From assembly GCA_041483195.1 (NCBI GenBank), contig JBGPFC010000012.1, positions 1 through 64,000 on the forward strand: a DNA stretch of 64,000 nt, given 5' to 3'. The notes under the pieces are model-generated. The model saw nothing but the letters and a program-made list of their open reading frames with translations. It was not told where the DNA came from and did not search any database. The position numbers were made by a program, and so were the translations under genes. This DNA is from Candidatus Eiseniibacteriota bacterium (GTDB taxonomy: Bacteria > Eisenbacteria > RBG-16-71-46). Numbering within the stretch: the stretch's first letter is position 1; every line of letters starts with the position of its first letter. Below are positions 1-64,000 of this stretch, piece after piece.

Positions 1-113
1 AACGGCCACGCTGGCGACCCGACGATCGGCATCCGCTCAAACGGCTCGCTCATCCCGAGGCGCTCGATCCGGAAACCCCCAACCGCACCCGGACAAAATC
101 ACTGCGGAGTTAA
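1..113 (+). CDS. C-terminal end of a probable IS1202/ISNCY-family transposase (truncated by window start)
   Basis: Frame 3 reads RPRWRPDDRHPLKRLAHPEALDPETPNRTRTKSLRS* (TAA 111-113). This resembles the P-x-x-x-H-P-W/L tail of these transposases, and the stop lies inside the terminal repeat. Confidence 0.5.
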   Translation, partial: RPRWRPDDRHPLKRLAHPEALDPETPNRTRTKSLRS

Positions 114-139
114 CCGGACAGAATCACTGCGTGACAACA
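1..139 (+). mobile_element. Right end of an IS1202-like insertion sequence
   Basis: Two 18-bp direct repeats CCGGACA(A/G)AATCACTGCG at 89-106 and 114-131, then TGACAACA ending in ACA (TGT on the other strand), the typical end architecture of this group. Confidence 0.65.
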
Positions 140-153
140 CGCGCGCGACGCGA

Positions 154-177
154 TCCCGGGCCCTCGCGGGCCCGGGA
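154..177. terminator. Perfect 10-bp GC hairpin next to the IS end
   Basis: TCCCGGGCCC-TCGC-GGGCCCGGGA; no U-tract. Confidence 0.35.
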
Positions 178-225
178 CCCCGGCTGCATCGAGACCGCCC
201 GGTCGGCTACAATCATCGCCCTCCC

Positions 226-1449
226 ATGTCCGAGCCGTCGCACGATCCGTCCGCCGCGTTTCGCGGCCTCCAGCGCGCGCTCCTGCGCCGTCGTCTCGCG
301 GCGATCGAGCCGCGGCTGCGCGTCGAGCTGGTGGCGATCGGCACGCTGATCGCGGGCTTCGTGTTCTGGCAGGAGCGCGTGCGCCTCGCCTCGCTCGCGT
401 TCGACCACGGACCGATCGCGGTCGCACGCGAGAGCGCGCTCACGCTCGCGCTGCTCGCACTGACCGGCGGAGCGCTCGCCTTCGCCCGCCACGTCTTCCG
501 CCTGCGGGGCGTCACGCCCGGACCCGCGTGGCTCGCGCTTCCGCTCCCGCCCCACCTCGTGCACCGGCACCTGGCCTGGGGATCGCGCACGCACGCGCTG
601 TGGGTGGTGCCGCTGGCGCTGGGCGTGCTCGCGGCGGGCCTGGGGCTGGTGCCGGGCTGGTGGCCGCCGTTGCTGGCCGCGGGATTCCTATGGCTGCTGC
701 TCGAGTCGGGCCGCGCCGGTTGCGCGATCGCCTGGCGCCTCGCGGCCCGCGCGGCGGAACCGCGGCCCGGCCTCCATCCGATCACGCGCGTGCTCGCGAG
801 CTCGGCGCGCGCCGCGCGCATCGCACGCGCCGCCGCTCCGCGATGGCGGAACGATCCGCCCTGGCGCGCGATCATGCGCAACGATCTGCTCGTCACGCGG
901 CGGCCCGGCCCCGCGCGAGCGCGGGCGATCGCGCCGCTCGCGCTCGGCGCATGCGCGTTCGGAGCGTGGGCGCTGCCGGTCGCGCCCGCGCTCGCGCACT
1001 TCGCGGCGTTCGCCCTCACGCTCGGGTGCGCGGCCGCCGCCGCCGAATGGATCATCGCGCTCGCGGGCGGCGATCCGTTCCCGGTGCTCAAGACGCTGCC
1101 GCTCCGCGTCGGCGACGTGTGGGGTGCACGCGCGGCGTGGGCGGTGCTGATCGCGCTCACGCTGACGGCCGGCCACGCGGTCGCCGCCCGCACGCTCGAT
1201 GGACCCGCGCGCCTGGTGTTCCTGATCTGGTCCGGAGGCGCGGCGCTCGCGATCGGATTGCTCGGCACCAATTACGCGGTGACGCTCTACCCGCGGGCCC
1301 ACCACGCCCAGCGGCTGCTCGCGCTCTCGCTCGGCCTCGCGGTGGCCGCGAGCCTGATGGTGCCGCTCATGGGCTGGATCGTGCTCGCCACCGCCGTGAT
1401 CCACTCGGCGCGCCGCCTGCCGCGCTGGGCGCGCATCGAGTCGGCGTGA
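226..1449 (+). CDS. Multi-pass membrane protein, probable ABC exporter permease
   Basis: Many hydrophobic helices; TGATG overlap with downstream ABC ATPase; TACAAT -10-like hexamer at 208-213. Confidence 0.7.
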   Translation: MSEPSHDPSAAFRGLQRALLRRRLAAIEPRLRVELVAIGTLIAGFVFWQERVRLASLAFDHGPIAVARESALTLALLALTGGALAFARHVFRLRGVTPGPAWLALPLPPHLVHRHLAWGSRTHALWVVPLALGVLAAGLGLVPGWWPPLLAAGFLWLLLESGRAGCAIAWRLAARAAEPRPGLHPITRVLASSARAARIARAAAPRWRNDPPWRAIMRNDLLVTRRPGPARARAIAPLALGACAFGAWALPVAPALAHFAAFALTLGCAAAAAEWIIALAGGDPFPVLKTLPLRVGDVWGARAAWAVLIALTLTAGHAVAARTLDGPARLVFLIWSGGAALAIGLLGTNYAVTLYPRAHHAQRLLALSLGLAVAASLMVPLMGWIVLATAVIHSARRLPRWARIESA

Positions 1450-2189
1450 TGCTGCGCGTCACCGGGCTCACGCGGCGCTACGGCACCCTGCTCGCGCTCG
1501 ACGGCGTCTCGCTCGAGGTGGCGCCCGGGGAGATCGTGGGCCTGCTCGGCGCGAACGGCGCGGGCAAGAGCACGCTGATGCGCACCGCGGCCGGGCTCCA
1601 GCCACCGGATGCCGGCGAGGTGCGCGTGCTCGACGCCGAGGTGTGGCGTGACCCGATCGCCGCGAAGCGTCATCTCGGCTACGCGCCGGAGGAGCCTTCG
1701 TTCTACGAGGAGCTGTCCGCCGGGGAAGCGCTCGCGTTTCTCGCGGCGGTCCGCGGCCTCGATCCCGGCGCGGCGCGCGAGCGCGCCCGCGATCTCTGCT
1801 CGCGCCTCGGCCTCGATGGCCGCACCGACGAGCCGGTGCGCGGTTTCTCGCACGGCATGCGCAAGAAGCTCTCGTTCATCGCGGCGGTGCTCCACCGCCC
1901 GCGCGTGCTGCTCTGCGACGAGGCGCTCGAGGGCTTCGACGCCCCGGCGGCGCTGTTCGCGCGCGAGGCGCTGCGATCGCTGGCGGCGGACGGCTGCGCC
2001 GTGCTGTTCTCGAGCCACGTCACCGAGACCATCGAGCGGCTGTGCGATCGCGTGGTGGTGCTGCACCGCGGCCGGGTCGCGCGCGCGCTGGGCCGGGCCG
2101 ATTGGGGCGCCCCCGCGCCCGGGCTGTCCACGCTCGAGCGCACCTTCCTCGAGCTGCTTCGCGCCTCCGCCGCCGGTGACTCCCGATGA
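1449..2189 (+). CDS. ABC transporter ATP-binding protein
   Basis: MLRVTGLTRRYG start, Walker A GANGAGKST, signature FSHGMRKK, Walker B LLCDE, SSH switch. Confidence 0.92.
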   Translation: MLRVTGLTRRYGTLLALDGVSLEVAPGEIVGLLGANGAGKSTLMRTAAGLQPPDAGEVRVLDAEVWRDPIAAKRHLGYAPEEPSFYEELSAGEALAFLAAVRGLDPGAARERARDLCSRLGLDGRTDEPVRGFSHGMRKKLSFIAAVLHRPRVLLCDEALEGFDAPAALFAREALRSLAADGCAVLFSSHVTETIERLCDRVVVLHRGRVARALGRADWGAPAPGLSTLERTFLELLRASAAGDSR

Positions 2190-3643
2190 AGCGATGGCTC
2201 TCGATGCCGCTCGCGTTGCTCGCCGCGATCGCGACCGCGCGCGCCGGCCTGCCGCCCACGCGCACCCAGGTGCTGCTCACCGAGTGCCCCTCGCGCGCGT
2301 CGTTGCGCTCGAGCCTGCTCGATCACGCGCGCCGCACCGGGGCGGCCACGCCGCTCAGCGCCGGCGAGGCGCTGTACTTCGCGGGATCCAGCTTCGAGCG
2401 CGCGGGGCGCGCCGACAGCGCCATCGCGTGCTATCGCGGGGCGATCGCCATGCGCGGCAACGCCCCGGAGCGCATCGCGCTCGCCGATCTGCTGCTGCGT
2501 CGCGGCCGCGATGACGATCGGGCCGCTGCGCGCGCGCTGCTCGACTCGTCGTACGCTCAAGCGGCCGCCGAAAACGATCCGGCCGCTGCCGCCTTCGACG
2601 CGCGCATCGCGTGGACCGAGGTGCTCGCCGGCCGCGCGGCGCTCGGGGTCGAGCGGTTCGCCGCGCTCGAGGCCGGGCTCTCCCGCGATCCGCTGTGGCG
2701 ATACCGCATGGCGCGCGCCGCGCTCGAAGCCGGCGATCCACGCCACGCGCTCCGGCTCGCAGAGCCGCTCGCGATCGCCTCCCGCGCGCAGGATCCCGAG
2801 GTCCTGAGCCTGATCGAGCGCGCGGGCGCGAGCCTGGGCGCCAGGGGACGCCTCGATGAGCGCCTCGCCCGCGCGATCGATGCGCACGACGACGGAGAGA
2901 GCGCGCTGCTCGCGGCGATCGGCGGCCGTCGCGTCCGCTTCTCCGCGAGCGATGGATTTCCACTGGGCGGAACGGTGATCGCGCCCGACGGCGCCGCCCG
3001 GGCGCGCGCGGCCGTGCTGTTGCGCGCTCCGGGCGATACGCTCGCGGACTACGACACGCTGTCGGTCGCGCTGCGCCGCGCCGGCTGGGCGGTCATGCTC
3101 CTCGACCCCCGCGGCTCGGGATGGTCGGTGGGTCCGGGCTGTCCGTACGCCGCGGCCTGGGCGGGACGCGAGGACGCGCTCCACACCCGCACCGCGAAGG
3201 ACGTCCGCGACGCGTTACGCGCGCTCGCCATCGGCGTGCCCGTGGATACGACGCGCTACGTGGTCGCCGGGGTCGGGCGCACCGCCTCGATCGCGGTGGA
3301 GGCCGCGTCGCTCGATCCGCGCGCGCGGGCGCTGGTATTGCTGAGCCCCGATCCCGAACCGGTGGACCAGGGCTCGACCCGCGCGTGGATCCGCCGCATG
3401 CAGAGACCGATCTTCTTCTCGAGCGCCCCCGAGGATCTCATGCGCTTCGCGGTGACCGACGCCCTGTATCAGGCCGGCGACCGGGCGCGCTCCCGCGTCG
3501 CAGACGCCCGCGCCGCCGGCCACGGCGGCCAGCCGTTCCGCGGCGATCCCACCGCCACCCCGCGCCTCATCCGGTGGCTGGACGAACAATGGGCCGCGCA
3601 CGCGCCGCCCGCCCCTCCACGATCAGGACCGCGATCACGATGA
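2186..3643 (+). CDS. Secreted TPR-like/alpha-beta hydrolase-fold protein
   Basis: Signal peptide, helical N-half, C-half FSASDGFPLGG...LRRAGWAVMLLDPRGSGWS...ALVLLSP. Confidence 0.75.
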   Translation: MKRWLSMPLALLAAIATARAGLPPTRTQVLLTECPSRASLRSSLLDHARRTGAATPLSAGEALYFAGSSFERAGRADSAIACYRGAIAMRGNAPERIALADLLLRRGRDDDRAAARALLDSSYAQAAAENDPAAAAFDARIAWTEVLAGRAALGVERFAALEAGLSRDPLWRYRMARAALEAGDPRHALRLAEPLAIASRAQDPEVLSLIERAGASLGARGRLDERLARAIDAHDDGESALLAAIGGRRVRFSASDGFPLGGTVIAPDGAARARAAVLLRAPGDTLADYDTLSVALRRAGWAVMLLDPRGSGWSVGPGCPYAAAWAGREDALHTRTAKDVRDALRALAIGVPVDTTRYVVAGVGRTASIAVEAASLDPRARALVLLSPDPEPVDQGSTRAWIRRMQRPIFFSSAPEDLMRFAVTDALYQAGDRARSRVADARAAGHGGQPFRGDPTATPRLIRWLDEQWAAHAPPAPPRSGPRSR

Positions 3644-4454
3644 GCGCGGCGCCCCACCACCAGCGCGCAGCGAAGCGCTCGGCCCCGACGCTCACCGCGA
3701 ACAGCAGCGCGAATACCGGCTCCAGCGCGAACAGCAGGCCGATGCGCCCGGGCGACAGCACCTGCTGCGCTGACACCTGCAGCAGCGGTGCGATCACGCT
3801 CCCCGCGCCCGCCAGGTAGGCGAACCGCCACCCGCCCGCCGCGTCGAGCGCGCGCACCTCCCGCACCGCGGCCCCCGCCCATGGCGAGAGCACGAGCGCG
3901 ATCGTGAGCGATTGAACTCCGGCCAGCGCGAGCGCGTCGCGACCCGGGCCCGCGCTCGCGAGCGCCACGATCTGGAGCGCGTAGCAGAGCGCGCCGAGCA
4001 GCGTCCACAGCTCGCCCGTTCCGAGACGCAGGCCGGAGCGCAGCGAGAGCAGGGCCGATCCCGCCAGCGCGAGCGCGATGCCCGCCACCAGGACGCGGGG
4101 CGGACGCTGGCCCAGCAGCGGCCACGCGAAGAAACCCGCGAGCAACGTGCCCGCGCAGGTGAGGAACGCGGAGCTGCCGGCGCTGGTCGACGTGAGCCCG
4201 ATGGCCTGGAACAGGAACCCGCCCGCTGCGCACAACCCGGCGGCAACCCCGACGCGCGCCGCAGCTGCGACGGCGGGGCCGCGGCGCAGCAGCAGCACCG
4301 CGTACACCGCCGAGGCGACCGCGAAACGCGCGAACACCAGCGCCGCGGGCGGAAAGCTGACCAGGCTGTCGCGCAGGATGACGAAGGTCCCTCCCCACAC
4401 CATCGTAGCGAGCACCATCGCGCCGGCCCCGGCGCGGGCGGAGCGCAGCGTCAT
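3567..4454 (-). CDS. EamA/DMT family transporter
   Basis: VWGGTFV...FARF and IGLLFALEPVFA motifs, about 10 TM helices. Confidence 0.9.
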   Translation of the reverse strand: MTLRSARAGAGAMVLATMVWGGTFVILRDSLVSFPPAALVFARFAVASAVYAVLLLRRGPAVAAAARVGVAAGLCAAGGFLFQAIGLTSTSAGSSAFLTCAGTLLAGFFAWPLLGQRPPRVLVAGIALALAGSALLSLRSGLRLGTGELWTLLGALCYALQIVALASAGPGRDALALAGVQSLTIALVLSPWAGAAVREVRALDAAGGWRFAYLAGAGSVIAPLLQVSAQQVLSPGRIGLLFALEPVFALLFAVSVGAERFAARWWWGAALIVIAVLIVEGRAARARPIVRPATG

Positions 4455-4479
4455 CGAACGGACCGCGGAGCGCGCGCCG

Positions 4480-5130
4480 TCAGCCGCGCGCGCGGCGACG
4501 GCGCGGGGCGCGCCCCTGGGTGAGCGCGAACGAGAGGCTCTCGAATTCCATCGCCATGTCCACGGTGCGCAGCGCGATGTGCGGCGGGACGAACAGCTTG
4601 CGCGGCGCGAAATTCAGGATGCCGCGCACCCCCGCGGCCACCAACAGATCTGCCACGTCCTGCGCGGCGCGCAGCGGCGTCGCGATGACGCCGATCTCGA
4701 CGCCTTCACGCGCCGCGACCGCCGGGAGCGAGGCGACATCCTGCACCTCGTGATGATCGAGCTTCACGCCGATGCGGGCCGGGTCGCGATCGAAGACCGC
4801 GACGACGTCGAACCCCTGCTTCTCGAAGCCGCGGTACGCGAGCAGCGCCGCGCCGATGTTGCCGGCGCCCACCACCCCCACGCGCCACCGCCGCTCGAGG
4901 CCCAGGATCGTGCGGATCTCCTCGCGGAGGTGCGCGACGTTGTAGCCCAGGCCGCGGCGTCCGAACGAGCCGAAGTACGAGAGGTCCTTGCGCACCTGGG
5001 CCGAGGTGATGCCCTCGCGCTCCGCGAGGCGGTGCGAGGAGATCATGCGCTTGCCCTCGGCCTCGACCTCTTCGAGAACGCGGAGATAGTGCGAGAGCCT
5101 GCGGACGGTCGATTCGGAAATGCGGGGCAT
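4480..5130 (-). CDS. rex: Redox-sensing transcriptional repressor Rex
   Basis: RRLSHYLR, QVRKDLSYFGSFGRRGLGY, GAGNIG, GILNFAP. Confidence 0.97.
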   Translation of the reverse strand: MPRISESTVRRLSHYLRVLEEVEAEGKRMISSHRLAEREGITSAQVRKDLSYFGSFGRRGLGYNVAHLREEIRTILGLERRWRVGVVGAGNIGAALLAYRGFEKQGFDVVAVFDRDPARIGVKLDHHEVQDVASLPAVAAREGVEIGVIATPLRAAQDVADLLVAAGVRGILNFAPRKLFVPPHIALRTVDMAMEFESLSFALTQGRAPRRRRARG

Positions 5131-5163
5131 GGGTTCGCGATCCGGGCCCTGCTGCCCGTCCTC

Positions 5164-5181
5164 AGGTGAATGTTTTCACAA
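5164..5181 (-). promoter_or_regulatory. Rex operator upstream of rex
   Basis: Minus strand TTGTGAA-AACA-TTCACCT versus consensus TTGTGAA-N4-TTCACAA. Confidence 0.8.
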
Positions 5182-5226
5182 TGCGGCCCCGAGCGGGAGC
5201 CGCGGCGTGCGCGCGCCGCGACCCGT

Positions 5227-7791
<2,565 letters not shown>

Positions 7792-7852
7792 GGAGTCCGT
7801 CCTGCCCCGCCCGGGCACACCGGCCCGCGGGGCGTGTTGGCGTTCCCTGCCG

Positions 7853-8439
7853 TCATCGCCAGCCCCACTCCACGCCGGCGCTCACGTAGCGGCCGGCGCG
7901 GTCGTTGAAGAGGCGCTGGTAGCGGATCATGAGGCCGACCGTGTTGCTCTTGAAGATCGAATAGCGCGCGCCGGCGCCGAGGCCGAATCCGGTCGAGCCC
8001 ACGCCCGCCACCCGGTCGCCACGGTGATCGTCGACGACGCGCGCGTAGCCCCACGTGCCGCTCGCGATCAGGGTCGGGCCGCTCGCGGGCTCGAGGCGCG
8101 CATCGAGACGCCAGGCCGCGCCGAGGCTCGAGCGGTGCGAGAGCTCCGCGGTGCCGAGCACCACCGTGGGGTCGTTCGGGTCGTGCAGCTGGCCGAACGT
8201 GGCGCCGAGGTCGTCGGCGAACGCCGTGAGCCCGAAGGCGAAATGGTCTTCGACCGGCCACAACGCGGCCGCCGCGGCCGCCAGCCCCCCCCCGTCGTTG
8301 GGAGGGCCGATGACGGCGAGCGTCGTGCCAGCGCTCACGTACAGCTCGGGGCGCGGCGCGGCGCGCCCGGCGACCGGCGCCACGAGCACGGCGAGCGCCG
8401 CGAGCAGCGCGGGGGTCGCGGGGGTGCCGAGCGCTCGCA

Positions 8440-8440
<1 letters not shown>
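7853..8440 (-). CDS. Small outer-membrane beta-barrel-like protein
   Basis: Signal peptide MRALGTPATPALLAALAVLVAPVAG, alternating beta strands, C-terminal YVSAGVEWGWR; TGATG overlap with gyrB stop. Confidence 0.7.
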
Positions 8441-11833
<3,393 letters not shown>

Positions 11834-11914
11834 CTGGTCACTCCCTGACGGGGGGGAAGTTGAAGTCCGGCCGCTAGTTCCGGGAGCTATCGCGGTGTTC
11901 ATCGGGGCGCTCAT

Positions 11915-12184
11915 GTCAGTTCGGCTGCATGATAGGCACGGACCTCACCTGCTGCAAGCACTTTCATGTCTGCTAAGTACTTGATTTTAAATAAGAAAGA
12001 GGATAGTCACAGTAGGTGCTGTGGAAAGCGTTGGTCGGTCGTCACAAAGCCGCCCAAGTACCCTGCGGCCAACGGGATGTGCTGTACCTGCGGGATGTGG
12101 ATAAACTGACGGTTCGTCAACACCCCTCCCACCCGCGCCTCCCACCCTTGAATTCTCCAGACTCTTCAACCGGTTCTGCGTGGC
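11915..12184. other. oriC core: DnaA boxes, DUE/DnaA-trio-like tract, IHF-like site
   Basis: TGTGGATAA 12096-12104 (perfect box), TGTGGAAAG 12020-12028, AT-rich tract about 11981-12000, AATCAAGTACTTA (minus, 11974-11986) matching WATCAANNNNTTR. Confidence 0.8.
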
Positions 12185-13567
12185 TCATCCGGAAGCCAGT
12201 GTTGAAATCATGCCGTTCACCTTCTCGGCGAACGCGATATCCGCGGCGATCAACGCCGCGATTTTCTCGCAGGCATAGATGACCGTCGTGTGATCGCGGC
12301 CCCCGAACATGCGCCCGATCTCGGCCAGCGAGAGCTCGGTGAGCTGGCGCGAGAGGAACATCGCCACCTGGCGCGGCAGCACGACGGTGCGGGTGCGACG
12401 ACTTCCGCACAGCACGTCGGCCTTCACGCCGAACCTCTCGGCGACCGTGGCGAGGATACGCTCGGGCGTGAGCTGCTCCGGCTCCGCGTTGACGTAGTGC
12501 TGCAACACTTCTTCCGCGAGATCGATCGAGATCTCCTGGTGCGTCAGCGAGGCGACCGCGATGAGCCGCACCAGGCAGCCCTCGAGATCGCGAATGTTGG
12601 TGTGAATGCGGTCGGCGATCAGGAGCAGCACGTCGTCCGGCAGAAGCAGCCCGCCGCCTTCCTGCGCGCATCGTCCGCGCAGAATCGCGATCCGCGTCTC
12701 GAGATCGGGCTGCTTGATGTCGGTGACGAGCCCCTGGTTGAAGCGCGAGGTCAGACGCTCCTCGAGCATCGGGATGTCCTTCGGAGGCTTGTCCGCCGTC
12801 ACGACGACCTGCTTGTGCGCGTCGCGCAGGGCATTGAACGTGTAGAAGAATTCCTCCTGAGTTCCTTCCTTTCCGGCGAGGAACTGGATGTCGTCGATGA
12901 GCAGGACGTCGACGTTCCGGTACTTGTTCCGGAACGCGAGCGTCTGCGCGTGCTGGATGGAGAAGATCATCTCGTTCGTGAAACGCTCGGCCGGCACGTA
13001 GGTCACGCGCGCGTCGGGACGAGACTGGCGCACGGCGTGGCCGACCGCATGCAGCAGATGCGTCTTGCCGAGACCGGAGCCGCCGAAGATGAACAGCGGG
13101 TTGTAGGCGAGCCCGGGTTTCTCCGCGACCGCGAGACACGCCGCGTGCGTGAACCGGTTCCCGGTTCCCACCACGAACGTCTCGAACGTGAGCCGCGGAT
13201 TGAGCTGGCTGTCGAGCCAGGAGCGACCCGCGCGCGGCGGGGCCGCCGCCGAGGTCGCGACCCGCGGGAGCGCGGCCGGCGCCGGCTGATCGTTTTCGTC
13301 ACGTGCAGAGAAGCGTACTTCGGGGCTCGCGCCGAGCGCCTCCTCGAGGCCCGTGCGCAGCAGTGGCAGGTAGTGTTCGTGGAGCCAGTCCACGAAGAAT
13401 GCGTTGGGTACTTCGAGATCGACGAGCTCGGGCCCGAGCGTCCGCGGCACGATGGGTTTGAACCACGTGTCGAAGGCCTGATGGCTCCCGATCCGTGACA
13501 GCACGGACTGGAGCACTCGATTCCAGAGGCGGTCGATCCCCTCTGACGGCAGTATCTGGACGGCCAT
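12185..13567 (-). CDS. dnaA: Chromosomal replication initiator DnaA
   Basis: NPLFIFGGSGLGKTHLL, LLIDDIQF, QEEFFYTFN, FGGRDHTTV; start MAVQILP with AAGGA RBS. Confidence 0.98.
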   Translation of the reverse strand: MAVQILPSEGIDRLWNRVLQSVLSRIGSHQAFDTWFKPIVPRTLGPELVDLEVPNAFFVDWLHEHYLPLLRTGLEEALGASPEVRFSARDENDQPAPAALPRVATSAAAPPRAGRSWLDSQLNPRLTFETFVVGTGNRFTHAACLAVAEKPGLAYNPLFIFGGSGLGKTHLLHAVGHAVRQSRPDARVTYVPAERFTNEMIFSIQHAQTLAFRNKYRNVDVLLIDDIQFLAGKEGTQEEFFYTFNALRDAHKQVVVTADKPPKDIPMLEERLTSRFNQGLVTDIKQPDLETRIAILRGRCAQEGGGLLLPDDVLLLIADRIHTNIRDLEGCLVRLIAVASLTHQEISIDLAEEVLQHYVNAEPEQLTPERILATVAERFGVKADVLCGSRRTRTVVLPRQVAMFLSRQLTELSLAEIGRMFGGRDHTTVIYACEKIAALIAADIAFAEKVNGMISTLASG

Positions 13568-13598
13568 TTCAACATTCCTTGCTGAAAGGGTCGCAAGC

Positions 13599-13854
13599 TT
13601 TTCCACAGGGTTCGGGGCGGCGAGAACCTCGTTCAATCGCAGCCGCGGGCCCGGTGGCGGGGACTGTTGTGGAAACTCTGCAGCCCACTTATCAACAATT
13701 CGACCTTGCAGCGTAAGTTGTTCAATTGTATGTGATTGAGCCTCTAGTTGCCCCCTTCACTCCACAGCCTCTCCACAGGCGTGGGATTGGGCCGGCAGGA
13801 GGGGTTCGGAGCCTCGCGGGGACGCCGAACGAGCTGCCGGATAAGCCGTTGAAT
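13599..13854. promoter_or_regulatory. DnaA-box cluster upstream of dnaA (autoregulation / second oriC half)
   Basis: TTTTCCACA 13599, TGTGGAAAC 13668, TTATCAACA 13689, CACTCCACA 13758, CTCTCCACA 13769; IHF-like TAAGCCGTTGAAT 13842. Confidence 0.7.
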
Positions 13855-14099
13855 ATAAAGGTTTTGACTGGATCGCCGGGTGCCTGGATGGGAGGCCGGA
13901 TGCGGGCCGCCTTCCGAGGGACCGAGAGGCTAGCACCGGCCTCGGAGGGCGACAAGACGTAAATTCGAGCCAGCGCTATCAGTCTATGTCGTTGCTTTGC
14001 AGTCGATTGTAGCGCCAGTTCTCGGCGACGACGCGCCCGTTCGAGAGCCCGGCTGGCGATCCGCTGGCGGAAGCGCTCCCCGAGCAGCCGCGATGGCGC

Positions 14100-14741
14100 C
14101 TAGAAAGGGAAGTTCGCGCCGATCACCAGCGTGCCGCGATCGCTGTAGGACGTGCCGAGCCGTTCCTGCAGCTCGATCACGAGCTGAAACTCGGGGGCCA
14201 TCCGAAACTCGGCTCCCAGATGCAGCGGCAACTGGAGTCCGGTGTTGTTGTCGCCGGGAACATCGACGCTCGAGTAGCTCACGCCCAGCGCGCCGTACGG
14301 AGTGATCGAGCCGTTCGTGCTGGTCTCGAAGGTGCGACTCGCGACCGCCATCGGGCCGAGCGTCAGCACGCTGATGTTGTCGCCGGTCTCGACGCCGAGT
14401 CCGCCGCCGAACGCGAGATCGACGGGCAGGGTCTCGGACGCCTTCGCCGTCGCGACCTTGAAGTCCGCGCCGAGTCGCAGCACGGTGCGGTTCACGCTCC
14501 GGTAGTCGATGCGATCGAGCCCGCCCTGAAAGCCGAAGTCGACGCCGGGATAGAAACTGAGGCGCAGCTGAGACACGAGCCCCACGATGTTCCCGCTGGT
14601 ATGCACGTACGCGCCGAAGGAGTGCGCGTTGATGGCCAGCGTCCGAGCGCCGGCGAACTGCCCGAGCGATTGCGCGGAAGCGGGGGCGGAGCACGCGATG
14701 AGTGCGGCCGCGATCACCGCGGACGCGAAGCGTCTTTTCAC
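14100..14741 (-). CDS. Outer-membrane beta-barrel protein
   Basis: GGAGG RBS plus GTG start, signal peptide ending APASA, beta-strand pattern, C-terminal IGANFPF. Confidence 0.8.
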   Translation of the reverse strand: MKRRFASAVIAAALIACSAPASAQSLGQFAGARTLAINAHSFGAYVHTSGNIVGLVSQLRLSFYPGVDFGFQGGLDRIDYRSVNRTVLRLGADFKVATAKASETLPVDLAFGGGLGVETGDNISVLTLGPMAVASRTFETSTNGSITPYGALGVSYSSVDVPGDNNTGLQLPLHLGAEFRMAPEFQLVIELQERLGTSYSDRGTLVIGANFPF

Positions 14742-14979
14742 GATCAACCTCCATGTTGTTCCGGATGCGCGGGGCGACCTTGCCCGCGCCCTGCAACGTC
14801 CCAAATTGCCGAAACGATGGTCAAGCACAAAGTCACCGCGGCCCGCGCTCCCTGGCGAATCCTCGAATGGCCCGGCGCCGGGCCTCGCGGCGCGCGGGGC
14901 CGCCGATTGCGGCTCCCCCCGGCGCTGGCTATAGTGCCCGCCCTGCGCGATCCGCGCGGCCCGTGGAGAATCCTCGCCC

Positions 14980-15957
14980 ATGACCAGGACCATCGACGTT
15001 CTGCTGCTGCTCGCGCTGCCCGCCTCTGGAAAATCCGAGGTCCGTCGCTACCTCGCGTCCCTGAGCCCCGAACAGTGCCGTGACGAGCTGCACCTGGGGC
15101 AGACCGTGCAGCTCGACGACTACCCGTACGTGCACATGATGCGGCGCATCAGCCAGGAGCTGCGCAAGCGCGGCGCCGACGGCGTGTTCTTCGACTCCGA
15201 CGATCTGCCCATGAAGCAGCCGCTCGACTGGGGCACGCTGGTCGAGCTCTTGAACGAAGACTTCGACGATATCGTGCGGCGCCGCCGGCCGGCCCCGGGG
15301 TTCGCGGCGGCCTGGCTGTTCGATCGGTTCGATCGCGCGCGCCGCGCCGTGGGGGCGCCGGCCGCACTGGGCACGCTGCCCCCGAAGCTGCGTGAGGAGC
15401 TGCAGGCCGCGCTCGAGAGCGAAGCCGCCGGCCTGCTCCGCGACAAGAACGCGGGCGTCCCGGATTCACTCGAGGGCAGGACCGTGGTGATCGAGGCCGC
15501 GCGCGGCGGGCCGGATGGGGCGAGCCTGCCTCTGCCCGCGCCGCTCGGCTACCGGTACACGCTGAGCGCGTTCAGCGACGCCATCCTGTCTCGAGCGTCC
15601 ATCCTCTACGTGTGGGTGACGCCCGAGGAGTCGCGCCGCAAGAATCACGAGCGCACCGATCCCAACGATCCCGGCTCCATCCTGCATCACGGCGTGCCGA
15701 TGGCGGTCATGCTCGGCGACTACGGCTGCGACGACATGGACTGGCTCATCCAGCACTCCGACCGCCCCGACACCGTGCGCATCGAGGCACGCGGCCGCAC
15801 CCACTACCTGCCGGTCGGTCGCTTCGACAATCGCGTCGACAAGACGACGTTCGTGCGAGCCGAGCGTTCGGCGTGGCGCCCCAACGATGTCGCGGCGCTC
15901 CACGCCGGTCTTCGCGATGCGCTCGATCGGCTGGCGCGCGCGGCCGGCGCCCACTAA
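14980..15957 (+). CDS. Hypothetical P-loop-like protein
   Basis: N-terminal LLLLALPASGKSE; GGAGA RBS; host-like codon usage. Confidence 0.7.
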   Translation: MTRTIDVLLLLALPASGKSEVRRYLASLSPEQCRDELHLGQTVQLDDYPYVHMMRRISQELRKRGADGVFFDSDDLPMKQPLDWGTLVELLNEDFDDIVRRRRPAPGFAAAWLFDRFDRARRAVGAPAALGTLPPKLREELQAALESEAAGLLRDKNAGVPDSLEGRTVVIEAARGGPDGASLPLPAPLGYRYTLSAFSDAILSRASILYVWVTPEESRRKNHERTDPNDPGSILHHGVPMAVMLGDYGCDDMDWLIQHSDRPDTVRIEARGRTHYLPVGRFDNRVDKTTFVRAERSAWRPNDVAALHAGLRDALDRLARAAGAH

Positions 15958-15992
15958 GGCGTAGCGCGGCGGGAGGGGGGCCGGCGCTTCGG

Positions 15993-16871
15993 CTAGTGGT
16001 CTCCGCCGTAGAACGCAGATGCCCACGCCGCGACCGGACGAAATCCGATCCGGCGATACAGCGCGATGGCGGGCGCGTTGAAATCGTTCACGAACAGGCA
16101 CACCGCGCCGCTGTGCTCGAGCAGGCGCGCGCACAGCTCGGAGAGGCCGCGGCGCGCGAGGCGCTGATTGCGGCGCTCGGCGGGCGTGAACACGCCGGCC
16201 ACCTGCGCAGCGTCGGCGGTCAGGGCGCTGACGCTGGCCCGGAAGCAGAGCCCGTCCAGGTCCACCCACACGTAGGTGTATCCCTCGCGGCACTCCTCCT
16301 CGACGCGACGCGCGTAGCTCGCGGGATCCACGAGGCGCGGGTCTTCGTCCAGCTCTTCCGCGCGCAGGCGCGCGCCGCTCTCGTACACCATGGCGAAGTC
16401 CTCGGTGCGCGCGGCCCGCAGCGCCGGCACCCGCTCGAACGCCGGGAGCGCTCCGCGCTCGAGCGCCATGTACACCTGGCGGCGGTGCAGCCGCGGGGTG
16501 AGGCCGGCGTGCTCGAAGCGGCGCACGAACGGTTCGATCGTCGCGGCCGGACCGATGAGCTGCAGCCGCGGCGGCAGCATCGCGCGGCGCGCGATCGTCT
16601 GCTCGGCGAGGCGCTCGAGTGCCGCCAGGTCGTCGCCGAGTGGCAGCACGGCGCCCGACGGGCCGCCGAGGTGCACCAGCGCGACGATCGTGTCGTCACG
16701 CCGCGCCGCCCAGAACTCGTCGTGAGGCCGCGAGAGCGCGTCGCGCAGCGCGAGCGCCACCAGGTACACGTTGAGCACGGGCTCGCGGTCGAGGAACGCG
16801 AACATCTCGACCAGATCGGAGGGCGTGAGCTGCTCGACGCTCAGGACGCCGGTTCCGGGGTGCAGGGTCAT
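15993..16871 (-). CDS. GNAT acetyltransferase (DUF4081-like N-terminus)
   Basis: QVAGVFTPAERRNQRLA...LFVNDFNAPAIALYRRIGF. Confidence 0.85.
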   Translation of the reverse strand: MTLHPGTGVLSVEQLTPSDLVEMFAFLDREPVLNVYLVALALRDALSRPHDEFWAARRDDTIVALVHLGGPSGAVLPLGDDLAALERLAEQTIARRAMLPPRLQLIGPAATIEPFVRRFEHAGLTPRLHRRQVYMALERGALPAFERVPALRAARTEDFAMVYESGARLRAEELDEDPRLVDPASYARRVEEECREGYTYVWVDLDGLCFRASVSALTADAAQVAGVFTPAERRNQRLARRGLSELCARLLEHSGAVCLFVNDFNAPAIALYRRIGFRPVAAWASAFYGGDH

Positions 16872-16881
16872 GGAAGATCCT

Positions 16882-17625
16882 CTAGACGATTTTTTCGAAG
16901 ATCGAGTCTACCAGCGCGTCGAAGCCCTCGTCGCGCTTGTTTCGCGGCCGCGGCAGCTGCACCTCGAGATCGGCCGCGAGGCGCCCCGGATGGGAGTTGA
17001 GGACCAGCACCCGGTCGGCCATCAGCACCGCCTCCTCGATGATGTGCGTCACCATCACCACGGTGTTCACCGGAAGCGCCTGATCCGACCACAGGGTGAG
17101 CACCTCCTCGCGCAGGTTGGCCGAGGTCAGGGCATCGAGGCCCGCGAACGGCTCGTCCATGAACAGCAGCTCGGGCTCCACCGCGAGCGCGCGCGCCAGC
17201 CCCGCGCGCTGCTTCATGCCGCCCGAGAGCTCGGTGGGGTATGCCTCCTCGTAGCCGTCGAGGCCGACCTTGTCGAGATAGAACGCCGCGCGCTTGCGCG
17301 AGTCCTCCTCGCGAAGATCGCGCGCCTTGAGGCCCAGCTCGACGTTGGCCTGCACGGTGAGCCACGGCAGCAGCGCGAACGACTGGAACACCATCGCCGC
17401 TTTCAGATTGACTCCGTCGAGCGGCCGGTCCTGGTAGAGCACCTCGCCGGAGGTAGGCGGCGTGAGCCCCATCATGATCCGCAGCAGCGTCGACTTGCCG
17501 CAGCCGGAGGGGCCGACGATGCACACGAACTGGCGCTCGGGGATCTGCGCTGTGATGTCGTCGAGCACCGGGATGGACCGCCCGCGATCGACGAAGCTCT
17601 TGGAGACATGTCTGAGTTGGAGCAC
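16882..17625 (-). CDS. NitT/TauT family ABC ATP-binding protein
   Basis: [34 protein letters not shown]; start may be GTG 17631. Confidence 0.9.
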   Translation of the reverse strand: MLQLRHVSKSFVDRGRSIPVLDDITAQIPERQFVCIVGPSGCGKSTLLRIMMGLTPPTSGEVLYQDRPLDGVNLKAAMVFQSFALLPWLTVQANVELGLKARDLREEDSRKRAAFYLDKVGLDGYEEAYPTELSGGMKQRAGLARALAVEPELLFMDEPFAGLDALTSANLREEVLTLWSDQALPVNTVVMVTHIIEEAVLMADRVLVLNSHPGRLAADLEVQLPRPRNKRDEGFDALVDSIFEKIV

Positions 17626-17627
17626 CC

Positions 17628-19328
17628 TCACGCCCCCAGCCGGTAGCGGACGTTGACCGCCTGATACAGACGATCCCACACCAGGCGATTGAACGCGACC
17701 ACCGTGACCACCAGCAGCGTCAGCGAGAGGAAAAGCAGCGCGCGGTTGCCGGTCTGGAACGTCGCGCGGTTCAGCATCTGCCCGATCCCCAGCACCTCGT
17801 AGGTGCGTCCGCGATAGACCACGTACTCGGACAGGATCAGCGCGTTCCAGGTGCCGCCCCACGCCACCACGCTGCCGGTGACCAGCGACGGCATGCACGC
17901 GGGCAGCACCAGCTGGCGATGGATCGCGCCGCGCGAGAGGCCGAGTGCCCGCAGCGACTCGCGCAAATCGCGCGGCACGCGCTGCACGCCGCCGAGCAGA
18001 TTGAACAGCAGGTACCACTGCATGCCGGTGAGCGCGAGCGCGATCGAGATGATCTCCATGCCGCCGAACCGGTTCACGAGCAGCGCGACCAGCACCGGGA
18101 AGAACGCGGTCGCCGGCACCGAGGCTCCGACCTGGGCCACCATCGACAACGCGCGCGCGCCGCGCGGATGATCGCTCGCCCACAGCGTGGCCGGCACGAT
18201 CCACGCCAGCGCGAGCACGTATGCCGCCGCGATCCGGAGGAACGACAGCAGCAGCGCGAGCGGCAGCTGCCCCGCCTCGCGCGGCCACGGTCCGGCGAGC
18301 GCGCGCGCGCCCGACACCACGCCCAGCACGAGGCCGGCCGCGAGCGCGAGGCCGGCGGGCCAGCGCAGCCAGCGCCACGCCGCGAGCGCCGCGCGGGCCG
18401 CGGCGGCCGCGCCGCGATTGATCCTCGCCACCGGGATCCTGGCCCACAGCCCGCGCCCCAGGCGGCGCAGCGGGCGCAGCAGGGTCGGCAGCCCGAGGTC
18501 GGGGATGCGCAGCGCGGTCTCTTCTGCCTCTTCTCCCACCTGCGTGTCGTAGCGAAAACGGCGCGACCACACGCGCAGCGGGCGCCACACCGCGAGCTCG
18601 AGCACCACCACGATCGCGATCAGCACCGCCAGCGCTCCGGCCGCGAGCCGCAGGTCGCCGCGCGCGAGCGCACGCGACAGCGTGCTGCCGAGTCCCGGCA
18701 GGTTGTACTCCGCCTTGCCGGTCACGATGATTTCGCACGCGATCAGGAAGTACCAGCCGTTGGCCCACGACAGGATGCTGTTGTAGAGCAGCGCGGGAAT
18801 GCACGCCGGGAGCAGCAGCGTGCGCAGGCGCAGCAGGCCGCGCACCCCCAGGCTGTCGGCCGCCGCCCGCGTCTCGTGCGGAATGGTCGAGAGCCCCTCG
18901 TACACGGCGAACGCCAGGTTCCAGGCCTGGCTCGTGAAGATCAGGAAGATCGAAGCCAGCTCGAGCGAGAGGCGCCCGCCCCCGAGCACCGTGATGAACA
19001 CGTAGATCGCGGCCGGGAAGAAGCCCAGCACCGGGACCGATTGGCCGACGTCGAGCAGCGGCAGCAGCACGCGCGCCGCGCGCGGGCGCGTCGCCGCCGC
19101 GTAGCCCGCGGCCCACGCGAAAACGACCGACACCAGGTAGGACGCCGTCATGCGCAGCAGCGACCAGCCCGCAGCGGCCGGCAGGTCGCGGAAGCTCGGC
19201 TCGCTCAACACCACGCCGCGCGCGAAGTTCAGCGCGCGCCCCGGGCCCAGCGCCATGGCCGCGAGCGCGATGGCCGCGCCAACGGCCACGATCGGCAGCC
19301 AGCGCGGCGAAGAGCGCTCCTCGGTCAT
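17628..19328 (-). CDS. NitT/TauT family ABC permease with two fused TM domains
   Basis: SLLRMTASY, LDVGQSVPVLGFFP, FTSQAWN, second half ASVPATAFFP, QWYLLFN, WGGTWNALI. Confidence 0.9.
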   Translation of the reverse strand: MTEERSSPRWLPIVAVGAAIALAAMALGPGRALNFARGVVLSEPSFRDLPAAAGWSLLRMTASYLVSVVFAWAAGYAAATRPRAARVLLPLLDVGQSVPVLGFFPAAIYVFITVLGGGRLSLELASIFLIFTSQAWNLAFAVYEGLSTIPHETRAAADSLGVRGLLRLRTLLLPACIPALLYNSILSWANGWYFLIACEIIVTGKAEYNLPGLGSTLSRALARGDLRLAAGALAVLIAIVVVLELAVWRPLRVWSRRFRYDTQVGEEAEETALRIPDLGLPTLLRPLRRLGRGLWARIPVARINRGAAAAARAALAAWRWLRWPAGLALAAGLVLGVVSGARALAGPWPREAGQLPLALLLSFLRIAAAYVLALAWIVPATLWASDHPRGARALSMVAQVGASVPATAFFPVLVALLVNRFGGMEIISIALALTGMQWYLLFNLLGGVQRVPRDLRESLRALGLSRGAIHRQLVLPACMPSLVTGSVVAWGGTWNALILSEYVVYRGRTYEVLGIGQMLNRATFQTGNRALLFLSLTLLVVTVVAFNRLVWDRLYQAVNVRYRLGA

Positions 19329-19497
19329 GCGATGGTCCTCGGACGGCGTGAGCCCATACGGCGACGACGCGCCTGCGGTCAGGCGCGATGCGGGCGGTCC
19401 AGCGCAATCTATCCTCCCGCTCGCGCCTCGGACAACCGCAATGTGCGTGGGGGACGCATCGCCCGGGAGATTCCGCTCGCTGCGGCGCGCCGTTCGA

Positions 19498-19526
19498 TTG
19501 ACCACGCGCATGGGCACCCCTAGCAT
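19498..19526 (+). promoter_or_regulatory. Sigma70-type promoter for phoB-phoR
   Basis: TTGACC-17 bp-TAGCAT. Confidence 0.65.
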
Positions 19527-19545
19527 CATGGCAGGGGAGGCGCGC

Positions 19546-20232
19546 GTGGCGGACCTCGTGCTCGTGATCGAAGACGAAAAGGAAATCCGCGACCTGGTGC
19601 GCTACAACCTCGAGCGCGCGGGGTTCCGCGTCGCGCTCGCCGCGGACGGGGAAGAGGGCCTCGAGCGACTGTTCGCATCGCGCCCCGACGCGCTGGTGCT
19701 CGATCTCATGCTGCCGCTCCGAAACGGCCTCGAGGTGCTGCAGGAGCTGCGCGCCGAGCCGGCCACGCGCGAGCTTCCGGTGCTGGTGCTCACCGCGCGG
19801 GCGGCCGAGATGGACAAGCTGCTCGGCTTCGAGCGCGGCGCCGACGACTACCTCACGAAGCCCTTCAGCCCGCGCGAGCTGGTCGCGCGGATCACCGCCC
19901 TCCTGCGGCGCGCGCGCCCCAGCCGCGGACCCGCCGTGCTCGAGGTGGGCGCGCTGCGCGTGGACCCGCTCGCCCGCGAGATCTCGTTCCGCGGCACGAC
20001 CCTCACGCTCACGCCGCGCGAATTCGATCTGCTGGCCTTCCTCGCGCATCATCCGGGGCGCGTCCTCTCCCGCGAAGAGCTGCTGCGCAAGGTCTGGGGC
20101 TACGATTTCCTCGGCGAGACCCGCACCGTCGACGTCCACGTGCGGCGGCTGCGGGCGAAGCTGGGCGAGAAGCACCGCGTGATCGAAACCGTGACCGGCG
20201 CCGGCTACAAGCTGGTCGCCGGCGCGCGCTGA
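19546..20232 (+). CDS. phoB: Phosphate regulon response regulator (OmpR family)
   Basis: IEDE, LDLMLP, GADDYLTKPFSPRELVAR, RTVDVHVRRLRAK; GGGGAGG RBS plus GTG; pst context. Confidence 0.88.
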   Translation: MADLVLVIEDEKEIRDLVRYNLERAGFRVALAADGEEGLERLFASRPDALVLDLMLPLRNGLEVLQELRAEPATRELPVLVLTARAAEMDKLLGFERGADDYLTKPFSPRELVARITALLRRARPSRGPAVLEVGALRVDPLAREISFRGTTLTLTPREFDLLAFLAHHPGRVLSREELLRKVWGYDFLGETRTVDVHVRRLRAKLGEKHRVIETVTGAGYKLVAGAR

Positions 20233-20246
20233 GCGCGCGCCCGCGC

Positions 20247-22028
20247 GTGAACCTCTCGCTGCGGGCGCGCCTGTTCTTCGCGCAGGCGATCGCCGTGATC
20301 GTCGCGCTCGCGGCGGTCACGCTGCTCGCCGCGCAGGAGCAGCGCGCGTGGCTGGTGGAGCGCAACGCGGAGGCGCTCGAGCGGATCGCGCGGATCGCGG
20401 TCCGCGATCTGCCCGGAGAGTGGTCGCGCACCTCGGGCGATGCGACCGAGTGCGCGCGATCGATCGGCGGCGCGCTGGGCCTGCGCGTCACCCTGATCGC
20501 GGAAGACGGGCGCGTGCTCGGGGACAGCGACGTGCCGCGCGAGGCCCTCGACGCCGTCGAGAATCATCGCGATCGCGCCGAGGTCGCCGCGGCCCTCGCG
20601 GGGCGGACCGGTCATGCGGTGCGCCGCAGCCACACCCTCGGCGTGGAATTCCTGTACGTCGCCCGGCCCGCCGGCGTCCGGGAGGTCGCGGTGCTCCGCG
20701 TGGCCGAACCGCTGGTCGAGATCGCCGCGCTGCGCGCCTCGTTGCTGCGGCTCTCGCTGGTGGCGGCGGCGTTCGCGCTGTTGCTCACCCTCGCGCTCGC
20801 GTTCTGGATCGCGGGCCGGCACGCCGCGCGGGTGCGCGAGCTCGAGCGCGTGGCGGCGCGCGTGGGCCGCGGGGAATCGGCGGCGCGCGCGCCCGAGCGT
20901 CCCGCCGACGAGCTGGGGCGCCTCGGTCGCGCGCTCAACGAGATGGCCGCCGAGATGCGGTCGCGCCTCGAGGCCCTGGCGCGCGAGCGCGACGAGCGCG
21001 AGCGCATCCTCGCCCACCTGCGCGACGGCGTGGCGCTCATCGACGAGGCGGGGCGCGTCCTGCACGTGAATCACGGCCTCGTGACGCTGCTCGGGCTGGC
21101 GCTCCCCGCCGCTCCGGGAACGCCGTTCGCGGAGTTCGCGCGCCTGCCCGAGCTGGACGACCTGCTGCACCGCGCGCGCGACGAAGGCCGCACGCTCGAA
21201 TCGGATCTGCGCGCGTGGACGCCGCAGGCGCGGCTGCTCCACGCGACGGTGACGCCCCTCGGCGACGGCGGGCGCGACCCGTTGCTGCTGGTGGTCCACG
21301 ATCTCACCGAGATCGAGGCCGTGAACCGCATGCGGGAGGACTTCGTCGCGAACGTCTCGCACGAGCTGCGGACGCCGCTCACGTCGTTGCGTGGTTACGC
21401 GGAGACGCTGCTCGAGGGCGGGCTCGACGACGCGGAGCACCGCGAGGGATTCGTGCGGGTCATGCGAGATCAGGCCGTCCGGCTCGAGGCCCTGCTCGAA
21501 GACGTGCTGGCGCTCGCGGAGCTCGAGCAGCCCGGGGCGCGGCTTCGCGTCGAACGAATCGATCTGCGCGCGCTGATCGAGCGCCAGGTCGCCGGCATGA
21601 AGCCGCGCGCGGAGCGCGCGGGGCTCACGCTCGCGATCGAGCCGGGCGCGCCGCTGCTGGCGCTCGCGGACCGCGCGCGCCTCGAGCAGGTGATCGCGAA
21701 CCTGCTCGACAACGCCCTCAAGTACACGGAGCGCGGCGGCGTGACGGTCGCGGCCGGCGCGGCCGGCCCGCTCGCGTGGTGCGAGGTGCGCGATAGCGGG
21801 CCGGGGATTCCGCCAGAGGACCAGCCGCGCATCTTCGAGCGCTTCTACCGCGTGGACAAGGCGCGCTCGCGCGAGAAGGGCGGAACGGGACTGGGCCTCT
21901 CGATCGTCAAGCATATCGTGCAGCTCCACGGCGGCTCGGTCTCGGTGGCGAGCGTGCCCGGAGAGGGCAGCACGTTCCGGTTCGAGATCCCGCGCGGCGC
22001 GGAGACGATGGCCGTGACACCGGGCTGA
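20247..22028 (+). CDS. phoR: Phosphate regulon sensor histidine kinase
   Basis: ENHRDRAEV Cache-like periplasmic domain, HAMP, PAS, FVANVSHELRTPL, FERFYRVDKARSR, GTGLGLSIVKH. Confidence 0.9.
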   Translation: MNLSLRARLFFAQAIAVIVALAAVTLLAAQEQRAWLVERNAEALERIARIAVRDLPGEWSRTSGDATECARSIGGALGLRVTLIAEDGRVLGDSDVPREALDAVENHRDRAEVAAALAGRTGHAVRRSHTLGVEFLYVARPAGVREVAVLRVAEPLVEIAALRASLLRLSLVAAAFALLLTLALAFWIAGRHAARVRELERVAARVGRGESAARAPERPADELGRLGRALNEMAAEMRSRLEALARERDERERILAHLRDGVALIDEAGRVLHVNHGLVTLLGLALPAAPGTPFAEFARLPELDDLLHRARDEGRTLESDLRAWTPQARLLHATVTPLGDGGRDPLLLVVHDLTEIEAVNRMREDFVANVSHELRTPLTSLRGYAETLLEGGLDDAEHREGFVRVMRDQAVRLEALLEDVLALAELEQPGARLRVERIDLRALIERQVAGMKPRAERAGLTLAIEPGAPLLALADRARLEQVIANLLDNALKYTERGGVTVAAGAAGPLAWCEVRDSGPGIPPEDQPRIFERFYRVDKARSREKGGTGLGLSIVKHIVQLHGGSVSVASVPGEGSTFRFEIPRGAETMAVTPG

Positions 22029-22094
22029 ACGCGGCCCCCGCCCGCCTCCGCGGCCGTCCGCCGAAATATCTCCGCAATCCGAATTGCCCGCGCC

Positions 22095-22138
22095 GTTACA
22101 GCGCCGTCACGCTCCCGCTCCCGCGCGCACGATAGCGT
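22095..22138 (+). promoter_or_regulatory. Pho-box-like promoter
   Basis: GTTACA (22095) and GTCACG (22106) 11 bp apart; TAGCGT at 22133, 27 bp after second repeat start. Confidence 0.55.
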
Positions 22139-22414
22139 GTGGTCAACGGGGACGGTGGCCGTGGCCGGGATTGCGAGGTCGCCATCGCTTGCCAGTCCAT
22201 CTCTGCCGCGTGCATTCGACAACCTGATTGCGCGACGCCACCTCCCCGAACTTTCACGGCGTGACGGCTGAAGCCCTCTCGACCAGCGGTCATCTTGTCC
22301 GGGTCATCGAGGTGTTCCGGCCGAACGCCCCCGGGGGGGTGCGCTGCTCCTCCTGGGGGAAGCGTGGGGGGAGGGCCTCCTCCTCCGAACCGGGTGTTGC
22401 ATCGAGGCGCTTCG

Positions 22415-22750
22415 ATGAACGTCTTCGCACCTGCATGTGCCGATCCGCGAGGCGAGCGTGGCAGCGCCCGCAGGCGCGGCCGGCCGGCGCTGCTGACTCG
22501 CGCGGAGCTGATCGAGCAGATCCGCCGCCTGCACGAGCGCCCGCCCGGGCTGTTTCGCGTGCACGATTCGCACGCGGGCCTCTATGCGCGCGCCCGCAGG
22601 CTGTTCGGTTCCTGGCGGGCGGCCGTGGCCGCGGCGGAGGTGGACTATCACGAGGTTCTGGAGCGAGCGCGCTCCCGCGCACTCGAAACACGCGCCCTCC
22701 GCTCGCGCGCCGCCCGCGCGGCAGGGCGCAGTCGAGGCGGCGCCCCCTGA
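22415..22750 (+). CDS. Small basic protein with homing-endonuclease-associated-repeat-like motif
   Basis: RRGRPALLTRAELIEQIR...LYARARRLFGSWRAAVAAA. Confidence 0.65.
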   Translation: MNVFAPACADPRGERGSARRRGRPALLTRAELIEQIRRLHERPPGLFRVHDSHAGLYARARRLFGSWRAAVAAAEVDYHEVLERARSRALETRALRSRAARAAGRSRGGAP

Positions 22751-22766
22751 CGCCTCCCGGCCCGTA

Positions 22767-22820
22767 TTTACACCGCCGTTACACCCCGGAGCATTTTCGG
22801 CAACCCGTGGCCGCTAGGGT
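22767..22820 (+). promoter_or_regulatory. Pho box upstream of porin-pst operon
   Basis: TTTACA (22767) and GTTACA (22778) 11 bp apart; TAGGGT at 22815. Confidence 0.65.
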
Positions 22821-22918
22821 TTCGCGCCGAGGGCCGGAGGGTTCGGCCCGCCGCATCTCCGTCGCGCGCTTGCGGCGTCGGATGAATATCCACGGGCCAC
22901 ACTCCGGAGGCGATCCGC

Positions 22919-24064
22919 ATGGACCGCGAGCAGCGAGACACGACCCCGGCATCGTGGAGCGCGTGGATGATCGCGGCCGCGCTCGCATGCGCGGCTCCCT
23001 GCGCCGCGCAGACACAGTCGCAGGCGCTGCTCATCCCTGCGACGCCGCCGGATTACCCGCGCGGCCGGATCAGCGGCTACATCTTCGGCGACTACTACGA
23101 CAACCTCGCGGGAAATCCCGATCATGGCTACAGCTCGAGCGGCGCCGATTCGCTGACGCCCAACATCGACGGCTCGAAGGTGATCGGCCGGGACCTGAAC
23201 GGGCTCCAGGTGCGGCGCGTGTACTTCCAGCTCGACAACGATCTCTCGTTCAGGTTCTCGACGCGCTTCCGTCTCGAGATGGACGGCAAGTCGCTGACCT
23301 CCGACGGCAAGCTCGGCGTGAACGTCAAGGCCGCGTACGCGCAGGCCAGGAGCGTTTACCCGCGCGCCGACGTGCTGGTCGGGGTGCTCTCGACGCCGAT
23401 CTGGGAGGGCTCCGAGGAATTCTGGCAGTACCGCTCGATCGAGAAGACGATCGGGGACTTCCGCGGCATCGGCAGCTCCGCCGACGTTGGCATCGAGCTC
23501 AAGGGCTTCGCCGATTCCGACCACCACGTGGGCTACGTCGCGATGATCGGCGACGGCCCGGGCCAGAAGGCCGAGGACAACCGCTACAAGAAGTTCTACC
23601 TGAGCCTGCCGCTGCGCGCGGGCGATCTGCGGCTCGAGCCATACGCCGACTACGAGAACGCGTTCGGCGCGAAGGACCGCGCGACCTACAAGCTGTTCGT
23701 GGGTTACGCGCTCAAGTGGCTCGCGGTCGGGGCGGAGATCCTGGATCGTGTGAATCACCGTCCGACCGGGGGCAACCAGGAGCCGCACGGCTATTCGGTG
23801 TTCGCGCGCGGCGGCCCCACGCCGGCCATCTCCGCTTTCGCGCGGGTGGACGTCTGGGAGCCCGATCACCGGCTCGCGAACCGCGTGGACCAGCAGCTCT
23901 GGATCGCGGGCCTCGACTGGCAGCCGATCAAGGACGCCCACTTCATGCCCAACGTCGAATCCATGCAGTACGTGGCGAAGGGCACGGGGGTCGTTCCGCC
24001 TCACCACGACCTGCAGGCGCGCATCACGTTCTACTACAAATTCAGCCGCCCGCAGACACCCTGA
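22919..24064 (+). CDS. Outer-membrane porin, probably phosphate-selective
   Basis: Signal peptide, ISGYIFGDYY, LQVRRVYFQLD, C-terminal ARITFYYKF; first gene of pst operon. Confidence 0.75.
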   Translation: MDREQRDTTPASWSAWMIAAALACAAPCAAQTQSQALLIPATPPDYPRGRISGYIFGDYYDNLAGNPDHGYSSSGADSLTPNIDGSKVIGRDLNGLQVRRVYFQLDNDLSFRFSTRFRLEMDGKSLTSDGKLGVNVKAAYAQARSVYPRADVLVGVLSTPIWEGSEEFWQYRSIEKTIGDFRGIGSSADVGIELKGFADSDHHVGYVAMIGDGPGQKAEDNRYKKFYLSLPLRAGDLRLEPYADYENAFGAKDRATYKLFVGYALKWLAVGAEILDRVNHRPTGGNQEPHGYSVFARGGPTPAISAFARVDVWEPDHRLANRVDQQLWIAGLDWQPIKDAHFMPNVESMQYVAKGTGVVPPHHDLQARITFYYKFSRPQTP

Positions 24065-24084
24065 CGATCACGAAAGGAACTCTC

Positions 24085-25164
24085 ATGCAGATCGCATCGC
24101 ATCCCCTCCGGTCCATCGCGGCCGCGCGCGCCAGCGCGATCGCGCTCACGCTCGCGGGCCTCGCTTCGCTCGCCGCGCCGGCGCTCGCGCAGAATCTCAC
24201 GGGGGCCGGCGCCACGTTCCCGTACCCGATCTACTCGAAATGGTTCGACGTGTACCACGAGAAGACCGGGATTCAGATCAACTACCAGTCCATCGGGAGC
24301 GGCGGCGGCATTCAGCAGCTGAAGGCCGAGACCGTCGACTTCGGCGCGAGCGACGCCGCGCTCTCGAACGACCGCCTCAAGGAGATGCCGCGCCGCGTCG
24401 TGCACTTCCCGACGGTGGCGGGCGCGGTCGTGCTCGCCTACAACCTGCCGGGCCTCGCGACCCCCCTCAACCTCACGCCCGATGCGATCGGCGCGATCTA
24501 CATGGGCAAGATCACGGTGTGGAACGACAAGCGGATCGCCGCGGCGAATCCCGGCGTCGCGATTCCCACCGCGCCGATCCTCCCGGTGCACCGCTCGGAC
24601 GGCAGCGGGACCACCAACATCTTCACCACCTACCTCTCGCTGGTGAGCCCGGAGTGGAAGGAGCTGGTGGGCGCGAACACCGCCGTGAGCTGGCCGGCCG
24701 GCGTGGGGGGCAAGGGCAACGAGGGCGTGGCCGGGCTGGTGAAGCAGACGCCGGGCGCGATCGGATACGTCGAGCTGGCGTACGCGAAGCAGAACGAGCT
24801 GCCGGTCGCGCGGGTGCGCAACAAGGCGGGCCAGTTCATCGAGCCGACGCTCGCCTCGACGACCGCCGCGGTGGGGGCGAGCGCCGCGCTGCTCGCGAAG
24901 GACGTGCGCAATCCGATCGCGAACGCGGCGGCGCCCGATGCCTACCCGATCTCGGGGCTCACCTTCCTGCTCGTCTACCAGGACCAGAAGGACGCGGCGC
25001 GCGCGAAGGCGCTCACGGGCTTCATCGCGTGGGCGATGCACGACGGCCAGGAGCTGGCCGCGGCGCTCGACTACGCGCGCCTGCCCGACGCCGTGATCAA
25101 GGTGAACGAGGCCACGCTCCGCACGCTGACCGCGGGCGGCAAGCCGATGGTGGCGGCGAAGTAG
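24085..25164 (+). CDS. pstS: Phosphate-binding protein PstS
   Basis: GAGATFPYPIY, YQSIGSGGG, DFGASD, HRSDGSGTT, GGKGNEGV. Confidence 0.97.
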   Translation: MQIASHPLRSIAAARASAIALTLAGLASLAAPALAQNLTGAGATFPYPIYSKWFDVYHEKTGIQINYQSIGSGGGIQQLKAETVDFGASDAALSNDRLKEMPRRVVHFPTVAGAVVLAYNLPGLATPLNLTPDAIGAIYMGKITVWNDKRIAAANPGVAIPTAPILPVHRSDGSGTTNIFTTYLSLVSPEWKELVGANTAVSWPAGVGGKGNEGVAGLVKQTPGAIGYVELAYAKQNELPVARVRNKAGQFIEPTLASTTAAVGASAALLAKDVRNPIANAAAPDAYPISGLTFLLVYQDQKDAARAKALTGFIAWAMHDGQELAAALDYARLPDAVIKVNEATLRTLTAGGKPMVAAK

Positions 25165-25176
25165 CGCATCGCGATC

Positions 25177-26160
25177 ATGAGCTCCGGTCCCGCCGCCCTG
25201 TTCGCGCCCGCCGCGGCACCCGCGCGCGGCGCGCGCCGCTTCCGCCGGGCCGACGGCGCGTTTCATGGATTGCTCGCGACCCTCGCCGGCCTGGTGTTCG
25301 TGGTGGTGGCGCTGATCGTGATCGAGACCGCGCGCGGGGCGCAGCCATCGATGGCGGCGTTCGGCTGGCGGTTCCTCGTCTCGACCGCGTGGGACCCGGT
25401 GCGCGAGAAATTCGGCGCGCTGCCCTACCTCTACGGCACGCTGGTCTCCTCGGCGCTCGCGCTGCTGCTCGCGCTGCCGCTCGGAATCGGCACCGCGATC
25501 TTCCTCGCCGAGATCGCGCCGCGCGCGCTGGGCGGAGCGGTGTCGTTCGTGGTCGAGTTGCTGGCCTCGATCCCGAGCATCGTCTTCGGGATCTGGGGGC
25601 TGTTCGTGCTCGCGCCGTGGCTCCGCACCGCGATCGAGCCGTGGCTGCTCGCGCACCTCGGCTTCATGCCGCTGTTCACGGGCTTTCCGTTCGGCATCGG
25701 CATGCTGAATGCCGGCATCGTGCTGGCGGTGATGATCGCGCCCACCATCATCTCGCTCTCCCGCGAGATCCTGCTCGCGATGCCGCGCAGCCTGCGCGAG
25801 GCCGCGCTCGCGCTGGGTTCGACCCGCGCCGAGGCGATCGCGGTCACGCTCGACGCCGCGCGCCCCGGCATCCTGGGCGCCGTGATCCTCGCGCTCGGCC
25901 GCGCGCTCGGAGAGACCATGGCGGTGACCATGGTGATCGGCAACACCAACCGCATCTCGGCGTCGCTGCTCGCGCCCGGCTCCACCATGGCGAGCGTGAT
26001 CGCGAACGAGTTCACGGAGGCCACCAGCAGGCTGCACCTTTCGGCGCTGATCGAGATCGCGTTCGTGCTGTTCGGTCTCACCGTGATCGTGAACGCGATC
26101 GCGCGAATGCTCGTGTACTGGGCCACGGGCGCGCGAAGGGACGTGGCCGGTGCGACCTGA
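25177..26160 (+). CDS. pstC: Phosphate ABC permease PstC
   Basis: ELLASIPSIVFGIWG, LGRALGETMAV, IANEF. Confidence 0.96.
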   Translation: MSSGPAALFAPAAAPARGARRFRRADGAFHGLLATLAGLVFVVVALIVIETARGAQPSMAAFGWRFLVSTAWDPVREKFGALPYLYGTLVSSALALLLALPLGIGTAIFLAEIAPRALGGAVSFVVELLASIPSIVFGIWGLFVLAPWLRTAIEPWLLAHLGFMPLFTGFPFGIGMLNAGIVLAVMIAPTIISLSREILLAMPRSLREAALALGSTRAEAIAVTLDAARPGILGAVILALGRALGETMAVTMVIGNTNRISASLLAPGSTMASVIANEFTEATSRLHLSALIEIAFVLFGLTVIVNAIARMLVYWATGARRDVAGAT

Positions 26161-27061
26161 GATCCCGGCGCCGCCCGCCGCGGGACGCACGTCAGCCCCG
26201 GCTCCTGCCGCGCTCCCGGCCGGCCGTCCCGCGCTCCGCCGCCGCGCGTGGAACGCGGCGTGCGTCGCGGCCTGCGCGCTCTCGGCCGCGATCATCCTCG
26301 TGCCGCTCGCGCTGATCGTGTGGCATCTGCTCGCGAAGGGGCTGCCGGCGCTCAACCTGTCGTTCTTCATCCACATGCCGAAGCCGGTCGGCGAGCCGGG
26401 CGGCGGCATGGCGAACGCGATCGTCGGCACGCTGATCCTGATCGGGATCGGCGCGGCGATCGCGGTGCCGGTGGGGGTGGGCAGCGGGCTCTACCTCGCC
26501 GAGTACGGACACGGCGCCTTCGGCGGAATCGTGCGCTACACCACCGACCTGCTGAGCGGCGTGCCGTCGATCGTGGTGGGCGTCGCGGCCTACGCGCTGG
26601 TGGTGCTGCCGATGGGGCACTTCTCCGCGCTCGCGGGCGGCATCGCCCTCGGCATTCTCATGCTGCCCACCATCATCCGCTCGACCGAGGAGGTGGTGCG
26701 GCTGGTTCCGCAGTCGTACCGCCAGGCCGCGCTCGCGCTCGGCGCCCCGCGCTGGAAGGTGGCGCAGCAGGTGGTGCTGCCCGCCGCCGCCGCCGGGATC
26801 GCGACCGCCAGCATGCTCGCGCTCGCGCGCGCCGCCGGCGAGACCGCGCCGCTGCTGTTCACGGCGCTCGGCAACCGATTCTGGTCGGTCGCGATCGACC
26901 AGCCGATTGCGTCGCTGCCGGTCTTCATCTACGACTATGCGCGCGCGCCGTACGACGACTGGAACCGGCAGGCCTGGACGGCGGCGCTGGTGCTGCTCAT
27001 GCTGGTGACCGTGATCTCGGCGCTGCTGCGCCTGACGACGCGGCGCATCCCGCGAGGCTGA
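26150..27061 (+). CDS. pstA: Phosphate ABC permease PstA
   Basis: [31 protein letters not shown]. Confidence 0.96.
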
Positions 27062-27065
27062 TCGC

Positions 27066-27947
27066 ATGGAGGACATCGGGCAGATGAGCGTGCCGGCCTC
27101 TGGCCTCGAGCCGCAGGGCGAACCGCGCGAGCGCGCGCCCGCGCTCCGCACCGCGGCGCCGGCGCAACGCGCCGCGACCGGCACCCCCGGCGCGCGGGCG
27201 CGGCTCGAGACCCGAGACCTCGATCTCTTCTACGGCAGCCATCACGCGCTCAAGCAGGTCACGCTCGCGATCCCGGATCACAGCATCACCGCGATCATCG
27301 GCCCATCGGGCTGCGGCAAGAGCACGCTGCTGCGCGCCTTCAACCGCATGAACGACCTGATCGCGGGGGTGCGCACCTTGGGATCGGTGCGCGTCTCCGA
27401 CCTCGACGTGCTCGCGCCATCGACCGACGTGGTCGAGCTGCGGCGCCGGGTGGGCATGGTGTTCCAGCGCCCCAATCCGTTTCCGAAATCGATCTTCGAC
27501 AACGTCGCGTTCGGGCTCCGCCTGCTCGGGCCCCGCGGCCGCCTGGAGCTCGAGGCGCGGGTCGAGGCGAGCCTCAAGAGCGCGGCGCTGTGGGACGAGG
27601 TGAAGGACCGGCTCTCGCGTTCCGCGCTCCAGCTTTCCGGCGGCCAGCAGCAGCGGCTCTGCATCGCGCGCTGCCTCGCGGTCGAGCCCGAGGTCATCCT
27701 CATGGACGAGCCGGCCTCGGCGCTCGACCCCACCGCGACCGCGCGCATCGAGGAGCTGGCGCTCGAGCTCAAGCGGCGTTACACCATCGTGGTCGTCACG
27801 CACAACATGCAGCAGGCCGCGCGCATCTCGGATCAGACCGCGTTCATGCTGAACGGCGAGCTGATCGAGCACGGCGAGACCCGCCGACTGTTCACCAGCC
27901 CGGCCAGGAAGGTCACAGAGGACTACATCACCGGCCGCTTCGGCTGA
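27066..27947 (+). CDS. pstB: Phosphate ABC ATPase PstB
   Basis: [36 protein letters not shown]. Confidence 0.97.
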
Positions 27948-27976
27948 TCGCGCGCTGGCGGAAAGGAATCACCGAC

Positions 27977-28666
27977 GTGGAACGTCACTTCGAGCGCGAG
28001 CTCGAGCTGCTCAAGGAGCAGCTGCTGCTGATGGGCGGCCGCGCCGAGAACATCGTGCGCAAATCGATCGAGGCGCTGCGCCGCCGCGACGCCGCGATGG
28101 CGGAGGCGGTGCTCGCCGACGACAAGGCGATCGACCGGCTCGAGATCGACATCGAGGAGCGCTGCGTGCGGCTGCTCGCCCTGCAGCAGCCGCTCGCCAC
28201 CGACCTGCGGTTCATCACCGCCGCGCTCAAGATCTCGAACGATCTCGAGCGCGTCGGCGATCACGCGGTCAACATCGCGGGCGGCGTGCTGCGGCTCACC
28301 GGCCAGCCGCTGCTGAAGCCGCTGGTGGACATTCCGCGCATGGCCGAGCTCTCCTCCGCCATGCTGCACGAGGCGCTCGACGACTTCGTGCGGCGCGACG
28401 CCGAAGGCGCGCGCAAGCTGGTGCGCCGCGACGACGAGGTGGACCAGCTCAACGACCAGGTGTTCCGCGAGCTGCTGAGCTACATGATCGAGGACCCATC
28501 GACCATCACGCGCGCGATGGAGCTGGTGCTGGTCGCGCGCAACCTCGAGCGGGTCGCCGACCTCGCGACCAACGTGGCCGAGGAGGTCGTGTTCATCGCC
28601 GAGGCGCGCATCATCAAGCACCACGCCGAGGAATCGGCCGCGGGGGACGACTTCGGGCGATCGTAG
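27977..28666 (+). CDS. phoU: Phosphate signalling protein PhoU
   Basis: QQPLATDLR, DLERVGDHAVN, NLERVADLATN; GTG start with AAGGA RBS. Confidence 0.96.
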   Translation: MERHFERELELLKEQLLLMGGRAENIVRKSIEALRRRDAAMAEAVLADDKAIDRLEIDIEERCVRLLALQQPLATDLRFITAALKISNDLERVGDHAVNIAGGVLRLTGQPLLKPLVDIPRMAELSSAMLHEALDDFVRRDAEGARKLVRRDDEVDQLNDQVFRELLSYMIEDPSTITRAMELVLVARNLERVADLATNVAEEVVFIAEARIIKHHAEESAAGDDFGRS

Positions 28667-28704
28667 TAGGATCGCGGGCGGTCCAGGCCGTCCGCGGAGA
28701 AACC

Positions 28705-29868
28705 CTGCACGTCCGTTTCCTTCGCCCGACGCTGATCGCCGCGCCGGCGCTGGCGCTGCTCGTCCCCGCGCTGCTCGCGACGCCCGCGCATCCGCTCCCG
28801 CTGTTCTCCCGCGATCGCGACCAGGCCTGCGAAGCTTGCCACGAGGTCGTGCCGCGGTTGAACCGCGACGGAGCCGAGTTCCGGCGGAACGGGTATCGCG
28901 CGCCGGGCGAAGCCGGCGTGGCGCCGCGCGTGCTGCCGTTCTCGTTGATCGCGACTTTCGGCGCCACGGCGTGGCGCGCCGATACCGCCGCCGCGCCCGG
29001 CGGACGCGCGCGCTCGAGCGAGACCGCGTTCGAGCAGCAGGCGCTCGAGCTGCACAGCGCGGGCACGCTCGCCCGCAACGTGTCGTATCACGCGTCGGTG
29101 GCCGCCGACGGCGACCGCGGAACCATTCGCGCCGGCGAGACGTTCGTCCAGCTCGACGACCTCGCACGCGGCGGTGCGCTCAACCTCCGCGCGGGCGTCT
29201 TCGATGTCGAGCTGCCGTTCCTCTCGAACGCGCGCCGCACCACGGTTCGGCGCTACCTCGCGCCCGTCACCCTCGATGCCCACGGGCTCGAGCTGAACGA
29301 CGCGAGGCCCGGCTGGACATACGGCACCGGCCTCATCAACAGCCAGCGCGCGGCCACCAGCCTTTCGCCGGGCGGCAGGGCGCTGAACCGGCTCGAGGAC
29401 AAGTACCTGTGGGTGGTGCGCGACGCCGGCGAAGCGCAGCTCGCCGCGCGCATGCTCTTCGGCCGGCAGGACTCGAACCTGCCGAGCCTGCCGTGGATGC
29501 AGCACCTGCAGGCGACGGCGGGCGCGTCGCTCGCGCTGCAACGCATGCTGCTCACGACGGCCTACGTGCTCGATCGCTTCGACGACCGGCCCGCCGCCGG
29601 CATTCACCAGCGGCATCAGTACACGCTGCTCGAGGCGCTGGTGCCGCTGGAGAGCGCGCAACGCTGGGCGCTCACCGCGCGGATCGAGCACGATTGCACG
29701 ACGAAGACGGTGCTCACGCGGGAGGAGGATCGCAACCTCGAGGTGGTGAACGTGGGCTGCTTCACCAGTCCGAACACACGGATCGAGGTCGAGGTCGCGC
29801 ACGGCGGCGACAACGTCGGAGGCCCGCGGGTGGACGAGGTGAGCGCGGGCGTCCAGATCAGCTATTGA
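28705..29868 (+). CDS. Cyc2-like fused monoheme cytochrome c-porin (probable CTG start)
   Basis: In-frame upstream extension of track ORF 28849: signal peptide, then LPLFSRDRDQACEACHEVVPRLNRDGAEFRRNGY (CxxCH, PxL), beta-strand body, C-terminal VQISY. Confidence 0.75.
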   Translation: MHVRFLRPTLIAAPALALLVPALLATPAHPLPLFSRDRDQACEACHEVVPRLNRDGAEFRRNGYRAPGEAGVAPRVLPFSLIATFGATAWRADTAAAPGGRARSSETAFEQQALELHSAGTLARNVSYHASVAADGDRGTIRAGETFVQLDDLARGGALNLRAGVFDVELPFLSNARRTTVRRYLAPVTLDAHGLELNDARPGWTYGTGLINSQRAATSLSPGGRALNRLEDKYLWVVRDAGEAQLAARMLFGRQDSNLPSLPWMQHLQATAGASLALQRMLLTTAYVLDRFDDRPAAGIHQRHQYTLLEALVPLESAQRWALTARIEHDCTTKTVLTREEDRNLEVVNVGCFTSPNTRIEVEVAHGGDNVGGPRVDEVSAGVQISY

Positions 29869-29946
29869 GTGCGCCGCGGGGCCGCGGCTGCGCGCGGAGG
29901 TCCACGCGGCTTCATTTCGCGCCGCCCCGGACCGATAACCGCGAGC

Positions 29947-30417
29947 ATGAGGCTTCGCGTCTTTCCATGGGCCGCGCTCCTGCTGCTGTCGGGGTCCGCC
30001 GACCGCGCATGCGCCGCGCCGGCCTTCGAGCGACCGCCGGCCCAGGTGCGGGTTCAGCTCATCGACCTGCTGAACCTCGCGCGCCCGATCGTGGGGCGAG
30101 CCAGCGCCCGATCCGACTGGAGCCGGAGCGTGCCGCTGGAGCGCGACCGCGATTGGACCGTGGTGCGGTTCGAAGTGCGCGAATCGGGCACCGGACTGTT
30201 TCTCGAAGTCGATGGCCAGGCGCAGTTCGAGGGCGCCGAGATCTGGTTCGCCGACGGCGAGGTGCGCACCATCGACCTGCGTTCCAGCATCCGCGGCGAC
30301 GGGCTGTTCGAGCTGGCGGATTTCGGAGCCGCGCGCGAGGTGTCGCGCGTCCGCCTCGAGGTGCGCGCGCGCAGCGCGAGGGCCCGGGTGGGACTGCGGC
30401 TCGGCCGGCAGCCATGA
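29947..30417 (+). CDS. Secreted hypothetical beta-rich protein
   Basis: Signal peptide MRLRVFPWAALLLLSG, alternating beta strands. Confidence 0.65.
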   Translation: MRLRVFPWAALLLLSGSADRACAAPAFERPPAQVRVQLIDLLNLARPIVGRASARSDWSRSVPLERDRDWTVVRFEVRESGTGLFLEVDGQAQFEGAEIWFADGEVRTIDLRSSIRGDGLFELADFGAAREVSRVRLEVRARSARARVGLRLGRQP

Positions 30418-30457
30418 ATTTCCGCGGGACCATCCGCGGCCGCGGCGGATCGCCCGG

Positions 30458-31132
30458 TCAGTCGTCCGTGCTGTAGATCTTGAATCTGCCCTTGCGCTCG
30501 GCGACCGAGCGCAGCCATCGCTGCCGCTCGACCTCGCCGAGATCGTTGCGCGTGACCAGCACCAGACGGTTGTGGAGTCTGAAATTCCGGTAGCGCGCGA
30601 TCGTGTCGCCCTCGAAACGCACGAACTCGCAGTAGTGTCCGCCGTTGTCCCGCAGTGCGTGCATGCAACCCGCGTGGAGCCGGGCCCAGAGAATCTTCCA
30701 GGCGTCCACCCACGTGAGCCCGACGGCGGGACGGCTCTGGGGAAACTCGCGCCACAGGATGTCGCGGAACTCGCCATCTGTGATGCACAACCCCAGCAGC
30801 GAGTCGCGCTCCCCGTGGTGCAGCGCGCGACACACCGAGCGCCCCAGATCATCGAGGCTGCGCGCGCCGCCCTTGAACGGCCCGCCAACCCGCGGCGCGT
30901 TGAGTCTGCGGCCGGTGCGCTCCGACGACGACTCCGGATCGGCCGGCGGGTAGTAGCCCGGAGAATCCTTCACGGAGGCGACGTGTCGTCGCGCGGCGGT
31001 ATCGGGGGGCGCGGCCTCCCGGGCGGCGACCATGGAGGCCGCGAGCAAGCCGGCCAGCGCCCCCAGCAACAGCATGGCCGCCGGGGCGCGAATGCCGCGC
31101 GGCCTCGCGCGCCGCGCCGTTCGCGCGCTCAC
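30458..31132 (-). CDS. Exported hypothetical protein
   Basis: GTG overlapping the TonB receptor stop (GTGA), hydrophobic leader, globular domain EFRDILWREFPQSRP...GRFKIYSTDD. Confidence 0.7.
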   Translation of the reverse strand: MSARTARRARPRGIRAPAAMLLLGALAGLLAASMVAAREAAPPDTAARRHVASVKDSPGYYPPADPESSSERTGRRLNAPRVGGPFKGGARSLDDLGRSVCRALHHGERDSLLGLCITDGEFRDILWREFPQSRPAVGLTWVDAWKILWARLHAGCMHALRDNGGHYCEFVRFEGDTIARYRNFRLHNRLVLVTRNDLGEVERQRWLRSVAERKGRFKIYSTDD

Positions 31133-33948
31133 GAGCCGTAGGAGAGGGCGACCGAGAAGCTGCGCCCGGTGCGGTACCCCAACACCTCCTTGCCGCGCTG
31201 AAGCTCCTGGATCTTCGGATCGAGCAGATTCTTGGCCGACAGCTTCACGCGGGATCTCCTGAGCAGGGTGAAGTTCATCGTCGCGTCGAGGCTGGTGCTG
31301 GGTTGTTCGTAGATGTCCGGGAGCACATAGGGTCCGAGCGCGCGCAGGCGCCGGCCGACCGCGCCCAGTAGAATCGCCATGTCCGTGCGCCCGCCGGCGG
31401 CCGCATAGCTCAGGGCGGCGTTCACGAGGTAATCGGCCTGGCCCTGCAAGGGGTGCCGCTGCGAGCCGGTCGACGTGATCAGGGGATTGAGCCGCACCTC
31501 GGATGAGATGAACGACGCGTTGGTATTGAGCGAGAAGCGCTTCAGCCCGCGCCACAACCGGCCCAGCCCGGCACGCGCCTCGAGCTCGACGCCCGCGTTG
31601 TGACCGAGCCCGGAGTTCTCTGGCGTCAGGTCGAGCGGAGTATCGGCCGTGATGACCTGCTCGATCGGCTGGTGGAGCCGCTTGTAGAAGAAGCCGGCGG
31701 CCAGCACCTCGGAGAGCGCGGGAAACGCCTCGAACCTCACGTCGTAGTTGTCGATGAGCGCCCGCTTGAGAAGCGGATTGCCCTGGATCCGCATCCCGCC
31801 CACGTATTCGAGGAACGGCCTCGGGGAAAGTTCGTTGAGGTCGGGCCGCGAGAGCGTCCGGCTCGCGGCGAGCCGGAGGTTGAGCGCCTTCGCGATCTCG
31901 AACGTGAGGTTTCCGGAGGGCAGCCAGTCCGCGTTGTCGAGCTCTCCCTTCGATGTGACGCGGGCCGGGGTCCTCGTTTCGAAGCTGAAGCTCCTCACGT
32001 CCTGGAAACCGCGTTCCTTGCGAATGCCGAGGTTGCCGCGCGCGCGCCTCCCGAACGGAAGATCGACGCTCACGAACCACGCGGTCACGCGCTGACTCGC
32101 CCGGTAGTTGTCGTCGGGGAGCGTGGATTCCGCCACCGTGGTGTGATCGAAGATCTGTTCAGGGGGCGCGGACGAGCCATAGCTGTCGTCGGGAATGGCG
32201 AAGTCGAATCGGCGGTAGGAGTCGCGGCGCTCCTTGGACTGGCGGTCGACGCCGAGCACCACTTTGCCGCTCCCGAGCGGGCCCAGCCGGTAGGGCGCCG
32301 CGCCGCTGGCCGTCGTGCCCCATCCGTTCTCGAGCAGGTCGCCGAACTCGCGCCTGCCCAGGGAACCGATCGCCCAGTGGCCGCCGATCCCATTCCCGCT
32401 GGCATCGACGTCGTCGTACCGGTAATCGTAGGTCGTCTCGCGGCGATCGGGCTGCCGGCGCCGCGCCCTCGAACGGGTGAACCTCCAGTCGAGGCTGGCT
32501 CCGAGGAGGTGGGAAAACTCGTTCTTTCCCTCGACCGTCCCCGAGAGAATGTTCCGCTGCACGTACATGAGCCGCGTGTTGCGGTGGATGAGGGGCCCGC
32601 CGGTCAGCGGCTCGACCAGATTGAAGTCCGGGCCCTGATAGATGCGCACCTCGTCATCGGCGCTGTTGGTGTAGAGGCCGCGAAGATGCAGCGAGTGGCG
32701 CGGAGAGAGGCGATAGCTCAGGCCGGAGACGCCGCCGAGTTGGACCGACTCCTTGAAGCGGCTGACGGCGTAGTCGTAGATCGGGTGGTCGAACGTGCCT
32801 TGAAACAGCTGCTGGCGTTCGTCCTGGTGGTCGAAGGAGCGGGACAGGCTCCACGACTCGATCAGCCCGAGCGGCCTGCCGAACAGCTTGAACTCGTCCC
32901 CGAAGGAGGCCGAGTACCCGGCGTTCGGAATCGTTCGAGACGAGGTGGGCGACCAGACGTTCGAGAACGACTTTCCGATGGAGGCCGGCGTCTTCCTCGG
33001 GTCGAGCTTGCGATCGGGGGCGAGCATGGTGATCGGGTCCGGGATCTTCCGGGCGTCCGCGCCGAATCCGAAGAGGTCCGCCCGCGTCGATGCGTAGGTC
33101 TGCCGACCACGAAACGTCGTGCCGTCCGCATCGCCCTGGGCGATGGAGAACGACCACATGCGAGCGCCCGGAAAATCCTTGGTCCTCACCTGAACGTCTC
33201 CGCCGCCGAATTCTCCAGGCCGGTCCGCCGTGTATGTCTTCTGGACCACGATGTTCTCGAGCAGATTGGCGGGCAGGAGGTCCAACGCAACGACGCGCTT
33301 GTTCTGCTCGGGGCTCGCGACGCGAACGCCGTCCACCTCGGTCGAGCTGTACCGTTCCCCGAGGCCCCGGACGAACACGTACTTTCCGTCCGAGACCGAG
33401 AGCCCGGTGACGCGCCGCAGCACCTCCGCGGCATCCTTGTCCGGCGACCTGCGCATCTGCTCGGAGCTGACGGCGTCGGTCAGCGATGCGGACTTCCTTC
33501 GAGCGGCCAGCATCGAGGTCTCGGTGTTCTGTCTCGCCCTGGCCTCGACCACGATCTCCTTCTGCTGGATCGCCTCCGGCGTCAGGGCGGCGCCGAATGG
33601 CAGCAACGCGCCCGCCTCGAGGACGATGCCCTCGATGCGCTTGCTCGCGTAGGAGAGCGCGCGCATCTGCAGCGCATAGCGACCGGGTGCGGCCTCGAGC
33701 AGGAACGTGCCGTCGGCGTTCGTCATTCCGCCCACGCGCTTCATGGTCGTGTCTGCGGGAATCAGCAGGACGTCTGCGAATCCGAGCGGCTCACCCGAGT
33801 CCGTCGCGACGACCCGGCCCTGGAGCTTGCCGGTCGTGGCCGCGGAGGCCGGCGGTAATCCGGCGAACACGAGCGCCAGCGTCAAGCCGGCCGCCCACGC
33901 ACGCTGGCGAGGGCGAGCCGGCTCGTGCCCGGGAGCGATTCCGATCAA
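31129..33948 (-). CDS. TonB-dependent receptor with N-terminal carboxypeptidase-regulatory-like domain
   Basis: TNADGTFLL, plug LRRVTGLSVSDGKYVFVRGLGERY, GNPLLK, NLLDP, C-terminal SFSVALSY. Confidence 0.93.
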   Translation of the reverse strand: MIGIAPGHEPARPRQRAWAAGLTLALVFAGLPPASAATTGKLQGRVVATDSGEPLGFADVLLIPADTTMKRVGGMTNADGTFLLEAAPGRYALQMRALSYASKRIEGIVLEAGALLPFGAALTPEAIQQKEIVVEARARQNTETSMLAARRKSASLTDAVSSEQMRRSPDKDAAEVLRRVTGLSVSDGKYVFVRGLGERYSSTEVDGVRVASPEQNKRVVALDLLPANLLENIVVQKTYTADRPGEFGGGDVQVRTKDFPGARMWSFSIAQGDADGTTFRGRQTYASTRADLFGFGADARKIPDPITMLAPDRKLDPRKTPASIGKSFSNVWSPTSSRTIPNAGYSASFGDEFKLFGRPLGLIESWSLSRSFDHQDERQQLFQGTFDHPIYDYAVSRFKESVQLGGVSGLSYRLSPRHSLHLRGLYTNSADDEVRIYQGPDFNLVEPLTGGPLIHRNTRLMYVQRNILSGTVEGKNEFSHLLGASLDWRFTRSRARRRQPDRRETTYDYRYDDVDASGNGIGGHWAIGSLGRREFGDLLENGWGTTASGAAPYRLGPLGSGKVVLGVDRQSKERRDSYRRFDFAIPDDSYGSSAPPEQIFDHTTVAESTLPDDNYRASQRVTAWFVSVDLPFGRRARGNLGIRKERGFQDVRSFSFETRTPARVTSKGELDNADWLPSGNLTFEIAKALNLRLAASRTLSRPDLNELSPRPFLEYVGGMRIQGNPLLKRALIDNYDVRFEAFPALSEVLAAGFFYKRLHQPIEQVITADTPLDLTPENSGLGHNAGVELEARAGLGRLWRGLKRFSLNTNASFISSEVRLNPLITSTGSQRHPLQGQADYLVNAALSYAAAGGRTDMAILLGAVGRRLRALGPYVLPDIYEQPSTSLDATMNFTLLRRSRVKLSAKNLLDPKIQELQRGKEVLGYRTGRSFSVALSYGS

Positions 33949-35702
33949 TCGATCCTCGTGACCTTGCCCGTGGACTGATCGCCACTGGCCCGCACCTTGT
34001 AGAAGTACATTCCAGGAGGCGTCCCCCGCTCCACGTTCCAGATGAGCGAATGCGGGCCCGCCGCCAGCTCGCCGTCCGCGAGCGTGCGCACGAGCCGCCC
34101 GTCGATCGCGAAGATCTGGACCCTCACGTGGCCGGCTTGCGGGAGCGAGAAGGACAGAGCCAGCTGGTTGCGGAACGGATTCGGCGCGCTCCGCACCACG
34201 AACAGGCTGCCTCTCGCGATCGGCACATCGAGCGCGTCCGGGCAGTAGACCGCCGGGACGACCGGGGGCGAAGCGCAGTGGGCCTGGAACGTCGCGTCGT
34301 CGTCGATCTTGAGGGCCCCGGTCTTGAAGTCGTAGATGATGGTGTTCAGGATCGTGCCCTCGGTTCCGCGCCGGAAGTTGACGCCCGCCGTCGGCCCCGG
34401 GAACGCGGCGCCCGCGCGCTTGTCACCGATCATCGTCATGTTGCAGATGGTGGTGTTCGATCGTCCCGAGCACACGGTCGCGTTGAAGTCGAACTCGTTG
34501 TCGTCGGCTTCGATTCCCTTGTCGCCGCTCTGAGTGCCAGAGGGGGCGAAACGGGGACTCTGGCGCACGATCACGAACTGCGATCGGTTCCGGGTGCCGA
34601 GCTGCCAGTCGTAGCCGTCGTCGGTTCCATCGATGCCGATCAGGTACCTCGAGTCCATCTGGCCGCCGAACCACTCGAACGAGTCGTCGGCGCCCTGGAA
34701 CGCCTCGAGATGATCGGCGGTCGTGCCCCGCCCGCAGCCGTTGAACGTGAACGAGTTCAGCTCGTTGTTCGGCGTGATTTCCTTGCCCGAGAACTCCACC
34801 CGGACGTAGCGCAGCGTTCCGGAGTTGTCGTTGTCGTCGTTGCCCCCGTAGTAGCCGATCGAGCCGCCTTCCGAGGCCGCCGAGTCGCCGGCGCAGGAGT
34901 TGGCGACGTTGATCTTCGCCCGGCCGTTGATGACGATGCCGCCGCAGTGGCCGCGCGTGAACGAGCCAGGGGGGTCGTCGGAGGTGATGATGATCGGCGC
35001 CGCGGCCGTGCCGACCGCGAAGATCTGCCCGCCGCGTTCCGCCACGATCGTGCCGAGCGTCGCGAACTCCTCGAACACCACGTCGCCGGCCGGAATAGTG
35101 AGCGAGGACTGAGCCTTGATGCGAAGTTGCCCGCGGATCAGGTAGTTGCTGTCGGCCGCCCACACCTGAGGCGAATAGAGGTTGATGTTGTCGTAGATCG
35201 CCAGCGGACGCGGGCTGGGCATGCCGCTCAGGTGCAGATCCTGCCGGCTCGCGCCGGTCGAATCGTAGTAGGTCCAGCCCACCGTCCAGTCGTCGCCCGG
35301 ATTCGGGCCGATCGCGCCCGCGTAACAGGTCTGCTGGAAGAACCCGTCGTTCGGAACCTTCCTCGAATTGGCGTAGGCGGGGCTGCCGACTCCCGGCTGA
35401 AAGTTCGGAACGACGTTCGCCTTGTATGGGGCGTTGGGTAGCAGCGGATCGGCGTAGACGTTGTGGGTGTAGGTGACGGTGCCGAGCATCGCGGCGGTGA
35501 AGCCGGGAACGCATGCTGGCGCGCCGGCACCGGCCGCGCCGAGGAACTGGCCGGCCAGCGTGCCGCTGGCGTTGTTCTGGTAGAGCACGTTGCCGTCGAA
35601 CACCATCTGGGCGGATGCGCCGCCCGCGGTGAGCGCGAGCAGCCCGAGCGCGATCAATCCGCGCCTCACGGGTCCGAGTTCACCCTTCACGACGAAACGC
35701 AT
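33945..35702 (-). CDS. Secreted beta-helix-like protein with C-terminal FlgD/T9SS-like Ig domain
   Basis: Signal peptide; YGGNDDNDNSGTLRYVRVEFSG, DDSFEWFGG; C-terminal PNPFRNQ...IFAIDGRLVRTL...PGMYFY. Confidence 0.85.
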   Translation of the reverse strand: MRFVVKGELGPVRRGLIALGLLALTAGGASAQMVFDGNVLYQNNASGTLAGQFLGAAGAGAPACVPGFTAAMLGTVTYTHNVYADPLLPNAPYKANVVPNFQPGVGSPAYANSRKVPNDGFFQQTCYAGAIGPNPGDDWTVGWTYYDSTGASRQDLHLSGMPSPRPLAIYDNINLYSPQVWAADSNYLIRGQLRIKAQSSLTIPAGDVVFEEFATLGTIVAERGGQIFAVGTAAAPIIITSDDPPGSFTRGHCGGIVINGRAKINVANSCAGDSAASEGGSIGYYGGNDDNDNSGTLRYVRVEFSGKEITPNNELNSFTFNGCGRGTTADHLEAFQGADDSFEWFGGQMDSRYLIGIDGTDDGYDWQLGTRNRSQFVIVRQSPRFAPSGTQSGDKGIEADDNEFDFNATVCSGRSNTTICNMTMIGDKRAGAAFPGPTAGVNFRRGTEGTILNTIIYDFKTGALKIDDDATFQAHCASPPVVPAVYCPDALDVPIARGSLFVVRSAPNPFRNQLALSFSLPQAGHVRVQIFAIDGRLVRTLADGELAAGPHSLIWNVERGTPPGMYFYKVRASGDQSTGKVTRID

Positions 35703-35799
35703 TGCGCCTCCCTCGAGGATGTCTGGTGTGGATCTGCGTGGCGTGTCGCGCTGGCGGGTGCGTCAGGAGGAGGTTGCGGCCGCCTTCCGAACCGCGCGC

Positions 35800-35875
35800 A
35801 TGCTACGGGGCGTCCCGGGCGGGAGGCGTGACCGGCGCATGACCAAGCCGGAAACTTTTGTTAATGCGATGTGTC
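35800..35875 (-). promoter_or_regulatory. Pho-box-like promoter of the secreted protein-TonB receptor operon
   Basis: Minus strand GTCATG (35843) / GTCACG (35832) 11 bp apart, TAGCAT 27 bp downstream (35805); upstream pair GACACA (35875) / TTAACA (35864) also 11 bp apart. Confidence 0.65.
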
Positions 35876-35937
35876 GGGGTGGGGATCGCGGTGCGGGGAC
35901 GGCGAGGCGGGCGCGGAGGATGGGGACCGCGCGCCCT

Positions 35938-36279
35938 TCACTCCTCGGTCGCCACCCGGCGCTCGCGCTTCTTCACGGCCTCGCGCTTCTTCTCGCCCAG
36001 CCGTCGCTCGACCGCCGCGCGCGTGGGTCTGGTCGCGACCCGCGGCTTCCTGCGCGCGGCGCGGCGCTTGAGCTCCGCCCCCACGCGCTCGAGCGCGAGC
36101 ACGCGGTTGCGCAGCTGCGATCGCGACTCGGTGGCGATGCGCGTGATGCCGGTCGGGCGGTGGCGCACCCGCACGCTCGACTCGGTCTTGTTCTTCTTCT
36201 GCCCGCCCGGCCCCGACGACTTGAAGGGCGTGACGTCGCAGTCGCGCGCGAGGCGCTCGAGGTGAGGGGCGAGGCCCAC
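35938..36279 (-). CDS. Short RF-1 domain protein (ArfB-like ribosome rescue factor)
   Basis: SSGPGGQKKNKTESSVR, RSQLRNR, basic tail RVATRPTRAAVERRLGEKKR. Confidence 0.85.
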   Translation of the reverse strand: MGLAPHLERLARDCDVTPFKSSGPGGQKKNKTESSVRVRHRPTGITRIATESRSQLRNRVLALERVGAELKRRAARRKPRVATRPTRAAVERRLGEKKREAVKKRERRVATEE

Positions 36280-36284
36280 GGCGG

Positions 36285-37412
36285 CTACTCCAGCTGCTTG
36301 TGGAAACGCTGCACGCTGAACGTGAAGAACAACACGGCGAAGCCGAGCAGCGCGAGCGTCTGCGGCCACAGGGTCTCGATCCCGACGCCCTTGAGGATCA
36401 CGCCGCGCAGGATCTGGAGGAAGTAGGTGAGCGGCACGAGCCATCCGATGGCGTACGCGAAGAACGGCATCGCCTCGCGCGGGAACATGAAGCCCGACAG
36501 CATGATGTTGGGCAGCAGGAAGAAGATCGAGGACTGGATGGCCGCGCCCGCGGTCTGCGCCAGCGTCGAGACGAACAGCCCGAGCGACAGGCTCGCGGCG
36601 ATGAACACGAAAGCGACCAGGTAGATGAAGAGCAGGCTGCCGCGGATCGGCACGTGGAAGAGCAGCGAGCCGAGCACCAGCACGGCCGTCATCTGCACGT
36701 AGCCGACGATGATGTATGGCGCGATCTTGCCGAGCATGATCTCGGTGCGCGTGAGCGGCGTCACGATCAGCTGCTCGAGCGTGCCCGCCTCGCGCTCGCG
36801 CACGACCGCCAGCGCGGTGATGATGATGAGCATGTTCGAGAGCAGCACGCCGATGATGCCGGGCACGATGAAGAGCGGCGTCTTGAGCGCCGGGTTGTAG
36901 AGCGGGCGCACGCGCACGTCCACCGGCAGCCGGCTCTCGTTCAGCCCGCCGCCCGCGAGGCTCTGCACGATCTCGAGGTTCTTGCGCTGCCCCACCAGCT
37001 GCGCCGCGCCGATCGCGGCCTGCGATGCGGTGGGGTCGCTCGCGTCCACCAGCACCTGGACCTGGGCCGAGCGCCCGCGCTTGAGGTCGCGGGCGTAGTC
37101 CTCGGGAATGACGATCGCCGCGCGTGCTCGCCCGCGGTCGACGAGCCGGATCGCGTCCTCGTACGAGCTGGCGGGCGCGATCAGGCGGAAGTTCCCGGTG
37201 GCGTCGAAGCGCTGCACCAGCTCGCGGCTCTCCTGCGTCTGGCTGAAGTCAACGACCGTCGTGGGCAGGTGGCGCACGTCGAGGCTGATCGCATAGCCGA
37301 ACAGCACCAGCTGGATGACCGGCACGCCCAGCATCATCCGCAGCGTCGCGCGATCGCGCCGCATCTGGATGAACTCCTTCCAGAAGATCGCGCGCAGCCG
37401 CTCGCGGATCAT
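36285..37412 (-). CDS. ABC-2 type permease (YbhR/S-like)
   Basis: KEFIQMRRDR, QLVLFGYAISLDV, REREAGTLEQLIVTP, LSGFMFPREAMP. Confidence 0.93.
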   Translation of the reverse strand: MIRERLRAIFWKEFIQMRRDRATLRMMLGVPVIQLVLFGYAISLDVRHLPTTVVDFSQTQESRELVQRFDATGNFRLIAPASSYEDAIRLVDRGRARAAIVIPEDYARDLKRGRSAQVQVLVDASDPTASQAAIGAAQLVGQRKNLEIVQSLAGGGLNESRLPVDVRVRPLYNPALKTPLFIVPGIIGVLLSNMLIIITALAVVREREAGTLEQLIVTPLTRTEIMLGKIAPYIIVGYVQMTAVLVLGSLLFHVPIRGSLLFIYLVAFVFIAASLSLGLFVSTLAQTAGAAIQSSIFFLLPNIMLSGFMFPREAMPFFAYAIGWLVPLTYFLQILRGVILKGVGIETLWPQTLALLGFAVLFFTFSVQRFHKQLE

Positions 37413-38146
37413 CAGTTGGTCTCCTGCAGCTTCACGAAGATGTCCTCGAGCGTCATGTCCACGCCGAACGCGTGCCGCACCTCGGTCGGGGTGCCGATCG
37501 CGGTGAGGTGGCCCTTCGACAGGAATGCGAGGCGGTCGAAGCGCTCCGCCTCGTCCATGTAGTGGGTGGTCACGATGATGGTGGTGCCGGACTTCGCCAG
37601 CTCGTGCACGATCACCCAGAACAGCCGGCGCGCCGCGGGATCGACGCCGGCGGTGGGCTCGTCGAGGAACAGCACCGGCGGGTGGTGGAGCAGCGAGCAG
37701 CCGAGCGCGAGGCGCTGCTTGTTGCCGCCCGAGAGCGTGGCCGCGAGCTGCTTCGCGGCCTCGCCCAGACGCATCGCGTCCATCGCCCACTCGATGCGCT
37801 GGTTCGCGGTCGCGCCCAGCTCGTACACCCCGGCGTAGAAGCGCAGGTTCTCGGCCACGGTGAGGTCGCCGTAGAGCCCGAACTTCTGCGACATGTAGCC
37901 GATGCGCGACTTCACGGCGTCCGGGGTCTTCACCACGTCGACCCCCGCCACCGTCGCCTCGCCGCTGGTGGGCTTGAGCAGCCCGCACAGGACGCGGATG
38001 GCCGTGGTCTTGCCCGAGCCGTTGGGGCCGAGCATGCCGAAGATCTCGCCCGGCCGGATGTCGAGCGACACCCCCGCCACGGCCGTGAGGGTGCCGAACT
38101 TCTTCGTCAGCCCGCGGACGATGACGACCGGGCCGGCGTCATTCAT
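37412..38146 (-). CDS. ABC ATP-binding protein (YbhF-like)
   Basis: GPNGSGKTT, GYMSQKFGLY, LDEPTAGVDP, TTHYMDEAE. Confidence 0.95.
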   Translation of the reverse strand: MNDAGPVVIVRGLTKKFGTLTAVAGVSLDIRPGEIFGMLGPNGSGKTTAIRVLCGLLKPTSGEATVAGVDVVKTPDAVKSRIGYMSQKFGLYGDLTVAENLRFYAGVYELGATANQRIEWAMDAMRLGEAAKQLAATLSGGNKQRLALGCSLLHHPPVLFLDEPTAGVDPAARRLFWVIVHELAKSGTTIIVTTHYMDEAERFDRLAFLSKGHLTAIGTPTEVRHAFGVDMTLEDIFVKLQETN

Positions 38147-39116
38147 GGGCCCGGATCCGCGCGTCGGCGGGCAAGCCGGCCTTGAGCACGCCGCCGGTGG
38201 GGCCGACCACCACCTTCACGCCGAACACCAGGTTGTCCTGCTCCTCCTCGGTGAGCGCGGCGCGCGGCGTGAACTCGGCGTGGGTCGCGATCGAGACGAC
38301 GCGCCCGCTGAAGGTCTTGCCGGGCGCTCCGCGCGACACGATCTCGACCGGCGCGCCCAGCATGACCCTGCCGATCTTCGGCGCGCCGACGTACACGCGC
38401 ATCCACAGGCTGTCGGGATTGCCGAGCGTGAGCACCGGGAGCCCGGGCTGCGCCAGCTCGCCCGGCAGGAAATTCTTGAGCAGCACCACGCCCGAGATCG
38501 GCGCCGTGAGCACCAGCTCGCGCGCGCGGCTCCTCGCCCCCGCGAGCTGCGCATTCGCGGCCTCTGCCGACTTCTCGGCGGCCGCGATCTGCTCCCCGCG
38601 GCTGCCCGCCTCGAGCAGCGACAGGCGGCGGGCCGCCTCCTCGCGCCGCGCGATGGCGGCGTCGCGGTTCGATTCCGCGCGGTCGAGGTCCGACTGCGAT
38701 GCGACGCGGGTCGAGAACAGCGCCTCGGTGCGCGTCGCCTCGCTCTCCGCGAGCTTCGCCTGCGCGGTCGCGGCCTGGAGCGTCGCGCGCGCGGCCTGGA
38801 TCTCCGAGGGGCGCGGGCCCTGCTGGAGGTCGCGGAACTGCGCGAGCGCGCGCCCCGACTGCGCGACCTGCGCCGCCAGCTCGGCCAAGATCTCGCCGCG
38901 GTCGAGCACCACGAGCGTGTCGCCGCGGCGCACGCGATCGCCCTCGTTCACGGGGATGCGCAGCACGCGCCCGCCGGTGAGCGAGGCCACGTCCACCTCG
39001 TCCATCTCGATGGTGCCAGAGCCGCGCACGGTGTGGCCGGAGCCGGAACAGGATGAGAGTGTGACGAGCAGCGCGACGGCGACCGGCCGCACCCGCGCAT
39101 GCATTGACACAATCAT
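38139..39116 (-). CDS. HlyD/YbhG-family periplasmic adaptor
   Basis: SGTIEMDEV, biotinyl-like EGDRVRRGD, coiled coil, AEFTPR. Confidence 0.9.
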   Translation of the reverse strand: MIVSMHARVRPVAVALLVTLSSCSGSGHTVRGSGTIEMDEVDVASLTGGRVLRIPVNEGDRVRRGDTLVVLDRGEILAELAAQVAQSGRALAQFRDLQQGPRPSEIQAARATLQAATAQAKLAESEATRTEALFSTRVASQSDLDRAESNRDAAIARREEAARRLSLLEAGSRGEQIAAAEKSAEAANAQLAGARSRARELVLTAPISGVVLLKNFLPGELAQPGLPVLTLGNPDSLWMRVYVGAPKIGRVMLGAPVEIVSRGAPGKTFSGRVVSIATHAEFTPRAALTEEEQDNLVFGVKVVVGPTGGVLKAGLPADARIRAHE

Positions 39117-39237
39117 GCGGCTAGGTTGGAGGAAGCGGGGGAGGCGCGCAAGTCAGGCGCGCTTGTGGCCCGCCGCCCCCGGCCCGTATCCTGCCCCGCG
39201 ATCGGCCGCCTCATCCGTCCCGCACATCGGAGGCATC

Positions 39238-40638
39238 ATGCGTCTCGCGCCTCTAACGGTCGCCGCGCTCGCGCTCGCGCTGCTCGTCGCGCCCGCCCTG
39301 GCCGCGAGGAAGAAGCCGCGGCCCGCCGCGGCCCCCCCGGTCGCGGCCGCCGTCGCGCCTATGCTCACGCCCGCGCTGCTCAGGGTCGAGCGTCACACGC
39401 TCCCCAACGGGCTCGTCATCCTCACGCACGAGGATCACAGCGTGCCGGCCGTCGCGTTCTGGCAGTGGTTCAAGGTGGGCTCGCGCAACGAGCGGCCCGG
39501 CATCACCGGGATCTCTCACTTCTTCGAGCACATGATGTTCAACGGGTCGAGGAACGTGCCGCCCAAGATGTACGACCAGATCCTCGAGTCGAACGGCGGC
39601 TACTCGAACGCGTTCACCGACCGCGACATGACGGCGTACTACGAGGAGACCGCCTCCGACCGGCTCGGCACCTGCCTCTACCTCGACGCGGATCGCATGG
39701 CGTCGCTCTCGCTGCTGCCCGAGCAGCTGAAGAGCGAGATCGAGGTGGTCAAGGAGGAGCGCCGGCTCAGCACCGACAACAGCATCGCGGGCAAGCTCGA
39801 CGAGGCGCTGTGGGCGACCGCGTACTACGCCGCGCCCTACCGCTGGCCGGTGCTGGGATGGATGGGCGATCTCAACCGCATCCAGCGCGACGAGATGGTG
39901 GAGTACTTCCGCACCTACTACGCGCCGGACAACTGCATCATCGTGCTGACCGGCGACTTCGAGACCAGGACCGCGCTCGACAGCATTCGCGCGTACTTCG
40001 GCGGCATCCCGTCGCAGCCGCCGCCCGTGCCGCCCATCAACTCGGAGCCCGAGCAGACCGGCGAGCGCCGGGTGGACGTGCACTACCCCGCGCAGAACGT
40101 CTCGTTCGACATGGGCTACAAGGCGCCGAACGTGAAGAGCGCGGACACGCCGGTGCTCGACGTGATCTCATCGATCCTCTCCGATGGCGAGTCGTCGCGG
40201 CTCCACCAGGCGCTGGTGTACGAGAAGCAGATCGCGCTCGCCGTGTTCACGTCGTTCCAGTCACGCATCGATCCCGGGCTCTTCGAGTGCTACGTCGAGA
40301 TGCGCCCCGGCAAGACAGCGGCCGAAGGCGAGGCGGCGGTGGACGAGGCGCTCGATCGCCTCGCGAAGGACGGACCCACCGATCGCGAGCTCACCAAGGC
40401 CAAGAACCTGCTCGAAGCCGGCTTCGTCAAGGCGCTCAAGACCAACAACGGCGTGGGCCAGACGCTGGGCTACTACGAGCACGTGTTCGGCGACTACAAC
40501 GAGATGTTCAAGGCGCTCGACCGCTACCACGCGGTGACCGCCGCCGACGTGAAGCGCGTCGCGAAGCAGACGTTCGACTCCAGGCTGCGCACGATCGCCG
40601 TGCTGGTGCCCGAGAGCGAGCCGGAGGCCAAGCCATGA
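39238..40638 (+). CDS. M16 family zinc peptidase, active subunit
   Basis: GSRNE, HFFEHMMFNGS (HxxEH), VKEERR; signal peptide; GGAGG RBS. Confidence 0.95.
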   Translation: MRLAPLTVAALALALLVAPALAARKKPRPAAAPPVAAAVAPMLTPALLRVERHTLPNGLVILTHEDHSVPAVAFWQWFKVGSRNERPGITGISHFFEHMMFNGSRNVPPKMYDQILESNGGYSNAFTDRDMTAYYEETASDRLGTCLYLDADRMASLSLLPEQLKSEIEVVKEERRLSTDNSIAGKLDEALWATAYYAAPYRWPVLGWMGDLNRIQRDEMVEYFRTYYAPDNCIIVLTGDFETRTALDSIRAYFGGIPSQPPPVPPINSEPEQTGERRVDVHYPAQNVSFDMGYKAPNVKSADTPVLDVISSILSDGESSRLHQALVYEKQIALAVFTSFQSRIDPGLFECYVEMRPGKTAAEGEAAVDEALDRLAKDGPTDRELTKAKNLLEAGFVKALKTNNGVGQTLGYYEHVFGDYNEMFKALDRYHAVTAADVKRVAKQTFDSRLRTIAVLVPESEPEAKP

Positions 40639-42050
40639 GCCGCGCAGCCGGCATGCAGACGCGCACCCGCGCGGCCGGCGGCGCGGCCGCCCGCGCCACG
40701 GCGATCGCGCTGCTCGCGATCGCGGCGCCGGCCGCCGCGCTTCCGGTCCGGCTGCCCGCCTATCAGAAGGCCACGCTCAAGAACGGCCTCACCGTGTACG
40801 TCATGCCCACCGCCCGGCTGCCGCTGGTGGACTTCCGGCTGGTGGCGCGCGCCGGGTCGGTGAACGACCCCGCCGGGAAGGAGGGCCTCGCGAGCCTCAC
40901 CGCCGACCTCCTCACCCAGGGCGCCGGACCGCGCAGCGCGAAGCAGATCGCCGAGGACATCGCGTTCGTGGGCGGATCGCTCGATGCCTCCGCCTCGGCC
41001 GAGCAGACCGTCGTCACATGCGAGGTGCTGAAGCGGGACTTCACGACCGGGCTCGAGCTGTTCCACGACGTGATCGTGGCGCCCACGTTTCCCGCAGAAG
41101 AGTTCGCGCGCAAGCACGACGAGACGCTCGGGGCCCTCGCGAGCGAGAAGGACGATCCCGGAACGGTCGCCGACCACGCGCTCGGCACGTTCCTGCTGGG
41201 AGCGAGCCCGCTCGCGCACCCCGCGATCGGGTGGGAGAAGTCGGTGAAGGCGCTGACGCGCGATGACCTGGTGGCGTTCCACGGCGAGCAGATGGTTCCC
41301 GACAACGCGATCCTCGCGGTGGTGGGAGACGTGAACGGCGCGGACGTCCTCGCGGCGCTGGAGCGGGCGTTCTCGGACTGGAAGCCGTCCGGCAAGCCGC
41401 ACCCGATTCCCTATCAGCCGCTGGTCCGCGTGAGCGGGCGCGCGGTGCGCATCGTCAGCAAGCCCGAGGTGACGCAGACGCAGATCCGCATGGCGTGCCC
41501 CGGCGTCGCGCGCAACCACCCGGACTACTTCCCGATCGTGGTGGTGAACACCATTCTCGGCGCGGGCTTCACCTCGCGGCTGGTGAACGAGATCCGCGTG
41601 GTGCAGGGGCTGACCTACAGCATCAACAGCCGCTTCACCATGTATCGCAACGCCGGCGTGTACGGCGTCACCACCTTCACGCGCAACGAGACGCTGCGGA
41701 AGTGCATCGACGAGACCATCAAGGTGATCAAGACGCTGATCGATCAGGGCCCGAGCGATGAGGAGCTGGCCAAGGCGAAGCGCTACCTGACCGGCCTGTT
41801 CCCGCTGCGCCTGCAGGCGCCGGACGCGCTCGCCGCCCAGCTGCTCGACATGGACTTCTACGCGCTCGATCCGCACTACGTCGAGAACTACAGCGACCGG
41901 ATCAACGCCGTCACCATGACCGACTGCCGCCGCGCGCTGAAGTCGTACTTCTGCACGGACGACCTGAAGATCCTGGTGGTGTCGAACCCGGATTCGGCAA
42001 CGGCCGCGCTCTCGGGGCTCGGGCCGATCGACGTGAAGCCGATCGAGTAG
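40635..42050 (+). CDS. M16 family peptidase, non-catalytic partner subunit
   Basis: GLASLTADLL (no HxxEH), SRLVNEIRVVQGLTY (R-Y pair); ATGA overlap. Confidence 0.9.
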   Translation: MSRAAGMQTRTRAAGGAAARATAIALLAIAAPAAALPVRLPAYQKATLKNGLTVYVMPTARLPLVDFRLVARAGSVNDPAGKEGLASLTADLLTQGAGPRSAKQIAEDIAFVGGSLDASASAEQTVVTCEVLKRDFTTGLELFHDVIVAPTFPAEEFARKHDETLGALASEKDDPGTVADHALGTFLLGASPLAHPAIGWEKSVKALTRDDLVAFHGEQMVPDNAILAVVGDVNGADVLAALERAFSDWKPSGKPHPIPYQPLVRVSGRAVRIVSKPEVTQTQIRMACPGVARNHPDYFPIVVVNTILGAGFTSRLVNEIRVVQGLTYSINSRFTMYRNAGVYGVTTFTRNETLRKCIDETIKVIKTLIDQGPSDEELAKAKRYLTGLFPLRLQAPDALAAQLLDMDFYALDPHYVENYSDRINAVTMTDCRRALKSYFCTDDLKILVVSNPDSATAALSGLGPIDVKPIE

Positions 42051-42051
42051 C

Positions 42052-42079
42052 GACGGGGCGGGGAAGGCACGCCCCCGTC
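42052..42079. terminator. Hairpin between convergent genes
   Basis: GACGGGGCG ... CGCCCCCGTC. Confidence 0.45.
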
Positions 42080-42080
42080 C

Positions 42081-44300
42081 TCAACCCTCGTCCAGCCGCT
42101 CCCGCAGGCCCGCGACGTCGATCTGGATCGACGGGCTCGCGCGCATCAGCTCTTCGAGCGCCTGCTCGCGCGGCCGCACGGCGCGCCCAGCTGGCCGCCG
42201 GTCCTCGAGCGCCGGCCAGAGCGCGGCCTTCACGTCGGCGGGGAGCGTGGACTCGAGGTACTCGAGCGCGGTGCCGCGCAGCCGCGCGTCGCCGCCCTCG
42301 ATCGCCCGCGAGGCGAGCCGCAGCGGCTCGCCGGGGAGCGCCAGCGCGAGCAGCGCGAACACCAGCTCCAGCGTCTGGCGGGCGCGCTCGCGCACCACGG
42401 TGTCGAGCGCGGAGCCCGGAAGCGCGGCGAGCGCGCCGACGCGCGGCGGTCCTGCGTTCCACAGCTCGCGCCCGAGCAGCGCCTCGCGGGCCGCGGCCGC
42501 GAACACGCGGCCCTCGTCGAACGCGAGCGCCGGGTTGCGCTCGTGCATGCGCCGCAGCGCACGGGCGGAGTGGAAGCGCACCTCGAAGCGCACGTCGTCG
42601 AGCCCGCGCAGCAGGCCGTCCACCGCTCCCGCGGAATCGCACACCGCCAGGGCGCGCGGCAGGCGACGGCGCACCGCGAAATCGGTCTCGGGATCGAGCA
42701 GTACGCGCACCAGCTCCATGGTGAATCGCGGCGCGGCCTCGCGCAGCGCGCGCAAGGCGTCGGCCGCCGCGTCGTCGCGCGCGAGCAGCGCGATGGCGTG
42801 CGCGAGCACAGCTGGATCGAGCGGACCGTCCGCGAGCGCGGCGCACACACGCGCGCCGTCGAAGGATTGCAGCGCGGCGATGCGCTCGAGCGCCGGGTCC
42901 GAAGCGGGCGGCGCGCCCGGTTGCGCGCCGGAAGTCGCGCCGGCCTCGGGGGCTCGGTGTTCGCCGGCGGCCCACGCCGCGCGCAGCGCGGTCACGTCGA
43001 TGCCGCGGCTGCCGAGGGTCAGGATCATGGTGTCGCGCGTGGTGCGGTCGCGCACGTCTTCGGCGTCGAGCGCGACGGCGCCGCGCAGCAGCCCGCGCTC
43101 GAGCGCCGCGACGTAACCGCGGTGGAGCCGCAGCGCGAGCGCGACGCCCGCGATCGAGAGCGCGACGCTCGCGAGCAGCATCGCGGGGTGCGAACGCTCC
43201 GGGCCGAGCAACATGAGCAGCGCGGCCGCGCCACCCCCGAGCGCGTCGCCGGCGCGATCGAAGCCGACGTCCACCAGGGTCTTGGTCGCGCGGCGATCGT
43301 GCGGCGCGAGCGGCGTGAAGAGCAGCTCGTAGCCGGAGCGGAAGACCGAGCTGCGGACCACCGCCTCGATCGCGCGGCCGATCGCGACGCTCGCGACGCC
43401 CGGGACGAGCAGCGCGCCGGCGCCGCCGATCGCGACGCCGGCCGGGAGCAGCGCCGTGGTGCGCGCGAGCCCGGCCCGCTCCAGGCACCAGCGCCCGCAG
43501 GTGGCCTGCGCCAGGAACGTGAGCAGCGCGATCCCCGCGTAGAACGCGGAGAGCATGCGCATCAGGTCCCTGCCGCGCGGATAGGCCGCGGTGACGCGCG
43601 CCTTGAACACCACGTCGAGCAGCACGACCGCGACCGTCACCGTCACCGTGAGCCACGCGATGTTCCGGAGCAGCGGCGTCTCGCGGAACACGCGCAGGGC
43701 CGAGCGCTGCGGCGCGGCATCGGCCGGCGCGGCGGGTTGCGCGAGCGGCACCAGGCCGCGCGCGGCGACGGCGCATGCGACGTGGAGCGCCGCGAGCACC
43801 GGCAGGATCGAGATCACGTCGAAGCGCGCGCCGAAGCGCTCGGCGACCAGGCCGCCCGCGACGCCGCCCAGCGTGCCGGCCGCGCCGATCGTGCCCATGC
43901 GCCGCCGCGCGGTGCGCGGATCGAACGCTTCGGTCACCTGCGACCAGAACGCGGAGGCGAGCGCCGTGCCGAACGCCGAGACGTGGAGGAACACCGCCAC
44001 CGCGATCACGCCCGGCGCGCGCGCGGCGAGCGCCCACTCGATCAGCGTGAGCGCTGCGCTGGCCGCGAACGCGGCGGGCACGACTCGCGCGGGGCCGCGT
44101 GCGCTCAGCGCGCGCGCGAACAGCGCCGCCAGCAGGATCGAGCAGACCGCGGCCGCGATCAGGGCCGCCGGCAGCCGCGCCACGCCGAAGCGCGAGAGAA
44201 AGAGCGCGTCGCGCGTGGCGCGGGATGCGACCTGCTGGGCGATCATCGCGGCCGCCGTGATCATCGCGGCGCGGGCTGCGGGATCCGTGGGGCGGGTCAT
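42081..44300 (-). CDS. NTT/TLC-like MFS transporter fused to HEAT repeats
   Basis: RDALFLSRF, FDPRTARR, ELLFTPL...TKTLVDVGFDRAGD, C-terminal HEAT-like helices LRGTALEYLES. Confidence 0.8.
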   Translation of the reverse strand: MTRPTDPAARAAMITAAAMIAQQVASRATRDALFLSRFGVARLPAALIAAAVCSILLAALFARALSARGPARVVPAAFAASAALTLIEWALAARAPGVIAVAVFLHVSAFGTALASAFWSQVTEAFDPRTARRRMGTIGAAGTLGGVAGGLVAERFGARFDVISILPVLAALHVACAVAARGLVPLAQPAAPADAAPQRSALRVFRETPLLRNIAWLTVTVTVAVVLLDVVFKARVTAAYPRGRDLMRMLSAFYAGIALLTFLAQATCGRWCLERAGLARTTALLPAGVAIGGAGALLVPGVASVAIGRAIEAVVRSSVFRSGYELLFTPLAPHDRRATKTLVDVGFDRAGDALGGGAAALLMLLGPERSHPAMLLASVALSIAGVALALRLHRGYVAALERGLLRGAVALDAEDVRDRTTRDTMILTLGSRGIDVTALRAAWAAGEHRAPEAGATSGAQPGAPPASDPALERIAALQSFDGARVCAALADGPLDPAVLAHAIALLARDDAAADALRALREAAPRFTMELVRVLLDPETDFAVRRRLPRALAVCDSAGAVDGLLRGLDDVRFEVRFHSARALRRMHERNPALAFDEGRVFAAAAREALLGRELWNAGPPRVGALAALPGSALDTVVRERARQTLELVFALLALALPGEPLRLASRAIEGGDARLRGTALEYLESTLPADVKAALWPALEDRRPAGRAVRPREQALEELMRASPSIQIDVAGLRERLDEG

Positions 44301-44430
44301 CCGCGCGAGTATGACGTGGCGGGATCGATGCGCGCCAGCCCTGTGCTAGGCTCGCCCGCCGTGACCCACGCTCCCATCACGGCGCCGCCGCCGGAGCACC
44401 GCCCGCACCGCGAGAACGAGGAACGCGATC

Positions 44431-45459
44431 ATGCCAACGTTGCGTGAGGTCGGCGAGTTCGAGGCGATCCGCCTGCTCACGCACGCGCGCGGCCGCGCGC
44501 GGGGCGACGAGGCGGCGGGCGTGGTGGCGGGCCCCGGCGACGACGCGGCCGTGCTGCGCGTGGATCCCGGCGACGACCTGATCGCCACCACCGACGCGTT
44601 CGTCGAGGGACGCCACTACCTGCCGGCCTGGCTCACGCCCGCCGAGGTGGGCGCGCGGCTCGCCGCCGCGAACCTGAGCGACCTCGCCGCGATGGCGGCG
44701 CGGCCGCGCTGGGCGCTGCTCTCGATCGGGGTGCGCGCCGGGCACGACATGGATGCGCTGCTGGCGTTGCAGCGCGGCGCGAGCGCCGCCCTTGCGGCGG
44801 AAGGCGCCGCGATCGTGGGCGGCAATCTCGCGGCGGTGGACGGCGCGGAGTGGTGGAGCCTCACGCTGCTGGGCGCTGCGCCGCGCGGCCGCGCGTGGAC
44901 GCGGCACGGCGCGCGCCCCGGCGACCTGCTTGCGGTGACCGGCTCGCCGGGACGCGCCGGCGCGGGGCTGCGGATCGCGACACGCGAGGATCGCATCGCT
45001 CGCGCGCCCGAGTGGGCGACGCTGCTCGATGCGTGGCTCCGCCCGCGCCCGCGAGTCGCGTTCGCGCTCGCGCTCGCGCCATCGCGCGCGGTGACCGCCG
45101 CGATCGACATCTCGGACGGACTGGCCGGCGATCTCTCGCGGCTGTGCGAGGCGAGCGGGGTGGGCTGCGCGATCGAGGCCGCAACCTGGCCGCCCGATCC
45201 GCTGCTGGAGCGGGCCGCGAAAGCGCTCGGCGTCACGGCGGGCGCTTTACGCGTCGCGCCGAGCGACGACTACGAGCTGGCGCTCGCCGTGGATCCCGCG
45301 GGGCGCGCGGCGTGCGAGGAGGCGGCGCGCGCGAGGGGCGTGCCGCTCGCGTTCGTGGGGCGCTTCACCGATTCGCCGGGCGCATGCGTCGTGCTGGGCC
45401 CGGGAGGCGAGGCGCCGCTCGGCGACGCGGGATTCGACCACTTCGCCGCCGACCGCTGA
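44431..45459 (+). CDS. thiL: Thiamine-monophosphate kinase
   Basis: [38 protein letters not shown]. Confidence 0.95.
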
Positions 45460-45461
45460 AG

Positions 45462-46418
45462 TCAGCGGTACAGCACCTTGATGCGTCCCCAGGTGCTGGT
45501 CCGGGTCGGCGTCGAGCACAGCGGGCCGCTCGAGAAGTTCGGGTGCGCGACGTCCCAGAAAGTATTCCCGTACTGCGTCGCCGTGCCGCAGAACACCAGG
45601 TCGTAGCCGGTCGGCACCGCGTTGAGAAACCCGCTCGTCGGCCACACGAGCGCCGTCATCGCGGTCGCGAGATTGCCCTGGGCTCCCGAGCCCCACTGCA
45701 CGAAGTCGATGATCTGGCTCACCTCGGTGAGGCCGCTGCCGGCCCCCGTGACCGGGGTCGCCGAATTCGGCACGTAGAGCGCGATCGATCCGGCCGTCGG
45801 GAGGTCGCCGAGGCCGCCCATGAAGAGATTGGTCGCGGTGTTGGTGCCGGCCTCGTTGGTGTGAATGGTGACGCGTCCGCCGGTGAACACCGTGACGCTG
45901 TTGAGCGGGACGAACTGCACGGGGGCGCCGTTCACGCTGATGCGGTAGCGGCCGAGGTCGCCGGTGTCGCCGCCCATGTTGGTGATCTCGATGCGATCGA
46001 GGCCGCCCGCCTGGTTGTATTCGAGTTCGGTGATCCGAAAGTTCGAGACCGGGATGCCCGAGGCGCTGATCGTGAGCGATCCCGTCATGCCGGAGAACTC
46101 GTGCTGCACGCAGTAGTAGGGCACGCTGCCGGTCTGTGTGCTCTTCCAGCTGAACGCGTTCCCGCTCGTGAGCTGGAGGTTGGTCAGGAACAGCGAGCCC
46201 GCGCCGGGGTCGCTGGAGCCCGCGCCGCTCTCCACCGTGTGCCCGCCCCCGGTCCACACCCACACCACCTGATCGCCCTGGTTGAGCGCGATCGAGTTCG
46301 GAAGGAACGTAAAGGACCCGGTGGCGTTGATCCGCACCTGCCCGGCATGAGCGCCGCTCGCGAAGCTCGAGAGCAGGACGAGCGCCGCCATGAACACGAA
46401 TAGTCGCGAACGTCGCAT
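45462..46418 (-). CDS. Secreted cupredoxin + lamin-tail-like domain protein with TWGxIK tail
   Basis: Signal peptide, HTV...YYCVQHEFSGM type-1 Cu ligands, ITELEYN...IEITN LTD-like segment, C-terminal STWGRIKVLYR. Confidence 0.8.
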   Translation of the reverse strand: MRRSRLFVFMAALVLLSSFASGAHAGQVRINATGSFTFLPNSIALNQGDQVVWVWTGGGHTVESGAGSSDPGAGSLFLTNLQLTSGNAFSWKSTQTGSVPYYCVQHEFSGMTGSLTISASGIPVSNFRITELEYNQAGGLDRIEITNMGGDTGDLGRYRISVNGAPVQFVPLNSVTVFTGGRVTIHTNEAGTNTATNLFMGGLGDLPTAGSIALYVPNSATPVTGAGSGLTEVSQIIDFVQWGSGAQGNLATAMTALVWPTSGFLNAVPTGYDLVFCGTATQYGNTFWDVAHPNFSSGPLCSTPTRTSTWGRIKVLYR

Positions 46419-46439
46419 GTGTATCTCCGGGGTGCGGGG

Positions 46440-47357
46440 CTAACGCCCGCGGCGCGTCGCGCCCCGCGCGCTGGCGCGGGAGGCGCTGGTGCTGCGTGCT
46501 GCGGCCGTCGCCTTGATGGAGGGTGTGCTGCGGCGCGCGGCCTGCGCGTTGACGGAGATGGTCGCGCCGCGCGTGGACGGCGCGGGCTTCGAGACGGTCG
46601 CGCGCTTCGCGACCGGTACGGGCTTCGCGGCCGGCGCGCGCTTCGCGGGCGGCGTGGGCTTCGCGACCGCCGTCTTGCCAACGTAGGCGGGCTTCGCCAC
46701 CACCGCCACGCGCGGCGCGGGGCCCATCATCGCGGGACGGAGATCGAGCTGGTCTTCCATGAGACCGAAGCGCGCCTCGTGCTGGAGCAGCCAGCGCTTG
46801 CGCGGCACGCCGCCGCCGTAGCCCACCAGGCCGCCGTCGGCGCCGATCACGCGGTGACATGGCACGATGATCGCGATCGGGTTGTCATGATTCGCGAGGC
46901 CCACCGCGCGCGCGGCCTTCGGCTGGCCGATCGCCTTCGCGATCTGGCCGTAGGTGCGGGTGCGCGCGTAGGGAATCTGTCGCAGCTGGTTCCACACCGC
47001 CTGCTGGAACTCGGTGCCCACCGGATCGAGCGCCAGGTCGAACTCGGTGAGCGTGCCGCAGAAATATGACTCGAACTGATCCACCACCGCTTTGAGCTCG
47101 AGCAGCGAGGCTTCCCACTTCGCATCCGGGCAATCCGCCTCGTGACGCTGGATCATGCGCCGGATGCTCTTGCGATCCATGAACTCGGTATAACGCAGCC
47201 CGCGCTCGGTGCGTGCGAGAAACAGGAGCCCGAGCGGCGGGGGCGCGGACATCACATGGTAGGCGAGTCGCACGGGGTCAGGATACCGGAGCGCTTCGCG
47301 AGTGCCAAGCGCGCGCGTCGAATCCGGTGCGCTGCGCGTGGACTCCCGGGCGGTCAT
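46440..47357 (-). CDS. ogt: Methylated-DNA-protein-cysteine methyltransferase with basic low-complexity tail (start uncertain)
   Basis: GTEFQQAVW, RAVGLAN, PCHRVIG, GYGGG. Confidence 0.9.
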   Translation of the reverse strand: MTARESTRSAPDSTRALGTREALRYPDPVRLAYHVMSAPPPLGLLFLARTERGLRYTEFMDRKSIRRMIQRHEADCPDAKWEASLLELKAVVDQFESYFCGTLTEFDLALDPVGTEFQQAVWNQLRQIPYARTRTYGQIAKAIGQPKAARAVGLANHDNPIAIIVPCHRVIGADGGLVGYGGGVPRKRWLLQHEARFGLMEDQLDLRPAMMGPAPRVAVVAKPAYVGKTAVAKPTPPAKRAPAAKPVPVAKRATVSKPAPSTRGATISVNAQAARRSTPSIKATAAARSTSASRASARGATRRGR

Positions 47358-47401
47358 GTTTACGGACGCTCAACCCGGAGACGCGCATCGGGTAGGGCAA
47401 T

Positions 47402-48109
47402 CTACGCGTCCCGCGCAGGGCCGATGCGTGGGATTACGCGCCCGGTCCGCGCGCGATAGCGAAGGTAGGCCTCGCCGAAGTGCGCCTCGAGCAGCGCCTC
47501 CTCGCGCCTCGCGCGCAGCTCGAGGGCGATCGTCATGAGCGCGACGCCCGCGAGCCCCACCGCGCTGCCGAACGCGAGGGCCGCGCCCAAGTTCGCGAGC
47601 CAGGCTCCCGCGTAGCCGGGATGTCGCACCACGCCGTACACGCCGCGGGTCTCGAGCGCGTGATCGCGCTGGATGGCGGGGAACGGGGCGAAGCGGCGCC
47701 CGAGCCGCACCATCGCCGCGGTGCGCAGCGCGAGACCGCAGGCGGCGAGCGCGACGCCGCCCCATCGCAGCGCGTCGCCCCCTGGGAGCGGCCAGAGCGC
47801 GAAGCGCTCGCCCCATGCCGCGAGCGGCGGGGTGAGCATCGGGATCGCGAACAGCGCGATCAGCAGGAGTGCGGGGTCGCGATCCTCGCGCGCGGTGTCG
47901 AGCGCGCGCACCGGACGCAGGAAGCCGAGCAGCGTCGCGCCCGCGCCCCAGATCGCGAGCAGCGCCAGCGCGCGCGGGTGCGCGCGCAGCGGCGCGATGC
48001 CGCCGAGCGCGAGTGCGAGCAGCACGGCATCAAGCGCCGTGACCGCGAGGGCCATGGTCAGCGTGATGAGGGGATGTCGCGCCGCCGGGGGTTGCGGCGA
48101 ATCGTTCAC
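47402..48109 (-). CDS. Isoprenylcysteine carboxyl methyltransferase-family membrane protein
   Basis: GVYGVVRHPGY, REEALL...FGEAYLRY. Confidence 0.88.
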   Translation of the reverse strand: MNDSPQPPAARHPLITLTMALAVTALDAVLLALALGGIAPLRAHPRALALLAIWGAGATLLGFLRPVRALDTAREDRDPALLLIALFAIPMLTPPLAAWGERFALWPLPGGDALRWGGVALAACGLALRTAAMVRLGRRFAPFPAIQRDHALETRGVYGVVRHPGYAGAWLANLGAALAFGSAVGLAGVALMTIALELRARREEALLEAHFGEAYLRYRARTGRVIPRIGPARDA

Positions 48110-48195
48110 GCGGCCACTCTACCAACTTGGCGGGCGCGCGTCACCGCGATAGGGTTCGCGCCTCGAGCCCCCCGCCGCCCCGTGAGGAGGATGTG

Positions 48196-48729
48196 ATGGA
48201 GGAGTTCCTTTCGCAGTTTCATCCGCAGCTGGTGCACACCCCGATCGCGCTGATCATCGTGGGCGCCCTGTTCGAGCTGGCGGGCCGCGCGATGGACACC
48301 GAGTGGATGCGCAAGGCGGCGTTCGCGATGCTGATCGTCGGCGTGCTGGGCGCGTACGGAGCGGTGCTCTCCGGCGAAGGCGCGAGCGAGAAGGCCGAGC
48401 ACGCGGGGATTCCCGAGGCGACCGTGGACCGCCACGGGGACCTGGCGAAGATCGCGCTCTGGCTCGGGGTCGCGGCGGTGCTGACGCGCGCGATCGCGGG
48501 GCGCACCGGCCGCGTGAAGGCCGCGGTGGGCGGGCTCGCGCTGGTGCTGCACCTCGCGGCCGCGACCACCGTGGGCTTCGCGGCGCACCGCGGCGGCAAG
48601 CTGGTGTACGAATACGGCGCCAACGTGCGCGTGAACGGCGTGCCGGTGTTGAAGCCGAAGCCCGGCGCGACGAACGAACACGGCGCGGGCGGCGAGAAGA
48701 GCGGGGAGAAGCGCGGAGACGGCGACTGA
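48196..48729 (+). CDS. DUF2231 family membrane protein
   Basis: FHPQLVHTPIAL, HRGGKLVYEYG; GAGGAGG RBS. Confidence 0.85.
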   Translation: MEEFLSQFHPQLVHTPIALIIVGALFELAGRAMDTEWMRKAAFAMLIVGVLGAYGAVLSGEGASEKAEHAGIPEATVDRHGDLAKIALWLGVAAVLTRAIAGRTGRVKAAVGGLALVLHLAAATTVGFAAHRGGKLVYEYGANVRVNGVPVLKPKPGATNEHGAGGEKSGEKRGDGD

Positions 48730-48774
48730 GATCGCGGGGGCGCTAGTCGCCGCGAGGGCGCCGCCCGCACACGA

Positions 48775-49719
48775 TTATTTCTTGGCCTTGTATGGCCCCA
48801 AGAACTTGGGACCATTGAAGTGGATCAAGTGGTCGGGCCGGTCGGCGATCCACACCTCGGTTTCCCATGCGATGTCGCCCGCGTGCCTTCTGAATCCAGG
48901 CGTGTCGAGAAAGGCCGTGACGTAAACGCGCTCGGCTGGACAAGTGCACATCAGCTTTTCAAGTTCCGCGCGCCGCTTGGGAGAGATAGGGCCGTGCGAT
49001 GTGACCGCTTCGATTAGGAAGATCCAGTTTTTCTCCGGCCAGTAGAGGATGATGTCAGGCAACTTGTCGTGCTGGGTGATAGGCACGCTGAGGCCCCTGA
49101 GCCGGGCGTCGGCGAGCACCACGTCCTTGCGCGCAGTGTCCCCGACATACAGCACCTCGCTGCCAGGGGCAAAGCGAGGGCCGAATTGCTCGATCACGGC
49201 GACCTGAAGAGCGTTGTGGCTGCCGGGGGATAGGAACACCGTGCAGCCGTCTGGCAGTTTGAGGCGCACGAGATGAGACTTGCGAGCCTGCTCGTAAGAG
49301 GCTGCTAGTGATCCGTGCTTGGCGACAAAGCCATTGGCGGCAGCAGCGAATCTCCGCTTCCCGTAGGCTTTGAGAACGCGCAGAGCATCGGGTGTGAGGC
49401 GGTAGGCATTCTTACCACTGTTGGTAGGTCGCGCCGGGTCGTCAGGGTTCCTGTCGACGATTCTCGCCTGCTCGAATTGGTGCAGGGTTTGCCGGCGAAA
49501 CGTCTCGCGTGAATTTGCCGCATAGTTCTTGCCGTGGTGCTTCCGGATGAAGGCCATGATGTCCACAGTGCGCAAGAGCGGAGACTCGGCGTCCTCCCAG
49601 GATGTCTTCGGGCGCAAATTCGCGAGGGCGAGCAACGTGAGAGCCGAGCGCGCATTCTGCTGGGCCCGCGGAACTCCTAACGAAGCGAGGATCTTGGCGG
49701 CCTCGGATGCCCTGCTCAA
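48775..49719 (-). CDS. BsuBI/PstI-family type II restriction endonuclease
   Basis: YAANSRETFRRQTLHQF, LSPGSHN, HDKLPDII, IEAVTSHGP, IAWETEVWIADRPDHLIHFNG. Confidence 0.93.
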   Translation of the reverse strand: MSRASEAAKILASLGVPRAQQNARSALTLLALANLRPKTSWEDAESPLLRTVDIMAFIRKHHGKNYAANSRETFRRQTLHQFEQARIVDRNPDDPARPTNSGKNAYRLTPDALRVLKAYGKRRFAAAANGFVAKHGSLAASYEQARKSHLVRLKLPDGCTVFLSPGSHNALQVAVIEQFGPRFAPGSEVLYVGDTARKDVVLADARLRGLSVPITQHDKLPDIILYWPEKNWIFLIEAVTSHGPISPKRRAELEKLMCTCPAERVYVTAFLDTPGFRRHAGDIAWETEVWIADRPDHLIHFNGPKFLGPYKAKK

Positions 49720-51287
49720 TTTTCGCGCTCCCTCAGGTAGCGCCTCAGAGGCTCGGCGACGTCTAGTTCGCGAAACACGGCTGCCTCAGCGCGCGCGTGC
49801 GTGATGGGCGCGAGTTCTTGAATCTTCGCGCCAATGCGCGCCACGGTCCGAAGGTCGGGAAGCGGCATGGACCGAATCTCGGTCGCATTCACCTGCGTGT
49901 TTCCGCTGATCGCGCGAAAATAGCGATCGAGCAACGCAGAGTTGAAGAGCGCAGTGAGCCCGAGGCACTCTTCCTCGGAGAGCTCGCGCTCCGCGTGGTA
50001 GACGTAGTTCAAGTGATTCTCCAGCGCAATCTCCGTCCGGAGCGCTTCCTTACGGAGGAAGCTGCTCGCGACAAGACGCCGGCGCTCCTCCTTCGCGGTG
50101 AATCGTCGAAGCAGGACGTAATTTCGCGCCGGGAGGACCAGCGCCTCGGACTTCGGCCGGACCGCGAACGCCGTTGGCTTGCGCCCCTTGTCGAGCGGCC
50201 AGATGGTTTCAAAGGCCCGCACGTTGTGGACCGAGAGCAGGGGGATGGTGTCGTCTCCCTCCATGGCTGCGCGTAGGAATTCGGTGGCGCGAAATGAAAC
50301 CACGGGACCCGTCGAAACGCGAAGTCCCAGCTCCGCGAACCGCTGCGGCCAACCCTCCACCAGCTTCATCACGCGCGAGTCATTGGGCTCTTCGGGGATA
50401 CGGAGGACCATGTCGCCGGCGGTGTGGTCCAGGACGTGGGCCGAATGCAGCCTGCGGCGCGCGAGCCGCCGTGGGATATCCTGGCCGAAGCTCGTGGTGA
50501 GCGAGACGCGCGGCGCCTGAGCTTGCTTGGTGGTCTTCGTGACGACGCTCTCTTGGAGAACGTTCGCGTCGCGGAAGGTGTCCCTGCGTGACTCGAAGAG
50601 GTGGATGTGCTCGAGCGACATGCGCTCGAAAAACCATCTCCGGAAACCCCTAAAGTAGAGGCCGTTGCAGAAGCTCCGCGGCGTGATGGCGACAAGCTGT
50701 CCGCCGGTGCGGAGCAGGCTGGCCGCGAGCGCGAGGAAGAGTGCGTAGATGTTTGGCTGGCCGCGCACGACATTCCCCATCGCGCGCGTGTAGAGCGAGT
50801 CTCTTCCGATCTTGAAATATGGCGGGTTCATGATGACGGCGTCGAGTCCGTCCTGCCGATGCGCGTCCACGAAGAGCGAGGGCTGCGGCGCTGCCGCGAG
50901 GATGAAGTCCTCCTCGTGGAGCGAGTAAGTGAGCTCGTGTCCGGCGCGCTCAAGGGCCCGGCGGCATCGCTCGAGGCACGCTGCGAGCGACGGGAGCACG
51001 GACGGGTCGGTCTCGTAGAGCTCCAGATGGACTAGTCGCTTTGCCTTGAGTCCCAAGATGCGCTCGCACACCGCGGCCGAGAGAATTCCCGAGCCGGCGC
51101 CCGGGTCAAGCACGCGGATGCTTCGCGGAGGAATCTCGATGAGACCCGCCATGAAGCGCGCGACTGGTGGGGGGGTGAAGAACTGCCCGTGGGCCTTGCT
51201 GTGAGAGCGTGGCGAGCGCGCTTGGTGCTGCTCTTGGAGTTCAAGGGCGGAGCTCAGGAGGCTCGGCGTAGTGATGGATTCGGTCAT
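49716..51287 (-). CDS. N6-adenine DNA methyltransferase (BsuBI/PstI, Eco57I-type domain)
   Basis: GQFFTP, LDPGAGSGIL, NPPY, STGPVVSFR, ENHLNY, SGNTQVNATE. Confidence 0.93.
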   Translation of the reverse strand: MTESITTPSLLSSALELQEQHQARSPRSHSKAHGQFFTPPPVARFMAGLIEIPPRSIRVLDPGAGSGILSAAVCERILGLKAKRLVHLELYETDPSVLPSLAACLERCRRALERAGHELTYSLHEEDFILAAAPQPSLFVDAHRQDGLDAVIMNPPYFKIGRDSLYTRAMGNVVRGQPNIYALFLALAASLLRTGGQLVAITPRSFCNGLYFRGFRRWFFERMSLEHIHLFESRRDTFRDANVLQESVVTKTTKQAQAPRVSLTTSFGQDIPRRLARRRLHSAHVLDHTAGDMVLRIPEEPNDSRVMKLVEGWPQRFAELGLRVSTGPVVSFRATEFLRAAMEGDDTIPLLSVHNVRAFETIWPLDKGRKPTAFAVRPKSEALVLPARNYVLLRRFTAKEERRRLVASSFLRKEALRTEIALENHLNYVYHAERELSEEECLGLTALFNSALLDRYFRAISGNTQVNATEIRSMPLPDLRTVARIGAKIQELAPITHARAEAAVFRELDVAEPLRRYLREREN

Positions 51288-51320
51288 GCGGGTCCGGTCT
51301 CCCGGGGGCTGCCTATTGCG

Positions 51321-52799
51321 CTAGTCCTCTTCGAAGATCAGCTCGTGTTTCTCCCAGTCGATGGTGACGCGGTAGGCGCGGAAGAATTCGCTCGCGAGCA
51401 CGGCGTCGCGGCGCACGCCGTGGCGCCACAGCTCACCGGCGTCGAGCGCGCCCGATCCACCGCGCACGCCCGAGTCCGCAATCGGGCCCACGGCGATGCT
51501 CGGCACGCCGCACTCGACCCACGACTGGCCGGCCAGCACCGATCCCGCGCCGCGCATCACTTTGGCGATGCCGCCGGGCTTGACGCCGATCTCGTTAAAC
51601 ACAACCTGCGGCGCGCCCACCGCGCATCCCGGCAAACCGTTCTGCACCACCATCGCCATGCGGCGACGGCCGGCGCCGAGCAAGCCCCACACCGTCATTT
51701 CGCTCTCGCCCCAGATCTCGAACCGAACGCGCGACGCGCCGTCGGGGGGTATGAGCGCGTGACCTAGGCGGTGCAGCTCGATCCGCCCGTGCTTGAAGTC
51801 GATCGTTGGCGTGAAATGGCGGAGCAGATTGAACCCGATCACTCCGGCGACCTGCTCGGACTGCGGATTGACCACGATGCTATAGCGGCGCATAGCGATC
51901 GCGGCCGCGGGGATCCTCTCGATGCGGAGCCCGCCGATCTCGAGGCGCTGCACCAGCGCGGCGCGCGCCGCGACGCGTGAGCCGTTCCAGAACACGAGCG
52001 AACGGCCGCCCATGAACTGCACGTTGCAGCGCCGCGCAACGCTCTGGTCCACAAGTAGGTCGGAGGCGCCGAAATCCACCGCGAACAACAGGGTCTGGCC
52101 GTTGAGCTTGACGCGCACCAGCGGCACTGGAAGCACTCGCGACATCAGCAACTTCACCTCGTCGGGTCCGGTGATCGAGTAGGCGCCGCCCTGATCGAGG
52201 CGCTCGAACAACGGTGCGCGCCCCGGCTGGTCGGCGTCGGTCGCGATCGCGGCCGCCGCCTTCCACTCTCCGCGCCGCACATACACCGCGAGCAAGTCGG
52301 CGAGGATCGCGGGATCGCCGTGCGCTGACGCCGCGAGCAGGCTCTCGGCCTCCGCGGTGCGGTCGTGGAAGAGCGCGAGCTTGCCGAGCCCGGCCCGCGC
52401 CGCGTCGTCGCTGGGAGCGAGCGTCAGCACGCGGCGGAGAACGGTCTCGGCGTCCGCTTCGCGGCCGAGGCGCAGCAGCGCGATTCCGAGCGAGTCGAGC
52501 CGCGCGGCATCATCAAGGTGTCCCACCGTGTCCCGCAGCGCGACCTGCAGCGCGAACTGCGCGTCGCGGAGTGACCCGTCGGGCTGTAGCCAATTGTCGC
52601 GCGCGGGGACGATGCGGAGCGAGTCGCGCTGCACGGCATCAGCGCGTTGCCCCACCGTGTCGGTCAGCGCTGCCTGCGCGTCGCGGTGCGACTCGTCGGC
52701 GCGCGCGCGCGCGGCACCGAGGCCAACCGTCACGACACATGCGGCGAGCACGACGAGGGTGGCTCTCACGCGCCCCGAAACCTTCGTGAGCCCGCCCAC
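51321..52799 (-). CDS. Secreted TPR + retropepsin-like aspartyl protease domain protein
   Basis: TPR LGIALLRLGREADAETVLRRVL; VRVKLNGQTLLFAVDFGAS...GVIGFNLL...TIDF. Confidence 0.8.
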   Translation of the reverse strand: MGGLTKVSGRVRATLVVLAACVVTVGLGAARARADESHRDAQAALTDTVGQRADAVQRDSLRIVPARDNWLQPDGSLRDAQFALQVALRDTVGHLDDAARLDSLGIALLRLGREADAETVLRRVLTLAPSDDAARAGLGKLALFHDRTAEAESLLAASAHGDPAILADLLAVYVRRGEWKAAAAIATDADQPGRAPLFERLDQGGAYSITGPDEVKLLMSRVLPVPLVRVKLNGQTLLFAVDFGASDLLVDQSVARRCNVQFMGGRSLVFWNGSRVAARAALVQRLEIGGLRIERIPAAAIAMRRYSIVVNPQSEQVAGVIGFNLLRHFTPTIDFKHGRIELHRLGHALIPPDGASRVRFEIWGESEMTVWGLLGAGRRRMAMVVQNGLPGCAVGAPQVVFNEIGVKPGGIAKVMRGAGSVLAGQSWVECGVPSIAVGPIADSGVRGGSGALDAGELWRHGVRRDAVLASEFFRAYRVTIDWEKHELIFEED

Positions 52800-52800
52800 C

Positions 52801-53979
52801 TCACGCCTCGAGGAACTTCTGCGCGGTGCGCAGCAGCACCTCGGCGCCGACTTCGAGGCAGGTCTCGTCCACGTCGAATCGCGGGTGGTGGTGATCCCAG
52901 GTGAGCCCCTTCGAGGCGTTGCGCGAGCCGACCGCGATGAAGCAGCCGGGCACCTCGCTCAGGAACCACGAGAAATCCTCGCCGCCCATGGTGCGGACGT
53001 CGTCCAGCACGTTCTCGGCGCCGACGATCTCGGCCGCCGCCGCTCGCGCGATCTTCGCCATCGCCGGGTCGTTCACGGTCGGTCGGTTGCAGCGCTCGAA
53101 CTGGATCTCGACGCGGCAGCCGAGTGCCTCGCACACCCCGCGCACGATGCGCTCGAAGCGCGCGGGCAGCTCCTCCCACACCCCGGGATCGAACACGCGC
53201 ACCGTGCCGTTCATGGTCGCGGTGCCCGGGATGATGTTGAACGCCGTGCCGGCGTGGATCTGCGTCACGCTCACCACGACCTCTTTAAACGGGCTCACGC
53301 CGCGGCTCGCGATGGTCTGGAGCGCGGTCACGATGTGCGCGACGCACACCACCGGGTCGATGCCCATCTCCGGCATCGCGGCGTGCGCGCCCTTGCCGGT
53401 GACCGTCACGGTGAACGAGTCCACCGCCGCCATGAAGGGCCCGGGCGTGACGCCGATCTTGCCAAGGTCGAGGTCCTGCCACACGTGGAGCCCGAACGCC
53501 GCGTCGGGCTTCGGCGCGGCCAGCGCGCCGTCGGCGATCATCGCGCGCGCGCCGTCGCCCTGCTCTTCGGCGGGCTGGAAGCAGAGCCGCACGTTGCCGC
53601 GCAGCGAACTGCGGTCGCGCGTGAGCCTTTTCGCGAGGCCGAGCAGGATCGAGGTGTGGCAGTCGTGTCCGCACGCGTGCATCTTGCCAGGCGTCTGCGA
53701 GCGATAGGGGACGGCGTTCTCTTCGACGATCGGGAGCGCGTCCATGTCGGCGCGCAGCAGCACGGTCTTGCCGGGGCGGCCGCCCGCGATGGTCGCGAGC
53801 ACGCCGGTCCTGCCGACGCCGGTGCGCGGCTCGAGCCCGAGCGCGCGCAGGCGCTCGGCGACGATGCCCGAGGTGCGCACTTCTTCGAACGCCAGCTCGG
53901 GATGGGCGTGCAGATCACGGCGCACGGCGATCAGCTCCTCGATGTCGGCCGCGCTGAAGGTTTCCGGTGCGGGTTTCAT
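52801..53979 (-). CDS. M20D amidohydrolase
   Basis: HAHPELAFEE, RADMDALP, MHACGHD, FQPAEE, GGEDF, HHPRFD. Confidence 0.96.
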   Translation of the reverse strand: MKPAPETFSAADIEELIAVRRDLHAHPELAFEEVRTSGIVAERLRALGLEPRTGVGRTGVLATIAGGRPGKTVLLRADMDALPIVEENAVPYRSQTPGKMHACGHDCHTSILLGLAKRLTRDRSSLRGNVRLCFQPAEEQGDGARAMIADGALAAPKPDAAFGLHVWQDLDLGKIGVTPGPFMAAVDSFTVTVTGKGAHAAMPEMGIDPVVCVAHIVTALQTIASRGVSPFKEVVVSVTQIHAGTAFNIIPGTATMNGTVRVFDPGVWEELPARFERIVRGVCEALGCRVEIQFERCNRPTVNDPAMAKIARAAAAEIVGAENVLDDVRTMGGEDFSWFLSEVPGCFIAVGSRNASKGLTWDHHHPRFDVDETCLEVGAEVLLRTAQKFLEA

Positions 53980-54016
53980 TGACGCTCCCCGTGAAAAGAC
54001 GAAGCGATGACGAACG

Positions 54017-54874
54017 TCATCGCCGGCCCGAGACCACCCAGCTGAAGCTCGGGCATCGTATCACGCCCCCATCGCGGAAGCGCCGGGTGCGCCGCGCGAG
54101 CCGATCGCGCAGGGCGCGCTGCTGGGCGCGGGAGAGGCGGGCGTGGAGCGCGCCGAACGGGCCGGTGCCGTCGATCGCCATCTCGAAGCGCTCGTCCTCG
54201 TGGTGGAACATGAACTCGGTTCGAACGCCCTCCGCGCGCACCCCGCGAAATCCCGCGCGGCGCAGCATGCGCGCGAGCAGCCCCTCGCGCCCGAGGCGCA
54301 GCGGATGCGGCGTGCTCTCGGGATCGGGCGGCGGCTCGCGAAGGAACGGGAGCGCCGCCTCGATCCGCCCGCTGAAGTAGGGATTGCGCTCGACCGGCCC
54401 CCACACCGCGAGCGCGATGCGACCGCCGGGCTTGAGCGCCGCGCGCAGGCGCGCGAGCGCGGCGGGGATGTCCTCGACGAACATGATGCCGTAGCGCGAC
54501 ACGACGCGGTCCACGCGCGGGCCGGTCCAGCGGAACGATGCGAGGTCGCCGCGCCGGAAGCGCGCGTTGCGGATGCCGCGCACCGCGGCCCGCCGGCGCG
54601 CGATCGCGAGCATCGGGCCGGCCACGTCGATCCCGATCACTGCGCCGCGCGGGCCGACGGTCTGTGCGATCGCGAGCGCCGGATCGCCCGACCCGCAGCC
54701 CACGTCGAGCACGCGCTGTCCCGGCGCGATCGCGAGCGCGCGGAACAGGGCCGGATCCACCGAGGCCAGCGCGTGCAGGTGCTGGTTCTCCCAGCGCTCC
54801 CACGACCGGGCGAACACGTTCCAGTCCTCGCGCACGCGGCGGCGCCAGCTCGCGCCCCGAAGCGCCTTCGCCAT
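54017..54874 (-). CDS. Class I SAM-dependent methyltransferase
   Basis: VLDVGCGSG, VSRYGIMF, LKPGGRIALAVW. Confidence 0.9.
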   Translation of the reverse strand: MAKALRGASWRRRVREDWNVFARSWERWENQHLHALASVDPALFRALAIAPGQRVLDVGCGSGDPALAIAQTVGPRGAVIGIDVAGPMLAIARRRAAVRGIRNARFRRGDLASFRWTGPRVDRVVSRYGIMFVEDIPAALARLRAALKPGGRIALAVWGPVERNPYFSGRIEAALPFLREPPPDPESTPHPLRLGREGLLARMLRRAGFRGVRAEGVRTEFMFHHEDERFEMAIDGTGPFGALHARLSRAQQRALRDRLARRTRRFRDGGVIRCPSFSWVVSGRR

Positions 54875-54942
54875 GGCCGCTCCTCCCAAGAATGCGAAGA
54901 CGCGGGCCGGCGTGCTGCCGGCCCGCGTCTCGCAGAGCTGCG

Positions 54943-56517
54943 CTACCTCTTGGTCGTGTCTGGCACCGCGGGAACCGCGGGTGCCGGCTTCGGAGTCGAG
55001 TCGTTCGGCGCCGTGACCGGCGGCGTCTCGTTCTTCTGCAGCAGGCGACGTCGCTCGCTCTCGCGCTTCAACACGTCCTTGTTGATGACCACGAACTCCA
55101 CGCGGCGATTCTTCGCCATGTTGAGGGCGTTCGTGTTCGGGGCGATCGGCTTCGACAGGCCGTAGCCCTTGGCCGTGAACTGGTCGGGGCGCAGGCTCGG
55201 GAACTTCCGCACGATGTAGGCGAGCACCGTATCCGCACGCGCCTCGCTGAGCTTCTGGTTCTTCACGGCCAACCCGCGCGAGTCGGTGTGTCCGCCGATC
55301 TCCATCTTGAGTTCCGGCCACTTGGCGAGCACCTGGCCCACGATGTCGAGAGTCGGATAAGACTCCGGCGCGAGGTCCGCCTTGCCGGTCTCGAAGTTCA
55401 CGTTCTGGACCCGGATCATCCCGGTGTCGAGCATCTCGGTCTCGCGCTCGACCACTTCGATCGGGCAGCCGTTCGCGTCGACCTTGGCGCCGGCCGGCGT
55501 GTTCGCGCAGCGGTCGAGCCCGTCGCACACGCCGTCGCCGTCGGTGTCGATCGGGCAGCCCACCGAGTCCACGTTGCAGCCGGCCTGCGTGCCCGGGCAC
55601 TTGTCGAGCCCATCCAGCACCCCGTCGCCGTCGCTGTCCTTCGGGCAGCCGTTCGCATCCACCGTCGCGCCCTTCGGCGTGTTGGCGCAGCGATCGATCC
55701 CGTCGAAGACGCCGTCGCCGTCCTGATCGCTCGGGCAGCCCTTCGCATCCACCGTCGCGCCCTTCGGGGTGCCGGGGCACGCGTCGAGTCCGTCGAAGAC
55801 GCCGTCGCCGTCGCTGTCGATCGGGCAGCCGGTCGCGTCCACCTTCGCGCCGTGCGGCGTGTCGGGGCACTTGTCCTTGCGATCGGTCACGCCGTCGCCG
55901 TCGGTGTCGCGCGGCCGCCCGCCGATCGCGAACGTGAGCCCGCCGCCCAGCAGCACGTACTGCCGCTTGGGCTGGCTCGAATCGTGCCGCATCCAGATCA
56001 TGTTGCGCGCCTCGAGGCGCAGGCCGACCGCGTCGGTGAGCCACAGCCGCACGCCGCCGCCGAAGTCGAGGATGCCCTGCTTGATCTGGTCCTGCTTGGT
56101 GTCCTGGCCCTTGAACCAGCCGAACCCGAACCCGCCGAACACGAACGGTCCGCCGTAACGCGTGGACCATGGCGAGAGCACGAGGTCGCCGTTGTAGTGC
56201 GAGAAATCGACGTTGCTGCCCTTCACGGTATCCACCGATGAGGGCACGAAGCCGCCCGCGCCCTCGATGCCGAGCCACGAATTGTGCTGGTAGCCCAGGC
56301 GTCCGCCCGCGTAGAGCGCGTCGGTGAGCGGCGTCTTGCCGGGGTAGGATCCGTCCTTCGTGAACTTGAGATCGCCGTCGAAGAGCGTGAACCCGCCGAA
56401 CGACGTGACGGTGAAATGATGGCCGAGCGGCTCCGCCTGCGCGTCGCGCGCCGTGATCGGCGCGGCGAACGCGAGCGGAGCGAGCGCGAGCACGGCGAAC
56501 GTCGTACGCAAGCGCAT
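54943..56517 (-). CDS. OmpA-family protein: beta-barrel + 5 TSP3-like repeats + OmpA C-domain
   Basis: DxDGDGV repeats, GHTDSRG, LSEARA, NRRVEF; GGAGG RBS. Confidence 0.93.
   Translation of the reverse strand: MRLRTTFAVLALAPLAFAAPITARDAQAEPLGHHFTVTSFGGFTLFDGDLKFTKDGSYPGKTPLTDALYAGGRLGYQHNSWLGIEGAGGFVPSSVDTVKGSNVDFSHYNGDLVLSPWSTRYGGPFVFGGFGFGWFKGQDTKQDQIKQGILDFGGGVRLWLTDAVGLRLEARNMIWMRHDSSQPKRQYVLLGGGLTFAIGGRPRDTDGDGVTDRKDKCPDTPHGAKVDATGCPIDSDGDGVFDGLDACPGTPKGATVDAKGCPSDQDGDGVFDGIDRCANTPKGATVDANGCPKDSDGDGVLDGLDKCPGTQAGCNVDSVGCPIDTDGDGVCDGLDRCANTPAGAKVDANGCPIEVVERETEMLDTGMIRVQNVNFETGKADLAPESYPTLDIVGQVLAKWPELKMEIGGHTDSRGLAVKNQKLSEARADTVLAYIVRKFPSLRPDQFTAKGYGLSKPIAPNTNALNMAKNRRVEFVVINKDVLKRESERRRLLQKNETPPVTAPNDSTPKPAPAVPAVPDTTKR
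55459..55908 (-). repeat. Five 90-bp (30-aa) Ca-binding repeats
   Basis: DxDGDGVxDxxDxCxxTxxGxxVDxxGCPx x5. Confidence 0.9.
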
Positions 56518-56726
56518 GATCACCTCCGTGGTTGTCGCAAGTTCCCGGCGATCCGACGGGGCAGGACCGGGATCATCCCTGACAGGTCGCGCGGGACGAT
56601 AGCGGCGGGGTGGGCGGCGCGCAAGCGAAGGGGCGAACGGCGGGCCCGCGAGACCGGATTGACGGGCGAGGGGAGAGGGGGCACGTTGAGGGGTCACCGA
56701 GTCGATCGAAACCGGGGGCAGACTAG

Positions 56727-56834
56727 ATGACCGCCAGAGCGTCCACCATCGCCAAGCTGATCGCTGCGTGCCTGCTGTGCATCGTCGTGATTGCCGGCCT
56801 CGTCCTGCTCGTGCGACATTTTCGGATGTCCTGA
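56727..56834 (+). CDS. Putative 35-aa single-TM small protein
   Basis: MTARASTIAKLIAACLLCIVVIAGLVLLVRHFRMS*. Confidence 0.4.
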   Translation: MTARASTIAKLIAACLLCIVVIAGLVLLVRHFRMS

Positions 56835-56867
56835 CGCGCCAGAAGTCCCTTGAACCGGAGGGGTTCG

Positions 56868-57092
56868 ATGATCAAGAACATGGGCACCGCCGACCGCGGC
56901 ATCCGCATTCTGATTGCGCTCGCCATCGCGTTCCTTTACTTCACCCACAGGATCGGCGGCACCCTCGCCATCGTGCTCGGGATCTTCGCGGTTGTATTCA
57001 TCGTCACGAGCCTCGCGGGTTGGTGTCCGGCCTATCTTCCGCTCGGGCTCTCGACTCGCAAGCCGCCCGCGGGCCCCTCGCCGGCCGCCTGA
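56868..57092 (+). CDS. DUF2892/YgaP-like membrane protein
   Basis: KNMGTADRGIR...GWCPAYLPLGLST; GGAGG RBS. Confidence 0.9.
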   Translation: MIKNMGTADRGIRILIALAIAFLYFTHRIGGTLAIVLGIFAVVFIVTSLAGWCPAYLPLGLSTRKPPAGPSPAA

Positions 57093-57106
57093 GGAGCGCG
57101 CGAAGC

Positions 57107-57556
57107 ATGCGACGCCTCCTCGCGCTCTGCGCACTCCTGCTGGCGACGAGCGCCGCGGCGGGCGGTGCTCCGACGGTCGCCGAGTCGACGAGCGTCGCGG
57201 CGGCCCGGCGGATCCCCGTCTTCCGCCTCGACCCGTCGCTCCCGCGCATCCGGCTGGACGCATGGCTGCGTCAATTGCTCGGTCCGCGGATCGAGGTTTC
57301 GTGGGAGGCGAACGATTGCGGCGAGGGATCTGGATCCCCTGCGGACTCGAGCCGCGATCTCCCGACATGCGTGGAAGCGTCCGCCCGACTGGGAGGTGGA
57401 GCGCAGATGTATTTGTCCGTGACGGTCGGCTCGGTGGCGACGGGGGTACACGGCGCCCCGGCCCTGTGGGACGCGGTGATCGTGCGCGGAGACAGCAGCG
57501 AGTCGTTCAGATCCCTGGCCAGGTTCGGGCGCGCCGTCAGGGCGGGCCGCCGTTAG
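57107..57556 (+). CDS. Secreted hypothetical protein
   Basis: Signal peptide, WEANDCGE...PTCVEA; GAGGAG RBS. Confidence 0.7.
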   Translation: MRRLLALCALLLATSAAAGGAPTVAESTSVAAARRIPVFRLDPSLPRIRLDAWLRQLLGPRIEVSWEANDCGEGSGSPADSSRDLPTCVEASARLGGGAQMYLSVTVGSVATGVHGAPALWDAVIVRGDSSESFRSLARFGRAVRAGRR

Positions 57557-57633
57557 GCCCGGGGCGCGAACATAAGAACGACTCGAGAAGCCGCGGGCCG
57601 TCGTGCCGCGAGCTCCGTACCGCGCGGCCGTGC

Positions 57634-57822
57634 GCGCCGGTCGCGGAGATCATCCTTCAGGCCGCGGAGGACCCGTCACCCAAACTTCGATATCCGGTCA
57701 AGGGAGCGCTGATGCTAGCGCTGAGCAGGCTGCTCCCGGATGCGATCTGGCGCTCGCTGCTCGGCGAAGGAATGAGGCGTCGTCCGAAGCGTTCGGTGGG
57801 CCGGGGCGGATCGTCGGCCTAA
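57634..57822 (+). pseudogene. C-terminal remnant of an SDR oxidoreductase
   Basis: APVAEIILQAAEDPSPKLRYPVKG...LSRLLPDAIW with no Rossmann N-terminus upstream. Confidence 0.55.
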
Positions 57823-58156
57823 GTCCTGCGCGTCGCGCACGGTGATCCGCGTGACGAACGCCAGCGGCGCACAAGTGATTCCGCGAATGTCGGTGCGTAG
57901 CAGCCACGGACAGAAATGCGGGCCGGCGCCCAAGCTCGGCGCCGGCCCGCGTGATCCTGCAGAATCATCAGGGCGTCAACGCCATCTGCTTGCGGTCACG
58001 CAGCAGAAATCACCGCGCGACAGGCGTGCTCGCCGTCGCTACACTTGGAGGGTGACTTCCGCCGGGGTCGCCCCCCGGTATGTCAATAATTATTGTGCAC
58101 CCGGACCCTCCGGAGCATTGGCTCTGACCCAGGCACCCCGCGGCTCCACACAGGCC

Positions 58157-60193
58157 ATGCACCGACCCGCCCACAGGATCGCTAAGTCCGCCCTCGGCGC
58201 GCTGCTTGCCGTCGGCCTGCTCTTCCCGCCTGCGGCACACGCCCAGGAACAGTGGGGCTACAACGGGATGGAAGTGTGCGTCCGGCCGCTGTGCGCGGGG
58301 TTCAGCCCGCTCATCTGCCAGGACGGATTCGGTGGCGCGCTCATCGTGTGGGAGCGCAATCCGGGGCTGGTCAACCAGGACCTCTACGTGCAGCGGGTGC
58401 TGGCGAACGGAGTGATCGCTCCCGGATGGCCCGGGCGCGGCGTGCTCGCGGTGGGTGAATCTCACGACCAGTACTCGGAGGCCATCGTGCCCGATAGTGC
58501 GGGCGGTGCGTTCGTCGCGTGGGTGGACTACCGCAGCTGGACCGCGAACGGTCTCGATATCTACGCGCAACATGTCCGCGGTGATGGCTCGCTCGCCCCG
58601 GGCTGGCCAACGAACGGATTGCCGGTGGGGGCAGCACCGGGCGATCAGGATTGGGCGCGCATGCTGGCCGATGGCGCGGGCGGCGTGTTCATCGTGTGGG
58701 AAGACGCGCGCTCCGGGTTCAACAACACCGACGCTTACGCGCAGCACCTGAACGGCGACGGAACCCGGGTCGCGGGCTGGCCGGAGGGCGGGCTCGCGGT
58801 GTGTACGGCGCCATTCGCCTCCTACGGGCCCCATCTCTGCGCGGATGGCCAGGGGGGATGCTTCATCGGGTGGTCGGACGGGCGCGACGTTTACGGAGGA
58901 GAAATCTACGCTCAGCGGGTCGGCTGGTCGGGGGATCTGGCGACGGGTTGGCCGGTGAACGGTCGACGGATCTTTTCGGGAGGTAGCGTCTACACCGCGC
59001 GCGGCGTGTGGGGCGTAGTCCCCGATGGCGGCGGAGGCGCCTACATCGGCTGGGGATCGAGCCACGGCGCGACGGCCTACGACGACGACGTGTATGCGAT
59101 CCGGATTCTCGCCGATGGATCGATCGCACCCGGGTGGCCCGCGAGTGGATTCCCCGTGGCGACATTCCCCGGCCAACAATTGCTCAACAGCGTCGCGGCC
59201 GACAGCACCGGCGGCGTTCTGCTCGGATGGTACAGCGGCATCGAACAGCCCAATACTGCGTACGTGCAGCGGCTGCGGCCCGATGGCACCGTTACGCCCG
59301 GCTGGCCGGCCGCGAGCGTGCACGCCGGAGATGTCGTGGGTTTCCAGGGCGCGGTCTCGGTGGTGCCGGATGGGCTGGGTGGCACGTACGTGGCTTACTA
59401 CTCCTCGGGAGGTAGCGGCTCGCACGACTTCATCCAGCACATCACGGCAACCGGTGCTCTCGCGCCGGGCTGGCCGACCGCGGCGATCCCGCTGGTGAGT
59501 CCCTGGACATCATCGGCCTACCAGCAGGATGCGTACTTCGGCGTTACCGCGGACGGAAGCGGCGGCGCGATCGTCGCGTGGAACGACACGCGCAACGGGA
59601 TCTCGAACGAAATCTTCGCGCAGAAATACAGCGGGAGCGGTCCCACCGCGACGCTGGTCTCGCTCACCAGCGTCGAAGCGCTGCCCGATCGTGTCATCCT
59701 TGCGTGGCATCTCAGCGATGGCGAGACGCCCGACGCCGCGATCTATCGGCGAACCGAAGAGGACGCGTGGTCCGCACTGGGACGCGCCGCGTTCGATGGC
59801 ACCGGTCGCCTACAGTTTGAAGACCGCACCGTCGAAGCGGGAGAGCGGTATTCGTATCGGCTGGGCTGGCTCGAGTCCGGCACCGAGCAGTTCAGCGCCG
59901 AGACCTGGGTCGAGGTGCCCGCCGCGCTCGCGCTCACGCTCGAGGGCGCGCTCCCGAATCCCGCGGTGGGTGCGCTCAACGTCGCGTTCACACTCCCGCG
60001 ATCCGGGCGCGCTTCGCTCGAGCTGCTCGATATCGCGGGCCGTCAGCTCGCCGAGCGTGAGGTGGGCGACCTCGGCGCGGGGCGGCACCTCGTTCGCCTG
60101 AATGAATCACGCCGAACGCCGCCCGGCGTCTACTGGCTCAAGCTCACTCAGTCGGAGCGCACGCTGGTCAAGCGCGCGGTCGTGATCCAGTAG
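58157..60193 (+). CDS. Secreted repeat (predicted beta-propeller) protein with C-terminal FlgD/T9SS-like domain
   Basis: Signal peptide; 8 repeats DGxGGxxxxW...YAQxxxxxG...GWP; C-terminal PNPAVG...LLDIAGR...PGVYWLKL. Confidence 0.85.
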   Translation: MHRPAHRIAKSALGALLAVGLLFPPAAHAQEQWGYNGMEVCVRPLCAGFSPLICQDGFGGALIVWERNPGLVNQDLYVQRVLANGVIAPGWPGRGVLAVGESHDQYSEAIVPDSAGGAFVAWVDYRSWTANGLDIYAQHVRGDGSLAPGWPTNGLPVGAAPGDQDWARMLADGAGGVFIVWEDARSGFNNTDAYAQHLNGDGTRVAGWPEGGLAVCTAPFASYGPHLCADGQGGCFIGWSDGRDVYGGEIYAQRVGWSGDLATGWPVNGRRIFSGGSVYTARGVWGVVPDGGGGAYIGWGSSHGATAYDDDVYAIRILADGSIAPGWPASGFPVATFPGQQLLNSVAADSTGGVLLGWYSGIEQPNTAYVQRLRPDGTVTPGWPAASVHAGDVVGFQGAVSVVPDGLGGTYVAYYSSGGSGSHDFIQHITATGALAPGWPTAAIPLVSPWTSSAYQQDAYFGVTADGSGGAIVAWNDTRNGISNEIFAQKYSGSGPTATLVSLTSVEALPDRVILAWHLSDGETPDAAIYRRTEEDAWSALGRAAFDGTGRLQFEDRTVEAGERYSYRLGWLESGTEQFSAETWVEVPAALALTLEGALPNPAVGALNVAFTLPRSGRASLELLDIAGRQLAEREVGDLGAGRHLVRLNESRRTPPGVYWLKLTQSERTLVKRAVVIQ

Positions 60194-60424
60194 CGACTGA
60201 CGCCCGAACGTTCGTCCGGGGGGCCGGAAAGTGTCGAATTCCCGACGCGATCGTCCATCCCGCGACGCGCGTCGCAGGCCTGGGCCGCGTGGCGCCGCGG
60301 CGATCCGCGCGCTCCTCCGCGGCCCGTCGCGTGCTAGTGCCCACCGCGGTGCTGTCACGTCCGCGGCGGTCAGACTCGGGACCGGGATGGGTGGTGGTGT
60401 GGCGCAGGGGCCCCCGGGTCCCCG

Positions 60425-61510
60425 CTATTGCGGCCTGCCATCGGGCTCGGTCCGCGGGGCCGCGCCGCGCTCCATCCTCCGCCGATCGAACCACTCGAGC
60501 CACTCGATGGCGAAGTAGAGCAGCACGGCGAGCGCAGCCACCAGCGCGACAGCCGACATGCGCGGCAGGGTCGAGAGCAACGCCGCCATCGCGCCGCACA
60601 GCGCGCACAGTCCCCAGAGCGTGAACAGCGTGCCGCGCCGCGAGAGCCCGAGCCTCAGCAGCTTGTGGTGAATGTGCTCGGTGTCGGCGTGGAACACCGG
60701 GCGCCCCTGCACCAGGCGCCGCACGAATGCCACCACGCTGTCCGCGATCGGCACGCCCATCGCGACCAGCGGGAACAGAAGCGTCACCGCCGCGGTGCCC
60801 TTGCGATTCTCGAGCAGCGAGACCGCGGCGAGCGTGAGCCCGAGGAACTGGCTGCCGGTATCTCCCATGAACACGCGCGCGGGAGGGAAGTTGTAGCGCA
60901 GGAACCCGCCGGTCGCGCCGATCAGCAGCGCCGCGATGAACATCACGTAGAAGTCGGCGTGCGAGCGTCCCACCCACCAGAGCGTCGCGCTCGCGATCAG
61001 CACCGCGCCAGAGGCCAGGCCGTCGAGCCCGTCGATCAGGTTGATGGCGTTGGTCACGACCAGCACCCACGTCACCGTGAGCGGGATGTTGAGCGCGCCG
61101 GAGGCGAAGGGCTCGCCGAGCGGGTTCGAGAGCAGCGGCACGCCGTAGCCGAACAACACCAGCACCAGCGCGGCGCTCGCCTGGATCCCGAGCTTGGCCC
61201 ACGGCGTGGTGCCATGCAGATCGTCCACCACGCCGAGCGCGAGCATCGGCACCGAGGCGAGCGTGAGCCCGAGCAGCGGCCGCACGTCGAGTTCCGCCGC
61301 CGGCCCCGGCAGCGCACGCGCGAGCCACGCCACGCCCAGCACCGAGGCGGCGAGCGCGAGCCCGCCCAGCGTGGGCACCGGATCGCGATGGATGCGGCGT
61401 GGCCCGGGAAGATCGAGCGCGCCGACGCGGTGCGCGAAGCGCATCACCAGCGGCGTCGCGAGCAGCGCCACGGCGGCGGCGGCGAGCGAGAGCGAGAGCG
61501 AGTACGGCAT
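60425..61510 (-). CDS. MraY/WecA-family polyprenyl-phosphate sugar-1-P transferase
   Basis: GVVDD, NAINLIDGLDGL, VFMGDTGS, DTEHIHH. Confidence 0.93.
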   Translation of the reverse strand: MPYSLSLSLAAAAVALLATPLVMRFAHRVGALDLPGPRRIHRDPVPTLGGLALAASVLGVAWLARALPGPAAELDVRPLLGLTLASVPMLALGVVDDLHGTTPWAKLGIQASAALVLVLFGYGVPLLSNPLGEPFASGALNIPLTVTWVLVVTNAINLIDGLDGLASGAVLIASATLWWVGRSHADFYVMFIAALLIGATGGFLRYNFPPARVFMGDTGSQFLGLTLAAVSLLENRKGTAAVTLLFPLVAMGVPIADSVVAFVRRLVQGRPVFHADTEHIHHKLLRLGLSRRGTLFTLWGLCALCGAMAALLSTLPRMSAVALVAALAVLLYFAIEWLEWFDRRRMERGAAPRTEPDGRPQ

Positions 61511-62382
61511 CAGCGGGACTTCAGCGCGTTGTGCGCGAGCATCAGGCCGGCGCGGCAGTAGATGAGCGCGACCGCGAGCGCCTCGACCAGCGGGTTCGCC
61601 GGATGGTGCTTGTGGAAGTAGTGGATCATGCCGCGATGGCGCGCCACGATCACGCGCGCCGCGACCCGCCCCTTGCTCGCCCCGATGTGGTGGACCACGA
61701 CCGCCTCCGGCACGTACACGTTGTTCCAGCCGCCGAGCTTCATGCGGCGGCACCAGTCCACGTCCTCGTTGAACATGAAGAACGCCTCGTCCATGCCGCC
61801 CACCCGGTCGATCGCCTCGCGCCGCGCCATCAGGCACGCGCCCGAGAGCCAGTCCACCTCGCGCGCGCTCGCGTGATCCCAGTCGCTCATCAGATAGCGC
61901 CGCGAGAAGCGGTTGTTGGGGAACAGCCGCGTGAGCAGCGAGTAGCGATTGAACAGGAACGTGAGCTGATCGGGAAACGCGCGCGCCGAGTATTCGAGCG
62001 TGCCGTCCGGGTTCAGGATCTTCGGGCCGGCGATCGCGACCCGCGGATGGGCGCGCAGGTGGGCGAGCAGCGCGAGGGCCGCGCCCGGCCGCAGCTCGCA
62101 GTCGGGGTTCATCACCAGCGCGAACTCGCCGCGGGTCGCCGCCAGCCCCTGGTTCACCGCTCGGGCGTAGCCCACGTTCCCGGCGTTCGCGATCGCGCGC
62201 GTGGCGGCGGAGCCGGCCGCGGGCGCGCGGGCCGCCAGCGCCTCGAGGGTGCCGTCGCGCGAGTCGTTGTCGACGACCACGACCTCGGCCGCGAGGCCGC
62301 GCGTCTCACGCTCGAGGCCCGCGAGGCAGCTCAGCAGGGCCTCGCGCGAGCGGTAATTGACGATGATGACGGAAAGATCCAT
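61510..62382 (-). CDS. GT2 glycosyltransferase (WbbL-like)
   Basis: IIVNY, VDNDSRDG, NPDC, WLSGAC, FMFNEDVDWC. Confidence 0.93.
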   Translation of the reverse strand: MDLSVIIVNYRSREALLSCLAGLERETRGLAAEVVVVDNDSRDGTLEALAARAPAAGSAATRAIANAGNVGYARAVNQGLAATRGEFALVMNPDCELRPGAALALLAHLRAHPRVAIAGPKILNPDGTLEYSARAFPDQLTFLFNRYSLLTRLFPNNRFSRRYLMSDWDHASAREVDWLSGACLMARREAIDRVGGMDEAFFMFNEDVDWCRRMKLGGWNNVYVPEAVVVHHIGASKGRVAARVIVARHRGMIHYFHKHHPANPLVEALAVALIYCRAGLMLAHNALKSR

Positions 62383-62591
62383 GCGGGGCGGGCGACTCTC
62401 CGCGACAGGGCAGGGGGTAGCGAGCGGGAAAATCCTAGCATCGCGCGCGGTCGGGGCGTTAGCGCGAGGTCATGCGAACGGGCGCGATTGCACGTCCGAG
62501 CCTCTCCCCACGAAGCTCTCCGGGCCCGATCCGTGAACCGGCCCGCTCGCGCCGGGCATTCTGGGACAGGGCCCGCGAGCAGCGCAAACGA

Positions 62592-63077
62592 TTATTCGCC
62601 GCCGGGCTCGGGGGTCGCGAGCGGCCGGCCGAGCGCGGCCTCGAGCCACGCGCGCAGCCGCGCGACGTGAGTGCCCATCCAGTACCACTTGCCGCAATGC
62701 GGGCAGTAGTGAAGCGACTTGGCGGAGCGCAGCACGCGGCCCGGCACCTCGCCCACCGCCTCGAACGGCGTGCGCCGCTGAAGCGCGGCGTTGCATTGCG
62801 GGCAGCGGCTGAAAGGAGGGCCGGCGGGCTCGTGGGCGCCCGCGATCGCGCGCAGCGCGGCCGCCGCGTCGCGAGGCGCCACGATCACCGGCACGTCGGC
62901 GAACGCCCGCGGATGCCGCGCGCTCAGCGTGATCACGGTGCGGCCGTCGCACCGCGCCGCCTCGAACAGCTCCTCGAGGCGCGCGCCGTGCACCGACGCC
63001 ACGTCGAATCCGAGCATGCGCAGGCGCCGCGCCAGCAGATCGAGCGAGGTCTCTGCAATCAGGCGCGCGGCGGGCAT
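62592..63077 (-). CDS. Mut7-C (PIN + Zn ribbon) domain protein
   Basis: LARRLRMLGFD, SRCPQCN, CPHCGKWYWMGTH. Confidence 0.88.
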   Translation of the reverse strand: MPAARLIAETSLDLLARRLRMLGFDVASVHGARLEELFEAARCDGRTVITLSARHPRAFADVPVIVAPRDAAAALRAIAGAHEPAGPPFSRCPQCNAALQRRTPFEAVGEVPGRVLRSAKSLHYCPHCGKWYWMGTHVARLRAWLEAALGRPLATPEPGGE

Positions 63078-63192
63078 GGGCGCACCCTAGCGACGGGGGA
63101 TGGGCGCGACAAGCGCCTTAACCCCGCGCTCGCGGCCGAGTTCGGCGAGAGCGGTTGACGCGCGGGCGCAGCTGCCCCAACCTGTCCGGTCT

Positions 63193-64000
63193 ATGGATTC
63201 GGCCAGACCCGCGGGGCCCGCGCGCGCGCAGGATGCGCAGGACGGCCCCTCCTCCACCCTCGATCGTCGCCATTTCCTGATCCTCGCCGGCGCCGCGGCA
63301 GCTTATGCCACGCTCCGGCCAGGCTTCGCCGAGGCGCGCCGCGACGACACCCGCAACGGATTCCTCCAGCCCTGGTCGCTGCCCGACGATCTGCCCGCGA
63401 CCCAGGTCGAGGTGGCGCGCGCGCTGATCGCCGCCGCCGTGCTCGCCCCCAGCGACTGGAACACGCAGCCCTGGCACTTCGAGGTGGACGGCAGCACCAT
63501 CCGCATCGTCGCCGACCCGAAGCGCGCGCTGCCCGCGACCGATCCCGATCGCCGCGGCATGATGATCGCGCTCGGCGCGTCGCTCGAGAACCTGCTGATC
63601 GCCGCGCGCTCCTACGGCCTGCGGCCCACCGTGACGTACATGCCGCACGATGGCGCGGCCGGAGTGGTCGCCGAGGTCGCGTGGAGCAACGGCGAGCCGC
63701 GGCGCGATCGCGCGCTGTTCGCCGCGATCCCCGATCGCCGCACCAACCGTCGCGACTTCGACGGGCGCGCGATCTTCGCGCAGAACCGCGCGCAGCTCAC
63801 CGCGCAAGTGCCGGACGGGCTCGCGCTCCACTGGATCGACGAGCGCGACCCGCTGCGCGAGGCCGCCGACCTCGCGTACGAGGCCACTCACACGCAGATC
63901 ATGGACCCGCGCGCGCAGGCCGAGCAGTTCTCGTGGTTCCGCTTCGACGAGGAAGCGAAGAAACGCGGCGACGGCATCCCGGCCGACGCGCTCGAGCTGA
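63193..64000 (+). CDS. Tat-signal Acg-family nitroreductase-like protein (runs off window)
   Basis: DRRHFLILAG Tat motif, LAPSDWNTQPWHF, DPDRRGMMIALGASLENL, RRTNRRDF. Confidence 0.85.
   Translation, partial: MDSARPAGPARAQDAQDGPSSTLDRRHFLILAGAAAAYATLRPGFAEARRDDTRNGFLQPWSLPDDLPATQVEVARALIAAAVLAPSDWNTQPWHFEVDGSTIRIVADPKRALPATDPDRRGMMIALGASLENLLIAARSYGLRPTVTYMPHDGAAGVVAEVAWSNGEPRRDRALFAAIPDRRTNRRDFDGRAIFAQNRAQLTAQVPDGLALHWIDERDPLREAADLAYEATHTQIMDPRAQAEQFSWFRFDEEAKKRGDGIPADALEL

Follow-up and report, generated by a model that had tools for sequence, protein, structure and literature searches.

A probable short relative of the Cyc2 cytochrome-porins encoded behind the pstSCAB-phoU operon of a Candidatus Eiseniibacteriota bacterium

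Cyc2 proteins, built from a signal peptide, a short N-terminal monohaem c-type module, and a 16-strand porin, are the closest described systems to the gene analysed here. According to PMC8406198, they are identified by AxPxFAR[Q/K][T/Y]…CxxCH…PxL, mostly count 400 amino acids or more, and have barrels that are described as poorly conserved and were modelled on OprP/OprO templates. The gene order cyc2-cyc1 is reported in PMC10654088. Described members are A. ferrooxidans Cyc2, Mariprofundus Cyc2 PV-1, and Leptospirillum Cyt572, with clusters 1-3 of McAllister 2020 and Keffer 2021. A second group of systems, MtrAB/MtoAB/PioAB, combines an outer-membrane β-barrel with c-type haem for trans-membrane electron transfer, according to PMC13741234.

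The window (the whole 64,000-nucleotide stretch of DNA analysed) encodes, directly behind pstSCAB-phoU, a single-chain protein predicted to share the Cyc2 layout. On balance, this protein is probably a short and divergent member of the Cyc2 kindred of cytochrome-porins, with a likely role in moving electrons through the outer membrane and not in phosphate uptake. The features of the locus, all on the forward (+) strand, are as follows.

22919-24064 (+): 381-aa porin-like gene heading the pst operon; no Pfam match; separate from the fused cytochrome
24085-25164 (+): pstS, an ORF named, like the next three, from same-genus alignments and reading of the sequence
25177-26160 (+): pstC, ORF
26150-27061 (+): pstA, ORF
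27066-27947 (+): pstB, ORF
27962-28666 (+): phoU, Pfam PhoU at E 3e-49; start approximate
28666-28708 (+): GC-rich stem-loop between phoU and the cytochrome-porin gene, from folding; putative terminator or attenuator
28696-28699 (+): GGAG, probable ribosome-binding site, 5 nt before CTG 28705
28705-29868 (+): fused monohaem cytochrome-porin gene, 387 aa, from a putative CTG start to a TGA stop
28705-28794 (+): signal-peptide-like N-terminus, residues 1-30, with a basic n-region and hydrophobic LIAAPALALLVPALLA; helix 6-24 in the model
28795-28941 (+): cytochrome module and linker, residues 31-79, with LPLFSR, CEACH, PRLN, and F…NGY
28828-28842 (+): CEACH haem c attachment motif, C42-H46, the sole CxxCH in the protein
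28942-29865 (+): predicted 16-strand β-barrel, residues 80-387, from the AlphaFold2 model
29947-30417 (+): 156-aa secreted-looking ORF; no CxxCH, no Pfam family

The ORF listed at 28849 belongs to a frame that stays open upstream, back to 27865, and translating 28660-29871 yields …LHVRFLRPTLIAAPALALLVPALLATPAHPLPLFSRDRDQACEACHEVVPRLNRDGAEFRRNGY…VQISY followed by the stop. The encoded chain runs from an N-terminus resembling a signal peptide through LPLFSRDRDQACEACHEVVPRLNRDGAEFRRNGY to a barrel with the VQISY end, exactly as quoted in the initial annotation. Its placement of the gene 38 bp past phoU is likewise borne out, with the phoU stop TAG at 28664-28666 and codon 28705 following after 38 bp. 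There is no ATG, GTG, or TTG in the upstream extension before 28849, where GTG is the first common start; read from there, the product has 339 aa and lacks the haem site, as does the database gene call P0001 (336 aa, beginning MNRDGAEF). We infer that translation starts at CTG 28705, the one plausible start, since GGAG lies 5 nt before it and the codon aligns with the Met start of 29 homologues. The letters of the gene are not an assembly error, because contigs of four other sediment runs, which may share one campaign, cover 28578-30249, 28609-29845, 28600-28987, and 28381-29002 with 0 differing letters.

The N-terminus combines a basic n-region with a 16-residue hydrophobic stretch and an atypical putative cleavage site (…TPAHP/LPLF), and the chain ends in a C-terminal Tyr, as outer-membrane proteins do. 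The single CxxCH near the N-terminus, CEACH, spans residues 42-46. P32, C42, C45, H46, L52, G56, and G63 are invariant in 30/30 aligned sequences, so that the conservation of CxxCH in orthologues, on which the earlier proposal had partly been staked, holds throughout the alignment; with C42, C45, and H46 invariant in all 30, the haem motif is, as judged from the alignment, not a chance occurrence. PxL follows CxxCH after four residues (CH-EVV-PRL), with P50 nearly invariant and L52 invariant, and none of the family's invariant or nearly invariant residues is missing from the window protein. The layout of the module matches the Cyc2 consensus of PMC8406198, and PxF.R stands before CxxCH at the same spacing as in Cyc2, with PxL at the same distance and an aromatic chain end. 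The strict motif AXPXFAR[Q/K][T/Y] upstream of CXXCH is absent from the window protein: unlike the PxFAR[Q/K][T/Y] given in that text, the window copy has PLFSRDR, and in HPLPLFSRDR, the P, F, and R are in register while S replaces A, D replaces Q/K, and R replaces T/Y.

The AlphaFold2 model of the 387-aa protein has 16 strand elements (pLDDT 83.1, pTM 0.80), consistent with the porin body of a Cyc2. Its best Foldseek matches are 16-strand porins at probability 1.00, i.e., BpsOmp38 (E 3.6e-13), PorB, Omp32, and OprP. OprP itself (2o4v) was matched at E 5.7e-11 with a TMq of 0.62, along with 4rjw of the OprP/OprO porins, and the general porins BpsOmp38, PorB, and Omp32 match at least as well as OprP/OprO. 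Scanned against Pfam and NCBIfam, the protein matched zero families at E<=1, and a sequence search of the PDB with profile A1 gave only a chance match (E 1.8). Counted from CTG 28705, the 387 residues exceed the minimum of 365 among the Cyc2 criteria of Keffer et al. 2021 (PMC8406198), and the protein is nevertheless shorter than most Cyc2 proteins, for which 400 aa or more is given in PMC8406198. Taken together, the signal-peptide-like start, one CxxCH, PxL, G-Y, the predicted 16-strand porin, and homology to consensus-bearing proteins agree with the Cyc2-like cytochrome-porin architecture first proposed for this gene.

A phmmer search against 1.84 billion representatives retrieved 687 matches at E<=1e-3. 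The distant ones (380-485 aa) align over residues ~10-190 and carry AxPxFAR[KQ][TY]…CxxCH…PxLN; the longer consensus-bearing homologues, with E values of 1e-9 to 1e-12, include P0118 (E 2.1e-12) and P0165 (E 5.8e-9). Similarity to the long Cyc2-like proteins is limited to the N-terminal ~190 residues, and residues ~190-387 are similar only within a subfamily. Among the 148 CxxCH-bearing matches, 38 have the full motif (regex P.FA[RK][QK][TYF]), 90 a loose one (P.[FWY][ASTQ]R), and 20 neither. The exact Cyc2 motif is present in subfamily members P0014 and P0017, in a paralogue on contig C1 of the same genome, and in a homologue on C31. These comparisons place the window protein in a short subfamily whose members come chiefly from Eisenbacteria and whose predicted outer loops are unusually conserved. 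The best-conserved parts of the barrel in the conservation map are the predicted loops L3 (169-189), L5, L6 (DDRPAAGIH, 293-301), and L8, whose topology was assigned from the DSSP string of the AlphaFold2 model, in contrast to the poorly conserved barrels described for Cyc2 in PMC8406198. Acidic and His-rich stretches (FDRQDS, DRFDDRPAAGIH, EED, and GDNVGGP) are conserved in these predicted outer loops. A profile search (A2) for named Cyc2 proteins gave 48 matches, all of them unnamed or MAG entries labelled 'hypothetical protein' (Nitrospirae, Polyangiaceae, and Eisenbacteria), with no tested Cyc2 or named iron oxidiser among them. In a separate cluster look-up of 10 distant matches, one was named, from a Myxococcales MAG.

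Other described systems resemble the window protein in part. As with OprP/OprO, a 16-strand barrel is predicted and the gene sits in a pst operon; unlike OprP, the window protein carries a haem module and has no match to Porin_O_P (PF07396) in Pfam, even at E<=1. Similarly to MtrAB/MtoAB/PioAB, a predicted outer-membrane barrel is combined with c-type haem. Those systems pair a 26-strand barrel protein with a separate decahaem cytochrome that it encloses, whereas the window has one chain, 16 predicted strands, and one haem site. The setting also differs from that of Cyc2, with no Fe(II) oxidation genes near the window gene and a host that is not known as an iron oxidiser.

In the mechanism that we favour, the cytochrome-porin likely carries electrons over the outer membrane, dissolved Fe(II) or some other small redox substrate being the probable donor. 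Haem attachment would be periplasmic; cytochrome c maturation genes occur in the genome, with cytochrome c assembly genes of PF01578 present three times. Judging by the DSSP string only, the haem module may lie at the barrel's periplasmic mouth or inside it. The predicted outer loops, conserved, acidic, and His-rich, would hold a cation such as Fe2+ and supply the haem with electrons, which a periplasmic cytochrome would then accept. A c-type cytochrome gene lies directly downstream on the same strand in 2/8 relatives with extended flanks, reminiscent of cyc2-cyc1 as given in PMC10654088, and none adjoins in the other 6/8: one downstream gene has two Cytochrom_C stretches and begins 53 bp after the orthologue (L070), and the other, at a distance of 15 bp, is monohaem (L073).

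It is rather unlikely that the protein is instead a nutrient diffusion channel, with the haem module as plug or redox gate, whose gene has been recruited to importer operons as an outer-membrane entry. General and anion-selective porins, OprP and OprO among them, share the predicted fold, and the window gene ends an ABC importer operon. Along the same lines, the L008 orthologue is flanked by ATPase and permease genes within a Bmp-type ABC importer operon. Here, 16 bp separate it from a BPD_transp_2 permease gene behind it, and a nucleoside phosphorylase gene stands further along in the operon. Other orthologues neighbour an ammonium transporter and a BBP2 porin (L066), an MFS/POT transporter (L005), or a Na/Ca exchanger (L043), and TonB-dependent receptors are found nearby in L002, L007, and the window. 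However, haem-binding residues that are invariant across the family would not be expected of a passive pore, and the neighbours are mixed, many being unrelated to transport (EF-P, RecA/RecX, flagellin, thiolase, and asparagine synthase), with no neighbour common to the related loci beyond sub-clades. The missing Porin_O_P match also argues against a channel of this kind. Moreover, this genus already possesses a conserved porin gene in its pst operon, at 22919-24064, kept before pstS in two same-genus genomes (G001 and G002) with 57-62% identity. The atlas neighbours of this porin are 'porin family' clusters with Porin_O_P in 20-60% of members, and a profile-profile comparison of the cytochrome-porin with this upstream ORF detected no kinship (probability 2.6%). 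By these comparisons, the conserved outer-membrane gene of the operon is the porin at 22919-24064, rather than the fused cytochrome.

Improbable, too, is a haem porin of the Pho response, co-transcribed with pstSCAB-phoU, in which electron transfer with Fe-phosphate or Fe-oxide minerals frees bound phosphate for Pst. The position of the gene, on the same strand 38 bp past phoU across a spacer that holds neither a T-run terminator nor a promoter-like site, suggests such a role, as do a phoU-gene junction that is identical in the contigs of the four other runs and the labelling of the runs containing the DNA as sediment metagenomes. Yet pst or phoU stands beside the orthologue in 0/8 reference, 0/9 relative, and 0/26 metagenome loci, and no orthologue was found in three same-genus genomes (93, 80, and 85% complete). 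Same-genus genomes encode pstS, pstC, pstA, and pstB proteins of 76-82% identity in unchanged order; G001 and G002 keep phoR-porin-pstSCAB-phoU entire without the cytochrome-porin gene, and DNA similarity ends at the phoU stop. The initial annotation had suggested that redox chemistry could be coupled to phosphate scavenging and had itself counted orthologues unlinked to pst among the observations that would speak against this; with the expected conserved linkage to pst/phoU failing in all of these loci and the same-genus operons lacking the gene, that proposal is not sustained. A phosphate-scavenging role appears unlikely from this genomic distribution, since adjacency to phosphate-uptake genes occurs only in one species, and the adjacency most likely reflects a rearrangement at the operon's 3' end. 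Around 28667-30450, a search for flanking repeats of mobile elements found only short GC-rich chance matches, and the ORF at 29947-30417 is beside no orthologue in the 8, 9, and 26 related loci. A literature search gave no paper tying Cyc2 to phoU, pstS, the Pho regulon, or phosphate starvation; one genome overview contains such terms, its full text lying outside the search.

Expression presents a further difficulty for a Pho-response haem porin. The initial annotation had seen no obvious terminator after phoU, which holds for T-run terminators only; the 38-bp spacer forms a stable stem-loop: 28666-28708 folds at -24.4 kcal/mol (z -3.55), and 0/200 shuffles fold equally well. Its inner stem of 11 pairs occupies 28672-28697, the CTG codon is paired within the outer stem, part of GGAG is also paired, and no U-run follows. 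With this stable hairpin, which lacks a U-run, separating phoU from the gene, co-expression with the pst operon is conjectural, and transcripts from the pst promoter would have to pass it and then be translated from a weak CTG start. A sigma-70 promoter scan of 22000-31200 gave 0 sites, a result uninformative for this phylum. The E. coli-type Pho box has the consensus CTGTCATN4CTGTCAT; allowing <=3 mismatches to this E. coli-type sequence, 0 occurrences were found in the window against 1.66 expected. The 38-bp spacer behind phoU is too small for a promoter of the gene's own; together with the placement of the L008 orthologue inside an importer operon, this leaves some room for a link to solute uptake. 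The TTACA-N6-TTACA repeat that precedes the porin gene at 22768 was set aside as not significant (2 genome-wide, ~3 expected).

We give as little credence to a silent or decaying window copy, left beyond the pst terminator hairpin by a rearrangement and deprived of a proper start codon. Such decay would fit the lack of common start codons before 28849, the hairpin over the start region, the absence of the gene from same-genus genomes, and the Cyc2 motif of the window copy, the most degenerate among the three Cyc2-like copies of this genome. Against it, all 387 codons are open with a GC3 of 0.91, as in neighbouring genes, the invariant and nearly invariant family residues are all present, GGAG is at the right distance from CTG, and the sequence is identical in the four other runs.

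The most elaborate possibility, that the pst operon captured a Cyc2-like haem porin, expressed by hairpin read-through at full Pho induction, whose iron redox chemistry at vivianite or phosphate-loaded ferrihydrite frees phosphate for Pst, is very improbable, and would, if true, constitute a redox route to phosphorus undescribed in the literature searched.

As a short Cyc2 relative, the window protein suggests that the family of Cyc2-like cytochrome-porins extends well past iron oxidisers, with three copies in this Eisenbacteria-type genome. The phosphate-uptake link, confined to one species, should not be generalised. Automatic gene calling may drop the haem site where the start codon is unusual, and the proteins are then filed as plain hypothetical. 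The conserved predicted outer loops of the short subfamily offer a convenient target for finding the substrate site.

In the window, a gene for a 387-aa Cyc2-like fused monohaem cytochrome-porin (the haem porin) follows phoU, with the surrounding genes in this order:

phoR
22919-24064 (+), 381-aa porin-like gene, directly upstream of pstS
pstS, pstC, pstA, pstB
phoU (Pfam PhoU, E = 3e-49), TAG stop at 28664-28666
28705-29868 (+), haem porin, stop codon at 29866-29868
156-aa secreted-looking ORF, then convergent genes that include one for a TonB-dependent receptor

Translating 28660-29871 (+) reproduced the peptide ending VQISY quoted in the initial annotation, which had also rightly placed the gene closely behind phoU: codon 28705 lies 38 bp after the phoU stop. 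The frame is open upstream as far as 27865 and contains no ATG, GTG, or TTG from there to the GTG at 28849, which is why ORF lists start at 28849 and why the database call P0001 lacks the haem site. In the public protein collection the gene is present only as P0001, a 336-aa product of 28858-29868 that starts at TTG 28858, begins MNRDGAEF, and has neither signal peptide nor haem site. Because a GGAG at 28696-28699 stands 5 nt upstream of CTG 28705, and because Met starts in an alignment with 29 homologues fall at or slightly before 28705 (e.g., MRLLRAM… against LHVRFLRP…), translation of the haem porin probably starts at this CTG. The letters of this region are no assembly slip, since four further runs of sediment metagenomes (X2–X5, possibly one shared campaign) yielded contigs that match without difference: X2 over 28609-29845, X3 over 28381-28705 and 28684-29002, X4 over 28600-28987, and X5 over 28578-30249, each with 0 differing letters. 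Some contigs of these runs carry a one-base deletion at 29021-29022, inside the haem-porin gene, a position crossed gap-free by other X2 and X5 contigs; it could be an artefact of assembly, a difference between strains, or a sign of a different organism at 90% likeness.

The haem porin matched no Pfam or NCBIfam family at E ≤ 1. A word-indexed search returned 36 relatives, mostly of 376–414 aa with ~99% query coverage. None has a name beyond ‘hypothetical’, and Candidatus Eisenbacteria MAGs are the source of several. A 30-sequence alignment gave the consensus LPLFSR-x5-CxxCH-x3-PxLN-xxG-xxF-xxxGY, with P32, C42, C45, H46, L52, G56, G63, G164, Y184, G194, D294, and E328 invariant. The AlphaFold2 model built on this alignment (mean pLDDT 83.1, pTM 0.80) contains 16 strand elements besides a signal-region helix and a small N-terminal helical module. 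Foldseek matched it at probability 1.00 to 16-strand porins in the PDB: BpsOmp38 (E = 3.6e-13), OmpT, PorB, Omp32, OprP (2o4v, TMq 0.62), and OprO. The topology assigned from the DSSP string alone would be that of a standard porin, in which the periplasmic turns are short and the outer loops longer, and the best conserved segments fall in four predicted loops:

Conserved segments of the haem porin in predicted outer loops, from the conservation map
L3: P.LS..RR.TL..YL.PV
L5: FDRQDS
L6: DDRPAAGIH (mean column conservation 0.83)
L8: N.GGP

Such strong conservation of predicted outer loops is unusual for porins, and PMC8406198 describes the barrels of Cyc2 as poorly conserved.

Keffer et al. 2021 (PMC8406198) list as Cyc2 features a signal peptide, one CXXCH preceded by AXPXFAR[Q/K][T/Y], a motif they describe as unique to Cyc2, PXL four residues past CXXCH, a porin body of 16 strands, and a minimum length of 365 aa. 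Searched exhaustively by phmmer with the haem porin, 1.84 billion cluster representatives gave 687 matches at E ≤ 1e-3, of which 100 reached E ≤ 1e-10 and 46 reached E ≤ 1e-30. The top group, aligned over the full length, constitutes a short subfamily; the remaining matches were mostly proteins of 380–485 aa that aligned only over residues ~10–190. CxxCH was present in 148 of 178 protein N-termini inspected (38 fit the strict pattern P.FA[RK][QK][TYF], 90 the loose P.[FWY][ASTQ]R, and 20 neither), the other 30 being mostly fragments cut short at the N-terminus, along with an unrelated protein of 1929 aa. The published motif is carried by homologues P0118 (E = 2.1e-12) and P0165 (E = 5.8e-9) and, exactly, by P0014 and P0017 of the haem porin’s own subfamily; these matches make the haem porin a homologue of proteins with the Cyc2 motif. 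Its own copy, PLFSRDR, departs from the exact motif, keeping P, F, and R in register with S, D, and R at the remaining fixed places. The Cyc2-like architecture initially proposed thus stands on this homology, the CxxCH, and the predicted 16-strand porin, although the motif itself is degenerate. Because the profile search for named, tested Cyc2 proteins (A2) returned only unnamed or MAG proteins, the haem porin is classed by sequence simply as Cyc2-like, a divergent protein within that superfamily; a cluster look-up named one homologue, a Myxococcales MAG protein. The cytochrome-porin architecture is already known, and Cyc2 homologues in Eisenbacteria MAGs are in print (PMC9769843); the new elements are minor: the short subfamily with conserved predicted loops, the probable CTG start, which keeps the haem site out of automatic gene calls, and the juxtaposition with pst in one species.

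This juxtaposition, first read as operon membership, is not a conserved linkage. By tblastn with the window PhoR, porin, PstS, PstC, PstA, PstB, PhoU, and downstream ORF, PhoU, PstS, PstC, or PstA lay beside the orthologue in none of eight species-representative loci (six with at least 3.8 kb upstream; two showing generic ABC ATPase similarity only, 26–27%), and pst linkage was found at none of nine orthologue loci from 40 related genomes (1.5-kb flanks), at none of 26 metagenome loci (nine with at least 1 kb upstream), and not at the paralogue in the same genome, these counts not being independent because the sets partly overlap (L006 is the L012 contig and L003 matches L018). No haem-porin orthologue was found in three same-genus genomes (93, 80, and 85% complete). 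Two of these, G001 and G002, retain the order phoR-porin-pstSCAB-phoU at 57–83% protein identity; their DNA likeness to the window ends where phoU stops (query position 4660, which is 28659 in the window), and the genes beyond are unrelated and convergent. By this comparison, the haem porin is located at a synteny break.

The spacer behind phoU was initially described as free of an obvious terminator. A terminator scan indeed found no T-run terminator between phoU and the haem porin, but the spacer folds into a hairpin with an 11-pair GC-rich stem (28672-28697) and an outer stem pairing 28666-28670 with 28704-28708, CTG included. Its energy is −24.4 kcal/mol (z −3.55; 0 of 200 shuffles as stable), and in a 91-nt context it is unexceptional (z −1.39); the region past phoU forms hairpins in G002 (z −2.16) and is not outstanding in G001 (z −0.67). 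The folding suggests a 3′ end structure of the pst transcript, in which case only read-through would reach the haem porin, and translation would have to begin at a weak CTG that is partly occluded.

The 381-aa porin-like gene upstream of pstS shares 57–62% identity with its counterparts in two same-genus genomes. Since it is kept in G001 and G002 and the haem porin is not, synteny marks it as the conserved outer-membrane gene of the pst operon, and it is probably the operon’s phosphate porin. Its product has no Pfam match; its Atlas neighbours, a lead only, are ‘porin family’ clusters in which 20–60% of members carry Porin_O_P. About 135 bp upstream of the porin-pst operon is a direct repeat, TTACAC-N5-TTACA (22768-22783, +), which resembles PhoP/PhoB-type boxes; T[TC]ACA-N6-T[TC]ACA has two matches genome-wide against ~3 expected, so the repeat is not significant alone. 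Between phoR and the porin gene, the long spacer also contains a 151-aa ORF (22295-22750, +) with a weak, below-cut-off match to a homing-endonuclease-associated repeat (PF18780, E = 2.2e-4); given its low GC3 (0.76), it may not be a true gene.

Comparison of the orthologue loci found no neighbour conserved across them.

Neighbours of haem-porin orthologues named by Pfam (examples)
L002, L007: EF-P, TonB-dependent receptors, HD-domain protein
L066: ammonium transporter and BBP2 porin
L005: MFS/POT transporter
L067: RecA/RecX
L071: flagellins
L072: asparagine synthase
L052, L055: thiolase

Of the eight relatives with extended flanks, two have a gene for a c-type cytochrome downstream on the same strand: one with two Cytochrom_C stretches, 53 bp past the haem porin (L070:4886-6837), and a monohaem one 15 bp past it (L073:6446-8584). 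This order resembles cyc2-cyc1 of Acidithiobacillus (PMC10654088) and, by analogy, supports a redox role. A channel or uptake role is a minority reading, kept alive by two importer-operon embeddings: the window gene at pst, and an orthologue in a record labelled Udaeobacter (L008:3142-8670), placed inside a Bmp-type ABC importer operon, 16 bp upstream of a permease gene, with nucleoside phosphorylase and OEP-family genes further on. It is unlikely that the haem porin, induced with the Pho regulon, gives redox access to phosphate bound in minerals. No literature linking Cyc2 with phoU, pstS, the Pho regulon, or phosphate starvation was found; Cyc2 and such terms reportedly occur together in a genome overview of A. 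ferrooxidans (PMC2621215).

For the redox role, the supported parts of a mechanism are the open frame, the invariant haem c attachment site, the prediction of a 16-strand porin, the homology to Cyc2-like proteins that carry the motif, and three cytochrome c maturation genes (PF01578) in the genome. By family analogy, as reviewed in PMC13741234, the protein would be exported by Sec, receive haem in the periplasm, and insert as a barrel, the haem module lying at the barrel's periplasmic mouth or within it. Electrons would then pass between a carrier in the periplasm and a small redox substrate outside the cell. Conservation alone points to the acidic and His-rich predicted outer loops as a putative substrate (cation) site. 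This would be comparable to the pair of sites that, according to that review, have been proposed and mutated in Cyc2 of A. ferrooxidans; Fe(II) would be the default substrate by analogy.

The genome holds three Cyc2-like genes. Besides the window gene, there is a short-subfamily paralogue on contig C1 (C1:188157-189341; locus L039, 9158-10342), with 36% identity, the exact motif LPLFARKY, and unrelated neighbours (a GSDH-like protein, a D-Ala-D-Ala ligase-like protein, and YceI), and a longer homologue on contig C31 (within C31:1580-9920; locus L038), a 462-aa ORF with IPAFARKY…CQTCH. About 0.6 kb from the latter runs a same-strand series of respiratory genes, encoding an FeS/NAD(P) oxidoreductase, a Rieske protein, a split cytochrome b, a 714-aa multi-domain cytochrome c, and a monohaem cytochrome c. 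In this Eisenbacteria-type genome, the C31 locus may encode an electron route from the outer membrane to a bc complex; if the organism has a Cyc2-type route to the respiratory chain, it is a better candidate for it than the window gene.
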